From contig JAKJDL010000003.1 in assembly GCA_022705945.1 (NCBI GenBank), forward strand, positions 20,257 through 84,256: 64,000 bases of DNA, given 5' to 3'. The notes below the pieces were generated by a model. It did no database searches and was not told the origin of the DNA. It saw nothing but the letters and a program-made list of their open reading frames with translations. Numbering within the stretch: the stretch's first letter is position 1; every line of letters begins with the position of its first letter. The stretch comes from Candidatus Omnitrophota bacterium. GTDB taxonomy: Bacteria; Omnitrophota; Omnitrophia; Omnitrophales; Aquincolibacteriaceae. Position numbers and translations under genes: made by a program. This document shows positions 1 to 64,000 of the stretch, one piece after another.

Positions 1-1078
1 CCACGGCCTTCGCATAAAAAACACCCGCCCTCTCAAGCATCCCGCTCAGGTTGCCCGTTTCCTCCCCGATCGCCACCATCTGGATCAGACTGGCCGGAAT
101 CTTTTTATCGGCTCGCAACATGACCGAGAGGGTCTCTCCCCTTCTCATCCTCTCCGGAAATTCCGCCATAGAACTTTGCAAGACAACGTTTTGCATCACA
201 TCGCTCGCCAGTTCCAGGGCCTTGATAATCGGGACCCCGCTTTTCAAAAGCAATCCCATCGTGGCCAAGAACCTTGAGAACGCGACATCTCGATTCAGGG
301 GACCAAAAACAGGGATCACAAGTTTCAGGGAATCGAGATGATATCTGCCCGGCTTCGTCCTGAGGTAACGCCAGATTCCCCAGGCGGCCAAACCCATAAC
401 GGCAAGGACCAAATACCAGTAGCGGATCACCGCAATTCCAAACACGTACAACACCTGCGTGATTACCGGCAAGTCAACCCCGGCCGTCGAAAAGATGTCA
501 ACAAATTTGGGAACGATAAAAAGCACAAGGAACAAAATCACCGCCATACCCAAACAAAAAAGTAGCGCGGGATAAAAAAGGGCACCCGTTATTTTCCGTT
601 GAATTTCAAGATGTTCATCATACAAAACATTGTAATTCCGAAGCACGGTCTCCAACTCCCCGCTGGCTTCCCCGCTTTTGATCATGCTGACAAACAGCGG
701 CGGGAAAATGTCCTTATGTTGCTCAAACGCATCAGAGATACTGGTGCCTTTTCTGAGAAGAACGACAATGTCGTCTATCGCGTTTTTTAACTTTTGGTTC
801 CGAGTTTGTTCCGCAATCATTTCAAGGCTTTTCAGGAAATTGATCCCGGCGCTCACCATGTCGTAAAGCTGCGAATAAAAGATGAGCAATTCACCGGACC
901 GCACTTTTCCAAAAAGAGGGTCGAAAAACCGCGAATGGGACAGGGTGGATTCCCGAATCTCGACGGGCCGGAGCCCTTTTTCATTGAGTTTTGCCCCGGC
1001 ATCCTTTCTGTCAAAAGCCTCGATGGTTCCCTTGACCTTTTCCCCTTTGACAGTCACCGCCCGGTAAGTAAAAAGCAT
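1..1078 (-). CDS. pilC: Type IV pilus / type II secretion platform protein PilC/GspF family; 3' (C-terminal) end truncated by the window edge
   Basis: Own translation of the minus strand starting at ATG 1078..1076, preceded by a GGAGACGGGG RBS. It gives MLFTYRAVTVKGEKVKGTIEAFDRKDAGAKLNEKGLRPVEI...GEASGELETVLRNYN...LLKSGVPIIKALELASDVM...MVAIGEETGNLSGMLERAG, a typical GspF/PilC duplicated-domain architecture. It is absent from the ORF track because the gene runs past position 1. It sits directly downstream of the PilB-like ATPase. Confidence 0.8.
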   Translation of the reverse strand, partial: MLFTYRAVTVKGEKVKGTIEAFDRKDAGAKLNEKGLRPVEIRESTLSHSRFFDPLFGKVRSGELLIFYSQLYDMVSAGINFLKSLEMIAEQTRNQKLKNAIDDIVVLLRKGTSISDAFEQHKDIFPPLFVSMIKSGEASGELETVLRNYNVLYDEHLEIQRKITGALFYPALLFCLGMAVILFLVLFIVPKFVDIFSTAGVDLPVITQVLYVFGIAVIRYWYLVLAVMGLAAWGIWRYLRTKPGRYHLDSLKLVIPVFGPLNRDVAFSRFLATMGLLLKSGVPIIKALELASDVMQNVVLQSSMAEFPERMRRGETLSVMLRADKKIPASLIQMVAIGEETGNLSGMLERAGVFYAKAV

Positions 1079-1105
1079 TCTAGTCCCCGTCTCCTTGGGA
1101 GAGCC

Positions 1106-3214
1106 TCAGAAAGAAGTCCTTCTCAAAAGCATTTTTAACCTTGCCAAAAGTTTGTCGTGATCGAACGGCTTCATCATGTAATCATCCGCTCCGGCATCAA
1201 TTCCTTTCAATTCGCTCTCCTTGTCATGCCGTGCGGTCAGCATGATGATCGGAATAACGGCGGTCTCCAGGCTCGAACGAAGCTGCTTCGTCAGCTCAAA
1301 TCCGTTCATCTTCGGCATCGTCACATCCGTAATGACAAGATCCGGCTTCTCCTGAAAGGCCAGAAGAAGTCCCTCGTTCCCGTCCCTCGCCTTGATCACG
1401 TCGCAGTTGGCCATCACAAGCCGTTTTTCCAAGGCCCGCAGAATATCCTCTTCATCATCCACAATCAGGATCAGGGGGCGTTCACCACGCCTGACCGCCA
1501 TACGGCTTACCTCGTCCTCTTCAAGGACAATGACCCGGGCAAGCTCATCCAGGGTCGTGTGTCCTTCAAGCACCTTCTCAATCGCGACGGTTGATAGCGG
1601 TTTCAACCCTTCCCTCCTGGCCTCGGTAAGAATCTCATTGGCGGAGGCCTTGCGTTCGACCATGGCTTTGATCGATTCCGTAATTTCCAAAACCTCCAGA
1701 ATCGGTATCCGCCCGAAAAATCCCGAAAAACCGCATTCTTCACAACCTTTTCCCCGATAAAACCGGGTCGCACCGGCTTTGTCCAAATAACTCCTGATTT
1801 TTTCAAGTTCGGACGGATCCGGCAGGTATTCCTCCTTGCAACGAGGACATATTCTCTTGATAAGCCTCTGGGCCACAACAACGGCCAGCGATGACGCAAT
1901 CAAATAAGGTTCCAGCCCGAGATCAAGAAGCCGGGTGATTGAGGCCACAGAGCTGTTTGTATGCAAGGTCGACAGTACGAGATGGCCCGTCAGCGACGCG
2001 CGAAAAGCAATGTCCGCGGTTTCCCGGTCCCTTATTTCTCCGACAAATATCACGTTCGGATCCTGCCTCAGGAAACTTCGGAGTGCCGTTGAAAACAGAA
2101 AATCTTTCGCGGGATTAATCTGGGTCTGATTAATACCTTCAATCAGATATTCAATGGGATCTTCTATGGTCACAATATTCTTTGTTTCACATTTGATGTA
2201 ATTCAGCGTCGCATAAAGCGTAGTCGTTTTCCCGGAACCCGTCGGCCCCGTCACCAGAACCATCCCCTGGGGCTTGACAATGTGATTCTTGTACTTTTGC
2301 AGGCTCTTTGGATCAAACCCCACGTTGTCGAGATCGACCCTCATCGCCTTGGGATCCAGTATTCTGATTTCCACTTTTTCCCCGTAGGCGGTCGGGATCG
2401 TTGCAATTCTCAAATCAATCTTTCTGTCCTGAAAAAGCAGCTTGAGCCGCCCGTCCTGGGGTTTCCGTTTTTCCACAACATCCATGCCGGCGAGAATTTT
2501 AATCCGTGCGGCAAGCTCCACCTGCAACTTGGCGGGTACTTCCATGATGTTTCGCAGATCCCCGTCAATCCGGTATCGGACCTTCACCTGATTTTCTTCC
2601 GGTTCAATGTGAATATCGCTGGCCCGGGCCTTGAGCGCATCCTTCATGATCAGGTTGTACAAACGGACAATCGGAGACGCCTCATCCTTCATGGAGGTTT
2701 GGTCGATGACGATTCCTCCGCTCTCTTCTTCCCGAATGATTTCAAACGGAGCTGCGTCGGGGACATTTTTCAGAATATCATAGATGGAATCATCCGTTTG
2801 GTAGTGTTTGTTGATAGCCTTGTTAATATCGCTCTTCGTGCAAAGGGTGGGTTTCACTTTGAGTTTCGTCCGGATCCTCACCTGCTCCATCGCCATGAGG
2901 TCCTGGGGGTTACTCATGGCCAGAACAAGAACATCCCCTTCGCGTCTGACCGGAAATACCCCATATCGCTTGACGATCTCGTATGTCAACAGGCAAAGGG
3001 CTGCAGGATCGATGGTTTCCCTTTCCAGATCAGACAGCGGCATCTTGTAAACCCTGGAGGCCGTTTTAAGGAGATCTTCTTCCTTCAGAAACCCCATCTC
3101 CACAAGGAGTTCATGGACAGGTTTCTTGGCTCCAATCTGCTTCGTTTTCGCATCAGCAAGCTGTTCCGAACTGATTAGCCGCTCTCTGATCAGTTCGTCA
3201 AACAGAGAAGACAT
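1106..3214 (-). CDS. pilB: PilB/GspE-family secretion ATPase with a fused C-terminal response-regulator receiver (REC) domain
   Basis: 702 aa. It has an N-terminal T2SSE_N-like domain, a Walker A motif GPTGSGKTTT, the tetracysteine motif CPRCKEEY...CEECGFSG, and a C-terminal segment LILIVDDEEDILRALEKRL...DLVITDVTMPKMNGFELTKQLR typical of CheY-like receivers (acceptor Asp in DLVITDV). Confidence 0.9.
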   Translation of the reverse strand: MSSLFDELIRERLISSEQLADAKTKQIGAKKPVHELLVEMGFLKEEDLLKTASRVYKMPLSDLERETIDPAALCLLTYEIVKRYGVFPVRREGDVLVLAMSNPQDLMAMEQVRIRTKLKVKPTLCTKSDINKAINKHYQTDDSIYDILKNVPDAAPFEIIREEESGGIVIDQTSMKDEASPIVRLYNLIMKDALKARASDIHIEPEENQVKVRYRIDGDLRNIMEVPAKLQVELAARIKILAGMDVVEKRKPQDGRLKLLFQDRKIDLRIATIPTAYGEKVEIRILDPKAMRVDLDNVGFDPKSLQKYKNHIVKPQGMVLVTGPTGSGKTTTLYATLNYIKCETKNIVTIEDPIEYLIEGINQTQINPAKDFLFSTALRSFLRQDPNVIFVGEIRDRETADIAFRASLTGHLVLSTLHTNSSVASITRLLDLGLEPYLIASSLAVVVAQRLIKRICPRCKEEYLPDPSELEKIRSYLDKAGATRFYRGKGCEECGFSGFFGRIPILEVLEITESIKAMVERKASANEILTEARREGLKPLSTVAIEKVLEGHTTLDELARVIVLEEDEVSRMAVRRGERPLILIVDDEEDILRALEKRLVMANCDVIKARDGNEGLLLAFQEKPDLVITDVTMPKMNGFELTKQLRSSLETAVIPIIMLTARHDKESELKGIDAGADDYMMKPFDHDKLLARLKMLLRRTSF

Positions 3215-3462
3215 AATCTATTTCCTTTTTTGAGAGTCTTTCGGCAGAAACAGTGGGTATTGTGTTTTAAAAAGGCCATATCGTCCAGCAAAATTTGAAG
3301 TTTAAACGGGTTTTCCCCTTGGGGTACCGGGCAGTTATCACTCCTGGCACAACAACCATGCCAACCCCGGAGGATTTCCCGGCACAAAGGGAAGGAAAAA
3401 CAGGGAATTACGATGGAAAGATATAAACCTATGTGCGACCTGAGACATAGGTTAAAGAAAAG

Positions 3463-3536
3463 TGGGCCCGCCTGGACTTGAACCAGGGACCAAGCGATTA
3501 TGAGTCGCCTGCTCTAACCAACTGAGCTACGGGCCC
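3463..3536 (-). tRNA. tRNA-Met (anticodon CAU), elongator-type; could alternatively be tRNA-Ile2 (lysidine)
   Basis: Minus-strand sequence GGGCCCGTAGCTCAGTTGGTTAGAGCAGGCGACTCATAATCGCTTGGTCCCTGGTTCAAGTCCAGGCGGGCCCA folds by hand into a cloverleaf. Acceptor stem 7 bp (GGGCCCG/CGGGCCC), D arm GCTC/GAGC, anticodon stem GGCGA/TCGCT with loop CTCATAA, T arm CCTGG-TTCAAGT-CCAGG, discriminator A. The 1:72 position is a paired G:C, so it is not an initiator. No CCA is encoded. Confidence 0.8.
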
Positions 3537-3637
3537 CCAAAAACACAGAGGCGCCCCTTACATCCCGATCGCGGGGCTAGAATATCGGAGAAAAAAGGGC
3601 TTGGCAATAAAACAATTGTTTCGGAGAAAGAAACTTT

Positions 3638-4043
3638 TCAGGAAGATTGAAGTATTTGCTCAACCTTGCTCTGGAGGTTCACAAGGTCGAAGGGTTTTTC
3701 AATGTAACCGCTGATTCCCTCAAGCTCAAAAAGAGACTGCATGGTCGCGCCGGCTCCGGTAAGAATAATCACGGGCGTTTTTCTCAGCCTTGTCTGGGTT
3801 TCGATATTATCGTGGCGGTAGGAACGGAGCTTGCGAAGATAGGTCAGACCGTCTTCGCCGTGCGGGATCCGGACATCGACAAGCACTATGTCGGGGTGAT
3901 GCTCCTCGGTCTTTTTGAGACCTTCGGCGCCTTCGTTCGCCGTCAGAACTTTATAGCCGACCGTTTCGAAACGGGCTTTGACAATCTGACAGATATCATC
4001 CTCGTCATCTATGACCAAAATGCACTTTGAGCCCTCAGGCATG
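3638..4043 (-). CDS. Stand-alone response-regulator receiver domain protein (CheY-like)
   Basis: ILVIDDEDDICQIVKARF...DIVLVDVRIPHGEDGLTYLRKLR...IILTGAG are receiver motifs. The likely start is ATG at 4043 (MPEGSK...) with a GGAGG RBS 5-6 nt upstream; the track ORF extends to 4084. Confidence 0.8.
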
Positions 4044-4113
4044 ATACCCCTCCGATTGCTAAAACTTCCATCGTCAACTTCCAAAGAAACTGAACCGAAC
4101 GGGCGTTATTTTA

Positions 4114-5862
4114 TTACTCACTCAACTTGATATCCAGAAAATTCTTGAGTTTGCGGGCCCGGATCGGATGCCTCAACTTCCGCAAAGCCTTCGCTTCAAT
4201 CTGCCGAACGCGCTCGCGGGTCACATTAAAAATATGCCCCACTTCTTCAAGAGTCCTCGGATAACCATCCCCGATCCCGAACCTGAGCCGGAGAACTTTT
4301 TCTTCTCTCTCGGTCAGCGTCAGAAGCACATCATCCATTTGCTCTTTGAGCATGCTGTAGGCCGTCGCATTCGCCGGAGAAACCGCGGACTTGTCTTCGA
4401 TAAAATCCCCGAAGGTCGTATCTCCCTCGTCCCCGATCGGGGTTTGAAGGCTGATAGGTTCCTGCGCGATCTTGAGAATGCCCTTCACCTTATCAAGCGG
4501 CATTTTCATAACATGCGCCACCTCTTCAGGGGTGGGTTCACGGCCCGTTTCCTGAACCAGATGCCGCGACGCACGGAAAAACTTATTGATCGTTTCTATC
4601 ATGTGGACGGGAATACGAATCGTCCGGGCCTGATCCGCGATCGAACGCGTGATCGCCTGGCGAATCCACCAGGTCGCGTAAGTCGAAAACTTGTAGCCGC
4701 GTTTGTATTCGAATTTATCGACGGCTTTCATCAAACCGATATTTCCCTCCTGGATCAGGTCCAGGAACGAAAGGCCCCGGTTTGTATATTTTTTCGCGAT
4801 ACTCACCACAAGCCGGAGGTTGGCCGCCACAAGCGCTTTTTTAGCTTTGGAGAGCTCATATTCCCGTTTGACTATTCCTTTAAAATGCTCCAGGAGTTTT
4901 TCTTCGGACTCTCCCAATTCTTTCAGAATTTCACGGTTGCGTTCTTCAAGCTTTCCGATTTTCCCGCGGACACTGCTTCTGCGGACTCTTTTGATCTCCT
5001 CGCGATTTTTCCGGAGCTCACGAAGCTTCGCGCGGAGATTCGCCACGATCTTCTCAACGATCTGGATACTGAGATTAAACTGAAACAACAGGGCGGAAAT
5101 ATTGGACTGCTTACGGGACGCTCGAAACTTGCGAATCAGCTGTTGGAGCTTTTTCTTAAGCGTCTGGATCTTGACTTCCTGATCTTCGTCAACAATCTCT
5201 TCAAGCTGAAGCTCTCCGTCCAGGATCTTCCGCGCGATCTCAAGCACCTCATGACGGGCCGCTTTGGTCTGGTAAACAACCTTTTTTAGTTCCTCTTCAC
5301 AGTCCTCGATCTTTTTGGCCAGCGCAATTTCCTGCTCGCGCGTCAAAAGGGCGATCTGTCCCATTTGCCTGAGATAGGTCCGCACGGGATCGTCGATCCT
5401 GACCCGCTCCGGCTCTTCGATCCCGTCTTCTTCTAATTCGGAATCCTTGGTCTTCTTGGCGTCCACATCCTGCAGGACATCTATGGTGGACTTGCCCTGT
5501 TCCCCGATCGCCTCGCTCGTAACCCCGATCCCTTTTTCGTTCAGCTTGGCAATAAGCTCCTCGACCTTATCCGCCGACTGCATGTCGGCGGAAAGATTCT
5601 TTTTCATCTGCTCGATCGTGACAAACCCCTGCTTTTTGCCGAGGGCCATGAGCATTTCAAGAGCCGCGTCCATTTGTTGAGGAGTCACCGAAACGGCTTT
5701 CGCCTTTGAAGACGCGCCGCCCTTAGAGGGCTTCTTGCCGCGGGCACCGGACTTGGAAACGGATTTAACCGTTTTAGGGGAAGGTTTTTTAACCGTCTTT
5801 TTCACCCCGCTCAATCTCCCATTTGAAATGATTTTGAGGATAAGGACACGTTTTCCCGGCAA
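4114..5862 (-). CDS. rpoD: RNA polymerase sigma-70 factor RpoD with a lysine-rich N-terminal low-complexity extension
   Basis: Conserved regions 2-4, e.g. [60 protein letters not shown] and [29 protein letters not shown]. It lies downstream of dnaG, the classic dnaG-rpoD arrangement. The true start is uncertain: ATG 5862 or GTG about 5805 after a GGGAGA. Confidence 0.9.
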
Positions 5863-5965
5863 ACCGAGGCCACAACAGGCAAGACTCCTTCGGGATTCAC
5901 AGAGCTGAATATTATATTTAAGGAAGGGAAAGAATACAAAGGAATTTATCGTTGATGCGGAGCGC

Positions 5966-7762
5966 CTATTTTGCCTTGATATCGCGTAAAAGCGCCTGAT
6001 ACTCCCTTGTATAGGTGAGGATCCCCGCGTGATCCCTGGCGGATTCGGCTTCCCGGATCAGCCTCCGCAATTCCTCCAACCGGACGTTCCCGTGGCGGCA
6101 GAGAATCTTATTAAGACAATCTGAAAAAATCCTGCTCTTGTCCTCGGCCTCCTCGATTGCGGCAAGAGCCTCGACAAGCTGCTCCCGGTAACCGGCATCG
6201 GAGACGCTGTTGATGATCGCAGGCAAAGACCTTTTCTTTTTTTGCCTGACGGAATTCAGCAGGAAAGAAAAAAATTCCCGACTGATCGGGGAACCGAGAT
6301 CCTCCTCCTTCAACTGAGCCTCCGCCTGACTCACAAACCCTTCATCTTCCGCCATCAGGGCCAACAGCACTATTTCCTCTTTGGGAACAGATGAAGCGGG
6401 TTTTTTCGTCTCGGGAACTCCGCTCCTTCTTCTCCCCTGCCCGCCAGGATCAGCTTTCGACACTTTCTGAAACTCGGCCCGGAGAGAACCTTCATCGATG
6501 CGAAGCTCGCGGGAAAGACGCTTGATATATTCCGCGCAAATCACGGGACTCGAGACCTTCCGGAAAGTCTCGATCATTTCACGGCTGATCTTGGCTAGCC
6601 CCAGCGCGTCGGCCCTCGGATAACGGCCAAGAAGCATTTTGAGCTTGTAATCAAAAAAGTCCTGGGCGGTCTTCAAAAGTCCCGCAAAAGCCTCCGCTCC
6701 CTTTTTATGAACAAAATCGTCCGGATCAAACCCTTGCGGAAGACTGACAATCTTGACCTGCATCCCGCCTTCAAGCAGGACCTCAAGCCCGCGCATCGCG
6801 GCCGCCTCCCCCGCCTTGTCTCCGTCGTAGACCACGGTCACCTCTTCGGCAAAGCGCTTCATCAAACGAACGTGATCCTCGCCGAGCGCCGTCCCGAGCG
6901 TCGCGACCGTATTTTTGAATCCATACTGGTAAAGCGCGAGAAAATCCATATACCCTTCCACAAGAATCAGGTTCGGCCATTCCCGGTCGATGAATTTTTT
7001 CGCGAGGTTCAAACCGAAGAGCTCCCTGCGTTTTGAAAAGATCGGATTTTCCGGTGAGTTCAGGTATTTGGGTCCCTCACCGTCCCCAAGCAGTCGTCCT
7101 CCGAAAGCAACGGGCCTGTTCTGCAGGTTCATGATCGGAAAAAGAAGGCGCCCCCGGAAGGTGTCGTAGAAATTCCCCTTGGAAGATTGCTGGATGAGCG
7201 CGGACTGTTTAAGAAACGCCTCGGAATACCCTTTGGGGATCAAATGATCATAAAGAGTCCTCCACTCATCGGGCGCCCAGCCAATCCGGAATTCCCGGGC
7301 GATCTCATCCGTGATACCGCGGCTCGCCAGATAGGCCCTCGCCTTTCCCCCGGACTCGCCCCAAAAGAGCTTTTGATAGAAATCGGCCGCGCGCTGATAA
7401 ACTTCGTAGAACTTGTCTTTCTGTGAGGAAGCGCTTCCCGGAAACCGTTTTTCCGGAAGCGTGATATGGGCCCGGTCCGCAAGCATCTTGAGAGCTTCGG
7501 GAAAAGAAAGGTTCTCATAACGCATCAAGAAGCTGAAGACATCCCCTCCCGCCTTGCATCCGAAACAGTGAAACAGTTGTTTTTCCGGATGAACCATGAA
7601 CGAAGGGGTTTTTTCTCCGTGGAACGGGCAACACGCCTTGAAATTACGGCCGGAGCGCTTCAGGGGAACAAACTGGGAGATGATCTCAACAATGTCGTTG
7701 GCTTCGGCCACCCGCTCGACGACATCATCGTGCTCGCGGGCACGGGAAAAATCCGTCCTCAT
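5966..7762 (-). CDS. dnaG: DNA primase DnaG
   Basis: Zinc-ribbon [35 protein letters not shown] and Toprim region [30 protein letters not shown]. Start set at ATG 7762 ([18 protein letters not shown]...). The longer track ORF (to 8047) overlaps the upstream cvpA gene and is rejected. Confidence 0.88.
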
Positions 7763-7767
7763 ACCGG

Positions 7768-8355
7768 TCAGGCCGCCGGCTTTTTGTCGGCGCCCCGCAT
7801 CCCGGGGAATGGAGCCGTGGCAAATTGCTGAATGACCGGAGCGAGGCTTGCGATTGTCTTTCCCGAATAGGAACCGCGGGACGTGAACGGTTTTTTGATA
7901 TCCTCTCCGGGCATAAAAAGGATCACCTGGACAAGGAAGCTCAAAAGCAGCGCGCAGTAAAGTCCCCCGAAAATAACGCCGCCAATAAATCTCAGGAAAG
8001 AAGATACGTCGACCCTGAATATCTTGCCGGCAAAATTGAATACCCACCCAACAAGCAACCAGACGACGGCCGCGAGCGGGATAAACACCACGGGATCTGC
8101 CATTTCACGGTTGAGGGCGGGGATGATTTTTATCAAGTAGGCGCTGATCAAGGGATAAAAGGACAGCGTAAAAACAATGATCAGAAGGATCTCCAGAACC
8201 CTTGCGAACATCTCGACAAAGCCTTTCTTGGCGCCCTGGAGCATTCCGGAGAGAACGAAAAAAAGCACGACCCAGTCAATAACCGCAAACTCTCGGACGA
8301 CGGTATAGAATGCGGTTTTCTGAACATCATCAATCAGCTTCCACAAAAAATCCAT
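7768..8355 (-). CDS. cvpA: CvpA-family membrane protein (colicin V production protein-like)
   Basis: 195 aa, four predicted TM helices; N-terminal FAVIDWVVLFFVLSGMLQGAKKGFVEMF resembles the CvpA consensus. Confidence 0.6.
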   Translation of the reverse strand: MDFLWKLIDDVQKTAFYTVVREFAVIDWVVLFFVLSGMLQGAKKGFVEMFARVLEILLIIVFTLSFYPLISAYLIKIIPALNREMADPVVFIPLAAVVWLLVGWVFNFAGKIFRVDVSSFLRFIGGVIFGGLYCALLLSFLVQVILFMPGEDIKKPFTSRGSYSGKTIASLAPVIQQFATAPFPGMRGADKKPAA

Positions 8356-8358
8356 TCC

Positions 8359-9669
8359 CTACCCCCCTTCATCTGAACCTTGGACATCTCCAAGGCAACC
8401 GTCATCGCAAAGATCCCTCAGGATCACGGGTATGATACATCCTCGGATGTCCCGAGGGAAATCAAAAAACACTCGAAGATAATTCGGAGCGTACCCCTCC
8501 CAACAACCCGTTCCCGGATCCCTGTGTTCCGCGAGCACTTTAAATTCCCGTCCCAAAAATTCTTCCCGGACTTCCGCTGAAATTTGTCCGCTCCACTCGG
8601 ATATCCGCCGAACCCGTTCCCGGACAACAGTGCCGGGAAGAATTTTTAAACGATCAGCACGCGTCCCCTTCCGTCTGCTGAACGGGAAAATATGACTTTT
8701 GAGCGGACGAACATTTTTTAAAACCTCCAGGCTTTTCAAAAAAGCGTCTTCCGTTTCACCGGGAAATCCGACCATGACGTCCAGACTCAAACAGAAATCC
8801 GGCACCGCTTCGCGAAGTTTACTGATCGTTTCGATATAGAGCGAGGGCGAGTAGCGCCTGTTCATTTGTTTGAGAACCGCATCATCCCCGCTTTGCAAAG
8901 GGATATGAACATGCGGGCAAAGCTTCGGCACTTCCCGGAACGCGCCGATCAAAGACTCCCGGATATCCGTCGGCTCGACCGAACTCAGACGGATCCTTTC
9001 GATCCCTTCGAATTCGGCGCAATCCCGGATCAACTCCGCCAGGGCTCCCTCGTTCCCTTTCTCCAGGCCGTAGGCCCCGAGCTGAATACCCGTGAGAATA
9101 ATCTCACGGTAACCCGCGTCACGAAGCCGCCGAACTTCCTCGAGAACATCCCGCGGCGGACGGCTCCTCGAACGTCCCCGGGCAAGCACGACCTTGCAAT
9201 AGCTGCAGGAATGATTGCAGCCATCCTGAATTTTCACGTTCGCCCGCGTCCGGCCGTCGCTTTTGGCGATTTCAAGAGGAAGAAACTCTGTCCCTTGCGA
9301 CGCCGGGCCGGGACATGAGCCGTGTCCACCGCCGGTCAGAACTTCGGCGATCCGGTTCTTCCCCTGGTTGGAGAAAATCATATCGACTTCGGGCATCCTC
9401 TCGAGAACATCCCGGTCCGTTTCCGCGAAACATCCCGTTACAACCAGCCGGCACTCGGGATACTCGCGCTTTAACCGGCGGATCCAGTTACGGTTGGCGC
9501 GATCGGCATCCCCAGTCACCGTGCAGGTATTCACGATCACAAGATCAGCGGACCCGCTCCCCTCCGTGACTTCCCGGGCGCCCGTTTTCTCAAGGGACTC
9601 GCGTATCGCCTGAGTCTCGTATTGATTGACCTTGCAGCCGAATGTTTTAAGAAGGAATTTTTTCGTCAT
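8359..9669 (-). CDS. mtaB: Radical-SAM methylthiotransferase, MtaB/MiaB/RimO family (most like MtaB)
   Basis: N-terminal MTTase motif KTFGCKVNQYETQ, radical-SAM CNHSCSYCKV cluster, C-terminal TRAM-like region. Confidence 0.8.
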   Translation of the reverse strand: MTKKFLLKTFGCKVNQYETQAIRESLEKTGAREVTEGSGSADLVIVNTCTVTGDADRANRNWIRRLKREYPECRLVVTGCFAETDRDVLERMPEVDMIFSNQGKNRIAEVLTGGGHGSCPGPASQGTEFLPLEIAKSDGRTRANVKIQDGCNHSCSYCKVVLARGRSRSRPPRDVLEEVRRLRDAGYREIILTGIQLGAYGLEKGNEGALAELIRDCAEFEGIERIRLSSVEPTDIRESLIGAFREVPKLCPHVHIPLQSGDDAVLKQMNRRYSPSLYIETISKLREAVPDFCLSLDVMVGFPGETEDAFLKSLEVLKNVRPLKSHIFPFSRRKGTRADRLKILPGTVVRERVRRISEWSGQISAEVREEFLGREFKVLAEHRDPGTGCWEGYAPNYLRVFFDFPRDIRGCIIPVILRDLCDDGCLGDVQGSDEGG

Positions 9670-9720
9670 TTTTGTTATTGAAGGAATCGCGCAAACTGCG
9701 CCCCGCCGGGAGTGTCCGGT

Positions 9721-10530
9721 TCAGATGATTTCCAGGAATCGGAGAGCGCTGAGGACTCCGACAAAAGCCGTATCCGCTTTAAGTACCGTATCGCCCAGGC
9801 CGACAACCCATGTATTTTCGCCGGCCCGACAAGAAAGCGCCCGGCCGATCTCTTCGTCCGTAAAACCGCCCTCCGGACCGATGAGAACGTTAAGGGATTT
9901 AAAATCATTTGTTCTTACCCTGAAAGCCTCCGCCCATTTCATAAAAGCCGGGGAGTCCGGGCCGGGATGAAAGATCACAAGCGCGTCCTCCGGCCCCAAA
10001 CTTTCAACGGCCCGCGCGAACATTTTCGGCTCCGTGATTTTTACGGTTTTCAGGACACCGGACTGCTTGCTCGCCTCGACCGCGATCCTGCGCCAGCGGT
10101 CCGCGGTTTTTGAGATCCTGTCGCCGGGTATTTTGACTTCGCAGCGGTCAGAAAAAATCGGGAAAAATTCATCCGCTCCAAGCTCCTGCGCTTTTTCAAC
10201 CAGAAGATCGTTCTTTCCCTTCTGCAAAAGAGCCGGCATCATCCGTAGGAAAATCTTGTTAGGCCGCGCCTCTACTTTTCTTTTGATTCCGAGAATGGCG
10301 AGCCGGGTCCTTCCGTCCCTGAGGAATTCGCAAATCTCCGCCTCCGCCTCCCATCCCTGCCCGTCCGTCACGAGACAACGGTCGCCGACACCGAGACGTA
10401 TGATGTCCCGGAGGTGGCGGGTCTCACCGGGCTCGATGAAAATAATACCCTGGGCCTGGCTAAGCGGCCGAGGAATATAAAAACGACGGAGACGGCGGCC
10501 CTGCTGCTTGTGGTTTTGTCTTGGATCCAT
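9721..10530 (-). CDS. rsmE: 16S rRNA (uracil1498-N3)-methyltransferase RsmE
   Basis: RRFYIP...IEPGETRHLRDIIRLGVGDRCLVTDGQGWEAEAEI N-terminal PUA-like region and a C-terminal SPOUT region ending VGLGDTVLKADTAFVGVLSAL. Confidence 0.8.
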   Translation of the reverse strand: MDPRQNHKQQGRRLRRFYIPRPLSQAQGIIFIEPGETRHLRDIIRLGVGDRCLVTDGQGWEAEAEICEFLRDGRTRLAILGIKRKVEARPNKIFLRMMPALLQKGKNDLLVEKAQELGADEFFPIFSDRCEVKIPGDRISKTADRWRRIAVEASKQSGVLKTVKITEPKMFARAVESLGPEDALVIFHPGPDSPAFMKWAEAFRVRTNDFKSLNVLIGPEGGFTDEEIGRALSCRAGENTWVVGLGDTVLKADTAFVGVLSALRFLEII

Positions 10531-10577
10531 TTCGTCCTGTTCCGAACACGAAATCCGAATGAGCGGATCGCCGTGCT

Positions 10578-10749
10578 CTTCGGATCTGCTTTGCGAAAGC
10601 GGTTATCCCCCGCATTCAAGCACATCCTTCGGATCTGCTTTGCGAAAGCGGTTATCCCTCGCATTCAAGCACATCCTTCGGATCTGCTTTGCGAAAGCGG
10701 TTATCCCTCGCATTCAAGCACATCCTTCGGATCTGCTTTGCGAAAGCGG
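10578..10749. repeat. Intergenic direct tandem repeat, 49-bp unit x about 3.5 copies, each unit containing a short hairpin (CTGCTTTGCGAAAGCGG)
   Basis: Units start at 10578, 10627, 10676 and 10725 (partial): CTTCGGATCTGCTTTGCGAAAGCGGTTATCCC[C/T]CGCATTCAAGCACATC. Copies 2 and 3 are identical; copy 1 differs by one base. The period is not a multiple of 3 and it lies between csp and rsmE. Confidence 0.9.
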
Positions 10750-10837
10750 GATAAAAAAACAAGGGAAGCTCAGGCCAAAACCCGAGCTTCCCCATGCGTT
10801 AAAAAAAATAATTCCGGAACAAAAAAATAGAGCGGAG

Positions 10838-11110
10838 CTACTTTCCGTCTTTTTTCTTTTCTTCAGCCTTGGCTTCTCCAGAGGCCGACTCTTCTTTAGG
10901 TTTTTTGGTCCGGACAACGTTTTGGGCCTGAGGGCCTTTCTCACCCTGGACAATTTCGAACTCCACCTCTTCGTCAGGATTCAGCCGTTTGTAGCCTTCT
11001 CCCTGAATGGCTGAGTAGTGGATAAAAATATCCCGCTCTTCGCCCTCCTTACGGAGAAAACCATAGCCCTTCACATTTGAGAACCATTTCACCTTGCCTT
11101 TTTCAGCCAT
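10838..11110 (-). CDS. Cold-shock protein (CspA family) with a C-terminal Lys/Glu-rich tail
   Basis: [62 protein letters not shown] (RNP1/RNP2 motifs) followed by [24 protein letters not shown]. Confidence 0.9.
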
Positions 11111-11179
11111 CCGAATCCTCCTTGTAGCGTTAAAAAATCAAAATACCCGCCCTAACGAAAGCGGCCCTTCGAGACTTCC

Positions 11180-11452
11180 TTACTTCACCTTCACTTTCAA
11201 GACAAGCCCGGGCTTGAAGACAACAACCTTTTTCTCGGGAACCGTGACCTCTTGGCCTGTGCGAGGGTTGCGCCCAAGCCGCCCGCGGCGTGTTTTCACT
11301 TTAAAAACGCCAAAATTCCTGAGCTCGACGGTTTCACCCGCCTGGAGGCTTTCGGAGATAACATCAAGGGTTTTTTGAACGATCTTTTTGACATCGATCT
11401 GGGTGAGATTGGTTTCGTTGGAGACTTTCATCACGATATCTTTTTTGGTCAA
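11180..11452 (-). CDS. HU/IHF-family nucleoid DNA-binding protein
   Basis: (M)TKKDIVMKVSNETNLTQIDVKKIVQKTLDVISESLQAGETVELRNFGVFKVKTRRGRLGRNPRTGQEVTVPEKKVVVFKPG. Start assigned to TTG at 11452, 7 nt after an AAGGAGGTG RBS; the track ORF from 11572 has a non-homologous N-terminal extension. Confidence 0.85.
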   Translation of the reverse strand: MTKKDIVMKVSNETNLTQIDVKKIVQKTLDVISESLQAGETVELRNFGVFKVKTRRGRLGRNPRTGQEVTVPEKKVVVFKPGLVLKVKVK

Positions 11453-11602
11453 GATTCTCACCTCCTTTTCAAAATAACGAGCTAAATATTCCCAACTGCT
11501 TATCCTGTTTGAAGATAGAGAAAGATAGCAAACCCGCAGGGGGCTGTCAAGGAATTTCAAGCTTAAATTCAATAAACACGGGGGGTTAAAGAAAATCTCC
11601 CT

Positions 11603-14600
11603 CTACGACCGGATCTTAACCGAATTTTCCCCAAGAAGTTGCTCCAGCTCTTCAAAAAGGGCGTCGGAAGTTTCCACCTTGAGATTATCGCCGGAATCCA
11701 GGATCGTCCGCCGGCCTTTGGGATCAGAGAGACTGATATAGACGGGAACGCTTCCCTTATGACGCAGCAGAATCTTCCGGATGTCCTTCAGGGTATCGGG
11801 AGAAAGACCGGCCGTTTTGAGATTGATCGCGACCATGCGCGTAAAACGTTTCGGGACTTCGTCCAAAGGAACGATCTCATCGGCCAGGATCTTGGGGTTA
11901 TCGTCACGGGCATCGACCTTCCCGCGGACAAAAACGAGCTGATCCTTTTGCATGAGGGAGACAACTTCCTTGTAAACGCTCGGGAAAACCACCACTTCAC
12001 ATGATCCGGAAAGATCCTGGAGAGTGAGAAAGGCCATTTTATCCCCTTTTTTTGTCAGGATCTCTTTTAACTGATCGATGATCCCTCCCATGGTCGCTTC
12101 CGCCTGATGGCTGAACTCGGGCAGCGTCGCGGACGTCGCGGACGCGTAGTTTTTCAGGATTTTCGTATGCTTGGAAAGAGGATGAGACGAAACGTAGAAA
12201 CCGATCAGCTCCCTTTCGTAAGCCAGGCACTGGTTCTCCGGCCACTCGGGAATATCCGGGATCGTCCCGCTTTCGTCATGAAATGCGTCCCTGGTTCCGT
12301 CCGACTCAAAAAAGGACATCTGCCCCCGGTTGCGGTCCTTTTGGAGGCTAGATCCCATCTCAAGCGCGCCGTCCAGGACAGCCATCAGTTGCGAGCGGTG
12401 CAGATTCCACTCGTCAAAGGCGCCGCACTTGATAAGGCTTTCGAGGACTTTACGGTTGCAGACGCGCAGATCGACCCGCTGGACAAATTCGAAAAAGTTT
12501 TTGAACGGGCCGTCTTTCGTGCGGCTGGCAATGATCGATTCGATCGCAACCCCCCCCACGTTTTTAATGGCGGCAAGTCCGAACCGTATATGCTTGCCCA
12601 CACAGGTGAATTCGTTATAGCTTTCATTCACCGCCGGCGGAAGCACCTCGATCCCCATCTTTTTGCAGGCCTCGATATACTGGACGATCTTGTCCGTATT
12701 GTTCATCTCGGAAGTCAGCAACGCGGTCATGAACTCGACAGGATAATGGGCTTTCAGGTAGGCCGTCTGATAGGAAACCGCGGCGTAGGCCGTCGAGTGG
12801 GATTTATTAAAACCATAGCCCGAGAAGTAGTCGATCTGTTCCCACACTTTTTCGGCGATCTTTTCCTTGACGCCCCGTTTCGTGGCCCCGTCAATGAACG
12901 ACTTTTTCTCTTTCGCCATAACCTCCGGAATCTTTTTTCCTATCGCGCGGCGAAGCGAATCGGCCTGCGCGAGCGTAAACCCGGCGAGGTCGCTCACGAT
13001 CCTCATCACCTGTTCCTGGTAAAGGATAACACCGTAGGTTTCCTTAAGGCTCGGCTCCAGCTCCGGGTGATCGTATTTGATCAGTCTGGGATCACGCATA
13101 CGCTTTACAAAATCGTCCACCATCCCGCTCCCGAGAGGTCCCGGCCGGTAAAGCGCGAGAAGAGCCACGAGATGGTCAAATTTTTCCGGTTTCATTTTTT
13201 TAAGAAGGTCCCGCATCCCCGAACTTTCAAGCTGGAAAACCCCGAACGCGTCCCCTTTTGAGAGCATTTCATAGGTTTCGGGGTCGTCCTCGGGAAGGGT
13301 ATGGATATCGAGCTGGATCCCGTGCATCTTTTTGACGATTTTCACGGCTTCATCGATGACGGTCAGCGTTTTGAGCCCCAGAAAATCCATCTTGAGAAGA
13401 CCGATCTTCTCAAGATCCTTCATCGTGAACTGCGTGCACACCTGATCCTCGGTCTTGAAAAGCGGAACCCGCTCCGTGAGCGGGACGTCCGAGATCACAA
13501 CGCCGGCGGCATGAATAGAGGCATGGCGCGAAAGCCCCTCCAAGGCCTTGGATGTTTCAATCAGCTGGGCGATCCTTGAATCCTTCGCGATCTGCTCCTT
13601 CAGGGCCGGTTCCTTCGCGATGGCCTGTTCAATCGTGATGTTTAGCTCGTTCGGTATCATTTTCGCGATCGCGTCCGCTTCCCCGTAGGAAAGTCCCATC
13701 ACGCGCCCCACGTCCCGGATCACCGCCTTCGCCTTCATGGTTCCGAACGTGATAATCTGGGCGACCTTGTCTCCTCCGTATTTGCGCTTCACGTAATCAA
13801 TAACCTCATCGCGGCGCTCGTAGCAGAAATCGATATCAATATCGGGCATGCTCACGCGCTCGGGATTCAGGAAGCGCTCGAAATAGAGGTGGTGCTTCAG
13901 CGGATCGATATCCGTGATATGGAGGGCGTAGGACACGAGACTTCCCGCCGCGGAACCGCGGCCCGGCCCCACGGGGATATTTTTTTCTTTCGCGAACCGG
14001 ATAAAATCCCACACGACAAGAAAGTAACTGACATATCCCATCTTGGAGATAAGGTCCGTTTCCATCTCAAGCCGTTTCTGATATTCCCCCGGGATATCCC
14101 CTCCCATGCGCGCCCTGAGCTTTTCCTGGCAGATCTCGCGCAAATACTGCTCCTGGGTCTTCCCTTCCGGCGGGCGGAACTGGGGCAGGTAGACCTTGTT
14201 GAAATCGAACTCAACATTGCACCGCTCCGCGATCCGGACCGTGTTCGTGATCGCCTCCGGAAGCTCCTTGAAAAGCTGTTTCATTTCTTCCGCGGATTTC
14301 AGGTAATACTGGTCCCCCTGATACCGGAGACGGTTCGGTTCATCCAGCTGGGAACCCGTCCCGATACAGATCAGGGCATCGTGCGCCATAGCCTCGTTCT
14401 GGTAAATGTAGTGCACGTCATTCGTGGCGGCGAGCCCGATCTCGAAATCTTTCGCGAGCCGGCGGGATTCCGCGATTACCCGCTTCTCGGGATCAAGTCC
14501 GTGGTCCATTACTTCCAGGAAAAAATTCTCGCGCCCGAAAATGGCGATGTATTCGTCGATCACCTTCTTCGCTTCATTGATCTGGTCGTGATAAAGGTAA

Positions 14601-15043
14601 TACGGGATCTCGCCCTTCAACCCGCCCGAGAGGCAGATCAGGTCTTTTCCCAATTCCTTCAGCACCTCTTTATCAACGCGGGGGCGGTAGTAGAACCCTT
14701 CGGTATAACCGATGCTGGCCAGACGGGTAAGATTCTTGTAGCCCTCTTCGTTTCTCGCGAGAAGGGTCAGATGGAAAGAGGCTTCTTTGATGCCGTGGGC
14801 CTGTTTTTCAAGTCTCGATCCGGGCGCCACATAGGTGCGCATGCCGATAATCGGCTTGATACCCGCTTTCATCGCCTGGGAGTAAAACTGGATCGCACCG
14901 AACAGGTTCCCGTTGTCGGTCATGGCAAGCGCCGGGAACCTGAGCTCCGCGGAACGTTTCATCAGGCCGGAGATCTTGCACGTCGCGTCAAGAAGACTGA
15001 ACTCGGTGTGACAATGAAGATGGACAAAATCGGTACGAGACAT
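11603..15043 (-). CDS. dnaE: DNA polymerase III alpha subunit DnaE
   Basis: 1146 aa. N-terminal PHP domain HLHCHTEFSLLDATCKISGL, polymerase core, and a C-terminal OB region. Confidence 0.95.
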   Translation of the reverse strand: MSRTDFVHLHCHTEFSLLDATCKISGLMKRSAELRFPALAMTDNGNLFGAIQFYSQAMKAGIKPIIGMRTYVAPGSRLEKQAHGIKEASFHLTLLARNEEGYKNLTRLASIGYTEGFYYRPRVDKEVLKELGKDLICLSGGLKGEIPYYLYHDQINEAKKVIDEYIAIFGRENFFLEVMDHGLDPEKRVIAESRRLAKDFEIGLAATNDVHYIYQNEAMAHDALICIGTGSQLDEPNRLRYQGDQYYLKSAEEMKQLFKELPEAITNTVRIAERCNVEFDFNKVYLPQFRPPEGKTQEQYLREICQEKLRARMGGDIPGEYQKRLEMETDLISKMGYVSYFLVVWDFIRFAKEKNIPVGPGRGSAAGSLVSYALHITDIDPLKHHLYFERFLNPERVSMPDIDIDFCYERRDEVIDYVKRKYGGDKVAQIITFGTMKAKAVIRDVGRVMGLSYGEADAIAKMIPNELNITIEQAIAKEPALKEQIAKDSRIAQLIETSKALEGLSRHASIHAAGVVISDVPLTERVPLFKTEDQVCTQFTMKDLEKIGLLKMDFLGLKTLTVIDEAVKIVKKMHGIQLDIHTLPEDDPETYEMLSKGDAFGVFQLESSGMRDLLKKMKPEKFDHLVALLALYRPGPLGSGMVDDFVKRMRDPRLIKYDHPELEPSLKETYGVILYQEQVMRIVSDLAGFTLAQADSLRRAIGKKIPEVMAKEKKSFIDGATKRGVKEKIAEKVWEQIDYFSGYGFNKSHSTAYAAVSYQTAYLKAHYPVEFMTALLTSEMNNTDKIVQYIEACKKMGIEVLPPAVNESYNEFTCVGKHIRFGLAAIKNVGGVAIESIIASRTKDGPFKNFFEFVQRVDLRVCNRKVLESLIKCGAFDEWNLHRSQLMAVLDGALEMGSSLQKDRNRGQMSFFESDGTRDAFHDESGTIPDIPEWPENQCLAYERELIGFYVSSHPLSKHTKILKNYASATSATLPEFSHQAEATMGGIIDQLKEILTKKGDKMAFLTLQDLSGSCEVVVFPSVYKEVVSLMQKDQLVFVRGKVDARDDNPKILADEIVPLDEVPKRFTRMVAINLKTAGLSPDTLKDIRKILLRHKGSVPVYISLSDPKGRRTILDSGDNLKVETSDALFEELEQLLGENSVKIRS

Positions 15044-15141
15044 ATCGTTCGGGACTCGCGCGTCGGGACTCGTTGAATACCTTTCGGCCGCAAAAATGAA
15101 ACGAGGGACGAGTCCCTAGTCCCCAGTCCCGCCTTTGCGTG

Positions 15142-16683
15142 CTATTCCCACTCGATCGTTGCCGGGGGTTTCGAGGAAATATCGTAAGTAACGCGGTTAA
15201 TGCCCCGGACCTCATTGATGATCCGGTTCGAGATGCGCCCCAGAAGATCGTAGGGCAATTTGGCCCAGTCCGCCGTCATCCCGTCAAGTGACGTCACGGC
15301 GCGGATCGCGACCGCGTTCTCATACGTCCGCTTATCCCCCATCACGCCGACGCTCTGGACCGGCAGAAGCACCGCGAAAGACTGCCAGACCTTGTCATAG
15401 TAGCCGCTTTTTTTGATCTCATCGACCACGATCCAGTCTGCCCGACGGAGAAGGTCGCAGCGATCCTTCCGGACTTCCCCGAGGATGCGAACCGCAAGAC
15501 CCGGCCCGGGAAAAGGCTGACGGCCGACAATGTCCTTGTCGATCCCGAGCGCGTAACCGACCGCACGGACCTCGTCCTTGAAAAGCTCCTTGAGCGGCTC
15601 GATCAGCTTGAATTTCATGTCCTTCGGAAGACCGCCGACGTTGTGGTGGCTCTTGATCGTACTCGTCGGTCCGCCAAAATAGGAGACGGACTCGATCACG
15701 TCGGGATAGAGCGTCCCCTGCGCGAGGAACGGCACCTTTCCCAGCTTGTTCGCTTCCTTCTGAAACACGTCAATAAAGGTCTTGCCGATGATCTTGCGCT
15801 TCTGTTCGGGATCGGTCACACCTTTGAGGCGGGTCAGGAAGATCTTCTCCGCATCAATCACTTTCAGATTCATCTTGAAATGCCCGCGGAACGTTTTATC
15901 GACCCGCTCGACTTCGTTCAGACGCAAAAGCCCGTGGTCCACAAAAATGCAGGTCAGCTGTTTCCCGATCGCTTTGTGGATGAGCCCCGCGACCACCGAC
16001 GAGTCGACCCCGCCCGAAAGTCCGAGCACTACGCGGTCCTTGCCGACCTGCTTCCGGATCTTCTTGACGGTTTCATTGATGAACGACCGCGGCGTCCAGC
16101 TCTTTTTACATCCGCAGACCCGGACAAGGAAATTTTCAAAAATCTTGGAACCGAACTCCGTGTGAGCGACCTCCGCGTGAAACTGGATCGCGTAGATCTT
16201 CTTCCTGGGATCGCCCATCGCCGCGAACGGGGCGTTCTCGGTGTAGGCTAGCCGCTCAAACCCGTGCGGGATCCTGTCCAGCTTGTCGCCGTGGCTCATC
16301 CAGCACGTGAGTGTCCGGGGAATACCCTTAAAAAGAGCGCTTTCGCGTTTCGAAACGTGAAGTTTGGCAAATCCGTATTCGCGTTTTCTGGATTTATGGA
16401 CACGGCCGCCAAGCTTGTGGGAAAGGATTTGCATCCCGTAGCAAATCCCGAGGATCGGGAGGCCGCAATAGAAGAAGCGTTTGTCCGGAACCGGCGCGTT
16501 TTTGGAGCGGACATCGGCTGGGGAACCGGAAAATATGATCCCCTTCGGGTTATCCTCCATGACCTTTTCAAAGGGCACATAGAATGGATAAACTTTGGAG
16601 AACACCTTGTTCTCGCGCACGCGGCGCGCGATCAGCTGAGTATATTGCGATCCAAAATCAAGAACAACTATCGTTTGATCCAT
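15142..16683 (-). CDS. guaA: GMP synthase (glutamine-hydrolysing) GuaA
   Basis: GATase domain (VLDFGSQYTQLIARRVRE, catalytic Cys in GICYGMQ) plus ATP-PPase SGGVDSSV and C-terminal dimerisation domain ending PPATIEWE. Confidence 0.95.
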   Translation of the reverse strand: MDQTIVVLDFGSQYTQLIARRVRENKVFSKVYPFYVPFEKVMEDNPKGIIFSGSPADVRSKNAPVPDKRFFYCGLPILGICYGMQILSHKLGGRVHKSRKREYGFAKLHVSKRESALFKGIPRTLTCWMSHGDKLDRIPHGFERLAYTENAPFAAMGDPRKKIYAIQFHAEVAHTEFGSKIFENFLVRVCGCKKSWTPRSFINETVKKIRKQVGKDRVVLGLSGGVDSSVVAGLIHKAIGKQLTCIFVDHGLLRLNEVERVDKTFRGHFKMNLKVIDAEKIFLTRLKGVTDPEQKRKIIGKTFIDVFQKEANKLGKVPFLAQGTLYPDVIESVSYFGGPTSTIKSHHNVGGLPKDMKFKLIEPLKELFKDEVRAVGYALGIDKDIVGRQPFPGPGLAVRILGEVRKDRCDLLRRADWIVVDEIKKSGYYDKVWQSFAVLLPVQSVGVMGDKRTYENAVAIRAVTSLDGMTADWAKLPYDLLGRISNRIINEVRGINRVTYDISSKPPATIEWE

Positions 16684-16763
16684 GTCAAGATCCTGTCGGA
16701 ACGCGTACCCGGGGACCTGCCCTTCGAAAAATTTTAACGGGTCCCGGGCTACGAGTTCCCTGT

Positions 16764-17924
16764 TTATTTACACATTCCGAGTTTCTGGGCGGATTGAAAA
16801 AGCTTTCCCTCGGTCTTGATCGCGGGAGCGATCACGATCTCGGTCAGCTGCATCTCGCGGATATTCTTCGCGCCGACGTTCCCCATCGAAGTCCGAAGCG
16901 CACCGACAAGATTCTGGGTCCCGTCGTCAAGACGCGCGGGGCCGTAGAGGATCTCTTCAAGGGAGCCGGTCGTCCCCACATGAATGCGGGTGCCGCGCGG
17001 CAGGTTTGCGTGCGGAGTCGCCATCCCCCAGTGGAAACCGCGTCCCGGAGCTTCTTTCGTCCTGGCAAATGCGGAACCGACCATCACGCCGTCCGCGCCG
17101 CTTGCAATCGACTTGCAAATATCACCGCCGGTCGACATACCGCCGTCCGCGATAATCGAAACGTATTTACCGGTCTTTTTGTAATAATATTCGCGGGCGG
17201 CCGTGCAATCAGCGATAGCGGTCACCTGGGGCACCCCGATCCCGAGGACCCCGCGCGTTGTGCACGCCGAACCGGGACCGATGCCCACGAGCAGAGCAGC
17301 CGCTCCGGTCTCCGCCAATTCAAGAGCCACTTTGTAGGTAACGCAATTCCCGAGAACAACCGGAATCTTCATTTTTTTGCAGAATTTTTTGAAATCAACA
17401 ACCTGGTAGGCCTTGGCGATATGACGGACCGTCGTCACGGTCGATTGAACCACAAACACATCCGCGCCCGCCTCTTCGGCAATCTTCCCGAACCGCTCGG
17501 CCCGCTGAGGGATCGCGGAAACCGCGCAAGGGACCTTCGCCTTTTTGATCTCCCGGATACGTTTGGCGATCAGCTTCTCGTTAATCGGCTTGACGTAGAG
17601 CTTCTGGACAAGCTGAGTCGCTTTTTCGGGAGAGGCTTTCGAGATCTCATCCAGAATGGTCTCGTAGTCATCATACCGGACATAAATCCCCTCAAGATTC
17701 AGCACAGCAAGGCCGCCAAGCTTCCCCATCGCGACCGCGAACTTCGGGTCCACTACCCCGTCCATGGCAGAGGCCAGGAACGGAATGGGAAGCGTCATTT
17801 TCCCGAGAGGCATACTGATATCCACTTCTTCGGGATTGATCGTTACATCCCCGGGGACAAGCGCGATCTCGTCAAATCCGTAGGATCTGCGGGCTTTGCG
17901 GTCTTTTCCGATAAAAACTGACAT
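16764..17924 (-). CDS. IMP dehydrogenase / GMP reductase family protein lacking the CBS subdomain
   Basis: 386 aa. Catalytic loop [20 protein letters not shown] and phosphate-binding [27 protein letters not shown]. No CBS insert; adjacent to guaA. Confidence 0.8.
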
Positions 17925-17952
17925 GTGATTTCTCCTTTTTAACAGTTAAAAG

Positions 17953-17991
17953 AAAAAGGACAGGCCGTTAATGAACGCCTGTCCCTTTTTG
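17953..17991. terminator. Bidirectional rho-independent terminator downstream of the pilin operon
   Basis: GGACAGGC-(11 nt loop)-GCCTGTCC flanked by an A-run upstream and CTTTTTG downstream. Read on the minus strand it gives the same stem followed by a U-run. Confidence 0.55.
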
Positions 17992-18198
17992 AAAAAAAGC
18001 ACAAAGCAACGCGCGTTTCGCGCGGCCTTGTGCCTTGAAATGTTGCTGAGCGGATACTATTGACTGTCCCATTTGCGGTATCATACTAAAGGCTTTTTTT
18101 CTTGTCAACGAGCTCCCGGCAGGATTTGGAAAATCCACGCACAACGACACAAGAACAGACCCAATTCTCAAAACTCGATACTGTCCCGCAACCAATAC

Positions 18199-18582
18199 TT
18201 AACTTGCGGGTTTGTATCTGGATGTCCCGTTAAACTCCCCTTCCTCGTCAATGATAATCGTATCCGTCGTTCCCTGCCGTGTCGCCGTCGCTGTAAAATC
18301 ATCCGGAGTTTCACTTTCGATGGCAAAATTATAGGGAGTTCCGGTAATATCAACCGCCAAATGCGTCTTGATCACCTTCGGATCGTTGCTGACAAGAAAA
18401 AAGTCGTTTTTGGAGTAATACATTTGCTGTCCCGCTTTGATCATGCGCAGATAAGCCGCCGCCTGGTTTGCCTTTGATTTTTCAACACCTTCAAGAAATT
18501 TCGGAACAGTAAGCGCAACAAGGACGCCGACAAGAACCACCACTATGAGAATCTCGACAAAAGTAAATCCCTTGTTTTTCAT
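18199..18582 (-). CDS. Type IV pilin / pseudopilin (prepilin-type N-terminal cleavage/methylation domain)
   Basis: MKNKGFTFVEILIVVVLVGVLVALTVP: class III signal peptide with the G/FTxxE motif. Confidence 0.85.
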   Translation of the reverse strand: MKNKGFTFVEILIVVVLVGVLVALTVPKFLEGVEKSKANQAAAYLRMIKAGQQMYYSKNDFFLVSNDPKVIKTHLAVDITGTPYNFAIESETPDDFTATATRQGTTDTIIIDEEGEFNGTSRYKPAS

Positions 18583-18630
18583 GGAAAAGCTCCTGTCGCT
18601 ATTTTGTTGATAACGCCGGAAGTGATTCGG

Positions 18631-19029
18631 TTAATTTTGGGGTGTATATTTAGATTTCCCACCAAAGGTTCCGTCCTGATCGAGTGTGATTGTATTGCCG
18701 GAGCCGTCATTGCGAGTCGCTGTTATAAGAAAACCATCTTCAGTAACTCTGACCGTAAAGTCATAATTCGAATCCGAAACCTCGACATCCAGATTGTCCC
18801 TCATCTCATCGAGATTCTCCCAATTGCTATAGGCCGCATTTTTTGAATAATACATTTTCTGCGCCGTCCGGATCATGCGAAGGTAATTGATCGCTTCATT
18901 GGCCCGGGCTTTTTCAATATGCTCTTGCAATTGCGGAACCGCAATCGATGCCAGGATGCCCGCGAGAATAACCGCGATAAGAATTTCAGTCAACGTAAAG
19001 CCTTTTTTCATAGCTCTGTGCCCCTTCAA
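18631..19029 (-). CDS. Type IV pilin / pseudopilin paralog (prepilin-type N-terminus)
   Basis: ...MKKGFTLTEILIAVILAGILASIAVP. It shares the YLRMI...QKMYYSKN core with the neighbouring pilin. The true start is probably the internal Met at 19011. Confidence 0.85.
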   Translation of the reverse strand: MKGHRAMKKGFTLTEILIAVILAGILASIAVPQLQEHIEKARANEAINYLRMIRTAQKMYYSKNAAYSNWENLDEMRDNLDVEVSDSNYDFTVRVTEDGFLITATRNDGSGNTITLDQDGTFGGKSKYTPQN

Positions 19030-19072
19030 TCTGTTTTATCTGTTTTCCCAACGAAAAAGCCGGCCCAAAACA

Positions 19073-19378
19073 TCAGAGATCCGGATAATCCACGCTAATA
19101 TCCAGCCGGTGTACACCCGGCCCGATATCGGTGGCTACAATTTCGATCGGCCATTCTTCGCCACGCAGTGTTTCGCTGGCACACCCGCTTGTGCGGCATC
19201 TCCATATGGCATGCTGCATTCCGGCCTGGGCCAAATATTGAGCCTTCAGCTCCTGGAGATTCTTTGTCTTCATATCCGCCTGGCTTCCCAGCGATTGGAG
19301 AATAGTCACGATCCCGACCGTAACAATAATCAAAACCGCCAAAACAGTGATTAATGCGAAGCCGTTTTTCCGTTTCAT
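19073..19378 (-). CDS. Minor pseudopilin with prepilin-type N-terminus
   Basis: MKRKNGFALITVLAVLIIVTVGIVTIL (GspK/PilX-like N-terminus). Confidence 0.7.
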   Translation of the reverse strand: MKRKNGFALITVLAVLIIVTVGIVTILQSLGSQADMKTKNLQELKAQYLAQAGMQHAIWRCRTSGCASETLRGEEWPIEIVATDIGPGVHRLDISVDYPDL

Positions 19379-19947
19379 TGTTGCGCACTCCGCGACCGCA
19401 TAATCGCGACCGTTGACAAGATTTCTTTTGGCCCTTCCGCGGGCTGAGCTTCAAGATCGACCTGTATCCTGTTCCCGTCCGCAGGATCCCGAGTGAAAGC
19501 AATCGAAACAATATCACCCGCTATAACAACGTCGGGCGACTCAGGGCCAGAACCCCTCTTGCGTTTGCGCTTCAGCTGCGTTCCGTCCTGCCAATAGGTA
19601 TAAACAGCATCGTCAGTATAATCCGCCGGTGTGGGATCCGCCGCCCCGGCATCCCGTCCAACATCCGATCGAATTTCAATCGACGACGAACCGGGGCTCG
19701 GGGCAGGGCTGAGCGTCGTTGCCGGAATCTTCACATCATTCGCCAGACTAATTCTCTTGATTATTTCTTCATAAGCTCCCAGAGCCGTAGCCATAAGCGA
19801 TTCTTCCGATCTGACCACGTTGAAAGAAAAATTGGCGAAATTAACCATCAGCGTGAATGCGCCCACCACAACAATTCCCAGGAGAACGCTGGCCGCCAAA
19901 AACTCCATCAAGCTCAAACCTCTCATGCCAAGCGTTAATCGTCCCAT
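19375..19947 (-). CDS. Minor pseudopilin (GspJ/PilW-like) with prepilin-type N-terminus
   Basis: MRGLSLMEFLAASVLLGIVVVGAFTLM; Pro/Ser/Ala-rich middle region. Confidence 0.65.
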   Translation of the reverse strand: MGRLTLGMRGLSLMEFLAASVLLGIVVVGAFTLMVNFANFSFNVVRSEESLMATALGAYEEIIKRISLANDVKIPATTLSPAPSPGSSSIEIRSDVGRDAGAADPTPADYTDDAVYTYWQDGTQLKRKRKRGSGPESPDVVIAGDIVSIAFTRDPADGNRIQVDLEAQPAEGPKEILSTVAIMRSRSAQQ

Positions 19948-20339
19948 GTCACCGTCACAGTCACTTTTTTATAGTCGGGAACTCCATCTCCATCCGCGTC
20001 AATGTCCCACACCCTGTAAGATCGCGCGCCGCCGTGCTTTGCCAAGTCACTATCGGCAGGGAGAGCGTTGATCGAGTAATGGTTATCATAAAGCGTTCCT
20101 CCCCCGTCGCTGTCTTCGAGGTGCTCACTGCGGTCGGGATCCGTACTAACGGCATTTCGTAGAGACTCAAGCGTTTCGCGAGCATAACCCGCAGCCTGAA
20201 GGTCAAGGCTCCCGCCACCGGGCGCGCGCATGAGCCTCCCCGCAACCATATTTCCGGTGGAGGCAATAACAAGGGCGGTAATGGACAGGATCACCAGTCC
20301 GACTACTATTTCGACAAGGGACATTGCTTTTGTATTCAT
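19935..20339 (-). CDS. Minor pseudopilin (GspI/PilV-like) with prepilin-type N-terminus
   Basis: MNTKAMSLVEIVVGLVILSITALVIAS. Confidence 0.7.
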   Translation of the reverse strand: MNTKAMSLVEIVVGLVILSITALVIASTGNMVAGRLMRAPGGGSLDLQAAGYARETLESLRNAVSTDPDRSEHLEDSDGGGTLYDNHYSINALPADSDLAKHGGARSYRVWDIDADGDGVPDYKKVTVTVTWDD

Positions 20340-20441
20340 GGGAGCGTTATTCTATAGTGCGGGAATAATACTTATCAACTACTATTCGGTTTTCAATTCT
20401 GATTCCCCATTTTGGGGTTTTATGTTACATTACGTCCGATT

Positions 20442-21140
20442 ATGCTCAAGTCTTTTCGCCGGCACACCAAAATCATTATCTGGGTTGTGGTCGTTTCATT
20501 CGTGATCTGGGGTGGTTATTCCGTCACCACCCTGAAGAAAGAGGGCCGCTATGCCGGAGAAGTACTCGGGAAGCCCGTTACTTTCCAGGAATATAATAAA
20601 TTCTATAACGCGACACAGCTTTTCATGCCGTCAAAAGACAGGGCCGAGTTTGAAAATCCCGAAACCCTCCGCATGTTCACCTGGCAGAACATCATCTATG
20701 CCAGAGAAGCAAAAAACCTCGGGATTGACGTTACGGACGAAGAGGTTCGCGGGCAAGTCACAACGATACTGACCCAGCAAGGGCTCTCGAATCCGACGCA
20801 GGAACAATACAGGATCTGGCTCACCCGGACACTGCGGATTTCTCCCCGCGAATTTGAAGAAGGTCTCCGGGAATTCATGCGGATTCAAAAACTGATCCGG
20901 TCAAAACTCCGGGAGTTTTCCGCTTCCGACACGGAACAGGATTCCGAAGACCCGGCAAAAGCCTCCGAAGAAGCCGAACAAAAAAAGCAGGCGAAGTTCA
21001 TGCTATGGACTAATGAGCTTAACCAAAAATCCCGTCTTGTTGACTATCTTGCTTTACCCGAGGCGGAGGCCCCTCCGGTCTCCGGAAACAGCGATCCCCA
21101 ACCGGCCGATGCACCTTCGTCGGCTGCAGAGAAAGGGTAA
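20442..21140 (+). CDS. SurA N-terminal domain-containing protein (PpiD/SurA-like periplasmic chaperone N-domain)
   Basis: MLKSFRRHTKIIIWVVVVSFVIWGG membrane anchor followed by a SurA_N-like region; the C-terminus is an acidic, Pro-rich tail. Start set at the internal Met 20442 (track ORF starts 20412). Confidence 0.6.
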   Translation: MLKSFRRHTKIIIWVVVVSFVIWGGYSVTTLKKEGRYAGEVLGKPVTFQEYNKFYNATQLFMPSKDRAEFENPETLRMFTWQNIIYAREAKNLGIDVTDEEVRGQVTTILTQQGLSNPTQEQYRIWLTRTLRISPREFEEGLREFMRIQKLIRSKLREFSASDTEQDSEDPAKASEEAEQKKQAKFMLWTNELNQKSRLVDYLALPEAEAPPVSGNSDPQPADAPSSAAEKG

Positions 21141-21152
21141 GCCGCATTCTCA

Positions 21153-22214
21153 ATGGCAAATTCTCATAAAAACTTCACCGAAAAAACAGCCGGGGAAATC
21201 GCCGGGATCGTTGGCGGAGAGATCGTCGGCGATGCTTCTCTTATCATAAAAGGCATCACCAACATTGAAAATCCTCTCCCGGGGCATATTACGTTCGCGC
21301 AGGACGAAAAGGGTTTTAAGGAACTCGAATCTTCCGACATAGCCTGTCTAATCGTCCCGAAACAGATCTCGCAGTCTTCAAAAGTTTTGATTCAGGTCCC
21401 TCATCCGAAACAGGCGTGGGCAAAACTCCTCCGGGAAATTTTTCCCGCGCGAAAATTCGTTCCGGGGATTTCCGAACGGGCCGTGGTTGCATCTTCGGCA
21501 AAGATCGGAGCGAATGTCACAATCGAGGCCTTTGTGTCCGTCGGCGAAAATTCCGAGATCGGTGACGGAAGCGTCATCCGTTCGGGAAGCGTTATTGATG
21601 AAAATGTCAGGATCGGCGCGAATTGCGTCATTCATCCGAACGTCACGATTTACCGGGGATCCGAACTCGGCGCCCAAGTGATCATTCATGCGGGAAGCGT
21701 GATCGGAGCGGATGGGTTCGGATATGTCGCGACCCCTGCGGGGCAGGAAAAGCTTCCCCAGATCGGCAGCGTCGTGATCGAGGACGATGTGGAGATCGGA
21801 GCCTGCTGCACGGTCGACCGCGCGGCGCTCGGGTCCACGCGGATCTGCAAAGGCGTCAAGATCGATAATCTTGTCCAGATCGCCCATAATGTCACGGTCG
21901 GTCCTCACACGGTTATTTCCGCCCAGACCGGGATCTCCGGAAGCTGCAAGATCGGAGCTCACGTCACGATGGGAGGAAGCGTAGGGGTCGGCGATCACGT
22001 AGAGATCGGTGATTGGGCGATGATCGGTGCGGGAGCAGGCTTCCCTTCCAATAAAAAAGTCCCGGGCAAACAAATTTATTTCGGTCAACCTGCCAGGCCG
22101 TATGCCGAAATGAGGAAACAGTTCGGTGCCCAGCTCCGCGCCGCAGAAACCCTGGATGATGTCCGCGCCCTTAAGAAAAAAGTCGCGGAACTGGAAAAGA
22201 AGCTCTCTTCCTAA
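21153..22214 (+). CDS. lpxD: UDP-3-O-acylglucosamine N-acyltransferase LpxD
   Basis: Left-handed beta-helix hexapeptide repeats ([49 protein letters not shown]...) plus an N-terminal LpxD domain and a C-terminal helical extension. Confidence 0.9.
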
Positions 22215-22302
22215 GCCGCACGATTCACACCGCCGACCGCAGGCGGCATGATCAGCCCCGCGCCGTAGCCGCACGACTTGTGTCTTTGTAGCGAGCCCGT
22301 CT

Positions 22303-22923
22303 TTACTCTTCCCTTTTCAGCCGGATCAAACTCAGGAATTCAGTGCGGGAACGGGCATCCCTGCGAAAGGCGCCGAGCATGGAGCTCGTGATCGTGTAGG
22401 TATCGGACTTTTTAACACCGCGCATGCACATGCAAAGATGCAGGGCTTCGATCACAACCGCGACCCCTTTCGGTTTCAGGGCGCTCATGAGGGATTCCGC
22501 AATCTGCGTCGTGAGGCGCTCCTGGACCTGAAGCCTTCTTGAAAAGACCTCGACAAGCCGCGGGATCTTGGAGAGCCCGATGATCTTTCCGTTCGGGATA
22601 TAGGCGATATGGGCCTTGCCGTAAAAGGGAAGAAGGTGATGCTCGCAGAGGGAGAAGATTTCGATATCCTTCACGATCACCATTTCATCATAAGGCTCTT
22701 TAAAAACCGCGTGCGCGAGTATTTCCCTGGGGTCGGTCTTGTATCCTTCGGTCAAGTACCGGAGCGATCTGGAAACGCGGAGGGGTGTTCGCTGCAATCC
22801 TTCACGCGTCGGGTCCTCCCCAAGCATGATAAGCATCTGTCCGACTAATTTCTGGAACTTGTCTTCTTCCGATTTTTTCGTGCCCACATTTTTCATCGTC
22901 ATCCATTCTCCCACCCGTTTCAA
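22303..22923 (-). CDS. folE: GTP cyclohydrolase I FolE
   Basis: [46 protein letters not shown] signature. Confidence 0.9.
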
Positions 22924-22932
22924 GACCGGGTC

Positions 22933-23982
22933 TTAGGACCGGGTCTTGGAAGGGTTATCGTTTTTATAAAAAGCCTGACGGATCGCCTCGGCGATCTTTA
23001 TAAAGCGTTCACTTGTTCCGCTCCCGGCTGTCGCGGCGACAATCGGCACTCCGGCATCCCCGCATTCTCTGATCTCCGCATCAAGCGGAATATCCCCCAG
23101 GAACGGCACCTGAAAGTCCTTCGCCACCCGTTCCCCGCCGCCTCTCCCGAACACGGGACCCGTCATATTCTCCACGACCCCGAGTACCGGGATCTCAAGC
23201 TGACGGAACATGTTGATCGCGCGCCGCACATCCGCCAACGCCACCTCCTGGGGAGTCGTGACAATCACGGCGCCCGAAACCCTGACCCACTGCGCGAGAG
23301 ACAACTGAACATCTCCGGTTCCCGGAGGCAGATCAACGACCAGAAAATCCAGCTCCCCCCACTCCACCCGGTGAAGAAACTCCTGAACCGTCTTGTGGAG
23401 CAGCGGCCCGCGCCAAATCATCGGCTGTTCGGGGTTCGCGAAAAAACCGATCGAAACGGCCCTGATCCCGTGCGCTTCGATGGGAAGAATCTTCCCCGAT
23501 CCGCCCGGTTCGGTCCGTCTGTCGCTGGGAATCCCGAGCATGATCGGAATATTGGGGCCATAGATATCACCGTCCATAAGACCGGTCCGGGCTCCCAGCT
23601 TTTTCAGGGCGAGTGCGAGATTGACGGCGGCCGTGGATTTCCCAACCCCCCCCTTGCCGCTCGAAACGGCGATCACATGCTTCACTCCCGAAAGAGGCTC
23701 CGCCTCCTGGCCGCCCATCCCGCATTTCGGTTTGCCGGAAAAATGGATTTCGACATGACTGGCCCCGGCTTCCCCCAAAACACTCTTTATTTTTTCGGTT
23801 AATTCGTTCCGGACCCCGGGATCGGATGAGGCATTTTCCATGTGCAGAAAGACACGGGCCTTATCAACCTCGATCTCATGGACAAGCCCCAAAGAAATAA
23901 TATTTTCATTCAAAACGGGTTCGTTAACGCGCTTGAGACATTCCATCACTTTTTCGCGTGTCAGATGGCTGAAAGTGGACAT
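22933..23982 (-). CDS. apbC: Mrp/ApbC/NBP35-family Fe-S cluster carrier ATPase with an N-terminal MIP18/DUF59 domain
   Basis: VIAVSSGKGGVGKST deviant Walker A and CGMGG...DxxC-like motifs. Confidence 0.9.
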   Translation of the reverse strand: MSTFSHLTREKVMECLKRVNEPVLNENIISLGLVHEIEVDKARVFLHMENASSDPGVRNELTEKIKSVLGEAGASHVEIHFSGKPKCGMGGQEAEPLSGVKHVIAVSSGKGGVGKSTAAVNLALALKKLGARTGLMDGDIYGPNIPIMLGIPSDRRTEPGGSGKILPIEAHGIRAVSIGFFANPEQPMIWRGPLLHKTVQEFLHRVEWGELDFLVVDLPPGTGDVQLSLAQWVRVSGAVIVTTPQEVALADVRRAINMFRQLEIPVLGVVENMTGPVFGRGGGERVAKDFQVPFLGDIPLDAEIRECGDAGVPIVAATAGSGTSERFIKIAEAIRQAFYKNDNPSKTRS

Positions 23983-23994
23983 TGAAGATATTCC

Positions 23995-24870
23995 CTAGCG
24001 GACAACACCGGAAGCGTCGCTGTCCGGTTTGAGAGTTTTATAAAGAAAAACCGTGAGACAAACCAGAAGCAGCCAGCCGAGAAGACCGTCATAAACGACC
24101 TTGGATCCCCACAAAAAAGTCCTCTCTCCCTGAAACTTCACGAAAAGATCGTCCAGACGGATGAAAAACACACAGCCCGCGTGCAGTCCGATCGCAGGGT
24201 AAAGAGAACCCGTTTTGAAGACAGCCGCGTTAAGCGCCAGTCCGAAAAAAAATAATCCGACCGCTTCCGGCCAGAACCTGGGCCAATCCAAAAACGAAAG
24301 AAACGGCGCACCGATCAGCTTGAGCCCGTCTAAAAATCCCGGGTCGGGACCGATTAGAAGTTTTTTCATCCCGATGAAATGGATCACGGAATAGAAAACG
24401 CTGGTAATCAGAATCGCAATCAATACTCGTCCTTTGAGGATGCGCTCGAGCTCCCTGAAAATAAAACCCCTGAAAAAAAATTCCTCGATCACGCCGATCA
24501 ACAGGCCCGTGAAAAGAGCCAGAGAAATCTTGCCTATCCACTCGGAGACCGCAAATTCCGGAATGACAAAATACGCGTTCCCGGAAAGAATATTTATCGC
24601 ACTCGTCAGGCTCAAAGTCAGTATTCCCGCAAAAAAACCGAACGTGAGAAATCCCGGGCTCGTGTCCCGCCAAATGAGGCCCAAACGGATGAGGGTCTCT
24701 TTTTTGATCCTGACGAAGATCACAATGGCAAGAAGCGTCCCGATCATCACAAGACGGTTAAAAATCTTCTCGAATTTGAAGGGAAGAAAATCATAAAGGA
24801 TCGGCGCAAGGAACGCGCTCAGGAGAAGCACGCTCCCGAAAATCACCAGAAATCTCAGAAAACCTTTCAC
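23995..24870 (-). CDS. CPBP-family intramembrane metalloprotease (CAAX protease / Abi)
   Basis: Multi-TM protein with EEFFFRGFIF and FYSVIHF motifs. Confidence 0.8.
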   Translation of the reverse strand: MKGFLRFLVIFGSVLLLSAFLAPILYDFLPFKFEKIFNRLVMIGTLLAIVIFVRIKKETLIRLGLIWRDTSPGFLTFGFFAGILTLSLTSAINILSGNAYFVIPEFAVSEWIGKISLALFTGLLIGVIEEFFFRGFIFRELERILKGRVLIAILITSVFYSVIHFIGMKKLLIGPDPGFLDGLKLIGAPFLSFLDWPRFWPEAVGLFFFGLALNAAVFKTGSLYPAIGLHAGCVFFIRLDDLFVKFQGERTFLWGSKVVYDGLLGWLLLVCLTVFLYKTLKPDSDASGVVR

Positions 24871-24927
24871 TCGTCAAATCTCCTTTTTCAGCCCGGGCAT
24901 TAGCCGGGGCGTTGACACAAGACTCTT

Positions 24928-25383
24928 TTATTCCAGTTCGAGAATCAGCTCAATCTCGACTGCTGCATTAAACGGCAGGCTCGCCATCCCGACCGCGGAG
25001 CGGGCATGCACGCCCGCTTCCCCAAATACCTCGCACAGGATTTCCGAGGCCCTGTTCAAGACAGAAGGGATCTCATAAAAATCCGGAGATGTCTGAACAA
25101 ATCCGGTGACCTTTAAAACCCGGGCGATCTTTTTGACCCCGATCAGATGATGCATGACGCTGAGTGCGTTCAGAACGGCCAGTTCGGCGGCCTTTCTCCC
25201 CTCCTCGGCCGTGAGGTCCTTCCCGACCTTCCCCGCAAGCACTTTCCCGCCCTGATCTTTCGAAAGCTGTCCGCTCAAAAAAACCAGCTTCCCCGACACC
25301 GTAAAAGGCTGATAGACCCCGACAGGTTTCGAAGCGGGCGGCAATTTTAATCCAAGCTCTTTCAATTTCGATTCGATATTCAT
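24928..25383 (-). CDS. ridA: RidA-family reactive intermediate deaminase (YjgF/TdcF)
   Basis: 151 aa; ...YEIPSVLNRASEILCEVFGEAGVHARSAVGMASLPFNAAVEIELI. Confidence 0.85.
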   Translation of the reverse strand: MNIESKLKELGLKLPPASKPVGVYQPFTVSGKLVFLSGQLSKDQGGKVLAGKVGKDLTAEEGRKAAELAVLNALSVMHHLIGVKKIARVLKVTGFVQTSPDFYEIPSVLNRASEILCEVFGEAGVHARSAVGMASLPFNAAVEIELILELE

Positions 25384-25471
25384 CGGATTTCCTGGTTTAA
25401 TCCGCTCCTATAAATCCGTCGGAACGAAAGCTCACGGGAACAAACGGCCGGATGCAATTCCAAAACCAAAA

Positions 25472-26182
25472 TCACTTCGCCGCTATAATAAGCGTTGCGG
25501 CGCCAAAAGCAAAGCGTTTCAATTGAAAGTTACGGAATCCGGCGGTTTCCATCGCCTTGACAGTATGATCAGAGGTCTGGAAATAACATACCGAATCCGC
25601 GAGAAAACGGTAAGCTTTCCGATCACCCGAAATGATCCATCCAAGCGCAGGAAGGATCCGGCGGAGATAGGGATAGAAAAACAGGGCCGCAACCCCCTTC
25701 CCGGGCCGTGTAAGGTCCAGGAATGCCACTCTCCCGCCGTCTGCAAGAACCCGATGGACCTCTTTCAGGAAAATGTCGAGATTTCCAGCGCTTCGGAGCG
25801 TGAATGCCGAGATCACGAGGTCAAAACTGCTCTCGAGGAAAGGCATCCTGTCAAAATCCTGTTCGAGCCAAACCGCATTCCCGGCAACCGTTTCTCTTGC
25901 CTTTTTGAGCATCTCGGAAGAAAAATCAAGCCCTACCGCCTGCTTCCAGGCCCTTCGCTTCATGAAACATTCGAGGAACTTCCCCGTGCCGCAACCGAGA
26001 TCCAGGATTGTTTTGGGAAAAAAATCGGCCTCGCCGAGAACCATGTCCGCGGACCGTTCACGCCAGGCTTCCGACATTCCGAAACTGAGAATTTGATTAA
26101 GAAGATCATAGCGCTGGCTGATCGAATCAAACGTGTTCCGGATAAAGGTTTTGTCCGGAGCAGAATAGCACGGCCCTTTCAT
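25472..26182 (-). CDS. ubiE: Demethylmenaquinone/ubiquinone C-methyltransferase UbiE/MenG family
   Basis: YDLLNQILSFGMSEAWRE and the SAM motif ILDLGCGTGKF. Confidence 0.8.
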   Translation of the reverse strand: MKGPCYSAPDKTFIRNTFDSISQRYDLLNQILSFGMSEAWRERSADMVLGEADFFPKTILDLGCGTGKFLECFMKRRAWKQAVGLDFSSEMLKKARETVAGNAVWLEQDFDRMPFLESSFDLVISAFTLRSAGNLDIFLKEVHRVLADGGRVAFLDLTRPGKGVAALFFYPYLRRILPALGWIISGDRKAYRFLADSVCYFQTSDHTVKAMETAGFRNFQLKRFAFGAATLIIAAK

Positions 26183-26676
26183 CGGAGATCTTTCTCCATT
26201 CTGTAATCATCCATCACAAAACCCTCCCCGATCTCACGGATTAAGGGCTCCAGGATTTCGAAACCCATTTTCCGGTAAGCCCGGATCGCATTGGTATTGT
26301 TTTTGTTAACGGTCAGCGTTATCCTCCGGAGCCCGCGATCCCTTGCGATCTTTTCCGAAAAATCCATGATCGTTTTCCCGAATTTCCTTCTCCGGGCCTC
26401 CGGCTTAAGGTAGATCTTGCTTAGGAGAAGTTCGCCGTCCTTCCCGGGGAGAACCGCAAAATACCCGGCAGGCTTGTCATTCGAGCGGAGAAGGAAATAA
26501 AGATAGCCTTCGCGAATCTGTTCCCTGACGGCCGGACGCGACTGGAACTTTCGGAGCATGTAATCCACCTGCGGCCGGCCGATGAGCGGAATATAAACCT
26601 CGGGCCATATCGCTTCGGCCAGATCAATGACCTCGGATATCAAAAACTCGTTCGTGACCGGCTCGATAACCATCAT
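26179..26676 (-). CDS. GNAT-family N-acetyltransferase
   Basis: GYFAVLPGKDGELLLSKIYLKPEARRRKFGKTIMDFSEKIARDRGLRRITLTVNKNNTNAIRAYRKMGFE (acetyl-CoA-binding Q/RxxGxG/A-like region). Start set to the internal MMVIEP; the track ORF (to 26868) adds a non-homologous Arg/Ser-rich extension. The stop overlaps the ubiE start by ATGA. Confidence 0.7.
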   Translation of the reverse strand: MMVIEPVTNEFLISEVIDLAEAIWPEVYIPLIGRPQVDYMLRKFQSRPAVREQIREGYLYFLLRSNDKPAGYFAVLPGKDGELLLSKIYLKPEARRRKFGKTIMDFSEKIARDRGLRRITLTVNKNNTNAIRAYRKMGFEILEPLIREIGEGFVMDDYRMEKDLR

Positions 26677-26893
26677 GCAAGAATCCTCAAAAAAGGTGTT
26701 TGTCGGCGACAAAAACAAAACATATCGGCAAAACGGATATAAGCCGGCCTCCGTTTGTCCTCGCAGCTTTCCGGACAAACGCACCGACCGATTCTTTGTA
26801 ATGACGGATCGCGTCGATCTGGAGGAGAACGTTATCCCCCGTATAAAGCGGGGTAACGATCTTATCAAGACCTTTCAGACCCGTGCCGATCAT

Positions 26894-26921
26894 AAAAACT
26901 CCTCATAAACTTTTTATGAGG
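26894..26921 (-). terminator. Putative rho-independent terminator after the mqn radical-SAM gene
   Basis: CCTCATAAA-CTT-TTTATGAGG 9-bp stem; on the minus strand it is followed by a UUUUU run, about 25 nt downstream of the stop at 26946. Confidence 0.45.
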
Positions 26922-26945
26922 AAAAGAAAAAGGCCGGATTATAAA

Positions 26946-28109
26946 TCAATCAAAGACTTTCACAATACCGTAATTCGTATCCCGCTGGACAGGCATAAAA
27001 CCGGCTTGCCGTATCAAGCGAACAAGGTCATCCTTCCGGGTATTAACTTTGATCCCGGCCGGTTCAAGCACCTTGTCCTCAACAAGGGTCCCCCCCATGT
27101 CGTCGCAGCCGAACGCAAGCGCCGCCTGCCCGAGACGCATCCCCTCGGTCAACCAGCCGCTTTGGATATGATCGAAATTGTCCAGCATAAGCCGTGAGAT
27201 CGCCACCGTTCTGAGATAATCATCCCCGCCCGCCGGAACGACCGGCGGCTCCGGTAACTGATTCTTATCCCGTCCGCCGGACATCCGCGAAACCGGCATG
27301 TAGCTCCAGGGGATGAAAGAGCGAAAGCCGCGGGTTTCATCCTGAAGTTCGCGGAGCTTCATCAGATGCGTGAGCCTCTCTTCCCTGGTTTCGATATGTC
27401 CAAAAACCATGGTCGCCGTCGTCTTTAAACCCGCCTCATGAGCCGCACGCATAACCTCAAGCCAGCGACCGGACGATATCTTCTTCGGGCTGGTCCGCTC
27501 ACGGACCCGATCCACAAGGATCTCGGCTCCTCCGCCCGGCATGGAATTAAGACCCGCTTCCCTGAATATCCTGAAAAGCTCTGGCAAAGCCATGCCTGCT
27601 CTTTTCGACAAAACGTCCATTTCGATCGGCGAAAAAGAATGGATATGGATTGCCGGATATTTTTCATGGATCGCGCGGACTACCCCAAGATAGTAGTCCA
27701 GTCCAAGATCCGGATGAATGCCTCCCTGGACCATCACCTGCGTGCCGCCAAGCTCGACAAGTTCTCCGACCCTCCGCAGGATCTCGTCGTTTGAAAGAAC
27801 ATAAGCATTCGCCGATCCGGGATCGCAGTGAAAAGCGCAAAAATCGCACCCGACCGTGCAAACATTCGTGGAGCTGATATTCCGGTCAACAATAAAGGTG
27901 ACGGCATCCGGAAGAAGGCGCTTCGTCAGCTTTTGCGCGGCCGCACCAAGATCGAGAAGATCACACGAATAAAGACCGAGTCCTTCATCGAGACTGAGTC
28001 TTTTTCCGGTCAGCCGTTTTTCGATGATTTCTTCGCAGGTGCCGCCGGAAGCGGGGTTCATAAACCGCTTTCCCATTTTGCAATACCCAAGCAGGCAGAA
28101 AAAAGCCAT
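26946..28109 (-). CDS. Radical-SAM menaquinone (futalosine pathway) enzyme, MqnC/MqnE family
   Basis: CTVGCDFCAF (CxxxCxxC), then GGTQVMVQGGIHPD and a C-terminal region typical of the MqnC/MqnE/CofH-like subfamily. Adjacent to mqnA. MqnC and MqnE cannot be told apart by eye. Confidence 0.75.
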   Translation of the reverse strand: MAFFCLLGYCKMGKRFMNPASGGTCEEIIEKRLTGKRLSLDEGLGLYSCDLLDLGAAAQKLTKRLLPDAVTFIVDRNISSTNVCTVGCDFCAFHCDPGSANAYVLSNDEILRRVGELVELGGTQVMVQGGIHPDLGLDYYLGVVRAIHEKYPAIHIHSFSPIEMDVLSKRAGMALPELFRIFREAGLNSMPGGGAEILVDRVRERTSPKKISSGRWLEVMRAAHEAGLKTTATMVFGHIETREERLTHLMKLRELQDETRGFRSFIPWSYMPVSRMSGGRDKNQLPEPPVVPAGGDDYLRTVAISRLMLDNFDHIQSGWLTEGMRLGQAALAFGCDDMGGTLVEDKVLEPAGIKVNTRKDDLVRLIRQAGFMPVQRDTNYGIVKVFD

Positions 28110-28189
28110 TGCGAATCCGATTCTCTATTTCCGCCTCCGGCTGTATGCTCAAATTCACAATTGTCCATACTCTGCCGCCCAAATGTTTC

Positions 28190-29032
28190 TCATAAAAAGA
28201 ATTCGAGACTTTGAGGTTCGGGAGCAAGTTTTTCTTCGTGTGCCAATCTGAAAAATTTGCCGAGTCCTCCGATCATCTCGTCATCAAGTCCATAGCGCAT
28301 ATTGGCCAGGTAGCCGGTCATTTGCACAAATCTTTGTTCCGTCGGCAAAATGCCGGATGCTTTCCTGAGAAGCGTTTCCGGGTCCGCAAGATTCCTCTCG
28401 AGATTGCACTTCAGCATCCTTTCAATCTCCCGGATCTCTTCGGGCCGTTCCCGTGCGCTTTCACGCCTGATCGTCCACAGTGCGAAAACAAAAGGTGTCC
28501 CGGTCCACTCCCTCCACATTGCGCCCAGATCGTATTTGTAAACCCAGTCCTCCGACTCAAAAAAAAGAGCGGCGTCCCCGATCATGAGCGCCGCCTTATG
28601 CCCGTCGAGGATCCTGGCAGGGTCCTGAGCAACCGTTTCAAATTGATTCGTGAAACCAAACCGGAGCTTGAGAAGGATCTTAAGAAGCGTTGCCGAACTG
28701 AGGCTTTCTTCCGAAAGCGCGATTGTGGAATGGTTCAACTCGTTCACCGGAACTTTTGAAAAAAGAGTAACGCTTCGCACAAAGTCTTCGGCGCCGATAG
28801 CAAGATCCGGAAAAATCAGGTAGTCCTTCTGACGCATCAGGTATTCGATCGAAGAAACGGGCGCCAGGTCGATCTCGCCCGCCGCGAGCGACCGGCACAG
28901 ATCCGCCGGATGGGACTCGAGAAACTTCGCCGCCAATCCTTTCTCCCTGACCATCGTTTCGAGCCCAAAATAAAAAGGCAGACAGTTCAGATACCGGATC
29001 ATGCCGACCCGCAGAGCAGCAGACTTCATCAA
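28190..29032 (-). CDS. mqnA: Menaquinone biosynthesis protein MqnA (chorismate dehydratase) / MqnD-like periplasmic-binding-fold family
   Basis: N-terminal RVGMIRYLNCLPFYFGL motif characteristic of MqnA/MqnD-fold proteins. Confidence 0.7.
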   Translation of the reverse strand: MMKSAALRVGMIRYLNCLPFYFGLETMVREKGLAAKFLESHPADLCRSLAAGEIDLAPVSSIEYLMRQKDYLIFPDLAIGAEDFVRSVTLFSKVPVNELNHSTIALSEESLSSATLLKILLKLRFGFTNQFETVAQDPARILDGHKAALMIGDAALFFESEDWVYKYDLGAMWREWTGTPFVFALWTIRRESARERPEEIREIERMLKCNLERNLADPETLLRKASGILPTEQRFVQMTGYLANMRYGLDDEMIGGLGKFFRLAHEEKLAPEPQSLEFFL

Positions 29033-29117
29033 TCAGCTCCGATAACACACGCCATATGCCGCGAGAACACATGAATAAAAAACATGGTTGCAAAACACCG
29101 GAGAGCGGCCTTCACCA

Positions 29118-29786
29118 TCACTGTGGCTTCGGGGCTTGAAGGCTGCCGACCCAGCGGGGATACAACATATGCGGTATCTCGAGCTGATCAAGGACCTTCC
29201 CGACTACAAAATCGACCAGGTCCCCGACAGTCTTCTGTTGTCCATAAAATGCCGGCATCGGCGGAACAATCTTCACTCCCAGACGGGCAAGCTTGAGCAT
29301 GTTTTCGAGATGAATCGCGGAAAGCGGCGTTTCACGCGGGACGAGCACCAGCTTTCGGCCTTCCTTGATCGTGCTGTCCGCCGCGCGGTGGATAAGGTTC
29401 TGGGAAAGGCCCGACGCGACGGCACCGAGCGTTCCCATACTGCAAGGGATGATGACCATGCCGGCCGTCGGATAGGAACCGCTCGCGATGGGCGCGGTAA
29501 AATCGAGAAAATCGTGCGTGCGGAGGCAGTCACCACCGGCAATCTCGCCGGCGCTGCCCAATTCCTCGAGCATCAGGATCTTTGCCGCATCCGAGATCAC
29601 GATCTCGACCGGAATCTTGTTTTCTTCAAAAAACCGAAGCAGCCGGATGCCATAAACCGCTCCGCTTGCGCCGGTCATCGCAACAATGTATGGTTTCGTG
29701 ATAACGTCCTCCTCCCGCTCACAGGTCCGGGACGGGAATATTATAAGAGAAAGAATCAGTTCTCGCCAAAAAAGATTTCCTATCAC
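29118..29786 (-). CDS. ubiX: Flavin prenyltransferase UbiX (UbiD partner)
   Basis: IVAMTGASGAVYGIRLL...VEIVISDAA...MVIIPCSMGTLGAVASGLSQNLIHRAAD flavoprotein motifs. Confidence 0.85.
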   Translation of the reverse strand: MIGNLFWRELILSLIIFPSRTCEREEDVITKPYIVAMTGASGAVYGIRLLRFFEENKIPVEIVISDAAKILMLEELGSAGEIAGGDCLRTHDFLDFTAPIASGSYPTAGMVIIPCSMGTLGAVASGLSQNLIHRAADSTIKEGRKLVLVPRETPLSAIHLENMLKLARLGVKIVPPMPAFYGQQKTVGDLVDFVVGKVLDQLEIPHMLYPRWVGSLQAPKPQ

Positions 29787-30547
29787 TTCAGAAACGGATC
29801 AAAACAGGACGGAAGCGTTGAGGTAAAAATCATCTTCTTTTTTGTAACGGGATGACGGAATTCAAGCCTGCACGCGTGAAGCAAAAGACGCTCGGACTTC
29901 ACCACCGACCGCATATCTTCCCGCCAGCCCTCATGAATATAACGCTCAAAAATCGACGGATCGATATAGATTTTATCCCCGACAACCGGATGACCGAGGA
30001 ATGCGAGATGTACCCGGATCTGATGGGTCCGCCCCGTTCGCGGAATGATCCGGAGAAGCGAATATTCCCCCGCAACGCTCAGTACCTCGTAATCCGTGCG
30101 AGCATCCTGTCCTGCCTGATCCGGGACACGAATATTATGAACTCCCCCGCTCTTGAGACCAAGCGGAACTTCAACAGACCCTTTGGGTTTTTCGGGAATT
30201 CCGAAAACAACCGCGTTGTATTCTTTCAAAACTTCCCGTTTTTCAAACAAAACTCCGAGCCTCCCGGCTATTTCCGGCGAGCGTGAAACTATAACAAGAC
30301 CGCTTGTCTCGGAATCAAGCCGGTTCACGATCTGAAGTCCGGATCCATTGGCTCCGACGGCGTTCTGGAGAAGGCTTAAAAGATTTCTCTGTCTGAAACA
30401 CCCTACCGGATGCACCGGAAGCGGCGCGGGCTTGTCCGCTATCAAGAACGCTTCATCTTCGTAGAGGATTTTGTAACCGGTTTCGACATAAAGATCCTTT
30501 TCATCTCTTCGGGGATGATTTTTTACAAGCGGCAAAGACCGGGACAT
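29783..30547 (-). CDS. RluA-family pseudouridine synthase (no S4 domain)
   Basis: NRLDSETSGLVIVSRS (catalytic Asp) and HQIRVHLAFLGHPVVGDKIY. Confidence 0.8.
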   Translation of the reverse strand: MSRSLPLVKNHPRRDEKDLYVETGYKILYEDEAFLIADKPAPLPVHPVGCFRQRNLLSLLQNAVGANGSGLQIVNRLDSETSGLVIVSRSPEIAGRLGVLFEKREVLKEYNAVVFGIPEKPKGSVEVPLGLKSGGVHNIRVPDQAGQDARTDYEVLSVAGEYSLLRIIPRTGRTHQIRVHLAFLGHPVVGDKIYIDPSIFERYIHEGWREDMRSVVKSERLLLHACRLEFRHPVTKKKMIFTSTLPSCFDPFLK

Positions 30548-30549
30548 GG

Positions 30550-31401
30550 CTAAAAAATGATATCAACCGAGGTCGCTACAAAAAGGCCCAGACTCACAAT
30601 CACATTCATAACAAAAAAAGCCTCGTTGATCTTCGCCGTGCCGAAGGATCGGACAAGCCGGTGGGAACGGTTCATAAAAAGCGCGGCCAGTAGAATCCCC
30701 CCGAAAAAAAAGATCCCCTGCCCGTTCAGATAGCCCGCAACCGTCCAGAAAATCACACTGAAGAGATGCAGGATCCTTGTCGCTGTAAGCGTCAGGTCCT
30801 TGCCAAACCGCTCCGGGAATGAACGGAGCCCTTCCGCACGGTCAAATTCGATATCTTGAAGGGCGTAGACCATGTCGAAACCGGCTACCCAGAAGATCAC
30901 TCCGAGCGAAAGAAGAAACGGTACGAGATCAAACCCGCCCCGGCTCGCAATCCAGGCCCCGTAGGGAGCGATTGCAAGCACGCTTCCAAGCACAAAATGA
31001 GAACCCCAGGAGATACGTTTCATGGTCGGATAGAATACCGCAAGAATGAAAGGAACGGGCGACAGAAGGAAGCAGAGCGGTCCAAGTATAAACGCGCAAT
31101 ATTCGAAGACCGCAAGTGAAATGGCCGCTGTTGCGGTCACGGCCCTCTTGGAAAGCCTGCCCGAAGGAATGGCCCGATCGCGTGTCCTCGGGTTTTTGGC
31201 ATCGATCGCCGCGTCAAAAAGGCGGTTGATTCCCATCGCAAAGGTTCGGAAACTCACCATTGCGAGAGTAACCCAGAACCAGAGCCTCGAAGAAGGCATA
31301 CCGTTTTCGGCCATGATCAACCCGAGATAGGCGAACGGAAGAGCGAAAAGGGAGTGCTCAAACTTGATATCTTTGAAAAACAGTATGGTTTTTTTTATCA
31401 T
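30550..31401 (-). CDS. UbiA-family aromatic prenyltransferase (likely the menaquinone/futalosine-pathway prenyltransferase)
   Basis: Eight or more TM helices; NRLFDAAIDAKNPRTRDRAIPSG (first Asp-rich motif) and DIEFDRAEG (second motif). Confidence 0.8.
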   Translation of the reverse strand: MIKKTILFFKDIKFEHSLFALPFAYLGLIMAENGMPSSRLWFWVTLAMVSFRTFAMGINRLFDAAIDAKNPRTRDRAIPSGRLSKRAVTATAAISLAVFEYCAFILGPLCFLLSPVPFILAVFYPTMKRISWGSHFVLGSVLAIAPYGAWIASRGGFDLVPFLLSLGVIFWVAGFDMVYALQDIEFDRAEGLRSFPERFGKDLTLTATRILHLFSVIFWTVAGYLNGQGIFFFGGILLAALFMNRSHRLVRSFGTAKINEAFFVMNVIVSLGLFVATSVDIIF

Positions 31402-31464
31402 AGGATTTCAGTTGCGGTAACAAGCATAAAGCGCGCGGCGGGTCATCGTATTTTTCAACGCGCG

Positions 31465-32934
31465 CTAAGCCAGGAATTTGGGATCGAGTCCGTATTCCTC
31501 CCAACGCGACTCCACAAGCTTTTTGATATCTTCCGACATCACAATATCTTCGGGCCAGGGTCGCTCCATTCCCTCGGCTTCACTTTTGCGGGTCGCGTCG
31601 ATCCCGATCTTGGAACCCGAAAAATCCCGGAGAGCCCCATGATCCAGCTCGTCCAGCGGGCCTTCACCGAACACAACATCGCGTTTCGGATCGAAATTAT
31701 TCAGCGTCCTCCATGCAACTTCGCGCATGTTCCTGACATTCGCGTCATGATCCAAAACAACGATCATTTTTGAAAACATAAGCTGACCAAGCCCCCAAAG
31801 ACCGTGTATGATCTTTTTCCCCTGCCCGGGATAGGTCTTCCGGATCGCCGCCACCACGCAATTATGAAAACTCCCCTCCCACGGCAAATGGAGGTCCGTA
31901 ATTTCCGGAAACTGTTTCTGGATCAGGGGCAGGAATATCTGCTCGATCGCAAGCCCCATATAACAGTCTTCCATCGGAGGCCGTCCGACAACCGTCGCGG
32001 CGTAGATCGCGTCCTTGCGATGCGTCATGCATGTCACATGAAAAACCGGAAATTCCTTGGCCCTGGAATAAAAGCCGGTATGGTCCCCGAAAGGGCCCTC
32101 CATTCGCATATCCCCTGCCTCCACATAACCCTCGAGCACGATTTCGGCATTCGCGGGGACCTCCAGATCGACCGTCCTGCATTTCACGAGTTCGACGGGA
32201 CTTTGCCTCAGAAAACCGGCAAACATCAGCTCATCTATTCCCCGCGGCAAAGGGCATGCCGCCGAAAAAACGGTCGCCGGATCCGAGCCGATCACGCATG
32301 CCGCTTCAAGACGTTTTCTCCCTCCCTTTCCAAGGCTCCGGTAATGCTCCGCGCCGTCCTTATGGACATGCCAGTGCATTCCCGTGGTTACGTTATCATA
32401 GACCTGCATGCGATACATGCCGATATTCCTTTTTCCGGTCAGGGGATCCTTTGTAAAAACAAGCGGCAATGTGATGAACTTCCCTCCGTCCTTGGGCCAG
32501 CACTGGATTACCGGAAGCTTGTCGAGCACAGGACCTTCTCCCGGGCGAACGACGATTTCCTGGCATACCCCCCGTCCCACCGTCTTCGGAAGAATCGCAT
32601 TCAGTTCAAGAAGCTTCGGAAGCATCCAGAGCTTTTCCCATAGATTCGTCGGGACCTTCGAATCAAGCAGGCTCTCAATCCTCTCGGCGACATGCGTCAA
32701 CTTTTCAACACCAAGGGCCTTTGCCATCCGCTTCTCCGACCCGAATAAATTGATTACAAGCGGCATCGAGGTCCCCCGAATCTTCTTGAAGAGAAGGGCC
32801 GGTCCCCCTTTCTTCACGACCCGGTCATAGATCTCGGTAATTTCGAGTTTCGGGTCCACAACAGCGGTTATTTCCGCCAACTCACCGTCCTTTTGAAGAT
32901 CTCTCAGAAAATCACGTAAGTCTTTATATGCCAT
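31465..32934 (-). CDS. ubiD: UbiD-family (prenyl-FMN dependent) decarboxylase
   Basis: 489 aa; MAYKDLRDFLRDLQKDGELAEI N-terminus, conserved across the UbiD family. Confidence 0.85.
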   Translation of the reverse strand: MAYKDLRDFLRDLQKDGELAEITAVVDPKLEITEIYDRVVKKGGPALLFKKIRGTSMPLVINLFGSEKRMAKALGVEKLTHVAERIESLLDSKVPTNLWEKLWMLPKLLELNAILPKTVGRGVCQEIVVRPGEGPVLDKLPVIQCWPKDGGKFITLPLVFTKDPLTGKRNIGMYRMQVYDNVTTGMHWHVHKDGAEHYRSLGKGGRKRLEAACVIGSDPATVFSAACPLPRGIDELMFAGFLRQSPVELVKCRTVDLEVPANAEIVLEGYVEAGDMRMEGPFGDHTGFYSRAKEFPVFHVTCMTHRKDAIYAATVVGRPPMEDCYMGLAIEQIFLPLIQKQFPEITDLHLPWEGSFHNCVVAAIRKTYPGQGKKIIHGLWGLGQLMFSKMIVVLDHDANVRNMREVAWRTLNNFDPKRDVVFGEGPLDELDHGALRDFSGSKIGIDATRKSEAEGMERPWPEDIVMSEDIKKLVESRWEEYGLDPKFLA

Positions 32935-33649
32935 GTCGCCTCCCGCGCTGTGAGAAAGCTATCACGGGGCTAATCGGAAACAGAATGAGGCAGGCCAGAC
33001 CTTCAAGCGCCGCGGCCTGATTCAATTTCCTGAAACAGGTTAGCTCGTGGGGTTTGAGACAGCCGGAAACCGCTAATATCGCGGAAGTTTTTTCCTCCCT
33101 TTCCAGCTCAAATGAAAGATCAAAAAAAACGAATGCCATCACCACCGTAAACAAGCCAAGACCGGCCCCTATAAGAAACCGGAGTCCTTCGAAGCTCATT
33201 CCCGCCAGAAAAAAAATCCACCCGAGGATCACGGAGATCCTGGCTATAAATATCATTTTTCTCTTAAGGAGATACCAGAACGTCAGGTTTGAAAGCTGAC
33301 CCTTGAGGAATGCGTGACGCGCGGCCTGAACGAGGGAAGGGAGATCCCGTCCGTCGTAGATTCGCCGCGGGATAAAAAATCCCTCACCGGAAAGATGCTC
33401 ATCAGGTGTTGCGGGAGACGCGACCGGCGTCACGCTCACATGAACCATTCCCATCTTGTCAAGAACGCCCCTTGCGACTTCGGCACCGGTAATCGAAGCC
33501 GCAAACCCGGACAGCGAGTATTTCCACTTGATCCAGAATCCGTAAACCGCAATCCCCGCCGAAATACCGACCGTAGCGAGAAAAAAAAGCCACTGAACTG
33601 GATTCATTTTTCCGGTCTCCAACTCGTTGGAATCATGTCTGCAAAACAC
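32924..33649 (-). CDS. YugP-like (zinc metallopeptidase family) membrane protein, apparently lacking the HExxH motif
   Basis: ITGAEVARGVLDKMGMVHVSV...DEHLSGEGFFIPRR aligns by eye with the YugP region MTGAQVA..IL...DV.V..TDGELTDHYDP. Where YugP has AAHEVGHAIQ this protein has AARHAFLKG. Four TM segments. Confidence 0.45.
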   Translation of the reverse strand: MFCRHDSNELETGKMNPVQWLFFLATVGISAGIAVYGFWIKWKYSLSGFAASITGAEVARGVLDKMGMVHVSVTPVASPATPDEHLSGEGFFIPRRIYDGRDLPSLVQAARHAFLKGQLSNLTFWYLLKRKMIFIARISVILGWIFFLAGMSFEGLRFLIGAGLGLFTVVMAFVFFDLSFELEREEKTSAILAVSGCLKPHELTCFRKLNQAAALEGLACLILFPISPVIAFSQRGRRHGI

Positions 33650-33773
33650 GGCCGGCGGCCGTTTTTAGGGATGCCATATTACGCTTCCGGGTATGCTAAA
33701 CCTTTCCTTGATGATTATAGGCGAACCACGGATGCGACTCTATTGATTTTATTTCCGGGATGGGAAAGCACCC

Positions 33774-34697
33774 TTAAGATTGCGTTTCAAGCGCGCGCAG
33801 AAGTTCGCGCATGTCTTCGGGGAGTTCGCTCGTGAAAGAGAGCCTCTTTTTCGTTGTCGGGTGTTCAAACCCGAGGGAAGAAGCGTGGAGCGCCTGTCTC
33901 TTGATGGGGGGAAAAGGTATCCCGTAAAAAGTATCTCCCAACACAACGTGCCCCAGATGCGCCAGGTGGACCCGGATCTGATGAGTTCGTCCGGTCCTGG
34001 GACGGATCTCGACCAGGGTCCCTTTGGGGAACCGTTTCACAACCCGGAAATAAGTCACCGCATCTTTGCCGCCGGAAGGTTTTACGATAACTTTTTTGCG
34101 GTTCAAAAACGCGCGACCGACCGGTTCCTCGATAATACCCTCATCATGCTGGATCACGCCGCGGACAATCGCGTGGTAAACCCGGTCGATTGTGTGGTCT
34201 TTGAACTGACGCGCGAGCTTCGCGTGCGCGATATCGGTCTTGGCGACCACCATCACGCCGGAGGTGTCCTTGTCCAGACGGTGAACAATTCCGGGGCGAA
34301 CCTTGTCTTGCTCGTGCGAAAGATGACGCACATGGAAAAGAAGCGCGTTCACAAGCGTGTGATTCGGATTGCCGTGAGCCGGATGGACCACCATGCCTGC
34401 CGGTTTGTTAACGATGATCAGGGCGTCATCCTCGTGAAGAATCTCAAGAGGGATCGCTTCCGCCGGGAGGTCTTCCCGTGGCCGTTCCAGTTTTTCAACC
34501 CGGATCTTTTCACCTGCTTTCACGGCGTAATGCGGCGTCACGTGCCGGTCGCCGGCAAGCACTCCCCCGTTTTTGATCATCTTCTGAAGGTGGGCCCGGG
34601 AATGGACCTCGGCAAGTTTCCCCGCCAAAAAAACATCGAGCCGCTTTCCGGCTTCAACCTCGTCCACAATGAATTCTTCAAAGCGCCGGTAGTTCAC
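33774..34697 (-). CDS. rluD: 23S rRNA pseudouridine synthase RluD (S4 domain + RluA catalytic domain)
   Basis: S4-like N-terminus (KRLDVFLAGKL), HRLDKDTSGVMVVAK, HQIRVHLAHLGHVVLGDTFYG. Confidence 0.85.
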   Translation of the reverse strand: MNYRRFEEFIVDEVEAGKRLDVFLAGKLAEVHSRAHLQKMIKNGGVLAGDRHVTPHYAVKAGEKIRVEKLERPREDLPAEAIPLEILHEDDALIIVNKPAGMVVHPAHGNPNHTLVNALLFHVRHLSHEQDKVRPGIVHRLDKDTSGVMVVAKTDIAHAKLARQFKDHTIDRVYHAIVRGVIQHDEGIIEEPVGRAFLNRKKVIVKPSGGKDAVTYFRVVKRFPKGTLVEIRPRTGRTHQIRVHLAHLGHVVLGDTFYGIPFPPIKRQALHASSLGFEHPTTKKRLSFTSELPEDMRELLRALETQS

Positions 34698-35485
34698 GGC
34701 AACTGCCTCGAAGCTGCGCGGCGAAGCATCAGAAAAATGGCAAGTGCGAGCGCAAACAAAACCAGACTAACCCACTGATTGAAGGTAAAACCGAGCCAAT
34801 ATATCTCCTGCTCACGGACAAATTCGGTGAGATAGCGACCGGCCGCATAGAGCATAAAGTAAAGGAGCCCTGTTTTTCCGTTAAAACCCGTGCGTGCGGT
34901 CCGGCTTTGAAGGAAGAAAAAAAGCACGAGTGAATAACCGGCTTCATACAATTGCGTCGGATGGACGGGCCCTGAACTTTGCGGAAAATGAACGGCCCAC
35001 GGAAGACTGCAAGTTTTACCGTAGCAACACCCGTTCAAGAAACATCCGACCCGGCCAAAAAACTGCGTCAAGGCAACATAGGGAACGATAAAATCAAGAA
35101 GCCTCCAAAAGGAATGCTTCTGTATCCGGGCCGTAACCCAAAAACCCAGAAGAGCCGAGATCGTTCCCCCATAAAAGATCAGTCCGCCTTCCCAGACGGC
35201 AAAAATCTTGAGCGGATTAGAAAGATAATAAGCGGAGTTCTGAAGAACATAGAGAAGCCGGGCGCCGGAAAAGCCCCAGATAAAAAGCCAGAACATCATG
35301 TCGGAACAATCATCCGGTTTTGGGAATCCTTCGCGGGAAGCACGCCGGCGCATCAAAAACAGGGAGACCAGCATTCCGGCCGCAAGGCAGAGTCCGTATG
35401 AAAAAAGATGGATGGGGCCGATCGAGAAAATAACGGGAATCACGCTTTCTCTCCCCTGCGGAAAAGGCTCAAAAGATAGATACAA
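34694..35485 (-). CDS. lgt: Prolipoprotein diacylglyceryl transferase Lgt
   Basis: IGPIHLFSYGLCLAAGML...IFAVWEGGLIFYGG signature. The ATG at 35485 overlaps lspA by 46 nt; a GTG at 35443 would give a GTGA start/stop overlap with lspA instead. Confidence 0.85.
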   Translation of the reverse strand: MYLSFEPFPQGRESVIPVIFSIGPIHLFSYGLCLAAGMLVSLFLMRRRASREGFPKPDDCSDMMFWLFIWGFSGARLLYVLQNSAYYLSNPLKIFAVWEGGLIFYGGTISALLGFWVTARIQKHSFWRLLDFIVPYVALTQFFGRVGCFLNGCCYGKTCSLPWAVHFPQSSGPVHPTQLYEAGYSLVLFFFLQSRTARTGFNGKTGLLYFMLYAAGRYLTEFVREQEIYWLGFTFNQWVSLVLFALALAIFLMLRRAASRQLP

Positions 35486-35880
35486 ACGCCGATCGAAATT
35501 GCAAGATCGGCAAGGTTAAAAACGGGCCAGATCCGGAAATCAAGAAAATCAATAACCGCCCCGATGCGGAGCCTGTCGATCCAGTTACCAACGGCACCTC
35601 CAAGGATAAGGCTCAGCGCCCATTTTTCCGAGAGATTCGCGCCTTGAGACCGAACCGTCAAAATGAACAGAAAAACAATGCTGATGGTAATCACCGAAAA
35701 AAGGAAGGAACCATGATCACTCAAGAATCCAAATGCGGCACCGGTATTAAATACAAGCGTCAGATGGAAAGCATCCGGTACGACAATGACCGGCGCCTGT
35801 GCGAGGAAGGTCAGAGCAATATACTTGGAAAGTTGATCAACGCAGACGACCGATAGCGCCCAAGCGTAAAAAGCGATCAA
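35440..35880 (-). CDS. lspA: Lipoprotein signal peptidase II LspA
   Basis: VDQLSKYIAL...FNTGAAFG...NWIDRLRIGAVIDFLDFRIWPVFNLADLAISIG motifs. Confidence 0.9.
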   Translation of the reverse strand: MIAFYAWALSVVCVDQLSKYIALTFLAQAPVIVVPDAFHLTLVFNTGAAFGFLSDHGSFLFSVITISIVFLFILTVRSQGANLSEKWALSLILGGAVGNWIDRLRIGAVIDFLDFRIWPVFNLADLAISIGVCIYLLSLFRRGEKA

Positions 35881-36473
35881 GCTCGCCGGGGCTCCTTTTC
35901 AAATTCTTCCTGGGCCTGGAGACAAAATCTTACGTAAGGAGCGGCTAAAAGACGTTTTTTGGGGATCGCCACACCGTATTTCTCACAAATACCATAGGTG
36001 CCATCTTCAATCTTTTTGAGCGCATTCTGCACATCATTTAAAAACCGCTGTTTGTTCGAAACAAGACCGATGTTGAGTTCGCGGTCAAAACTGTCCGTCG
36101 CCGCATCCGCCATGTGCAGACCGTATCCCGAAAGGTCTCCGGACGAATCCTTTTGGCTGGTATTAAGATGTTCACCTTCGATCGACTGCAAATTTCCGAC
36201 TATCTTTTTTTTGAGATCAGTCAGGAGCTTCCTGAAAAGCTCCTGTTCCGATTTACTATAGGGACTTTTGGTAAGCTTGGGGCCCTTCGGAGCTTTGACG
36301 ATCGAGGGGGCCTTATATCCCATGATCGGAACTGTTTTTTTTGCTTTGGAGCGGGATGCGGCCTTGGGCTTAAGTTTACCCTTCGCTTTAGGTTTGGACC
36401 TGGATCCGGACCGCGCCTTCGATTTAGCTCCGGAAACGGCTCTTTTTTTCACAACTTTTTTCTTTTTAGACAT
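35877..36473 (-). CDS. dksA: DksA/TraR-family protein with a Lys-rich N-terminal extension and a degenerate (two-Cys) zinc finger
   Basis: Coiled-coil with tip HMADAATDSFDRE (DxxDxE) and C-terminal KKIEDGTYGICEKYGVAIPKKRLLAAPYVRFCLQAQEE (CxxY...CxxA where DksA has CxxC...CxxC). N-terminal MSKKKKVVKKRAVSGAKSKARSGSRSKPKAKGKLKPKAASRSKAKK. Start set at the internal Met 36473; the track ORF runs to 36545. Confidence 0.75.
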   Translation of the reverse strand: MSKKKKVVKKRAVSGAKSKARSGSRSKPKAKGKLKPKAASRSKAKKTVPIMGYKAPSIVKAPKGPKLTKSPYSKSEQELFRKLLTDLKKKIVGNLQSIEGEHLNTSQKDSSGDLSGYGLHMADAATDSFDRELNIGLVSNKQRFLNDVQNALKKIEDGTYGICEKYGVAIPKKRLLAAPYVRFCLQAQEEFEKEPRRA

Positions 36474-36651
36474 TTGGGTACATCCTTCCTTATGCTCTCG
36501 ATACGGACACCCCTGCGGGGGCCGTGTATCCCGAGCCCCGCACAATTCGCGGCGGCATTATACTGAGGTCCCCTTCTTGGCGCAAGCGTTAAAAGCCGCC
36601 ACATTCCTCACGGTAAGGTTTTTTTAATATGAGGCAACGGGGGCGGGAGTG

Positions 36652-37950
36652 TCAGTGCTGCAACGAGGAGGCCGTAACGTTACCCTCGGCCATTTCTTTC
36701 TTGAGGACCCTGATAAACGCATCCACAACAACCGGGTCAAATTGAGTCCCTGCGCAGCTCTCAAGCTCCAGAAATGCCGTTTCGATCGAGCGTCCTTCCC
36801 TGTAGCATCGGTTGGAAACAATGGCGTGGAAACTATCGACAACGCAGACAATGCGTGCTTCAATCGGAATGGCCTCCCCTTTAAGCCGACGAGGATAACC
36901 GGTTCCGTCAAACCGCTCGTGGTGAGAAAGGATAATCTCTCTAACCTTTTTGAAATCCGACAAAGGCTCGAGAATTTTCGCTCCTTTTTCCACATGGGTT
37001 TTCATAACCGCCCATTCCTCAGGAGTCAAATGCCCCGGCTTGGTGAGGATATTATCAGGAATCCCGATCTTGCCGACATCATGAAGCAGAAGCGCGGCCG
37101 AGAGAATGTCCTTGTTGCGACCGGCAAGATCCAGCCCCAGTTCGCGAGCGGTCATCATCCCGAGCTTTTCCACTTCGGAAACATGACCATAAACCGAGGG
37201 CTCCTTGGCTTCCACTTCCTCGGCAAGCGATCGGATGATTTCATAATAAGTCTGCTGCTCTTTATATCGGAGCTTCTCAATCTCGGTCAGGCGGCGTTCG
37301 AGTTCGCGGTTTTTCTCGATAAGGCTCTGGTTGTATTCCGAAGTTTTGATGGCCATTGAACAGTCATGCGCGAGGGTCTGGAAGAAAAATATCTCCTGCA
37401 TGGTAAAAGGCTTCCCGCTGAGTTTGCTTCCGAGCATCAGGATACCGACCAGGTCATTTTTAAAATAACCGGGAATCACAAGATCGACCTTGAGCATTCC
37501 CATGGTTCTCTGTACCTTGACAAGGTCATCGGACCGGGAACGGATTGCCAGCCGGAAATGAGCCTTGTTTAGATTCTTCCTGATGTCCGCAAGGAGAAGG
37601 TAATCCTGATGAAAGGGTGTTTTTTCCCGTGAGACGGAAAACCATTGGATCAGCGGGTGGTCCGCGTCAAACTTAATGAGCCCCACCGGCACCCGTCCGG
37701 TTCCTTTTGAATCAACGAAGACATACCGCTGCTTGGACGATTCATGAACAAGCAGCGCAGTGTGCCGGAGTCCGAACTGCCTGTCAATAAACCTCGCGAT
37801 CAGCTTGAGGAGGCGGTCAGGCTTCCTGAGACGAACCATACTGCGAGCCACGTCCCTGAGAGCTTGCTGGTAATCAATTTTTTTATCAACCGATCCGGAA
37901 CTCCTGCCCGACATAGAATCGTTACACCCGCCCCGGTTTTGCCTGATCAA
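36652..37950 (-). CDS. GAF domain + HD-GYP c-di-GMP phosphodiesterase
   Basis: LLHDVGKIGIPDNILTKPGHLTPEEWAVMKTHVEKGAKIL and HHERFDGTGYP (the HD and GYP motifs). Confidence 0.85.
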   Translation of the reverse strand: MIRQNRGGCNDSMSGRSSGSVDKKIDYQQALRDVARSMVRLRKPDRLLKLIARFIDRQFGLRHTALLVHESSKQRYVFVDSKGTGRVPVGLIKFDADHPLIQWFSVSREKTPFHQDYLLLADIRKNLNKAHFRLAIRSRSDDLVKVQRTMGMLKVDLVIPGYFKNDLVGILMLGSKLSGKPFTMQEIFFFQTLAHDCSMAIKTSEYNQSLIEKNRELERRLTEIEKLRYKEQQTYYEIIRSLAEEVEAKEPSVYGHVSEVEKLGMMTARELGLDLAGRNKDILSAALLLHDVGKIGIPDNILTKPGHLTPEEWAVMKTHVEKGAKILEPLSDFKKVREIILSHHERFDGTGYPRRLKGEAIPIEARIVCVVDSFHAIVSNRCYREGRSIETAFLELESCAGTQFDPVVVDAFIRVLKKEMAEGNVTASSLQH

Positions 37951-38321
37951 GCACCGGCAAGACTTTCTATTTTTTCCTGAACATCTTTCTCGAGATATTC
38001 CAGGCTCAACGGTTTTGTAATGTAATTATCGGCTCCGGCCCGCATGGCGTCTTCGATCCTGTCTTGCGTTTCGACCGCAGTAACCATGATAACCTTGGTT
38101 TTCGGATATTTCTCCTTGATCTTCCGAAGGGCCGTTAACCCGTCCATTTCAGGCATCTGGATATCAAGAAGGACAACATTGGGACCGAATTTCTCGACCT
38201 GGTCGAGGGCCTGGACCCCGGAATGAGCGGTCGCAACATTATAATCGCGATCTTCAAAAAAGGATCTCAAAAACTCGCAAATTTCGACTTCATCATCTAC
38301 CAGCAGCAGCTTTTTTTTCAT
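37947..38321 (-). CDS. Single-domain response regulator (CheY-like receiver)
   Basis: KKLLLVDDEVEICEFL...VVLLDIQMPEMDGLTALRKIKE...VIMVTAVE. Confidence 0.85.
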   Translation of the reverse strand: MKKKLLLVDDEVEICEFLRSFFEDRDYNVATAHSGVQALDQVEKFGPNVVLLDIQMPEMDGLTALRKIKEKYPKTKVIMVTAVETQDRIEDAMRAGADNYITKPLSLEYLEKDVQEKIESLAGA

Positions 38322-38353
38322 TGGTCAGCCTCCCGATTAATGATTTCAAAAAC

Positions 38354-39898
38354 TCAGCCTTCGTTCCTTATCAAAACCGAATCATTCTGCCTGCTTTCTT
38401 CATCAGCCTCTCGGGAACTTGCTTTCGAGAGCGGCAGCTGAACGACAAAAAGACTACCCTCGCCCGGCCGGCTTTCAGCCCGAATCGCTCCTCCGTAACG
38501 GTGAACGATCTGTTGCGTCACAAAAAGCCCCAACCCCACAGCGTCATGCCTGGTCGTGAAAAACGGATTGAAAACCTTCTCCAGATCGTCGGGAGCGATC
38601 CCCTTCCCCGAATCCGAAAATCTGACCTCGATCACCTCATCTTCCGGAGATCGACGAAGTTCGATATGAATTTTCCCTTCGCTTCCGATCGCTTCCGCCG
38701 CGTTTAAAAAAAGATTGAGAAAAACTTCGCGAAGCTCCTGCACATTTCCCAAAAACAGCGGGAGATCCGGATCGACCGCTCGCGTAATCTCGATCTTGTC
38801 GTGCATTGCCTGATATCCTGCGACAGCCACCGTATCGTCCAGAACCTTTTCCAGAGACACGCGCTCCCGGGGAGCTTTCGATGCCTGGGAATACACGAGC
38901 AGCTTTTTGGTAATATCGGCAGCCCGGCGTGTTTGCTTCACTATAACATTCAGTGCATCTTCAATGTGCGGCTCGAGCGGCGTCCGGTTTTTCTGCATCA
39001 AAAGGACCTGTGCTTTCCCCGAAATAATAGCAAGAGGGTTATGGACCTCATGAGCGATTCCTGCCGCCAACCTCTCGATCGCGGACATCTTCGTCTTTTG
39101 GAACCACTCCGCCTGTGAGTCTTGAAGCTCGAAGTTTTCAGTTTTCAGACCGCGGACCACCTGGGCATTGAGAAGACAAACCGCGACCGATCCTGCAAAT
39201 TCCCGAAAAAACTGGAAGTCTCCCTTGTCAAAAATGGTGTCGGGTGAATATGCGCCAAGCGCGAGCAGTCCTACGAGCCGATCTCCGACAAAAAGCGGGA
39301 TGACCCATCCCGCACGAAGCTGATCAAAATCACGGGCAAGATCGTTCGCCCCCTGCCACGTCAGCGTCTTGAGAAGCGGCTCCCTCACAAGCACATGCGG
39401 TCCCGTACGATGGATCATTTTGACAAGAGGCGACTCCTCGTTGAGGCAGACTTTCCTGGGAGACGCAAGCGGCCACCCGAAAGCCGACGTCACCTCAAAA
39501 GAACCCCGAAGAGGGTCTGATGCAAGTATGGCAACCGTCTTAAGATGAAGAATCTCGCCGAGCGTATTTACGATCAGATTGGAAAGCTCCTGAAGATCAA
39601 GGTTCGTTTTCAGTTCCTCGGCAAGCTGAGTCAATGTCCACTGGGCATAGCTTTTTTTATGGAAAAAATATTTTTCAAGGAACCATTTCACCGCACGCTC
39701 GATGGGCTTGAAAGCAACGAGAAAAATGATCGTCATGATAAAAATGGGCGTGAACGGATGGGAGCCCCAGAAAGCGTCCACGAACCAGGGAAGAATCAAC
39801 GATGTCAGATAGGCGGTAACAGCCCCCAAGAAGAAAAGTATGAGGCCGGTAAGAATCTTGCGGAGAACGGTTTTGGGATTTCTCAAATAAAAAAACAT
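38354..39898 (-). CDS. Sensor histidine kinase (2 TM, GAF-like sensor, HisKA, HATPase_c)
   Basis: H-box ERLAAGIAHEVHNPLAIISG, N/G boxes LNLFLNAAEAIGSEGKI...DSGKGIAPDDLEKVFNPFFTTRHDAVGLGLFV. Confidence 0.85.
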   Translation of the reverse strand: MFFYLRNPKTVLRKILTGLILFFLGAVTAYLTSLILPWFVDAFWGSHPFTPIFIMTIIFLVAFKPIERAVKWFLEKYFFHKKSYAQWTLTQLAEELKTNLDLQELSNLIVNTLGEILHLKTVAILASDPLRGSFEVTSAFGWPLASPRKVCLNEESPLVKMIHRTGPHVLVREPLLKTLTWQGANDLARDFDQLRAGWVIPLFVGDRLVGLLALGAYSPDTIFDKGDFQFFREFAGSVAVCLLNAQVVRGLKTENFELQDSQAEWFQKTKMSAIERLAAGIAHEVHNPLAIISGKAQVLLMQKNRTPLEPHIEDALNVIVKQTRRAADITKKLLVYSQASKAPRERVSLEKVLDDTVAVAGYQAMHDKIEITRAVDPDLPLFLGNVQELREVFLNLFLNAAEAIGSEGKIHIELRRSPEDEVIEVRFSDSGKGIAPDDLEKVFNPFFTTRHDAVGLGLFVTQQIVHRYGGAIRAESRPGEGSLFVVQLPLSKASSREADEESRQNDSVLIRNEG

Positions 39899-39980
39899 AG
39901 ACCGCGCAGTATCGATTCTTTATTTTTTTTTGCCAATGATCTATCCTCCTGAAAACGCGTTTCCAAACCCATAATTCCTT

Positions 39981-42848
39981 TCACGACGAACCCGATGGCG
40001 CGGCCTGACGGGATTGAACAGCCTCGACGCATTTGGGACAAAGAGCTTCATAACCGGCGTGTTTTCCAACCTCCGGCGAATAGTTCCAGCACCGGACGCA
40101 CTTCACACCGTCTGCTTTGCACACCGAAACTCCAAGCTTCATTTTTTTCTGGAAGACCGCGGAAAAATTTTCTGCGGTCTCCATACCCTGCCGCACCGCC
40201 CGTTCCAAAGAAGCCCGGGACACCACGAAAACGCGGGCAAGCTCTTTTTCATAGGCTTTCAGTATTTCGGCAGATTCCGGCAAGTCTACAGCAAGTGTTA
40301 CCTTCGCCTCCAGGCCCGCTCCGATTACCTTGGCCTCCCGTTGTTTCTCAAGAAACGGCGTTACCGCATCCCGAATCTCCCGGATATGTTCCCAGTCGCT
40401 GAACTCCGTAGCCTTGTGAGTTTGGACGGCGGGCCATGCGCTCGCATGAACGGTCGGGACACCGGGCTCCAGCACATAGGATTTCCAGACCTCATCCGAA
40501 GTGAACGGCATAATAGGCGCCGTCAGCTTCACAAGCCGGGCAAGCACATAATGAAGCGAAGTTTGGGCCGAACGCCGAATCCAGGATGCCGGCGCGGCCG
40601 TATAAAGAGTGTCTTTCAGTATATCCAGGTAATAGGCGCTCAGATCCACGACACAAAAATTATAAATTTCACGATAAATCTGATGGAATTCGAAATCCTC
40701 GTAAAGACCCGTGACAGTTTTCACCAGCTGGTCGGTCTTCCCGATAACCCATCGATCCAGGGGGTGTTGCTTCTCAAACGACACCGCGTCTTTGACAATA
40801 TCAAAATCATAGAGGTTCGAGAGAAGATAGCGATAGGTATTTCGAAACTTCCGGTAAGCGTCTACCAGCTGCTTCAAAATCTCGTTGGAAAGACGAACGT
40901 CGAATTGATAATCACAGGAAGCAACCCAAAGCCGGAGAACGTCCGCGCCGAATTCTTTCATGACATCCTGGGGCGTAACAACGTTGCCGGCCGATTTCGA
41001 CATCTTTTTCCCTTGGCCGTCCACCACAAAACCATGGGTCAGAACATTCTTGAACGAACTTTGTCCTTCGATGGCGACTGCCGTGGTAAGAGAGCTTTGA
41101 AACCATCCCCGATGCTGATCCGAACCTTCAAGATACAGATCGGCGGGAAACGAAAGCCCCGGCTGCAATCGGAGTACGGCCTGGTGGCTCACCCCGGAAT
41201 CAAACCAAACATCGATAATATCCGTTTCTTTCTCAAATTCCTCACTTCCGCATTTCGGACAACGGCTGCCCTGAGGGAGAAAATCCCCTGCCGGATGAAT
41301 AAACCACGCGTCCGCTCCCTCCCGACTGAAAAGCTCGAGAATTTTCTCTTTCGATTCTTTGACGAAATGGACCCCCGGGCACTTCGCGCACCGCACGACC
41401 GGGATCGGAATCCCCCAGTAACGCTGCCGCGACAAACACCACTCGGGGCGGGTCTCGACCATGGCTCCGATCCGGTTCCTTCCCCAATCAGGTATAAAGC
41501 GAATCCCTTCCTTGATGGCCCCGAGCATTTTCTGACGAAGATCCAGGTGATCGATCTTCATGAACCATTGCGTCGTCGCGCGAAAGAGGATCGGCTTTTT
41601 ACAACGCCAGCAGTGCGGATAAGAGTGCGGGTGGTCGGCTTCATGAAGCAAAAGATTTTTTTCCTTCAAAAGCTCCGTGATCTTCGAATTCGCCTTGAAA
41701 ACATGTTCGCCGCGACAGAAGGGAAACTCATCCGTAAATCTTCCCTTCGCGTCGACAGGAGAGAGAATCGCCAGTCCATTTTCAAGATGCCCGAACTTGT
41801 AGTCCTCCTCGCCGTGTCCCGGCGCGATATGAACGATGCCCGTCCCGTCCTCGCTTGAGACATAATCCGCCAGGATCGCCCGCCCTCGCCGCTCCAGAAA
41901 AGGATGTTCGTATTCAGAACCGTTTAAAAGGGCTCCCTTGACGCTAAAAACAGTTTCCGCAAGCGGCTGCTTCAGGCGAAGCGTGCGGATAAACGGTATC
42001 CTGGCGTCCGCAAGAAACCAGACCTCGTCCCCCATATCGAGGAACGAGTAGGAAAGTTCCGGGTGAAGCGCGATCCCGACGTTTGCGGGAAGCGTCCAGG
42101 GGGTGGTTGTCCAGACAAGCGCATAGATTGGACGTTCACCGGTCTTGTGAATTTCAACCGGGCTTACCTTTCCGTTCAGGGATTCTTTAACAATCTTGAA
42201 TTTAACGTAAACGGATTTTGAAGTTTTATCTTCATATTCGAGCTCCGCATCCGCGAGCGCAGTCTCGCAATCAAAACACCAGGGAACAGGCTTCAACCGC
42301 TGTTCGATATAACCCTCTTCATAGAGCTTGATGAACGATGCGGCAATCGCGGTTTGGTATTCATAGTTCATCGTCAGATAGGGCTTTTCCCATTCCCCGA
42401 AAATCCCGAGCCTCTTGAACTCTTCGCGCTGGGTCCCGATGAACTTTTCCGCATAGCTTCGCGCCTGTTTCCGGAAGGCTACGCGGTCAACGTCTTCCTT
42501 GCGCTTCCCCATCTCCTTGAGACAAGCGTGCTCGATCGGAAGGCCGTGACAGTCCCACCCGGGAACATAAAGCGCGTCATACCCCCGCATGGTCCGGAAT
42601 TTCACGATCAGGTCTTTTAAAACCTTATTCAGCGCATGACCGATATGGATGCGTCCGTTCGCGTAAGGCGGTCCGTCATGAAGGACATATTTCGGCTTCC
42701 CTTCCGATTTTTCACGGACTTTGCGATAGACGTCTTCTTTCTCCCACACGGTCAGCATTTCCGGTTCCCGCTGGACAAGATTCGCTTTCATGGGAAACGG
42801 TGTTTGAGGAAGATTCAGCGTGTTTTTGTAGTTTTTTTCCTGTGTCAT
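39981..42848 (-). CDS. ileS: Isoleucine-tRNA ligase IleS
   Basis: HIGH ([12 protein letters not shown]), KMSKS (KMSKSAGN), and a C-terminal zinc-binding CxxC...CxxC; 955 aa. Confidence 0.95.
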
Positions 42849-42923
42849 GGTTTTAAAGTCGGGGCTCTTAAAAACAAAGGATGAAAAGCGAGTTCCCGGT
42901 CCCCGGTTACGAGTCCCTTTGGT

Positions 42924-43772
42924 TTAGAATCTTTTTATCGCCGCCGTAATCAGCTTATCCAGTTTCGGACCCGCTTCATTCGCCGTTTTGATGATCTCCT
43001 GAATATCACAAGGTTCCAAATGATCGGGATCGCAGATATCCGTCACCACGCTCACCCCGAGCACTTCCATCCCCATGTGGACGGCCACGATCACCTCCGG
43101 CACCGTCGACATACCGACAAGATCGGCACCGAAATTCCGCATCATGCGATATTCCGCGCGCGTCTCAAGGCAGGGACCCGTCACTCCGATATAAACCCCC
43201 TTCCGCACAGGCACTTTCACTTCAGCGGAAGCTTTGGAAGCGATATCGATAAGTCTGCGGGAGTAAGGTTCGCACATATCCGGGAAACGGGGCCCGAGCT
43301 TCTCTTCATTCGGACCGACAAGAGGATTCACCCCCATAAAGTTGATATGGTCATCAATCAAAACGATCTCACCTTTACGATAACCGAGATTGAGACCTCC
43401 CGCGGCATTTGAGACCACAAGAATTTTTGATCCGAGTTCCCGGAGCACCCGCACCGCGAATGTCACTTCCTCGAGAGAATACCCTTCGTAAAAATGAAAC
43501 CGGCCTTCCATGGCCGCGACCTTCTTTCCGGCAAGTTCTCCAAAAACCAGCTGACCTTTGTGCGACCGGACGGTCGAATGGGGAAAATGCGGAAGTTTTT
43601 CATAGGAGAAAACATGAGCGGGTTTAATCCGGGCCGCCAGATTCCCGAGACCGGTTCCGAGAATCAGGGCTATTTCCGGATTAAAATCCGCCTTCTTCCG
43701 AATAAATCTCACGCATTCTTTGATATTTTCCATAAGCCCGGTCTTGGTGCGGCAAAAACGCTTCATCGCCAT
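42924..43772 (-). CDS. Purine nucleoside phosphorylase family protein (PNP/MTAP-type trimeric phosphorylase)
   Basis: ILGTGLG...VSNAAGGLN...GVYIGVTGPCLETRAEYRMMRNFGADLVGMSTVPEV signature of the PNP-I/MTAP family. Confidence 0.8.
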   Translation of the reverse strand: MAMKRFCRTKTGLMENIKECVRFIRKKADFNPEIALILGTGLGNLAARIKPAHVFSYEKLPHFPHSTVRSHKGQLVFGELAGKKVAAMEGRFHFYEGYSLEEVTFAVRVLRELGSKILVVSNAAGGLNLGYRKGEIVLIDDHINFMGVNPLVGPNEEKLGPRFPDMCEPYSRRLIDIASKASAEVKVPVRKGVYIGVTGPCLETRAEYRMMRNFGADLVGMSTVPEVIVAVHMGMEVLGVSVVTDICDPDHLEPCDIQEIIKTANEAGPKLDKLITAAIKRF

Positions 43773-44078
43773 TTAAAACCCTCCCTGAAATTTATAAGCC
43801 ACCGTCAAAAGCAATGTGACGAGAACGCGGTTCAGAAGATATAAAAGAATAAAAGCCAGCATCGGCGTGAAATCCATCATGCCCATCCGGAGAGGGATTC
43901 TCCTCAGGGGCGCAAGGATCGGATCGGTAACCTGGCAAAGAAACTGGACAATGCTCGAATAAGGATCCACGGGCAGCCATGAAATAATGATCCTCGCGAA
44001 AAGCATCCAGTAGAGGATCGTCGTGATCCCGTTCACAAGCATGGCCAGTGCTCTGAAAATCTCTCCGATAATAAACAT
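43773..44078 (-). CDS. yggT: YggT-family membrane protein
   Basis: 101 aa, 2 TM; ARIIISWLPVDPYSSIVQFLCQVTDPILAPLRR typical of YggT/Ycf19. Confidence 0.8.
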   Translation of the reverse strand: MFIIGEIFRALAMLVNGITTILYWMLFARIIISWLPVDPYSSIVQFLCQVTDPILAPLRRIPLRMGMMDFTPMLAFILLYLLNRVLVTLLLTVAYKFQGGF

Positions 44079-44083
44079 GCCCC

Positions 44084-44887
44084 TTATCCTTTCCTGAGCT
44101 GACGGCTGCGCCGCGCCGCGGCGTCAAGGCCCGCGTGGAAAATTTTCCCGAATTGTTTTCGCATGAGTGTTTTTATAGCGGCTTCGGTCGTCCCCTTTTT
44201 TGACGTCACCTTTTGCCTCAACACAGCGCAGGAATCTTTCGAGTTTCTCGCCAACAACGCCGAGCCGAACGCGGTCTGAACCGCAAGCCGGGAAGCCGCC
44301 GCTTTCGGGAATCCGTTCTTGATACCAAAATCGGTCAAAAGCTCCATGAGATAGAAAAAATAGGCCGGTCCGCTTCCGCTTATGGCCGTAACCTGATCAA
44401 AGGTGTTTTCAGGAAGACGGACAACCTCGCCGCATCCTCTAAAAATCGCCTCGGCCGCGAGAATAAGCTTCTTGTCATGTCCCGTAATCACAGTCATGGA
44501 CTCTCCCATTTTCGCCCCGAGATTCGGCATCGCCCGGACCACCGGGACGGGCCCCAGTTTTTTTCGGATGCTCTTGATCGTCAGGCCCGCAAGGATCGAA
44601 ATAACGGATTTCCCCTTTTTGAGAGAGTCACGGCATTCTTCCGCAAACCCGGGAAAGTCCTGGGGCTTCATTGCAAGGAAAACTATGTCCGAATTCTCAC
44701 AAAGATCTTCCGCGCTTCGAGCCATCCGAACCTTGAACAATTTTGAAACTTCTTTCGCCCGGCCCGGAAGCTTATCATAACCCATTATCATGGAATGAGT
44801 TGCAACTCTCTTTTGCAAAACCCCTTCCAGGATCGCGGACCCCATATTGCCGATACCGGCAAACCCTATCTTTTGTTTCAGCATCAT
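44084..44887 (-). CDS. proC: Pyrroline-5-carboxylate reductase ProC
   Basis: IGFAGIGNMGSAIL Rossmann motif and a ProC C-terminal dimerisation region. Confidence 0.9.
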   Translation of the reverse strand: MMLKQKIGFAGIGNMGSAILEGVLQKRVATHSMIMGYDKLPGRAKEVSKLFKVRMARSAEDLCENSDIVFLAMKPQDFPGFAEECRDSLKKGKSVISILAGLTIKSIRKKLGPVPVVRAMPNLGAKMGESMTVITGHDKKLILAAEAIFRGCGEVVRLPENTFDQVTAISGSGPAYFFYLMELLTDFGIKNGFPKAAASRLAVQTAFGSALLARNSKDSCAVLRQKVTSKKGTTEAAIKTLMRKQFGKIFHAGLDAAARRSRQLRKG

Positions 44888-44891
44888 TCGA

Positions 44892-45581
44892 TCACTTTGC
44901 CTCTCGCGGAAAGATTAAAGAACCAATTCTAAGCATATTTGAGCCTTCTTCAATGGCAATCTTGTAATCGGAAGACATCCCCATCGAAAGAATATCCCAG
45001 GAGTAGGTGATATACTTCAAACGAAGCGCCTCGAAAAGTTCCCGGGTTTTACTGAACACATCCCGAATCCTCGTCTCATCTTCCGTAAGCGGCCCGATTG
45101 TCATAAGGCCTTTAACTTTCACGGAAGGATAGTTGCCGAGACCGGCCAGAAATTTTTCGATCTGCCCGGGATCCACGCCCGATTTAGTATCCTCTCGCGA
45201 CATATTGACCTGGATCAAGCAAGGAACCCCGGCAATCCCCTTTTTACGCGCTTGTCTTTCAATTTCGTCGGCCAGTTCCAAACGATCAAGGGAATGAATA
45301 AGATGAACGTTTCCGATCACATATTTCACTTTATTGGTCTGCAGGCTTCCGATCAAATGCCACCGGATGTCCGCGGGCAGAATTTCTTTTTTCTCCCGCC
45401 ATTCCTGAACCCGGTTCTCTCCGAAATCCCGCGCCCCCGCCTGATAAGCCTCCAGAATACGTCCGGTGTCGATCGTTTTTGTTACAACCACGAGCCTGAT
45501 GTCACCGGAGCACCGGTTTTTTCCGACCGCACTTCGATGGATCATTCGACCCAGTTCCCGGAGACGGCTGTTCATGCTCAT
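44892..45581 (-). CDS. yggS: YggS-family pyridoxal-phosphate homeostasis protein (PLPBP)
   Basis: IRLVVVTKTIDTGRILEAYQAGARDFGENRVQEW...WHLIGSLQTNKVKYV. Confidence 0.9.
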   Translation of the reverse strand: MSMNSRLRELGRMIHRSAVGKNRCSGDIRLVVVTKTIDTGRILEAYQAGARDFGENRVQEWREKKEILPADIRWHLIGSLQTNKVKYVIGNVHLIHSLDRLELADEIERQARKKGIAGVPCLIQVNMSREDTKSGVDPGQIEKFLAGLGNYPSVKVKGLMTIGPLTEDETRIRDVFSKTRELFEALRLKYITYSWDILSMGMSSDYKIAIEEGSNMLRIGSLIFPREAK

Positions 45582-45582
45582 A

Positions 45583-46605
45583 TCATGATTCTTTCAGCGC
45601 AGTATCCGGATCGGGATCGCCCGCCGGAAGAATCTTTTGATTCGGATCGAGCGTCTCACCCTCGTTCTCAAGAGCGCGCAAAAGATCCAGCAATTGAATA
45701 ACCTTGGTCCGTTCAACAAGAAAAACCGCGTCCCCCCCCTGCCGCTTGCCGTAATAAGCATTTTTAGCAGGTATCTCATTCCCGAAATTGAAGATTTCTT
45801 CCCCGAAATCGCCCGTCACCCGGATCAGGTCATGAATGATATAAAAACCCAATTCGGCATCAGACCTATCCTCCTGATCGATAAATTCCCTGACATGGAA
45901 TCCGGCCAGCGCCATAAAAACAAGATCCATCCTGTCCTTGGTCATCTCCTTGGCAAACCTCCTGAGAGGTTCGATCCAATACCATTTCCCGCCGTCGTTT
46001 TTCCATTCATAAGTATTCGGCCCCAACTCGATAAAAACCTTGGCGGCTTCGACCGGTTTGAATGTGAAGATGCGTTTATCCCTCAGTCGGTAGAGGCTTG
46101 CCTGGAAAGAAGCCTTTAGTTCCGGAGCGGCAAGAATATAACCTCGTTCACCCAGCCAGCGCGCGTAGACTGCCCGTCCCACGGGCGATTCGCCTCCGAA
46201 AACAAGCGCCCACTCTTTCTTCCGATCGGTCATGATCCTGACCTCAAGGTCAGCTTTTTCGAGGCCGTATTCATCCCAATCTTTTTCGGCACGGAGTCGT
46301 GTCTGTTTTGATGCAAATCGGGCTGCCATCGCAAGTCCTTCCGCCATGCCGGAATCCGCAGGATAATCAACGGGAGAAGATATCCTCCAGCCGTCCCCGG
46401 AACGTTCCAGGAGAATTTCCGATTCCCTGGTTTTGTCCTTGATCGCAATCCCGGTAATTCTTTCTTCCGGATCCAAAACAACATCGCGGCTCACCTCGTC
46501 CGGAGAGATGGAGAGGATCTCCTTGTCCAAACGCGTTTGATAAAGATAGATCGCGACAACCGCGATGAATAGCAGGAAAATAACTATCGTCCGGCCGGGC
46601 TTCAT
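45583..46605 (-). CDS. DUF4340-domain protein (auxiliary component of GldG-type ABC systems)
   Basis: N-terminal signal anchor, then WRISSPVDYPADS...EYGL repeats typical of DUF4340; fourth gene of the GldA/F/G-like module. Confidence 0.6.
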   Translation of the reverse strand: MKPGRTIVIFLLFIAVVAIYLYQTRLDKEILSISPDEVSRDVVLDPEERITGIAIKDKTRESEILLERSGDGWRISSPVDYPADSGMAEGLAMAARFASKQTRLRAEKDWDEYGLEKADLEVRIMTDRKKEWALVFGGESPVGRAVYARWLGERGYILAAPELKASFQASLYRLRDKRIFTFKPVEAAKVFIELGPNTYEWKNDGGKWYWIEPLRRFAKEMTKDRMDLVFMALAGFHVREFIDQEDRSDAELGFYIIHDLIRVTGDFGEEIFNFGNEIPAKNAYYGKRQGGDAVFLVERTKVIQLLDLLRALENEGETLDPNQKILPAGDPDPDTALKES

Positions 46606-48020
46606 GACGTGCGGGACCGAATTACGTGATAAAGACCGCCGACCACGAAAAATACCAGCGGATAGATCACAAGAACCGAAAAAACAAGCATCGTCCTCTT
46701 GGGAACATCGAGGAGTAGCGGCTTGAACTTGAACTGCGGTTTCTGGACCTCAACAAAACGGTCATCCTTGGCGAGCCACTGGAAAAGCCTTATCCCGAAC
46801 TCCTTGTTGCCCGAAAGGTTAAGATAACTGTTATTAAGAAAATCGCTGTCGCCCACGATGATCATCCGGCCCTGTTTTTGAGCATCGGATGATGGAGGGT
46901 GGATGGTGTCGGGTTTTGCGTCATCCGTCCCTCGCGGCCCGCCATCCGGCATTCTTTCAACAGCGACTGCGGCAGGAACGGGGCCGGCAATATCGGTTTT
47001 AATATCAAAGGTCGCGTTTCCCTCTTCAAGAGCGACAAGATCGGTTTCCGCCCAGCTCCCCGCCCCCGTCATCGCGAGAGGCGTCACTTCAAGACCGGGC
47101 ACCGGATCGGAAGAAGGCTGGATGCTTCTCAGAAGCGGGAAAAAAGTAGCCTGTTTCATCCCTTTCGAGACCGAATGCCGTGAAAAATACTGGCTCACGA
47201 GCGGCATCAGGAAATCACCCCCGACGATCCGGCTTGCCTTGTCCACAACCACATTGTCGCCGATCGTAACTCCGAACTTGGTCGCAAATTCCCGGAAAGA
47301 TTTTCCCGTCCCCGGATCCATGGGATCCAGAAGAAAAAGAATCCCCTTCCCGCGATCAAAAGCGCCCTCAAGGTCGCTGAACTCCTCCTGCGTGAGCTCC
47401 CACCGCGGCCCCGCAAGAGCTACGACCTGACAGACATCGGGGACGTGATCGCGCGAGAGAACGATCTCATGGGTTCTTGCGTTATACCCCTCAAGAGCGA
47501 GTTTGAACATTTCATAGTTCGTCGGCTCTGTCCCGTAAAGCTCAACCTCCCCGTGCCCTTTCACAAAACAGATATCGATACTTTGAGGATGCAGAATGCG
47601 CAAAATTGCGTTCGTGAAGCTTTCTTCCGTGGGTCTGATAATCCGCTGTTCGAGATCGCCCGACTGAATCAGCAGGGTCGAAGGCTCGGATATCTGGAAT
47701 TTCTTGGCAAGAGCGGGGCGCCGGCTCGGGTCGTAAAAGTGATAGCGGAAATCCGGATGATGCCGCCGACACTCTTTAAGGAATATCTCAAGGGCCCGTC
47801 TTGAATCATCTTCCTGCAGGTAAAAAGCGAGAACGTTCAAAGGCCGGGGCCGAAGCTCCCGCAGGATATTGGCCGTGGCCTTCGGCAACGAATAGACTTT
47901 TTCCTGGGTAAGATCCCATCGGTAGTCGCAGCGGTCGAGCAGGATCCCGACGATCACGAGCGTAAAAAAAAGAAGAACCGCTTCGAACACCAGCTGGAAT
48001 TTAAGAAGGGACTGTTTCAT
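46602..48020 (-). CDS. gldG: GldG-family ABC-transporter auxiliary protein (ABC_transp_aux)
   Basis: N-terminal TM, then RWDLTQEKVYSLPKATANILRELRPRPLNVLAFY and a C-terminal TM; matches the GldG architecture. Confidence 0.75.
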   Translation of the reverse strand: MKQSLLKFQLVFEAVLLFFTLVIVGILLDRCDYRWDLTQEKVYSLPKATANILRELRPRPLNVLAFYLQEDDSRRALEIFLKECRRHHPDFRYHFYDPSRRPALAKKFQISEPSTLLIQSGDLEQRIIRPTEESFTNAILRILHPQSIDICFVKGHGEVELYGTEPTNYEMFKLALEGYNARTHEIVLSRDHVPDVCQVVALAGPRWELTQEEFSDLEGAFDRGKGILFLLDPMDPGTGKSFREFATKFGVTIGDNVVVDKASRIVGGDFLMPLVSQYFSRHSVSKGMKQATFFPLLRSIQPSSDPVPGLEVTPLAMTGAGSWAETDLVALEEGNATFDIKTDIAGPVPAAVAVERMPDGGPRGTDDAKPDTIHPPSSDAQKQGRMIIVGDSDFLNNSYLNLSGNKEFGIRLFQWLAKDDRFVEVQKPQFKFKPLLLDVPKRTMLVFSVLVIYPLVFFVVGGLYHVIRSRTS

Positions 48021-48796
48021 ACATTCTTCCAGTTGCGGGTCTCAATGGACCTGAGAGAAAGAAAAAGAAAATAGAAAAAAAAGAATCCGAAATAAACGAG
48101 ATCCCGAAGATCCAGGATCCCGTAAGTGAGATTTCGGAAATGCTTGAGCGGAGACATCGCGCTGATTAAAAGCGGCCACCCGCCCCCTCCCGCCATCGGC
48201 GCAAGATCCATCATCCAGAAAATCACAAGAAGACCGAATGTCCCCATGGCGCTCATCACGGAACTTTTGGTCAGAGTGGAGATAAAGACACCCGCCGCGA
48301 GATAGGCCACGCCCAAAACCCAAAAACCGAGAAAGCCGGAAAGCACAGGCCCCCAGTCCACTTCCCCCCCGAGCAGATGAAAAACCAAGAAATACCCGGC
48401 CAGGGGAACAAGCAATATTTCAAAAAACCAGATCAGTCCGAGCAATTTCCCGGCGACGATTTCAAGATCGGACAAGGGGTAGGTGAAAAGAAGCTCAAGC
48501 GTTTCATGCTTTTTTTCCTCGGCAAAAGAGCGCATGGTCAGGAGGGGCACCAGAAAGAGAAGGATCACGTTCACGTTCAGAAAAAAAGATCCGAAGATGT
48601 AATGCGTCTGGCTGAGATCCGGAAAACTTGAAAAACCCGCTCCCCGCGGATCCATGGAAATCTTGGCATAGCTCAAAACCAGCATGACAAAAAAGATGCC
48701 GGTGATCAGAAAGAACATGACGCCCGTTAAAACACCCGTCCAGGAACGAAAAAAAGATGCGAATTCTTTCCTGGCAATCGCAAAGACTTTTTTCAT
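48017..48796 (-). CDS. ABC-2 family transporter permease (GldF-like)
   Basis: Six TM helices; start ATG 48796 overlaps the ATPase stop by ATGA (track ORF extends to 48820). Confidence 0.75.
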   Translation of the reverse strand: MKKVFAIARKEFASFFRSWTGVLTGVMFFLITGIFFVMLVLSYAKISMDPRGAGFSSFPDLSQTHYIFGSFFLNVNVILLFLVPLLTMRSFAEEKKHETLELLFTYPLSDLEIVAGKLLGLIWFFEILLVPLAGYFLVFHLLGGEVDWGPVLSGFLGFWVLGVAYLAAGVFISTLTKSSVMSAMGTFGLLVIFWMMDLAPMAGGGGWPLLISAMSPLKHFRNLTYGILDLRDLVYFGFFFFYFLFLSLRSIETRNWKNV

Positions 48797-49791
48797 CCGG
48801 ATTTCCCTCCCTGGAACCACCCGTCCTTGAGAAGCTTCAGAAATATCTCTTCGAGTGTCAGCTGGTCCCGGCTGACCTCAAGGAGCGGTATCGCGTTCCT
48901 GACGAACATCTCCGAAACTTCGGGTCTCAGGTCGCGCGACTGCGACGTTTCAAGGCAAAACTTGATCTCCTTCTCATGCCGCTCAACAACCCTCACGTTT
49001 TCAACTCCGCGGATCCCGGACAAAAGCCGTTCGGCGGGTTCCTCACAATCCGCTCCGCCGACGGTCACAAAAATCGCTTCGCGGTCCCTAAGACACGCCT
49101 CAAGTTCTCGCACGGTTCCGCTCGCAAGAACCTTTCCGTGATGAATCATAATCACCCGGTTGCAGACCATGGAAACTTCGGGAAGAATATGGGTGGAAAG
49201 AATCACCGCGCGCGTTTTTCCCAAATGACGTATTAATTCCCGGATTTCCGAAATCTGTTTGGGATCGAGCCCGGTTGTCGGCTCATCGAGAATCAACACG
49301 GAAGGATCCCCGACAAGCGCCTGGGCCAATCCGACTCGTTGCCGGTATCCTTTGGACAAGCGCCCGATCAACCGTTTCGAAACATCCCCGAGACCGCAAA
49401 GTTCGACTTTTTCCTCGATATGAGCCCCGCGGTCCCTCCGGGGAACCCCTTTGAGCTCCGATACAAACGCCAAATATTCCCGGACCCGCATATCCGGATA
49501 AAGATTAACAACCTCGGGAAGATAACCTATGTTGCGCTTGGTCTTCTGCGGCTCCTTGAAGAGATCCATTCCGTCAATTTTCACATGCCCCGCAGTCGGC
49601 GCAAAATAGCCGGCCAGAATGCGCATAGCCGTTGTTTTCCCCGCTCCGTTCGGCCCAAGAAAACCGACGACCTCCCCGCGCGCGATCTCAAAGGAAAGGT
49701 TCTCGACAGCGGGATGCCGACCGTAGGTCTTGGTGACACTCTCAAAGCGGACAAGACCTTCGGTGGATCTCGGTTTCCGTACGTTTAGCAT
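48793..49791 (-). CDS. ABC transporter ATP-binding protein (GldA-like)
   Basis: Walker A GPNGAGKTT, signature LSKGYRQRVGLAQAL, Walker B ILDEPTTGLD. Confidence 0.9.
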   Translation of the reverse strand: MLNVRKPRSTEGLVRFESVTKTYGRHPAVENLSFEIARGEVVGFLGPNGAGKTTAMRILAGYFAPTAGHVKIDGMDLFKEPQKTKRNIGYLPEVVNLYPDMRVREYLAFVSELKGVPRRDRGAHIEEKVELCGLGDVSKRLIGRLSKGYRQRVGLAQALVGDPSVLILDEPTTGLDPKQISEIRELIRHLGKTRAVILSTHILPEVSMVCNRVIMIHHGKVLASGTVRELEACLRDREAIFVTVGGADCEEPAERLLSGIRGVENVRVVERHEKEIKFCLETSQSRDLRPEVSEMFVRNAIPLLEVSRDQLTLEEIFLKLLKDGWFQGGKSG

Positions 49792-49794
49792 GGA

Positions 49795-51006
49795 TCAGGC
49801 GGGTTCAATGCGCGCAAACTTCCGTTTACCGCACTGAAGAATGAAAGGTTTTTCGATTGTCAGGATATGCCGGGGATCCGCTATCTTTTCCTGATCGATA
49901 CGGACCCCCCCCTGATCGATCATGCGTCGCCCTTCACCTTTGCTTGAAACAAGTCCGGCGTTCAAAAGAAGCGACACGATATTGATTTTCTTCTCTGAAA
50001 TTTTTACGGAGGGAACCTCGTCAGGGAGCCCTTTCTTTTTGAAAATCTCGTCAAATTCCCGGGAAGCGTCCCGCGCGGCATCGGCCCCGTGGAAGAGCCC
50101 GACGATCCTTTCGGCCAGCTTCGCTTTCATCTGGCGCGGATGCAGGCTCCCATCTTTAAGCCCCCTGATAATTCCCTCCGTCTCTTCGGCAGGAAGCGCG
50201 CTCACGAACCTGTAAAACCGCTCCATCAGGGGATCGGGGATCGACATGACCCTGCCGAACATTTCTCTTGGCGTGTCTTTAAGCGCAATATGATTGTTCA
50301 GGCTTTTCGACATCTTCTGCACGCCGTCCGTTCCCTCGATGATCGGAAGCGTCATCACCACTTGCGGTTCCTGGCCGTCGGTCTTTTGAAGCTCGCGGCC
50401 AACCAGAAGATTGAATTTCTGATCCGTCCCTCCAAGCTCGATATCCGAGCGCACGATCACGGAGTCGTGCCCCTGCATCAGCGGGTAAAGGAATTCGACA
50501 AGAGCGATCGGATCTCCCGCCTTGAAACGTTTTGAAAAATCGTCGCGTTCGATTAGACGCGCTACTGTGTACTGGCCGGTCAGACGCAGGAAATCTTCGG
50601 AAGTCATTTTAGACAGCCACTCGGAATTATAACGAACCTCGGTTCTGTCCCGATCGAGAATTTGAAAGACCTGCTCCTGATAAGTTTTCGCGTTTTCTGT
50701 AACCTCGGCGGCTGTCAGTATCTTCCGCGTCTCGGAGCGGCCGGAGGGATCGCCTATCCTTGCCGTAAAATCACCGATAATGAACACCACAAGATGCCCG
50801 AGATCCTGAATTTGACGGAGTTTTCGCAACGGGACGGTATGCCCGAGATGAAGGTCAGGAGCCGACGGGTCAGCCCCGTATTTAACGCGCAGGGGACGGT
50901 TTTTTTTAAAAGAATCCGCAAGCTTGGCCTCGAGCTCCTTTTCGGAGATAAGCTCAACGAGATTCTCCTTGAAAATCCCGAGTTGTTCCGGAACAGGCTT
51001 GAACAC
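49795..51006 (-). CDS. tyrS: Tyrosine-tRNA ligase TyrS
   Basis: HLGH (PDLHLGHTVPL), KMSKS (KMSKSLNNHIAL), C-terminal S4-like domain. Confidence 0.9.
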   Translation of the reverse strand: MFKPVPEQLGIFKENLVELISEKELEAKLADSFKKNRPLRVKYGADPSAPDLHLGHTVPLRKLRQIQDLGHLVVFIIGDFTARIGDPSGRSETRKILTAAEVTENAKTYQEQVFQILDRDRTEVRYNSEWLSKMTSEDFLRLTGQYTVARLIERDDFSKRFKAGDPIALVEFLYPLMQGHDSVIVRSDIELGGTDQKFNLLVGRELQKTDGQEPQVVMTLPIIEGTDGVQKMSKSLNNHIALKDTPREMFGRVMSIPDPLMERFYRFVSALPAEETEGIIRGLKDGSLHPRQMKAKLAERIVGLFHGADAARDASREFDEIFKKKGLPDEVPSVKISEKKINIVSLLLNAGLVSSKGEGRRMIDQGGVRIDQEKIADPRHILTIEKPFILQCGKRKFARIEPA

Positions 51007-51088
51007 TTCTATCTACCTCTTTGGTAACAAGTTACAAATGGGAATCGTATTTTAACAATGAGGGAGGAGAATGGAAAGGATTTAGTGC

Positions 51089-51135
51089 AAAACGAAAGGG
51101 ACCGGGCTTTACCTTTATCGATAAAACCCGGTCCC
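51089..51135 (-). terminator. Putative rho-independent terminator downstream of the giant gene
   Basis: GGGACCGGGCTTTA ... TAAAACCCGGTCCC 14-bp stem (1 mismatch). On the minus strand it is followed by UUUCGUUUUG, about 20 nt after the stop at 51156. Confidence 0.5.
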
Positions 51136-51155
51136 CGCGGGACACAAACGCGTCT

Positions 51156-54100
51156 TTAAGCCGATCGTGCGATCAGGGACATCTTGACGAGCTCTGTCGC
51201 AAGTTCCGCGACATGGCTGATCACAAGCCCGTAAGTACCCTTTCTCTGCATTGCCATACCGTGATCTTGCATTTGTTTCAGAAGCGCTTCGGCGCTGGCG
51301 TCGGCAAACAATGTCAGCTGCACGGCAAATCCGGCAGCAATCAGTAGATCCTCATCCCCCATTCGCTCCCCGATCGCGACGTTCACGCCGCCCTCAAGCG
51401 ACGGAAGCAGCGCATCATCAAGGTGAATCGTCGCCATCCGGCCGTTCATCTGAGCAATGCGTCCGTTAAGCACAACCGCTTCGCTCTGGCCATCGCTGAT
51501 CGGATTCACTTTAAGGAACTTATCGAGGTCAGCGAGAACAGCGTTCCGTTCAGCAACGTTCGCGATGCCGGCTTTCCTGTTCTCGATCGCGATGCGGATC
51601 CGATCACGCAGCGACGCATCCCCCGAAGTTTCGAGCACCGGCGTCCCCCGGGGGGTATGTTTCCAAACATTGTGGAATGATCTCAGCAGAAGATAAAGCG
51701 CCCGCGGATTGTCCTTCAGGAGCCTTGAAAAAAGGCTTGATCCGGCATATACGACACCCCCCGCTTCAACATCGGCCCGATCATGAACGCGCGAAGATGT
51801 GATTGACTGGACCGTAGCTGACGGAATTTCCGGCAGGTCTTTCGCGGAAAAAATCGCGGAAAGAACTTCCGTTTCCGTCATTGCGGCATGGACGGTTCCG
51901 GGCACAGAAACCCCGGAAGCTTTGAGAAGTCTTATGAGCGCCTCTGTCCCGTTTTTAAGACTGTGCTCCAAACCATCCTGGACACGGATCGGAGCGATTC
52001 CGAAATAATATTCGCGAATCAACACCAAAACCTCGGCACTTACCAGTCTTCGAAGATTCATCTGATCCGGACTCGCAGTCACAGCCGCCCGCGCTTCGGA
52101 ACGGGATGCGGAAGTTTTTTCAGTAGGTATTTGCTTAATCCCCGCCGCGATCCGCAAAAGTTCAGCCTCTTGCGGGCTTAGGTGAAATTGCTTGACGATC
52201 GTATTAAACGTCTCTTGTACATCAGTATCCGCCGCGGCAGAAGAAGGGTCCAGAAAATCCAGAGCCTGGGACAACTGAGGTATCCCGCGGGGGATCCTGG
52301 ACTTCACAAGCTCGAAAACCTTCTTGCGCTCGCCCTTTTGACGCTCCAGCCGCGCCCGCTCAAACCCAGCCCTGCGGACGGCTAACGACCTCTCGAAATC
52401 CATCGCCCGCTCGGACAAAGCCTGCTCCTGCTGCGCGGCGATCTCCTTCAACTCGGCAGCATTCCTCTTCTTCTGGGTCTCCGTCTCCGCCGCGAAATCG
52501 CGACGCAACTTTGCCACTTCAGCAAGCAGCGCAGCCTCCTCGCCATCCTGGTCTTTCGCGAAAATCTTGAGTTCATTTTGGAGCGCTTGTTCGACCGACA
52601 CCCGAACACCTTCGAGCACTTGTTTCCACTGACCGGCGAGCCAGGTGCTCAAAGCATCCGCCTCGGTCTGCCTCCATTTCTTCTTGGCCTCGATCTTCGC
52701 GGCATCGCCATTAAGCTCGTTCCACACGGCACGCTCAATGTCGTTCAGGAGGTCATTCCGCATCACGGTAAAATTGGTCAGCGGAACAGGCTGACCGTGC
52801 CACAGGTCCACACCGGAGAGCACAGTAGCGCTGTAATACGGCATAGCTCTCCTACGGATCACTTTGGCCATGGGGACATCTTCCCCCCGCAGCGCCTTTT
52901 GCAGCGTCGATAGGCCGACGACATCCACATTCACCGGAAGCCCGGGTATGACGCGTTTAATTTTCGAGGACAACTTCTCCGCGCTCACCCGTTCAAACGC
53001 GCGGTCTCCCGCGACCACCACGATCAGATCCAGATCATTCGGTGTTTCTTTCCAGACATAACTCCCCATCACCGACAACTCCACCAGGGGCTCGACCTGA
53101 GATATCAGCTTGCTCTCATAAAGAGCAGCTATTATCGCCGTAATCTTGGCTTTGAGCCGAGCAATGCGTTCCGTGATCTTTGTCGCCGCCGACGGATCGG
53201 ACTTGGTCAAATGCGGCCACAGCCAGCTCCTCGACATCAGTCTCGCTACCGATTCACGGGCATCGGACACGATCAAACCGTCCTGGTTCGGATCAAAGGA
53301 CGGGATCTTGAAATCCCAGAAAGTGACGTCTGCCGCGAAGGGCTTGATGATCACTTCCAGCTTGCCGCCAACCTTGGGTCGGGCGGGCTTCGGCAGTCGC
53401 GTCACGGGCACTTCAACCCCCATAGCATTTCTCGAACGGATATTGAATATATCAAGGTGTGGAGCCTTATCCGTCACGGAATAGGAACCACTCTCATTTC
53501 CGTAGATATCATAGGTGGTCTCCTCATGCGTTTCCTCGGGTTCTTCCCTATAATCCGCAAGCAATGATTCCCCCCGCATATAGGCGGTCTGGATGCCTGC
53601 GACCTCATCATCGCTTAAAACTTTGTAGGTTCTGCTGTGTCCTCCAATCCAGTCAAAATAGCGCCTCAATTCTTTAAGTGATACGCCCGGGCCGGAGGCA
53701 ACCATCAACGAAAGGATCCCCGCGGCAAGGCGATGACTATCCTCACCAAATCTTTCCCTCAGACACTGCAAAAGCGCCGGAATCGCCATGGGATCTTTCC
53801 ATTCGCGAAAAACTCTCAGGATCGATTTATAGACGGAATCGGAGCGGGCATCGTTGTATAATTCGGCAATCAACGCGGAAAGCAGGCTTCTATCGCCGAT
53901 CTCGCCGATCGCATCGACCGCAAGAGCACAAACGTTGTCCCGCGGGTCCCCCAACAGTTCTATCAGCGCGTCAACGGCCTTGAAGTGCCTTAAAGCCCCG
54001 ACGAGCGATTTACTTGCTTGTTGTTGACGTTTCTGGTTTTTCGCTTCCCGGATGATTGCCGGCAGGGCCTTGCCCGCATTAAGGGATGCGCCGAGAGCCG

Positions 54101-57100
54101 CTGCCGCAAGCGCACAAACATTGTCCCGAGGATCCCCCAGCAGCTCGATCAAGCCATCGACCTCTTTGAGCTGGACCAGCGCCTTCACCAGCACCTCGGC
54201 CGCAGCCGGTTTACGCTTGATGTTCCTCGATTCCTGGAGTAGCGCAGCAACGGATCTTTTATCTCCCACCTCTAGCAATTCCGCGGTAACCGCGATGCAA
54301 ACACCGTCATCGACATCTTTAAGAGCTTTTATCAGCGCGTCGACCGATCGTGCGTCCTTGTATTCGGCTAGCGCACCAGCAAGCCGCTTCCTCAGTTCAA
54401 CGTGCGGACTGGCGACGAGCCGTTCCGCGAACACCTCCGCGACTCGCGGGGATTTTATTGAGGCGAGTACCTCAGCCGCCATGCTGGCGACATCCACTTG
54501 GGCATGGGATAAGAGCGGGATCACCAATTCGATGGATGCGGGATCCCTTAAACGGACCAAAGCCATTTTCGCTTCTTGATCCACTCTCGATCCATGGTAA
54601 GAGGAATACCGGTTATCTTCCAGCGCACGGACCAGCGCCGGGACCACTTTGGGATGATTCATCCCGCCCAAGGCCCGAACGGCGGCGCAGGAGAGAGGGA
54701 CATCTATATCCCTTTGCATCAGCGATATCAGCGGGTCAACGGCTCGAGGATCTTTTATTTCCCCAAGCGTCTTGATCGCGGCGATCCGGCGATCTCCGCC
54801 GCTACCATTATGGTTACCATCCCACCACTTCGGCTGGATGTCGCGAAGGACTTTCTGGAATTGCCTTTCCTGTTCAGGTGTCAGACGGGTTTCGGAACGC
54901 AGCGTTGACTGCGCCACCTTAACATTTCCCGCTCGAATGCGCAGCGCCGCTTGGGCAACATTCTCCGGAACTGCACCGGCGCCCGGTAAAATCCAGTTGC
55001 CCTTGATGGCTCCTTTCGGGTTATCCGGATCAAGACGTTCGATCTGGCCAAGCGCATGGTCAATCCAGAAATCGAGCTCCGCAGGATCCGTTTCCGGCCC
55101 CGTAACGGGAAGCTCGGGAGCATAGCTGTAGAAATCGACCTTGGTGTCCCAGTTGAACTGCTTTTCAAAAATGAGCCGGGAAAGGTGCATGCCGGTGGGC
55201 ATTTGAACCAAAATAGCGTTGGAGATCTTGGCGCCCTGCCGCTTCAAAAGGGCGGCACTAAACTCCGCATTCTGACCCGTGTGCATGGAATCCGCTTCGA
55301 TATCAAAAGGAACGGAAAGTCCCCCTTGTCCATTTCCAAACCCGAGGTCTGTAAGGTCCTTCGTGATAAGTTTGCTGAGCGTAACAGCCTCGGCAACCGC
55401 GCCGGGCCCCTTACCGGAAGCAAGAATGCGCTTGGGTTTGTATTTGAGAAAAGCCTCTACGGCAGCCTTGGCCGTCACTTCCAGTTTAGGATTTCCAAGA
55501 ACAATTAGGACGTCCGGATTCTGCGGTGCATTCTGATCTCGTTCCGCCAAAAATCCAAACACCGTCCCGACATCCGACGCTTGTCCCGTTTGCCCGGCTG
55601 TCTCCGTTTTGCGAGCTTCGGAGCGCGGGGTCAGGACATCAAGCACTTCCACGGTAACGCTTGCGCCGACGGGATTGAAGCTGCGGCCCCACGCCGTTCT
55701 GCCAAAATGGAATGTGATCCCGCTCATACCGGCAGGAATAGTCACGATCACATCGGTGTTACCGGAATAAGGCCCCTTCTTCCAAGACGGGTTATCACCG
55801 GGCCCGCTGATATAAAATCGCGCATCACCCGACGTTACGATATGCAGGCCCTTGCCTCCAAGGCCGCTCCCGGTGGAAGCAGACGCCCAGGTGTAGGAGT
55901 TCCCGCCATTCACCAACGTGTTGCCGTTCACCTTCGCGTCACCATAAGCGCTCCAGCCGCCGAGCACACTCCGTGCACTACCCATATCATAATTCTCCGA
56001 AGAAGGCTTCGTATCCGCCGAAGAATCGCGTTTCGGCTTTTCAGGGCGGGTGGCCACGGGAGTTGTCGCGGTCGGTGTAATATCGTCTTCGCTGTCCTTC
56101 TCTTCGCGCACTATGCCGTTAGCTTTTGTCACTGCAAATTGACTTGCCCGAGATTCGGAACGCCTTTTCACCTCACGCGCGGCCTCATGCGAAACAGCTT
56201 TCAAAATCAAATTCCTCTCTTTTTCAAAAAAGGCCTCAGCATCCTCACCGTTCAGCCCGGTTGCCGCTTGAAAGGTTTCAAGAATTTGTCCGGCAACATC
56301 AAAATAGTCCTGTCCCATTGCGTCGAGCGTTTTTCTCCCCTGCAACGCGGCCCAAAGCAGGTTGGTGTCTGCGGTCACATTCTTGACAAGATCCTGAGCG
56401 ATCCGCGAAGCCAGCGCATCAGCATCCACCCGTGATTCCGACCGCGGGGTCAGGACATCAAGCGCTTCCACGGTAACATGCGCTCCTTGCGGATTAAGCG
56501 GCTCCCCCCAGGCTTCGGCGCCAAAGTGAACCGTCACGTCAACCGCATCGGCCGGAAGGTCAAGAATCATGTCGGAATTCGCGGGGAAAGGTCCCATTTT
56601 CCAGGAGGGATTCGGGCCGGATCCGCTGATGTAATAATCCGCGGTCCCGGAAGTCACGACATGCAGCCCCTTGCCAGCAATACTCACAACAGGAACCGTT
56701 ACAGCCGATGCCCACCTCATCGTATTTCTTGCGTTAATCAGTGTGTTCCCCAAAACATCCGCATCACCCCACCACGACGTCCAGTTCCCGAGAATGCTCT
56801 GCGCGGAATCCATATCGTATTTCCCGGGTTCTTCGGTAAGGTTCACCCGATCAATCACCTTCACGCGATAGAAACGCTGTCCGGGAAGCTCGCCGCCCGT
56901 AAAACTTCCGTCATCGGTCCAAGATAGACTGTTAACGTCTGAAAAAATTCCTCTCTGCGCAATCTCCCAGTCTCCTTGCGTGAGGCTGTCACGATAGTCG
57001 ACCTGATAAATAAACCCGGGCTGGGTTTTAAAAGTGACTTTGAAATTGCCGTTTTCCTGTTTAAGGCCGCGAATCACGGGCGTTTCAACCGGAACAGGAA

Positions 57101-60100
57101 TCTCATATCTCCCTGCGTTCGGATCGATCGTATTTGCCAGGTTCACGGTTGCCGTGATCGGGTCCGTTGTCGAGGTTTCGGCCAGAACCCCTGTTCCCTT
57201 CTTCACGATCATCGCCCAACTATTCGCCGGAGCCGTACGAATCTCATTACTCCCCAAGTCTTCGAGCGCTTGATAGATCGATTCGCTTAAAGCGGGATTT
57301 ATATTCAAGCCGCTATTGTCAGCGACTCCAATCAGTACGACCGAACCATTTGGGATGGCGTTCAAGTAATCAGCTACCCCTTGTCTAAAAGCGGCATCGT
57401 ACTGATTTGCCCATGTATCAAAATGCTTGAATTCTTTGAACCGTATGCCGGTTTTTTCATCTAGGATCGCAATATTGACCCCCCGGGCGCCACCACCATC
57501 CACACCCTTACGGAACAAGACGGTCTTGCCATTAAGTTCAAACTTCACCGAACCACCGGAAGTTATCTGCATCACGGGATTCGTCACAAGCGGGATCGCG
57601 TTCTGCCCGTCAAGTGAGAAGCGCTGCTGAACCGCGTAATAGGCCGGTCTCGGATTGCGATAAATATCAAGAAGCCCAAAGTACTCTTCGTCATTATGTC
57701 CGTCCGGTTGGCCCCCGTTTTGCTCCCAACTGGGCGCCTGCGTCATGGGGTAACCATTTTTGTGCCACTCGTCGTTCCATTCAAAATAAAGTCCCCCGGA
57801 GATCACTCCATTCGTACGTGAGGAAGCAAGATTGAAAATGATCTCATCCCAGAGACCGCGATTGAAATCAGCCTGCACCTGTTCATCCACTCCGCTCGCA
57901 TAATGGCTATAGGCATCGGCCCCAAACTCACTGACGAATGCCGGACGGGTAGTAACTTTGGACCATTGCGAAAAGGCATCCCCAAAACTCCAGCCGCGGT
58001 AAAGCTGCAATCCAAAAACATGGACGCTCGGAAGATCAGCAACAATATCAGCGGTTTGAATACCACCGTCCAAGGTTTCTGGCGCATAATGATAGGGGCT
58101 TCCGAAGTACCACTGAACGATATGCGGATCCGCCATGAAAGTGATGACCACATGGTTCGTGTCCAGGCCTTTGACGATCTGGGCCGCCCGCTCTGTGTAT
58201 TCAACGGAATCCTGGAGAGTCGTAAAGGTGTTGTAGTAATAGTTGATATCCCATTCGTTCCCGATCCCCCATCCGAGGATCGCGGGATGGTTTTTAAAAG
58301 TGTTCACAACGCCGGTAATATTATTGGTCCTTGCGATCTGGCCGTAAAAAGGTGAATCGACCGGCATAATGACCTTGATCCCATGCTTGTAAAACTGGTC
58401 CAGAAGCGCAACCGCCTGCGCGTTGGTTCCCGGATCATAGTAGGGCCGGATCACATTGGCGCCCATCGCCGCCATCATGGGAATGTCATTCGTCGACCAC
58501 TTGAACATTTCCTGGCGATAGACAAGCGGATACCACTGCGGATCGATTCCCGGGGAGGTGGGACCCCAGTTAGCGCCTTTGATGGTCAACGCGTAAGGAG
58601 TTCCCAGCGTTCCGTCCGGTTTCCGCTCCTCGACGAAAATCCGGCGGTCCCCTTCTTTCGTATAGGTCACAGTCGGAAGATTGGGCACACCGAAAGTCTG
58701 CGCTACCACATCCCTCGCGGCAAGCAGAAACGCCGCAACTCCGGCAAGCATCGTCAAAAAAACCGAAGATGAAATACTAAAAACTGAAACCCTGCGATCC
58801 GAATCTTTTGCCGGGGACCGTCCTTTGCGCACCTCCGAGCGGACGGGAACAATCCTTATAATCTCCGGTCGCAAAACCTTCCATACTTGATGCGCTTCCA
58901 CTTTGGTGGTGTTAGTGAACTCGTATTCATCCCCCTCAGCTTCCGAAGGCGGACTGTGGCCTCTCGGCAACATGAACGTACTACTTTCCACAGTTGCTTT
59001 TTCGGGAACTTTCATCCATTCGCCTTCTTCGGGGAAATAATCGATCCGGAACGGTTGATTCATCTGCAAAGCATCCGGAAGAAGATGCAAAACGAGGTAG
59101 CTCAAATGAAGATTTTTAACATAATCAGACGGGGGAATATAAGAAACGGTGATCAACTTCTCCTGCTCGAGAAAATTATATACCAAGAACTGTTCGCTCT
59201 CTTTTCTTTCGTACAAACTGATCTTCTCCAGAGCTTCGCTCGGAATCAGTTCTTTCAATTGTTCGATCGCCCGAAGAATACCGGGGGCAGCGAGATGGGA
59301 AGAATGCATCAAATAATGAACCAACCCATCCAGATCATTCCCCCGGATAAAACGGCGAACATTCACCCAGAAATCAGCCCAGAAATAAACCCAGAAATAA
59401 GCCGGGAAATGAGCCCGGAAATAAGCCCCTCGGAAATGCCGGAAAACTAAAACCAAGATTCCGAATCCGGCCAATGTGACAAAACCGACTAGAGCATCTC
59501 CCATATCTAAACGCACACTGGCAGCGGCATTGGCTAAAAGACTCGTTGGGTCGATTGTAACACCTGCTGCGCCGACAGCATGCGCAATAGCGGGCACCGA
59601 AAAAACAAATTCATGCATTCGGGCTTCCGAGCGGGATTTGTAATCATCAAGCTGTTTTTTGTAACGCGTCACGCGATCCTGCGCTTCGGCCTCCTGTTTT
59701 TTCAGGATCTCCAGACGCCTGGATTCATTAGACCTCGGATTCCGTAATTTTGTTGGGTCCCGCTCTAGCCTCCGGATCTCGTTCCCAATCACGTCAAGAT
59801 CCGACTGCGCGCGACGCAGAAGGGCCTCCAGCCACTCCCCGTCTGCGTCATAAGAGGTCTTCACCGTTTCGCCGCGAGTTTCAGAGCGGGGTGAGGCGGA
59901 GCCGTTCCCCGAACTTTGCAATGCGGTATAAAGAATCCCCAACGGGCCCGAAAGCATAGGATAGTGCCCTGCGACGGAAGTTTCGTGATCAGGGAAGCGG
60001 CCCCAGGGGTTTGGAGCGGTCAGGGTCGCGTGAATAGCACGAATACGCTCAACCACCCATAACTTTTGCAAATCTTCAAATACGCTTCCTCGCCATTCGT

Positions 60101-63100
60101 CAACATCCCCAAGGTCGCCCAGGAGATTAAGAACCGCCTCATGGGCCGCAATCTTGCCGGCAACCGACTTGTCATCCCCCAATGTAATTTCAAAAATGCT
60201 TTGCTCCCCAGTCCGGACCTCAAGCGTCCAGATGGCGGTATACTCCTTCAAATAAAGACTCAACGTCCCAAGCGAAGCGATCCGCTCCTCCCCCACAAAC
60301 TTTTTCAAAAAATAGCGACCACTCTCCTTGACAAGAGCGACATCCTGGAACTTTTCACGCGCCAGCCCCGGCCAGCCTGCCGGTATGTGCCGAGACTGAG
60401 TCGCCCGCGCTTCGGCGCGAGGTTTGGCGGCAAAAATGTCCAGATTAACACGCACCCGGGGAGCATCCTTGTGGGCATTCGCGATCGTCACCCCAGCGCC
60501 GTTGTCCATTCTCACATGGTCGCGAGCCGCCTGATAGTTCGCAAGAACAATCGGTCCCCGGCGGTCAAACACAAGACGGATCCTCTCATCGAGAATACTG
60601 GGAGACCCTTGGGACAGAAGGATTTCCAGGCTCTCCAGAAACTCCCTCCCCCATCTTTCCCAGGAAACATGTTCCACCACAAAACCGGAATATACCGGAT
60701 CTTCATGCATGGCGGCTTCGATCTTTTTACGCACCGCACCGGTCGCTAAAGGATAAAGTTTTTCCGGATCTAACCTTGCATTGCGGACCACCCTCAAAAC
60801 ATGTCCGGCAATGACCGCGATTATTCCCGCAGCCGCCCCAAATACACCCGTTAGCCTCGGGAACACCCCCCTCCCGGTTGCAGCGCCTTCCACTCGTGCT
60901 TCGGAGCGGAGTGAGGCGGTTACACCCTGTTCCTCACGGATGGCCTCCAATATCCTCTTCCTCTCCTGGTAAAGAGAACGGAGACTGGATCGTATGGATT
61001 CCAAAGTTTTTTCGATCTCCGGAAGCCTGCGGGGAGCATCAGCCAGCGCTTCAGGCGTCAAACCGTAATGTCTTGTTCGTAAACGATTCCGTTCACCAAT
61101 AAGTTGAAACTCCTGCTCCTGCAATCGCCAAATATCATCCTGGACGGTATCCCAGCGGCGAGATGTGTCCACCGGCACAGCATCCGACGCTTGTCCCGTT
61201 TGCCCGGCTGTCTCCGTTTTGCGAGCTTCGGAGCGGACACTCGATGTCGCGATACCGGCCGCTTTCTTGAGACGGACGGCAAGGTCCTGGGTGGCTTTGA
61301 GATCGTGTTTCACGACAGTCTGCGCCGCGCGATAAACCATCAGGGCTAACTTCTGCGGATCAATGCCGTAGGAAGTGCCTTCGGGAGCGGAAAAAACCTT
61401 CGGATCGGAAAGAAAAACCGATTCGTATGTGGATTTTAAAACCGGAGCTGGAGACTCATGGCCGGGGACCCGTTTTCGTCCTTCGTTCTGTTGAGCCCCG
61501 GGTTGCGAGGTTCGAGCCCTGGTCCGCAAGATGTGAGCGATATAGGCCCGATGCCCTTCCTCATCCACCCCGCTGATAAGCGGTGAAATGAGCGCGTAGG
61601 TATAATTCCTGGACGCAAAATAATCCTTGAAGGGCTGTGAGTGGAAACCTCCCGTAATAACCGCCGCTTTCCGGACCCCGGTCTCACGGAGGCGTTTTTC
61701 GACCTTTTCGATCATCGCAAGATCACGCGCTTTGACTCCCGAATAAAATTCCATCGCGGAATCATAGAGCGCATCCAACTCCGCCAAATGATCGAATTGC
61801 ACGTTTTTGATCTTGCGGATACCGGATTGGGGACGGAGGATAGCGCTTTCAAACCTGCGGGCAATACCTGAGGGGCTCAAGCTCCCTTCGTCTTCCGTCG
61901 TTCGCCGACCGATTTTTTCATAATCATCAGCCGTCAATTCCAGCGAAAACAGTTTCTGCAGGAGCCGATAATCCCTGAGCATGCCGACGATCTTCTTTTC
62001 CGTCTCGGTCTTCGCGAGTTTTTCGGCAATCATGTCCGTGAGTTTTGAAACCTCACCCATGAGACGGTCTGCCTTAAGCTCGCTCGATAAAAGCAGCGTC
62101 CCGATAAAATACCGGACATTCGGGAAAGCGGCATAATTGAAATCCTTCGGAAGGAGTCTGACCATATCCTCAAAAAGTAAGCTTGTTTCGGGATCGGGAA
62201 GCTGCCGGCTCATCGAATCATTTCGAAGCAATGATTCGACCGAGGACACAAGACCGCCGGACCGTAAAGCCGCGGGCTCATGGCTTGCGGCATGTGCCGT
62301 GCGGTGTGTGTCTTGTGGAATAAAACGCCGAAGAGCTTTGAGAAATTCATCCCGTTCTTTTTCAAAAGCTTTCCCGTTAAACTGCTGATGCAGTTTTTTC
62401 AATTTGAAAAAACGCACCATCATCGGCCATTGAATTTGAAGCGCGGCGTTTCGGAGGTCCATTTTGAGGGATCTTTCCGATTCCTCTCCGAGACAGGATA
62501 ACCAGGCGTCAAACGGCATGAGCTTCTTTTCAAAGGAATCTTCGGAACGGAGAAATTTCCGGAGATTGTCGTTCAAATAATGACTGGAGAGCCGGCTGAT
62601 CCCTTCATCCATATTTCTGAGGAACCGGGATGACTTTTCCTTTTGATTCAGTACAGTCACAAAGGATTCACCGTTCGCCCGATAGGTTCCGATGTCTTCG
62701 ATTCCCAGCGCTCTCGGCAAAGGGGTCCGCGGCGATCCGGCGGAAAATCGGTTTGCGTTTTTCTGCAGTTTGTCCAGCAAATAGAGTTCGGGTCCCTTTA
62801 CGATTGCGTGCTTCGTAAGCTCATCCGCCACACTTTGCGTCAGTTTGGGATTGCCGGGAAAAAAATTCAAAATGTCCGGATCAAGTTCGTAAGCGCTGCC
62901 TTCCACGAACACTGTCTGGACCCCGTGATTTTCATCCAGATAATGAAGTATCTCGCGGATTTTCTGCTGAGCTTCATAATGCCCGTGAGCGGTCTGGATA
63001 TGAATGATGCTGGCACCTTGTCCCGTGCGGATATCCTCGACCTTTCCGAGATTTTGAGGAAGCGCGAGCTTCAGACTTGAATCAAGCGCCACCTGGTAAG

Positions 63101-63263
63101 GGAGCCTGGTTTCAGCAATTGACGGCATCGACGCGGCACCGAAAGACACTCCGGGCGTCCAGATCGTGGTGGCAATGAAAGCAACCAGAGTGACAAGGGC
63201 GGTAACAGACTTACTTTTGCGGAAGGACAAACTGGAAACATTTGCACTGTGGTTGCTGTCCAT
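51156..63263 (-). CDS. Giant (4035 aa) multi-domain secreted/membrane-anchored protein of unknown function. Domains are itemised in the findings: signal anchor, TraB/GumN/Tiki-like, GH-A glycoside hydrolase, ILEI/PANDER-like, tandem-duplicated unknown domain, DUF218-like, HEAT repeats, minimal nucleotidyltransferase motif, coiled coils.
   Basis: Uninterrupted 12,108-nt reading frame on the minus strand. N-terminal MDSNHSANVSSLSFRKSKSVTALVTLVAFIATTIWTPGVSFGAAS signal anchor. Internal domains were recognised by motif: GNEW/SEFG for the glycoside hydrolase, GS...DLDLIVVVAGD for the nucleotidyltransferase, HEAT/PBS-lyase repeats. Nine RSE[ATSV]R motifs. The AT-rich 380-bp upstream region and a terminator-like hairpin downstream suggest a monocistronic unit. 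Confidence 0.85.
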   Translation of the reverse strand: MDSNHSANVSSLSFRKSKSVTALVTLVAFIATTIWTPGVSFGAASMPSIAETRLPYQVALDSSLKLALPQNLGKVEDIRTGQGASIIHIQTAHGHYEAQQKIREILHYLDENHGVQTVFVEGSAYELDPDILNFFPGNPKLTQSVADELTKHAIVKGPELYLLDKLQKNANRFSAGSPRTPLPRALGIEDIGTYRANGESFVTVLNQKEKSSRFLRNMDEGISRLSSHYLNDNLRKFLRSEDSFEKKLMPFDAWLSCLGEESERSLKMDLRNAALQIQWPMMVRFFKLKKLHQQFNGKAFEKERDEFLKALRRFIPQDTHRTAHAASHEPAALRSGGLVSSVESLLRNDSMSRQLPDPETSLLFEDMVRLLPKDFNYAAFPNVRYFIGTLLLSSELKADRLMGEVSKLTDMIAEKLAKTETEKKIVGMLRDYRLLQKLFSLELTADDYEKIGRRTTEDEGSLSPSGIARRFESAILRPQSGIRKIKNVQFDHLAELDALYDSAMEFYSGVKARDLAMIEKVEKRLRETGVRKAAVITGGFHSQPFKDYFASRNYTYALISPLISGVDEEGHRAYIAHILRTRARTSQPGAQQNEGRKRVPGHESPAPVLKSTYESVFLSDPKVFSAPEGTSYGIDPQKLALMVYRAAQTVVKHDLKATQDLAVRLKKAAGIATSSVRSEARKTETAGQTGQASDAVPVDTSRRWDTVQDDIWRLQEQEFQLIGERNRLRTRHYGLTPEALADAPRRLPEIEKTLESIRSSLRSLYQERKRILEAIREEQGVTASLRSEARVEGAATGRGVFPRLTGVFGAAAGIIAVIAGHVLRVVRNARLDPEKLYPLATGAVRKKIEAAMHEDPVYSGFVVEHVSWERWGREFLESLEILLSQGSPSILDERIRLVFDRRGPIVLANYQAARDHVRMDNGAGVTIANAHKDAPRVRVNLDIFAAKPRAEARATQSRHIPAGWPGLAREKFQDVALVKESGRYFLKKFVGEERIASLGTLSLYLKEYTAIWTLEVRTGEQSIFEITLGDDKSVAGKIAAHEAVLNLLGDLGDVDEWRGSVFEDLQKLWVVERIRAIHATLTAPNPWGRFPDHETSVAGHYPMLSGPLGILYTALQSSGNGSASPRSETRGETVKTSYDADGEWLEALLRRAQSDLDVIGNEIRRLERDPTKLRNPRSNESRRLEILKKQEAEAQDRVTRYKKQLDDYKSRSEARMHEFVFSVPAIAHAVGAAGVTIDPTSLLANAAASVRLDMGDALVGFVTLAGFGILVLVFRHFRGAYFRAHFPAYFWVYFWADFWVNVRRFIRGNDLDGLVHYLMHSSHLAAPGILRAIEQLKELIPSEALEKISLYERKESEQFLVYNFLEQEKLITVSYIPPSDYVKNLHLSYLVLHLLPDALQMNQPFRIDYFPEEGEWMKVPEKATVESSTFMLPRGHSPPSEAEGDEYEFTNTTKVEAHQVWKVLRPEIIRIVPVRSEVRKGRSPAKDSDRRVSVFSISSSVFLTMLAGVAAFLLAARDVVAQTFGVPNLPTVTYTKEGDRRIFVEERKPDGTLGTPYALTIKGANWGPTSPGIDPQWYPLVYRQEMFKWSTNDIPMMAAMGANVIRPYYDPGTNAQAVALLDQFYKHGIKVIMPVDSPFYGQIARTNNITGVVNTFKNHPAILGWGIGNEWDINYYYNTFTTLQDSVEYTERAAQIVKGLDTNHVVITFMADPHIVQWYFGSPYHYAPETLDGGIQTADIVADLPSVHVFGLQLYRGWSFGDAFSQWSKVTTRPAFVSEFGADAYSHYASGVDEQVQADFNRGLWDEIIFNLASSRTNGVISGGLYFEWNDEWHKNGYPMTQAPSWEQNGGQPDGHNDEEYFGLLDIYRNPRPAYYAVQQRFSLDGQNAIPLVTNPVMQITSGGSVKFELNGKTVLFRKGVDGGGARGVNIAILDEKTGIRFKEFKHFDTWANQYDAAFRQGVADYLNAIPNGSVVLIGVADNSGLNINPALSESIYQALEDLGSNEIRTAPANSWAMIVKKGTGVLAETSTTDPITATVNLANTIDPNAGRYEIPVPVETPVIRGLKQENGNFKVTFKTQPGFIYQVDYRDSLTQGDWEIAQRGIFSDVNSLSWTDDGSFTGGELPGQRFYRVKVIDRVNLTEEPGKYDMDSAQSILGNWTSWWGDADVLGNTLINARNTMRWASAVTVPVVSIAGKGLHVVTSGTADYYISGSGPNPSWKMGPFPANSDMILDLPADAVDVTVHFGAEAWGEPLNPQGAHVTVEALDVLTPRSESRVDADALASRIAQDLVKNVTADTNLLWAALQGRKTLDAMGQDYFDVAGQILETFQAATGLNGEDAEAFFEKERNLILKAVSHEAAREVKRRSESRASQFAVTKANGIVREEKDSEDDITPTATTPVATRPEKPKRDSSADTKPSSENYDMGSARSVLGGWSAYGDAKVNGNTLVNGGNSYTWASASTGSGLGGKGLHIVTSGDARFYISGPGDNPSWKKGPYSGNTDVIVTIPAGMSGITFHFGRTAWGRSFNPVGASVTVEVLDVLTPRSEARKTETAGQTGQASDVGTVFGFLAERDQNAPQNPDVLIVLGNPKLEVTAKAAVEAFLKYKPKRILASGKGPGAVAEAVTLSKLITKDLTDLGFGNGQGGLSVPFDIEADSMHTGQNAEFSAALLKRQGAKISNAILVQMPTGMHLSRLIFEKQFNWDTKVDFYSYAPELPVTGPETDPAELDFWIDHALGQIERLDPDNPKGAIKGNWILPGAGAVPENVAQAALRIRAGNVKVAQSTLRSETRLTPEQERQFQKVLRDIQPKWWDGNHNGSGGDRRIAAIKTLGEIKDPRAVDPLISLMQRDIDVPLSCAAVRALGGMNHPKVVPALVRALEDNRYSSYHGSRVDQEAKMALVRLRDPASIELVIPLLSHAQVDVASMAAEVLASIKSPRVAEVFAERLVASPHVELRKRLAGALAEYKDARSVDALIKALKDVDDGVCIAVTAELLEVGDKRSVAALLQESRNIKRKPAAAEVLVKALVQLKEVDGLIELLGDPRDNVCALAAAALGASLNAGKALPAIIREAKNQKRQQQASKSLVGALRHFKAVDALIELLGDPRDNVCALAVDAIGEIGDRSLLSALIAELYNDARSDSVYKSILRVFREWKDPMAIPALLQCLRERFGEDSHRLAAGILSLMVASGPGVSLKELRRYFDWIGGHSRTYKVLSDDEVAGIQTAYMRGESLLADYREEPEETHEETTYDIYGNESGSYSVTDKAPHLDIFNIRSRNAMGVEVPVTRLPKPARPKVGGKLEVIIKPFAADVTFWDFKIPSFDPNQDGLIVSDARESVARLMSRSWLWPHLTKSDPSAATKITERIARLKAKITAIIAALYESKLISQVEPLVELSVMGSYVWKETPNDLDLIVVVAGDRAFERVSAEKLSSKIKRVIPGLPVNVDVVGLSTLQKALRGEDVPMAKVIRRRAMPYYSATVLSGVDLWHGQPVPLTNFTVMRNDLLNDIERAVWNELNGDAAKIEAKKKWRQTEADALSTWLAGQWKQVLEGVRVSVEQALQNELKIFAKDQDGEEAALLAEVAKLRRDFAAETETQKKRNAAELKEIAAQQEQALSERAMDFERSLAVRRAGFERARLERQKGERKKVFELVKSRIPRGIPQLSQALDFLDPSSAAADTDVQETFNTIVKQFHLSPQEAELLRIAAGIKQIPTEKTSASRSEARAAVTASPDQMNLRRLVSAEVLVLIREYYFGIAPIRVQDGLEHSLKNGTEALIRLLKASGVSVPGTVHAAMTETEVLSAIFSAKDLPEIPSATVQSITSSRVHDRADVEAGGVVYAGSSLFSRLLKDNPRALYLLLRSFHNVWKHTPRGTPVLETSGDASLRDRIRIAIENRKAGIANVAERNAVLADLDKFLKVNPISDGQSEAVVLNGRIAQMNGRMATIHLDDALLPSLEGGVNVAIGERMGDEDLLIAAGFAVQLTLFADASAEALLKQMQDHGMAMQRKGTYGLVISHVAELATELVKMSLIARSA
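55571..55625. repeat. 55-bp exact intragenic direct repeat, copy 1 (partner at 61182..61236)
   Basis: CATCCGACGCTTGTCCCGTTTGCCCGGCTGTCTCCGTTTTGCGAGCTTCGGAGCG is identical at both sites and encodes RSEARKTETAGQTGQASD on the minus strand. Confidence 0.9.
59366..59447. repeat. Intragenic 12-bp tandem repeat (about 5-6 units) encoding aromatic tetrapeptide repeats A-[Y/H/D]-F-[R/P/W]
   Basis: CCCAGAAATCAG/CCCAGAAATAAA/CCCAGAAATAAG/CCGGGAAATGAG/CCCGGAAATAAG... read on the minus strand as AYFR-AHFP-AYFW-VYFW-ADFW, next to predicted TM helices. Confidence 0.85.
61182..61236. repeat. 55-bp exact intragenic direct repeat, copy 2 (partner at 55571..55625)
   Basis: Same 55-mer as 55571..55625, about 5.6 kb away within the same ORF. 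Confidence 0.9.
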
Positions 63264-63646
63264 AATAGTCGGTTTAGACCTTTCTTTTCAGTAGATTTGG
63301 AAAGCTTCTTTTTTAGAGAATAAAAAACTCATTTAATCTGTTTATTTTACGCCTTTAGAAAGTCTCCGAAAATATAGCTGACACCTTTTATATTTACAAG
63401 AGCAGAGGAAGGAATTTTTTATATTTTTTGAAAGCTTTTATCGAAAAATCGCAGAAAACAACGAAGTGTTTAAGCGATCCCCTATCGAAAACAAATTATA
63501 ACAATTTATAACTTGAGGACTAACTCCGGATAGCATACACAGAATTCAAACCGTGGATTTTTAATCAAACTGGATTTAAACCGGGGCAAATGCGGAAAAT
63601 TTTAATTGCTCCTGCTCCGGTCCAGAGATAGCGTGGAACGAAAAAA
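63264..63646 (-). promoter_or_regulatory. AT-rich 380-bp intergenic region upstream of the giant gene (presumed promoter/5' UTR)
   Basis: Base composition is visibly far more AT-rich than the flanking coding DNA (runs such as TTTTTTAGAGAATAAAAAACTCATTTAATCTGTTTATTTTAC). No ORF; lies between the lpxA 3' end and the giant-gene start. Confidence 0.4.
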
Positions 63647-64000
63647 TCAGAGGACCCCGGAAGATCCTTCCGCTTCAACCGAATCAGCAGCCTGATTCTT
63701 CCGGTGCGCGATGGTGTCGGAGACCGCACCGCTTCCGTCAATGATTCCCCGTTTTGACTCTTCGATAAATTTCACGAAGTGATTGATCTCGGGGCTTTGG
63801 AGGGATTTTTTTATCGCGCAAATCGCCTGAGTCGTGTTGAGCCCGGAACGGTACAGCAAACGGTATGCTTCCTTGATCTCCGCGCGTGTTTTCGGCCCGA
63901 TCCCCGCACGGCGCATCCCGACCACATTGATCCCTTGCGCAACACCGGGCCGTCCGCCACAGATCACAAAAGGCGGGATGTCTTTATTGAATGCCGAGAG
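63647..64000 (-). CDS. lpxA: Acyl-ACP--UDP-N-acetylglucosamine O-acyltransferase LpxA, C-terminal part (5' end beyond the window)
   Basis: C-terminal helical domain IKEAYRLLYRSGLNTTQAICAIKKSLQSPEINHFVKFIEESKRGII matches the LpxA C-terminus. The reading frame stays open to the window end (…LSAFNKDIPPFVICGGRPGVAQGINVVGMRRAGI). Confidence 0.8.
   Translation of the reverse strand, partial: LSAFNKDIPPFVICGGRPGVAQGINVVGMRRAGIGPKTRAEIKEAYRLLYRSGLNTTQAICAIKKSLQSPEINHFVKFIEESKRGIIDGSGAVSDTIAHRKNQAADSVEAEGSSGVL

Follow-up and report, generated by a model that had tools for sequence, protein, structure and literature searches.

The window, 64 kb of Candidatus Omnitrophota contig JAKJDL010000003.1, carries a giant open reading frame (ORF) on the minus strand (51156–63263), the strand of all features described below. 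By the ORF list and its translation, it encodes a 4,035-residue product composed of a head, ten cargo cassettes and a tail, and its genomic surroundings in Candidatus Omnitrophica bacterium ADurb.Bin277 are ordinary housekeeping genes. One of the ten cargo units combines a glycoside hydrolase (GH) with an ILEI/PANDER-type (GG) domain, and had been placed at 56830–58800 by a first-pass annotation. The peptides quoted there were all found in one minus-strand frame within this single ORF: DSDRRVSVF starts at residue 1487 (nucleotide 58805), VAQTFG at 1520, ILGWGIGNEWD at 1662, AFVSEFGADAY at 1775, VLFRKGVDGGG at 1915, EDLGS at 2001 and RFYRVKV at 2130. The unit is real, but slightly larger than proposed: its core spans 56847–58826 (residues 1480–2139), and the whole cassette runs from RSEVR (58827–58841; residues 1475–1479) to RSESR (56430–56444; residues 2274–2278), including a further domain termed YDM.

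The GH-ILEI unit

The cassette begins with a signal-peptide-like segment (58701–58826; residues 1480–1521), delimited by hydropathy (peak 2.07) and homologue alignment, with an n-region (KGRSPAKDSDRR), an h-region (residues 1497–1515) and a c-region in which DVVA is followed by QT. An internal signal peptide had been proposed here, and the match is column for column: residues 1487–1521 align to the N-terminal signal peptides of most of the free-standing homologues P0001–P0009 (647–686 residues, 98–100% query coverage), and the mature N-terminus, (x)FGVPNxPT, occupies the same position in both. The RR motif in DRRVSVF is a poor Tat consensus. Several phyla have free-standing GH+ILEI homologues of about 650 residues, at most 60% identical, in which the stop codon lies 6–10 residues past RFYR. 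From its sequence, the GH cassette appears to be a whole secreted-enzyme unit, signal peptide included, with a predicted order of export signal, clan GH-A β-glycanase, ILEI/GG-type domain, Ig-like β-sandwich and carbohydrate-binding module (CBM)-like β domain.

The catalytic domain (57585–58700; residues 1522–1893) is a clan GH-A (β/α)8 barrel, eight-stranded in an AF2 model of the unit (pLDDT 94.1, pTM 0.94). The predicted general acid/base, Glu1670 (58254–58256; GIGNEW), follows β4 and is aligned to GNE in both GH158(Pro) and BuGH158, and the predicted nucleophile, Glu1779 (57927–57929; FVSEFGAD), lies at the end of β7, within strand 254–259 of the model, and is aligned to VSEYGA in the GH2 β-glucuronidase 6d8g from Bacteroides uniformis; each is invariant in 62/62 homologues. 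The barrel and the two catalytic glutamates of the first-pass annotation are thereby supported by the structure prediction, conservation and the family profile. Its nucleophile codon was exact, and its acid/base motif (ILGWGIGNEWD) was correct but the codon given (58253–58255) was one base off. The 62-sequence family profile matched GH158 (E 3e-20), GH2 (about 1e-11) and GH72 (8e-10); in Pfam, GH2_C (18.4 versus a gathering cut-off of 21) and GH72 (12.1 versus 25.9) both fell below threshold. The nearest families are GH2, GH157, GH72 and GH158, with 14–24% identity between the barrel and its neighbouring families, and the earlier label "GH5/GH2-like" is acceptable. Because three of these four families (GH157, GH158 and GH72) act on β-1,3-glucan-like polymers, we would hazard such polymers as the substrate. 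Acid/base assignment and a retaining mechanism with two glutamates have been described for GH158 (PMC13195107). The embedded enzyme would be a retaining clan GH-A β-glycanase acting by double displacement, in which Glu1670 would serve as acid/base and Glu1779 as nucleophile.

The ILEI/PANDER domain (57141–57575; residues 1897–2041) bears out the earlier assignment: its core (57195–57485; residues 1927–2023) matches PF15711 with 57.1 bits (E 2.6e-15; gathering cut-off 27), a single-sequence search found FAM3C (5lc2, E 2.7e-6), and the 62-sequence profile matched the POMGnT1 stem (2.5e-13), FAM3B (4e-13) and TMEM2 (5e-10) in the PDB, as well as FAM3A and FAM3C. By analogy, it is a putative glycan-binding module. 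The β-sandwich that had been proposed to close the module with RFYRVKV (56847–57077; residues 2063–2139) has six strands in the AF2 model (model residues 542–618, pLDDT >86). Last in the cassette, and recognized by AF2 and conservation, is YDM copy 1 (56445–56819; residues 2149–2273), a CBM-like domain modelled as all-β (pLDDT 65), with weak Foldseek matches to CBM70, CBM29 and GH101 CBMs (E 1e-3 to 1e-2, TM 0.35–0.49). In P0080/L081 it is conserved together with the sandwich (58–64% identity). A second copy (55626–55994; residues 2424–2546, ending ...LDVLTPRSEAR), found by alignment, is 55% identical to the first, and DNA repeat D3 covers their common end. The GH-A plus GG fusion had been considered unusual for bacteria, a view that does not hold: 37/64 homologues contain PF15711, and NCBI already names such proteins "interleukin-like EMT inducer domain-containing protein". 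The unusual feature is instead the host protein.

A head-cargo-tail family and its junction motif

The head (61236–63263; residues 1–676), defined by exhaustive search and conservation, starts with a Sec-type signal peptide (signal/anchor, residues 23–41) and is conserved at H88, Q90, H93, E121-G122, E189, R284, E404, R513 and TGGFH537–541 across 139 sequences. With E ≤ 1e-3 as the limit it matched 4,918 representatives, of which the best 150 all aligned over residues ~15–650 at their own N-termini; head-matching long proteins with source names are from Omnitrophota. Weak recurrent Pfam matches were to ChaN/Tiki (PF04187) and DUF5694, the similarity to the Tiki/ChaN hydrolase superfamily being seen in only 3/16 members (E 0.005–10), and the head profile had no match in the PDB. 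The tail (51159–52088; residues 3726–4035, ending ...LIARSA), identified by BLASTP, is about 300 residues long and forms the extreme C-terminus of 12 family members; family endings are of the type ..[KR]SA or ..AA.

The giant ORF is one member of a large head-cargo-tail protein family in Omnitrophota, and the embedding of its enzyme, called unusual in the first-pass annotation, is not a one-off. Members of 2,000–7,800 residues are encoded in thousands of independent assemblies, which makes it highly improbable that the ORF is an artefact in which assembly or sequencing errors fused adjacent genes, the GH unit being an ordinary separate gene. The exact 4,035-residue product is absent from the gene-call index, and a related contig (L081) has an in-frame TAA within the sandwich domain, as an artefact might produce, but a 12.1-kb stop-free frame at ~52% GC is not a chance occurrence, and neither a start codon nor a ribosome-binding context was found upstream of the signal peptide.

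Between head and tail, the family carries many kinds of protein, cytoplasmic housekeeping enzymes among them: source names include adenylate kinase, Glu/Leu/Phe/Val dehydrogenase and 6-phosphofructokinase, and Pfam places GDH, PGM and ACP domains between copies of the junction motif R[SA]ExR. This motif occurs 11 times in the ORF by motif scan, whereas the window's other five frames have 1–2 copies of RSExR apiece. The copies are RSEAR directly after the head (61221–61235; residue 677), 60894–60908, RAEAR (60405–60419), 59874–59888, 59619–59633, the RSEVR and RSESR that open and close the GH cassette, 56148–56162, 55611–55625, 54885–54899 and 52089–52103. Across 150 family representatives there are 918 copies in 435,882 residues (2.1 per 1,000 versus 0.056 expected, a 38-fold enrichment), and the motif is absent from 63 free-standing GH homologues (41,404 residues). 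About 20% of long members have few or none; typically, the first copy lies just after the head and the last just before the tail.

R[SA]ExR therefore marks unit boundaries in the family: cassettes are shuffled among members, homologous ones appearing in an order that differs between proteins, and their ends lie 0–10 residues from motifs. P0020 has a HEAT module, PGRSEAR, a signal peptide and the GH; P0098 has RSEAR, a canonical Tat signal (SRRDFLRTAALATAGFFLLPAGTARA), a GH-ILEI-sandwich unit ending in RFYRVKATGQVF, and RSEAR; P0080/L081 has the sandwich and YDM, RSEAR and then other cargo. In P0020 and P0098 the junction motif holds the same place relative to the signal peptide as RSEVR does here. 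Flanking residues are linker-like and rich in S, P, T and A, and in the YDM model, where RSESR is residues 135–139, pLDDT is below 50 over residues 136–144. Because of its Sec-type signal peptide, the head would lie outside the cytoplasm, and many junctions flank cytoplasmic enzymes, a tension for any reading of these chains as precursors.

Codon usage at the motifs raises the alternative that the conserved entity is mainly DNA, a short junction CGN-TCN-GAA-NNN-CGN through which cassettes are exchanged by recombination, the peptide having no post-translational role; this would be compatible with either a cut or an uncut chain. Arg is CGN in 22/22 cases (74% ORF-wide), Ser TCN in 10/10 (68%) and Glu GAA in 10/11 (57%); a 66-nt repeat, 94% identical (55560–55625 and 61170–61235), spans two junctions and their linker, and shuffling has its breakpoints at motifs. 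We nevertheless consider this improbable as the main explanation. Across the 11 copies codons vary synonymously, and the amino acids stay the same although third positions and the x codon change freely; the motif persists in protein sequence among representatives at ≤50% identity, with lineage-specific preferences (RSELR, RSESR, RAEVR), and 15 nucleotides so divergent would be a poor recombination substrate. TCN-only Ser is expected of any conserved Ser, because the change from TCN to AGY takes two steps. DNA-level processes may still contribute to the codon bias and the junction repeat.

Proposed processing and export of the embedded enzyme

Tat and lipoprotein signals are N-terminal features. 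In the family, 9.5% of motifs are followed within 50 residues by a hydrophobic signal-like stretch, the corresponding figures being 3.2% on the upstream side and 3.8% for random positions; after motifs there are 15 Tat-like RR motifs (4 at random) and 3 lipoprotein-type signals (0.3 at random). We infer, with a probability of roughly 0.6, that the 4,035-residue product is a polyprotein-like precursor from which the GH unit is freed at R[SA]ExR junctions and then exported. A protease would cut at or beside the motifs, leaving a unit whose signal peptide is at a normal N-terminal position and which would cross the membrane through the Sec or Tat pathway; signal peptidase would cut after DVVA, and the enzyme would work outside the cytoplasm on a β-linked glycan. 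Counting against this reading are the long members with few or no motifs, the poor Tat consensus of DRRVSVF, the predicted location of the head outside the cytoplasm, and the codon bias and repeat at the junctions.

The uncut chain could alternatively be a multi-pass membrane protein, in which the "internal signal peptide" is a transmembrane (TM) helix displaying GH-ILEI on the outer face and R[SA]ExR is a structural linker, hinge or docking motif between tethered modules. Its five hydrophobic segments by hydropathy (residues 23–41, 800–825, 1219–1237, 1256–1274 and 1497–1515) would place the GH unit outside, the Omnitrophota literature pictures long proteins as membrane-associated, multi-domain chains with a signal peptide and TM segments, and Pfam and PDB profile searches with the head gave no confident protease domain. 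However, the ~1,900 residues C-terminal to the GH unit, HEAT repeats and tail among them, would then lie outside too, and the chain has no TM helix beyond that point; in relatives, motifs are followed by canonical Tat and lipoprotein signals; the lipoprotein-type signal after motif 1220 of P0084 would insert in the wrong orientation; and glutamate dehydrogenase, adenylate kinase and similar cargo are normally free cytoplasmic enzymes. An uncut chain thus seems rather unlikely, though it is the alternative to which we give most weight. If the precursor reading is correct, it suggests that ordinary proteins in Omnitrophota are synthesized as polyproteins of a virus-like kind, and the R[SA]ExR junctions are candidate cut sites to test.

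Comparison with known systems

Giant proteins of the Archaeovorin and Dockerin types, and "multi-enzyme metabolic clusters", have been described in Omnitrophota (10.1101/2023.11.21.568195; 10.64898/2026.06.07.730766). They share with the present family the phylum, long multi-TM ORFs and numerous enzyme domains of unrelated kinds, glycoside hydrolases and ILEI among them, but are larger (at least 10,000–30,000 residues). Post-translational cleavage was proposed for them, with cut points stated as unknown (10.1101/2023.11.21.568195), and is not mentioned in the second paper (10.64898/2026.06.07.730766); the conserved head, tail and R[SA]ExR junction motif are described in neither.

Among glycosidases, the GH158 endo-β-1,3-glucanases (BuGH158, PDB 6PAL; GH158(Pro), PDB 9ORO) give the best profile match and have the same (β/α)8 barrel and GNE acid/base motif, but the match spans only ~146 of ~370 catalytic positions, and their own Ig-like domain directly follows the barrel, whereas here ILEI intervenes and more domains follow. 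GH2 (β-glucuronidase/galacturonidase), GH157 (PDB 9FZ9) and GH72 (Gas2p/Gel4) share the clan GH-A fold and catalytic positions, and the VSEYGA of GH2 is close to VSEFGA, but identity is 16–21%, and the GH unit lacks both the N-terminal sugar-binding and Ig domains of GH2 and the Cys-rich domain of GH72. The GG domains of the POMGnT1 stem, FAM3A-D/PANDER and TMEM2/CEMIP conserve the same GG...RG.N signature and ...LGS, and in POMGnT1 and TMEM2 also adjoin a carbohydrate-active catalytic domain; there, however, GG accompanies a glycosyltransferase (GT) or β-helix hyaluronidase, whereas the present ILEI is bacterial and C-terminal to a clan GH-A barrel.

Flavivirus and pestivirus polyproteins combine internal signal peptides with protease sites, and the Porphyromonas gingipain/adhesin proteins are also polyproteins. 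As in the giant ORF, several functional proteins are encoded per ORF, short recurring motifs with basic residues lie at boundaries, and internal signal sequences send some units across the membrane. These systems have no sequence relationship to the giant ORF, whose processing we infer, and, unlike theirs, some of the Omnitrophota cargo consists of a cellular organism's core metabolic enzymes.

Domain structure of the GH unit

The peptides quoted in the first-pass annotation all lie in one minus-strand frame, the giant ORF at 51156..63263 (4,035 aa), in which the RR-containing hydrophobic segment begins at aa 1487, ILGWGIGNEWD at aa 1662, AFVSEFGADAY at aa 1775, the GG-like stretch at aa 1915 and RFYRVKV at aa 2130. 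The nucleophile codon had been placed correctly at 57927..57929 (Glu1779); for the acid/base, the motif was right (Glu1670) but its codon occupies 58254..58256 rather than 58253..58255. A homology search recovered 64 homologues of the GH unit, and both candidate catalytic glutamates are invariant in the homologue alignment (62 of 62 sequences). The AlphaFold2 model of aa 1522–2143 that was built on this 62-sequence alignment (pLDDT 94.1, pTM 0.94) adopts an eight-stranded (β/α)8 TIM-barrel fold, with the N1669-E1670 pair immediately after strand β4 (model residues 141–146) and E1779 inside strand β7 (model residues 254–259).

Fold and sequence-profile comparisons both point to clan GH-A. Searching Foldseek with the model returned GH2 (3e-14), GH158 (2e-13) and GH72 (5e-10), and a family profile run against PDB sequences ranked GH158 first (E 3e-20, partial coverage), followed by the POMGnT1 stem, FAM3B/C/A, GH2 (~1e-11), TMEM2 and GH72; Pfam matches of the giant ORF to GH2_C and GH72 were below threshold only. 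Glu1670 aligns with the GNE of GH158, and E1779 with the SEYG of GH2. As the matches to glycoside hydrolase families are significant, both glutamates are conserved and the GG match described below was upheld, the original domain reading stands. Judged by homology, the enzyme adds a new member to clan GH-A, and its assignment as a retaining β-glycanase, with Glu1670 the predicted acid/base and Glu1779 the predicted nucleophile, is straightforward.

GH157, GH158 and GH72 are all active on β-1,3-glucans, and proximity to these families gives a weak hint that such glucans could be the substrate. Structural comparison was the basis for assigning the catalytic residues of GH158(Pro), whose crystals also captured glycosyl-enzyme intermediates; in GH158 a single Ig-like domain comes straight after the barrel (PMC13195107). 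The barrel in the window is instead followed by an ILEI domain, a β-sandwich and a CBM-like domain, an order that does not match. Because of this difference, the partial coverage and the equal scores of three other families, we have not filed the domain under GH158.

The ILEI domain (PF15711) spans aa 1927–2023 (E 2.6e-15; 57.1 bits against a gathering cut-off of 27; profile positions 1–89 of 90) and coincides with an α/β domain of the model. Other known GG/ILEI domains come mostly from animal proteins (FAM3, POMGnT1, TMEM2), and solved GG domains of all three were matched by the family profile at E values from 2.5e-13 (POMGnT1 stem) to 5e-10 (TMEM2); a single-sequence search reached a solved GG-domain homologue at E 2.7e-6. 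The C-terminal β-sandwich that had been proposed after this domain is present in the model, with six strands. Beyond it lies an all-β YDM domain (aa 2149–2273, window 56445–56819, minus strand), of which a second copy, 55% identical, is found at aa 2424–2546 (window 55626–55994, minus strand); both copies (YDM...LDVLTP) terminate directly at a junction motif. The YDM fold weakly resembles β-jelly-roll CBMs, a match that is tentative because the model is of moderate confidence (pLDDT 65). By analogy with the POMGnT1 stem and CBM-like folds, the GG and β domains are probably glycan-binding or spacer modules.

The YDM domain and the sandwich are conserved together in a related contig, L081, which was the only locus found in a metagenome scan with the YDM domain. 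At L081 1–120 (Ga0172380_10038597), an in-frame TAA replaces a Tyr codon of the sandwich (GFV*QIEYRD versus GFIYQVDYRD in the window), which may be due to a sequencing error, to a pseudogene in that strain or to another cause.

The GH unit as a probable complete secreted protein

The nine closest homologues of the GH unit are free-standing proteins of 647–686 aa (41–60% identity, 98–100% query coverage), one of them from Verrucomicrobiota and annotated "interleukin-like EMT inducer domain-containing protein". Residues 1487–1521 of the giant ORF share alignment columns with the N-terminal signal peptides of most of these nine, the mature start (x)FGVPNxPT is the same in the GH unit and the free-standing proteins, and the latter end 6–10 residues past RFYR. 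The signal-like segment of the GH unit has n, h and c regions, but its position is internal. Its RR motif is weak in the window and canonical in two relatives, a long family member (P0098) and a free-standing homologue (P0009), which has a clear Tat RRSFLQ.

The claim that a fusion of GH-A and GG domains is unusual in bacteria proved wrong. PF15711 occurs in 37 of the 64 homologues, and a survey of species-representative genomes placed relatives of the catalytic domain at over 514 loci, in Omnitrophota, Myxococcota, Verrucomicrobiota, Planctomycetota, Acidobacteriota, Bacteroidota and other phyla; on this distribution the fusion is a recurrent bacterial architecture and no oddity. Three other Omnitrophota genomes carry it in conventional stop-free frames of 1,200–2,100 aa that lack the junction motif, at least one of which (locus L002) opens with an N-terminal signal peptide. 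The enzyme represents a widespread, uncharacterised clan GH-A lineage, often fused to GG/ILEI, and is a tractable target both for defining a new CAZy family and for establishing the bacterial role of GG domains.

We also considered whether the gene cluster around one free-standing homologue (P0004, locus L082) might be an "unfused" version of the giant ORF, and rejected this, as only the GH gene gave a BLASTP match. P0004 belongs to a row of unannotated genes, all on one strand, that follows an ECF-type sigma factor, and a CBASS-like pair (Pfam matches to Cap15 and a CD-NTase) is located ~7 kb downstream, at L082 16901–17944.

A head-cargo-tail family with a junction motif

The embedding of the GH unit in a giant protein, as first noted, is real: the unit is opened by RSEVR (aa 1475, window 58827–58841, minus strand) and closed by RSESR (aa 2274, window 56430–56444, minus strand). 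It is this embedding that we regard as the interesting part, since it exemplifies a large polyprotein-like family with a defined junction motif. RSE[ASTV]R occurs 10 times in the giant ORF frame, with synonymously varying codons, whereas the remaining five frames of the 64-kb window have one or two copies apiece; if Ala is also accepted as the second residue, the count becomes 11 copies of R[SA]ExR in 4,035 aa. The genes around the ORF serve routine housekeeping functions (TyrRS, IleRS, an ABC transporter, DnaE, primase, sigma-70). Exact protein matches point to Candidatus Omnitrophica bacterium ADurb.Bin277 as the source, with a contig of 98 kb, whereas an exact look-up of the 4,035-aa product returned no record. 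Elsewhere in the window, the minus strand encodes at 1106–3214 a type II/IV secretion ATPase (MshEN and T2SSE) that has a response-regulator receiver domain fused to its C-terminus.

Queried with aa 1–1200, an exhaustive HMMER search (cut-off E ≤ 1e-3) retrieved 4,918 representative proteins, 550 of them at E ≤ 1e-30, with E values down to 3.5e-272. The open frame of 12 kb, together with these thousands of independent relatives, excludes an assembly artefact. In each of the best 150 of the 4,918, the match runs through aa ~15–650 and lies at the N-terminus of the protein concerned; the majority of these proteins measure 2,000–7,800 aa. Family members with source names are from Omnitrophota and are labelled after a single cargo domain, for example adenylate kinase, Glu/Leu/Phe/Val dehydrogenase, 6-phosphofructokinase or HEAT repeat. 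The same best 150 contain 918 copies of R[SA]ExR across 435,882 aa (2.1 per 1,000 aa, where composition alone predicts 0.056), and 91 of the 114 members of at least 1,500 aa have three or more copies. The first copy typically falls just past the head, at aa 550–680, and the last 220–330 aa from the protein end, before a conserved tail.

In the window, the head comprises aa 1–676 (window 61236–63263, minus strand), of which ~650 aa are conserved, and carries a Sec-type N-terminal signal. The tail of ~300 aa (aa 3726–4035, window 51159–52088, minus strand) aligns to the C-termini of 12 members and always follows the last motif in the members that have it; family tails end in ..[KR]SA or ..AA, that of the window in ..LIARSA. 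The tail gave no Pfam match and no PDB sequence match, and showed no similarity to P0080, the long family member at L081. Median spacing between motifs is 211 aa in family members, and the flanks are rich in S/P/T/A.

The motif is absent from 63 free-standing GH homologues (41,404 aa), and none of 80 genome loci with GH relatives has a stop-free stretch with at least two copies of RSExR, so it is not a general property of GH homologues. A profile of 14 lengthened junction windows, run against a set of 5.8 billion proteins, gave 227 candidates, none significant. Four long members with the same head (P0119, P0152, P0204 and P0230) lack R[SA]ExR, and two of them are enriched in other pentamers (ELR-containing in P0119, KSExR in P0230); the boundary motif therefore seems, from these sequences, to vary by lineage.

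Cassettes of the giant ORF recur in other family members in different orders, with alignments starting or ending 0–10 residues from a motif, and the Pfam domains identified in relatives (glutamate dehydrogenase, phosphoglucomutase, acyl carrier protein) fall within the intervals that motifs delimit and do not extend across a motif. The GH-ILEI cassette is present in three more long members: P0020, where a HEAT module and PGRSEAR precede the signal peptide and GH domain; P0080/L081, where the sandwich and YDM domain are followed by RSEAR and different cargo; and P0098, where RSEAR is followed by a textbook Tat signal (SRRDFLRTAALATAGFFLLPAGTARA), the GH-ILEI-sandwich module and another RSEAR.

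Other cargo of the giant ORF occupies window 54900–55610 and 52104–54884, and includes a DUF218 (SanA/YdcF-like) unit that stays short of the Pfam threshold (24.1 versus 27.6 bits) and a 927-aa unit with PBS-lyase-type HEAT repeats at its start. The first ~60 residues of the latter (LTPEQERQFQK...) recur directly after motifs in three other members (P0081, P0085, P0086).

The junction motif may also mark DNA-level recombination, a reading that can coexist with cleavage or with an uncut chain. Shuffling of cassettes between family members fits it, as does a 66-nt direct repeat, 94% identical, at window 55560–55625 and 61170–61235, which spans two different junctions and the linker following each (RSEARKTETAGQTGQASD at aa 677 and aa 2547) and suggests recent duplication or gene conversion between junctions. 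Codon usage at the motifs of the giant ORF is likewise biased: CGN for 22 of 22 Arg codons at the 11 copies of R[SA]ExR (74% ORF-wide), TCN for 10 of 10 Ser codons (68%) and GAA for 10 of 11 Glu codons (57%), which could reflect nucleotide-level constraint or common descent of the junctions. Conservation of the motif as amino acids across deep divergence, however, speaks against a role in DNA alone.

Processing of the giant ORF product and comparison with published huge proteins

Of the junction motifs, 9.5% are followed within 50 residues by a signal-like hydrophobic stretch; the corresponding figures are 3.2% on the upstream side and 3.8% for random positions. Junction motifs are also followed by 15 Tat-like RR motifs, against 4 at random, and by 3 lipoprotein-type signals with a lipobox Cys, against 0.3. 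Canonical Tat signals directly follow junction motifs in P0098, P0104 and P0105, and lipoprotein-type signals (e.g. RSELRVRSVIQRVTIFAAVAAMAGLVGC) do so in P0084 (aa 1220), P0087 (aa 2910) and P0089 (aa 1186). Sec, Tat and lipoprotein signals act at N-termini. Their position after motifs and the prevalence of cytoplasmic enzymes among the cargo suggest that the cassettes are separate functional proteins. We therefore favour a polyprotein-like precursor, and put the probability that the giant ORF product is cleaved at roughly 60%. In such a scheme, the precursor would be cut at or beside R[SA]ExR, the freed GH unit would be exported, and signal peptidase would cut after DVVA.

An uncut chain would also allow the GH unit to reach the outside, as part of a multi-pass membrane protein, and the five hydrophobic segments of the giant ORF are compatible with this; the same topology would, however, place ~1,900 downstream residues outside as well, and clashes with two features of relatives, their cytoplasmic cargo and their Tat and lipoprotein signals. 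Release by internal translation was rejected, as no suitable start codon precedes the n-region and Met is not enriched after motifs.

Returning to cleavage of a precursor, we looked for the protease that it would require. None was found among the 20 neighbours of the giant ORF that were scanned. Residues H88, Q90, H93, E121-G122, E189, R284, E404, R513 and TGGFH537–541 of the head are 91–100% conserved in 139 sequences. The only Pfam matches of the head that recur, all of them weak, are to PF04187 (ChaN/Tiki superfamily) in 3 of 16 members (best E 0.0046) and to DUF5694 in 3 of 16, and the head profile gave no sequence match in the PDB. We tentatively suggest the conserved head as a candidate processing protease related to the ChaN/Tiki superfamily; its Sec-type signal predicts a location outside the cytoplasm, in conflict with cytoplasmic junctions and cargo.

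A broader proposal, which we offer as a possibility somewhat short of an even chance, is that R[SA]ExR motifs are genuine processing sites and that Omnitrophota express a sizeable share of their ordinary proteins as head-cargo-tail polyproteins. The cargo would comprise cytoplasmic housekeeping enzymes, membrane proteins, lipoproteins and Tat- or Sec-exported hydrolases, the GH-ILEI enzyme among them, in cassettes freely shuffled at the junctions and cut into single proteins, with the Tiki/ChaN-like head or another dedicated Arg-specific protease as candidates. If true, cutting at R[SA]ExR would amount to virus-like gene expression by a cellular organism, and to a possible case of core metabolism expressed as polyprotein in bacteria.

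Giant or very long multi-enzyme proteins have been described in Omnitrophota, with ILEI and glycoside-hydrolase domains noted in them, and their cleavage has been proposed at points that the authors state are unknown (10.1101/2023.11.21.568195). "Multi-enzyme metabolic clusters" were defined in a 2026 preprint (10.64898/2026.06.07.730766). Whether and where these and other huge proteins are cleaved has been called unknown (10.1101/2023.11.21.568195; PMC11573180), and protease motifs are singled out as what is still lacking in a survey of huge proteins (PMC11573180). The junction motifs offer concrete, testable candidate cut sites, making the question of whether and where these proteins are cut directly testable, as well as a rule by which giant ORFs can be divided into units before they are annotated and their structures predicted. 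The giant ORF belongs to a large, apparently undescribed polyprotein-like family with a defined junction motif: in the incomplete literature set searched, neither the head-cargo-tail family nor R[SA]ExR turned up, and an earlier description elsewhere is possible. The proteins described here have a recurring boundary motif together with a conserved head and tail, and in some of their units a Sec, Tat or lipoprotein signal begins immediately past the motif.

Follow-up and report, generated by a model that had tools for sequence, protein, structure and literature searches.

A duplicated β-domain of putative accessory function beside a hydrolase unit in a giant Omnitrophota open reading frame

The giant proteins described from the Omnitrophota (bioRxiv 10.1101/2023.11.21.568195; bioRxiv 10.64898/2026.06.07.730766) contain several transmembrane segments, and each is a single polypeptide that carries unrelated enzyme modules and HEAT modules one after another. 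[quoted passage not shown] The missing information on cleavage points blocks analysis of the Omnitrophota giants (West-Roberts et al. 2023, bioRxiv 10.1101/2023.11.21.568195). A second group relevant to this locus consists of stand-alone secreted proteins of ~650 aa that combine a clan GH-A hydrolase (Glyco_hydro_2_C, PF02836) with an ILEI domain (PF15711) and a small β-domain. Each has a gene to itself, as in the L045 operon, and unlike the unit considered here none is a module of a giant ORF.

The giant ORF and its hydrolase unit

The window, meaning the whole 64,000-nucleotide stretch of DNA that was analysed, contains a giant ORF from an Omnitrophota bacterium, and the relatives of its N-terminal segment all come from Omnitrophota MAGs.

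51156..63263, minus strand: giant ORF of 4,035 aa, from the ORF list and translation
61221..63263, minus strand: conserved N-terminal head segment, aa 1-681, common to 42 Omnitrophota loci

With the published giant multi-module proteins the ORF shares its phylum, many unrelated domains and transmembrane segments, although at 4,035 aa it falls far short of the published length thresholds of at least 10 or at least 30 kaa. Its Pfam domains include GH, ILEI, DUF218 and HEAT, and a hydropathy scan predicts hydrophobic or transmembrane segments at aa 23-41, 805-825, 1219-1237, 1256-1274 and 1497-1517. An exact-sequence look-up of the giant protein returned no record. The related loci were scanned for with a core alignment (A3), as a further alignment (A2) was too divergent for the scan. 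Invariant residues of the head segment include H88, Q90, H93, E121, G122 and T537-G-G-F-H541, and its resemblance to the Ere/ChaN/Tiki superfamily is weak, with Pfam E-values of 0.026-0.12 for single members and Foldseek E-values of 0.3-2. Pfam and NCBIfam searches revealed no peptidase domain in the giant ORF, and with Pfam there was no C39 or S8 peptidase domain.

The part of the ORF considered here is made up of a hydrolase unit followed by two copies of a small β-domain.

56820..58826, minus strand: hydrolase unit, aa 1480-2148, with copy 1 appended to its end
58713-58775, minus strand: signal-peptide-like transmembrane segment, aa 1497-1517, with a basic N-side (aa 1480-1517)
56445..56819, minus strand: β-domain copy 1, aa 2149-2273, HMM domain score 241 bits
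56430..56444, minus strand: RSESR closing copy 1, aa 2274-2278, pLDDT <50 in the model
56148..56429, minus strand: intervening non-repetitive 94-aa module, aa 2279-2372, with RSESR as its last residues (56148-56162)
55992..56147, minus strand: T/P/K/E/D-rich low-complexity linker of ~52 aa, aa 2373-2424, read from the sequence
55626..55991, minus strand: β-domain copy 2, aa 2425-2546, HMM score 233 bits
55611..55625, minus strand: RSEAR closing copy 2, aa 2547-2551

The hydrolase unit begins with the signal-peptide-like segment, followed by a clan GH-A TIM barrel, an ILEI domain and a small β-domain without family assignment that ends in ...RFYRVKVIDR. The barrel is GH158/GH2-like (Pfam Glyco_hydro_2_C, 7e-5; PDB GH158 9oro_A, 2e-5), and the ILEI domain at aa 1927-2023 (Pfam ILEI, 3e-16) has PDB matches to FAM3C and the POMGnT1 stem. 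A neighbouring hydrolase had been noted in the original prediction, and copy 1 indeed lies directly downstream of the barrel and ILEI domain on the same polypeptide. Copy 2 is followed by the DUF218 module, not by a hydrolase.

Stand-alone homologues of the unit (P0013-P0019; 647-664 aa) are 50-60% identical to aa 1502-2148, signal peptide included, and share a conserved mature N-terminus, FGVPN.P. They stop at ...RFYRV..D....*, exactly where the β-domain starts in the giant ORF. In other homologues this C-terminal position is taken by CBM6, Big_2, FG-GAP/VCBS, cadherin-like or T9SS domains, so it is already known to accept varying modules for binding or anchoring. None of the 54 homologues detected for the unit has the β-domain, nor do the 42 related giant-ORF loci, so the hydrolase does not need it. 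Fusion of the L045 operon, which holds a stand-alone homologue, as a source of further segments was rejected, as this operon matches the giant ORF only in the hydrolase unit; an apparent read-through past the stop codon of the L045 hydrolase homologue was spurious.

The two copies and their predicted fold

Inclusive of the closing motif, copy 1 spans aa 2149-2278 (nt 56819..56430) and copy 2 spans aa 2425-2551 (nt 55991..55611). The claim that the two share a common template is borne out by BLASTP (76/130 identities, 58%; E 3e-53), the template matching the invariant columns of the alignment. Its C-terminal part needs a different reading, as ...PRSE.R exemplifies a motif that closes module after module throughout the ORF and in its relatives. 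At the nucleotide level the copies are 61% identical, with saturated synonymous sites (pS 0.72) and dN/dS of ~0.14, from which it follows that the duplication is old and that both copies are under purifying selection. Many Trp, Tyr, His, Asn and Asp residues are invariant despite this divergence. The most conserved stretch is the tail VTV.xLDVLTPRSE.R, made up of the last strand and the motif, which is common to all three known copies; in the giant ORF both copies terminate in LDVLTPRSE[SA]R. This pattern hints at a role at module boundaries rather than a ligand site. A shared 20-mer, GCGGGGTCAGGACATCAAGC, does occur exactly twice, at 55625 and 56444 (0 expected), which is 1-2 nt from the positions first given. 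It had been placed 3' of the copies and is in fact reverse-strand coding sequence for their own C-terminal LDVLTPR.

The copies had also been described as a tandem duplication separated by a Thr/Pro/Lys-rich linker. Such a linker of ~52 aa exists, but the 146-aa spacer also holds the 94-aa module. The copies are accordingly paralogues dispersed along a single ORF rather than head-to-tail units. A homologue of the 94-aa module is found in L007, a further giant ORF from the Omnitrophota (34% identity, E 3e-10). Neither copy is terminal, as 1,757 residues lie between copy 1 and the C-terminus of the ORF and 1,484 after copy 2. The sequence that follows copy 2 also recurs much closer to the N-terminus, as a pair of junction repeats.

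55560..55625: first junction repeat, 66 nt, encoding RSEARKTETAGQTGQASD
61170..61235: second junction repeat, aa 677-698, where the N-terminal head segment ends

The two repeats are 94% identical, with 55 nt exact, and the junction after copy 2 reads as a chimera in which the tail of the domain is joined to the linker that follows segment 1.

A β-rich domain had been foreseen, and the AF2 model, built on a two-sequence alignment, is all-β with ~10 strands and no helix (pLDDT 69, pTM 0.69). The motif residues have pLDDT <50, which places them outside the fold. Against the PDB, Foldseek returned CBM29, CBM16, CBM86 and CBM4 at TM 0.45-0.55 with E-values of 5e-3 to 2e-2, together with Vip3A C-terminal domains and MtGlu5 in the same TM range; the top 50 matches listed are CBM, cupin or jelly-roll chains. 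In BFVD the matches were phage SGNH-hydrolase, tail-protein and CenC-like CBM domains (best E 3e-4). These fold matches are weak (TM ~0.5, below confident thresholds), and they point tentatively to the jelly-roll fold class.

By sequence, the domain is rare and matches no described CBM family. The expectation that no family could be named held, as Pfam, NCBIfam and PDB sequence searches were empty even at E-values up to 10, and no confident match to a known CBM or Ig family emerged. Ig and FN3 families were likewise without a Pfam match, the top 50 Foldseek matches listed include no classical member of either, and neither Pfam nor NCBIfam gave a match to T9SS CTD or Por_Secre_tail models. A word-index homologue search with copy 1 found no match, while profile searching run exhaustively over 1.84 billion proteins, together with a metagenome scan, yielded one homologue, on a 4-kb landfill contig. 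This independent contig carries an orthologous copy, 59-65% identical, at the same position after the small β-domain. Two other candidates from the searches were rejected as repeat-driven, namely P0003 and P0002, the latter aligning over only 46 residues to Ig-like repeats and across a repeat boundary.

The R-S-E-x-R motif at module ends

Each copy is closed by R-S-E-x-R, which makes the domain one cassette of a cassette-built protein. Ten such motifs split the giant ORF into 11 segments, where ~0.07 would be expected by a hand estimate, and in 44 related Omnitrophota giant ORFs there are 192 against 2.4 expected. The sequence logo reads R-[SA]-E-[VALMI]-R and the median spacing is 174 aa. Confinement of the motif to head-bearing ORFs is not supported, as giant ORFs that are neighbouring or fragmentary and have no detected head contain it as well, at 1.0 per 1,000 aa. 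At some sites it is followed by a transmembrane helix and then basic residues (aa 786-832 in the giant ORF; also P0010), and 28 of 145 transmembrane segments are found no more than 40 aa downstream of a motif (14 expected). A signal at the level of DNA or RNA was rejected because synonymous codons differ from site to site, and the L001 orthologue uses other codons for the same tail. A phosphoserine site is unlikely, as Ala replaces Ser in 27% of sites. A literature search for the motif strings found nothing relevant.

A short conserved motif thus recurs at module boundaries, as would be expected of a polyprotein, and R-S-E-x-R is a candidate processing signal that may mark cut sites in giant proteins. 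In its fullest form, which we put forward only tentatively, R-[SA]-E-x-R would be a cleavage site ending each cassette, and the ORFs would be polyproteins of fused, once-free genes that retain signal peptides. The head or another enzyme of the lineage would do the cutting, and recombination at motif-linker junctions would shuffle the cassettes.

Role of the domain and comparison with known systems

The explanation we prefer, with moderate confidence, is that the copies are paralogues of a lineage-restricted, extracytoplasmic all-β accessory module of ~125 residues, which most likely binds a glycan or cell-surface ligand. Copy 1 would have been joined to the C-terminal end of a hydrolase unit known elsewhere in bacteria as a free secreted protein, with copy 2 carried 276 residues further on by a PT-type flexible linker. 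Extracellular CAZyme architectures typically have PT-rich linkers. By binding its ligand, the domain would hold the hydrolase on a polymeric substrate, such as prey or host envelope polysaccharide, and two copies would allow bivalent binding. Carbohydrate binding is plausible given the modelled fold. In the hydropathy scan the signal-peptide-like segment lies ahead of the hydrolase unit and no later transmembrane segment is present up to the C-terminus, which would place the domain outside the membrane. Several points tell against this explanation. By this simple scan, the HEAT repeats and other modules usually of cytoplasmic type would lie outside as well, the hydrolase unit does without the domain in all its other detected homologues, copy 2 precedes a DUF218 module, and conservation is strongest in the tail with the motif.

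A module that serves chiefly to present R-S-E-x-R to a processing or sorting enzyme, with no substrate binding, by analogy with the β-sandwich CTDs of cleaved T9SS cargo, would account for the strict conservation of the tail in all three copies and for the motif lying in a low-confidence, probably flexible segment right after the last strand. The T9SS sorting domain found at the same C-terminal position in Bacteroidota homologues of the hydrolase unit fits such an adaptor, as does the 4-fold enrichment of the ends of homology blocks (HSPs) between giant ORFs at the motif relative to random positions. We nevertheless consider it unlikely. Nearly all the other R-S-E-x-R sites, among the 192 in 44 ORFs, follow unrelated modules without the β-domain, so the motif does not need it; T9SS CTD models give no sequence match, and the domain is internal rather than at the C-terminus of the protein. 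The domain could instead be a passive Ig- or FN3-like stalk that gives reach or rigidity and has no ligand of its own. It is small and all-β, comes after another small β-domain and flanks a flexible linker, and spacers of this type are common in giant surface proteins. Repeat scaffolds have been described for Omnitrophota giant proteins (bioRxiv 10.64898/2026.06.07.730766). A stalk is improbable, however, because Trp, Tyr, His, Asn and Asp residues kept invariant through saturated divergence are more than spacers usually retain, the better-aligning fold matches (TM ~0.5) are jelly-roll CBMs rather than Ig or FN3, and there are two copies only, with no array.

An artefact, in which mis-assembly made the repeat or the giant ORF is not a real gene, is effectively refuted for the domain. 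An assembler might in principle be led astray by the exact 55-nt repeat shared by two junctions, but copies 61% identical in DNA with dN/dS of 0.14 are not what this would produce, a stop-free ORF of 12.1 kb is not due to chance, the same domain is found in the same context on an independent contig, and homologous giant ORFs are present at 42 loci.

Taken alone, the domain is one more orphan accessory module of a glycoside hydrolase, helpful to CAZy-type annotation and to guesses on how Omnitrophota attach, and unsurprising. Its context matters more. The gene for a free secreted hydrolase appears to have entered a giant ORF while keeping an intact signal peptide, and then to have gained a new domain and, as its close, R-S-E-x-R. 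Enriched 80-fold at module ends, the motif is a concrete candidate for the cleavage points of giant proteins, and it offers a rational way of cutting them into units for structure prediction.

Compared with known systems, T9SS sorting domains (Por_Secre_tail) and sortase or exosortase signals resemble the β-domain and its tail in that a small β-sandwich or a short motif ends a secreted unit. Unlike these signals, R-S-E-x-R is internal and occurs many times per protein, and a transmembrane helix follows only a minority of sites. β-jelly-roll CBMs (CBM29, CBM16, CBM86, CBM4/CenC-like and CBM6) have no detectable sequence similarity to the β-domain and lack its conserved R-S-E-x-R tail. They are nonetheless like it in their length of ~125-150 aa, in the all-β sandwich that is predicted for it, in being joined by a linker to a glycoside hydrolase, and in occurring in more than one copy per protein.

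A duplicated beta domain of narrow distribution

The giant ORF, a predicted membrane protein built of modules, carries two copies of an all-beta domain of ~125 residues, each closing with R-S-E-x-R. These copies and the other features discussed here are as follows.

Features of the giant ORF (nucleotide positions in the window; aa, residues of the giant ORF)
51156..63263, minus: giant ORF, 12,108 nt, 4,035 aa
61221-63263, minus, aa 1-681: head segment, common to 42 Omnitrophota loci (L002-L043)
56820-58826, aa 1480-2148: hydrolase unit (GH-A hydrolase, ILEI domain, small beta domain)
aa 1497-1517: hydrophobic segment of 21 residues after a basic stretch, from a hydropathy scan
within aa 1480-2278: clan GH-A TIM barrel (Pfam Glyco_hydro_2_C, 7e-5; PDB GH158 9oro_A, 2e-5)
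within aa 1480-2278: ILEI domain (3e-16; PDB matches FAM3C, FAM3B and POMGnT1 stem)
between the ILEI domain and copy 1: small beta domain, no family assigned
56819..56430, minus, aa 2149-2278: copy 1, as aligned to copy 2
aa 2279-2372: spacer part 1, non-repetitive module of 94 residues (homologue in the giant ORF of locus L007, 34% identity, E 3e-10)
~52 residues: spacer part 2, T/P/K/E/D-rich linker
55991..55611, minus, aa 2425-2551: copy 2, as aligned to copy 1
aa 2552-2793: DUF218 module, directly after copy 2
51159-52088, aa 3726-4035: C-terminal segment, 310 aa (C-terminus of the L007 giant ORF, 30% identity, E 1e-27)
55612-55658 and 56431-56477: 3' ends of the copies, 88-89% identical vs 61% elsewhere
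55560-55625 and 61170-61235: junction repeat of 66 nt, 94% identical, 55 nt exact

The two copies are 58% identical over 130 residues (E 3e-53), with one gap of a single residue and one of two, and about 70 alignment columns are invariant, among them the YISG.G.NPSWK and HFG..AWG strings picked out in the original prediction. Their DNA is 61% identical, with saturation at synonymous sites (pS 0.72) and a dN/dS of ~0.14; the duplication is therefore old, and selection keeps both copies. The duplication is real, but the copies are not strictly tandem as had been proposed, since the 94-residue module and the linker make up a two-part spacer of 146 residues between them. A 20-mer thought to lie 3' of each copy does occur exactly twice (55625 and 56444, 0 expected), but it is the coding sequence of the C-terminal LDVLTPR and therefore lies inside the copies.

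As anticipated, no known family accounts for the domain. Neither copy matched Pfam or NCBIfam with E-values up to 10 allowed, and neither a profile search of PDB sequences nor a word-index search through 5.8 billion clusters turned up a match. Among 1.84 billion representative proteins, searched exhaustively with an HMMER profile, there was a single true homologue, P0001 (E 2e-48), encoded on a 4,155-bp JGI metagenome contig (3300014205, Ga0172380_10038597); two further matches were rejected as repeat-driven false positives. The suggested motif search of metagenome databases, run as a pattern scan of 241 million records, recovered this contig alone, and a three-copy HMM detected no additional copy in the 42 related Omnitrophota loci. 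The P0001 domain, 59% identical to copy 1 and 65% to copy 2, has the same placement as copy 1, after a small beta domain ending in ...RFYRVKVIDR, and its C-terminal end is LDVLTPRSEAR, as in the window. By these searches, the beta domain is a new family of extremely narrow distribution. The P0001 contig has an in-frame stop inside the small beta domain (frame 1, codon 13, nt 37-39; GFV*QIEYRD) where the window has Tyr (GFIYQVDYRD), and the called gene begins downstream of it; possible explanations are a pseudogene, polymorphism between strains or an error of sequencing.

A putative binding module on a captured hydrolase

An AlphaFold2 model built from the two-copy alignment is all-beta with about ten strands (mean pLDDT 69, pTM 0.69), in line with the beta-rich character first ascribed to the domain. 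Foldseek of this model against the PDB gave no match at E <= 1e-3. Those that align better (TM 0.45-0.55, probability 0.97-1.0) are the jelly-roll carbohydrate-binding modules CBM29, CBM16, CBM86 and CBM4, together with CBM-like C-terminal domains of Vip3A, MtGlu5 enzyme chains and chains of the protease VesC; cupin chains also appear, with poor TM. A jelly-roll, CBM-like sandwich can thus reasonably be inferred as the putative fold class.

Residues 1480-2278 are ordered as basic stretch, hydrophobic segment, GH-A TIM barrel, ILEI domain, small beta domain and copy 1. A search with the hydrolase unit found 54 homologous proteins. P0013-P0019 are the closest (50-60% identity); these proteins of 647-664 aa are complete and stand alone, and one of them is an ordinary operon gene (L045). 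All start with a signal peptide, and the mature N-terminus ...FGVPN.P matches ...AQTFGVPNLP in the window. They end at ...RFYRV.(A/V)(I/V)D....*, exactly where the giant ORF goes on with NLTEEPGK-YDM.... Stand-alone, signal-peptide-bearing relatives that end where the unit ends indicate that it was once a free secreted protein, captured together with its signal peptide. More distant homologues carry CBM6, Big_2, FG-GAP/VCBS, cadherin-like, DUF4082 or T9SS sorting domains in the C-terminal slot; the new domain thus occupies a position at which relatives have variable binding or anchoring modules. The signal-peptide-like segment is intact within the giant ORF, and internal processing by signal peptidase is a possibility. 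A simple hydropathy scan, read with the positive-inside rule, would place residues 1518 onward outside the cytoplasmic membrane.

The domain most likely acts as a putative extracytoplasmic binding module with a CBM-like fold, attached to the captured hydrolase. A boundary or processing adaptor is a less likely reading, and a passive spacer is slightly less likely still.

Head, middle and tail of the giant-ORF family

The giant ORF is flanked by housekeeping genes (TyrRS, ABC transporter, P5C reductase, IleRS). Homologues of aa 1-681 (37-50% identity) were found among proteins of Omnitrophota MAGs and nowhere else, and a genome scan with the conserved head core gave 42 loci, each with an Omnitrophota or uncultured MAG label. 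In most of them an ORF of more than 3,700 aa extends to the edge of the retrieved sequence. Together with the L007 tail homology, this argues for a family with a conserved head, a variable middle and, in some members, a conserved tail. The C-terminal segment is suggested to be this tail module; it closes like the P0001 protein (...ARSA* vs ...AASA*). Window 52089-55610 encodes the DUF218 module, then a long HEAT-repeat region, then a C-terminal part without family match. Under a simple topology model all of these would fall outside the membrane, which is odd for HEAT repeats.

Invariant residues of the head include H88, Q90, H93, E121-G122 and T537-G-G-F-H541, and the domain contains a large helical insertion. 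Pfam hints (DUF5694, E 0.026; Cofac_haem_bdg, E 0.12), each in one member, and the best Foldseek matches (BcR135, EreC and ChaN, E 0.3-2) are weak but convergent in linking the head to the Ere/ChaN/Tiki superfamily, some members of which are proteases. The head may be an enzyme. In locus L004 the head domain (P0004; also P0010) has in-frame insertions at 3471-3552, 3936-4007 and 4290-4361, in which runs of the heptamer GTACGGA are paired with complementary CCGTACGCC runs and ...EYGVRSTA...TPYAFRRT... is encoded. In appearance they are like palindromic elements that can form hairpins and have been inserted without a frameshift; a scan of window 55400-57000 for inverted repeats showed no insertion of this type.

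A motif at cassette ends and recombination at junctions

R-S-E-x-R occurs ten times in the giant ORF (aa 677, 786, 1126, 1211, 1475, 2274, 2368, 2547, 2789 and 3721), where amino-acid frequencies give an estimated chance expectation of ~0.07; other long ORFs of the 64-kb window hold one instance, in TyrRS. Its codons differ synonymously between sites, and it is therefore a peptide-level motif. The window and related loci hold 44 ORFs that reach 1,000 aa or more (112,020 aa in all), and in these RSE.R was counted 192 times vs 2.4 expected and RAE.R 71 times vs 3.7, and RSE.R is essentially the most enriched gapped pentamer once the once-per-protein head-domain strings are set aside. The logo reads R-[SA]-E-[VALMI]-R, its flanks show no conservation, and motifs are spaced at a median of 174 aa. 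Giant ORFs have 1.7 motifs per 1,000 aa vs 0.11 in other ORFs.

In BLAST between giant ORFs, homology blocks end -10 to +5 residues from the motif end in 10.6% of cases vs 2.8% for random positions, and blocks do not begin directly after the motif. The motif is therefore part of the cassette before it, whose C-terminal end it forms, and a variable linker follows. It sits in a low-confidence tail in both AF2 models (pLDDT < 50 for the final RSESR of copy 1). TM segments lie at most 40 residues downstream in 28 instances vs 14 expected, about twice as often, and three of the five TM segments of the giant ORF fall within 25 residues after a motif. R-S-E-x-R at cassette ends is a candidate processing or sorting signal, of which we found no mention in the literature searched. 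A phospho-site is unlikely, Ser-to-Ala substitution being tolerated. By the predicted topology the motif would occur on either side of the membrane, which is awkward for one protease confined to a single compartment, and searches of the giant ORF detected no peptidase domain.

Over their final 48 nt the two copies share 88% identity, over the 42 nt directly upstream 40%. The P0001 orthologue has the same tail peptide in other synonymous codons, which speaks against selection on the nucleotide sequence and for junctions altered by gene conversion or recombination inside the genome, or possibly for assembly chimerism. Directly after copy 2, a stretch of 55 nt (RSEAR-KTETAGQTGQASD) recurs unchanged at the junction following the head segment, which marks the post-copy 2 junction as a chimera joined at the motif; at the sequence level this points to recent shuffling of cassettes by recombination at motif-plus-linker junctions, the identical junctions being possibly also the product of an assembly chimera.

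Giant multi-enzyme proteins of Omnitrophota have been described, with cleavage suspected and the cleavage points stated as unknown (bioRxiv 10.1101/2023.11.21.568195; bioRxiv 10.64898/2026.06.07.730766). As a domain, the duplicated beta module is of a familiar kind and modest interest; the R-S-E-x-R module-end motif is the more novel lead.
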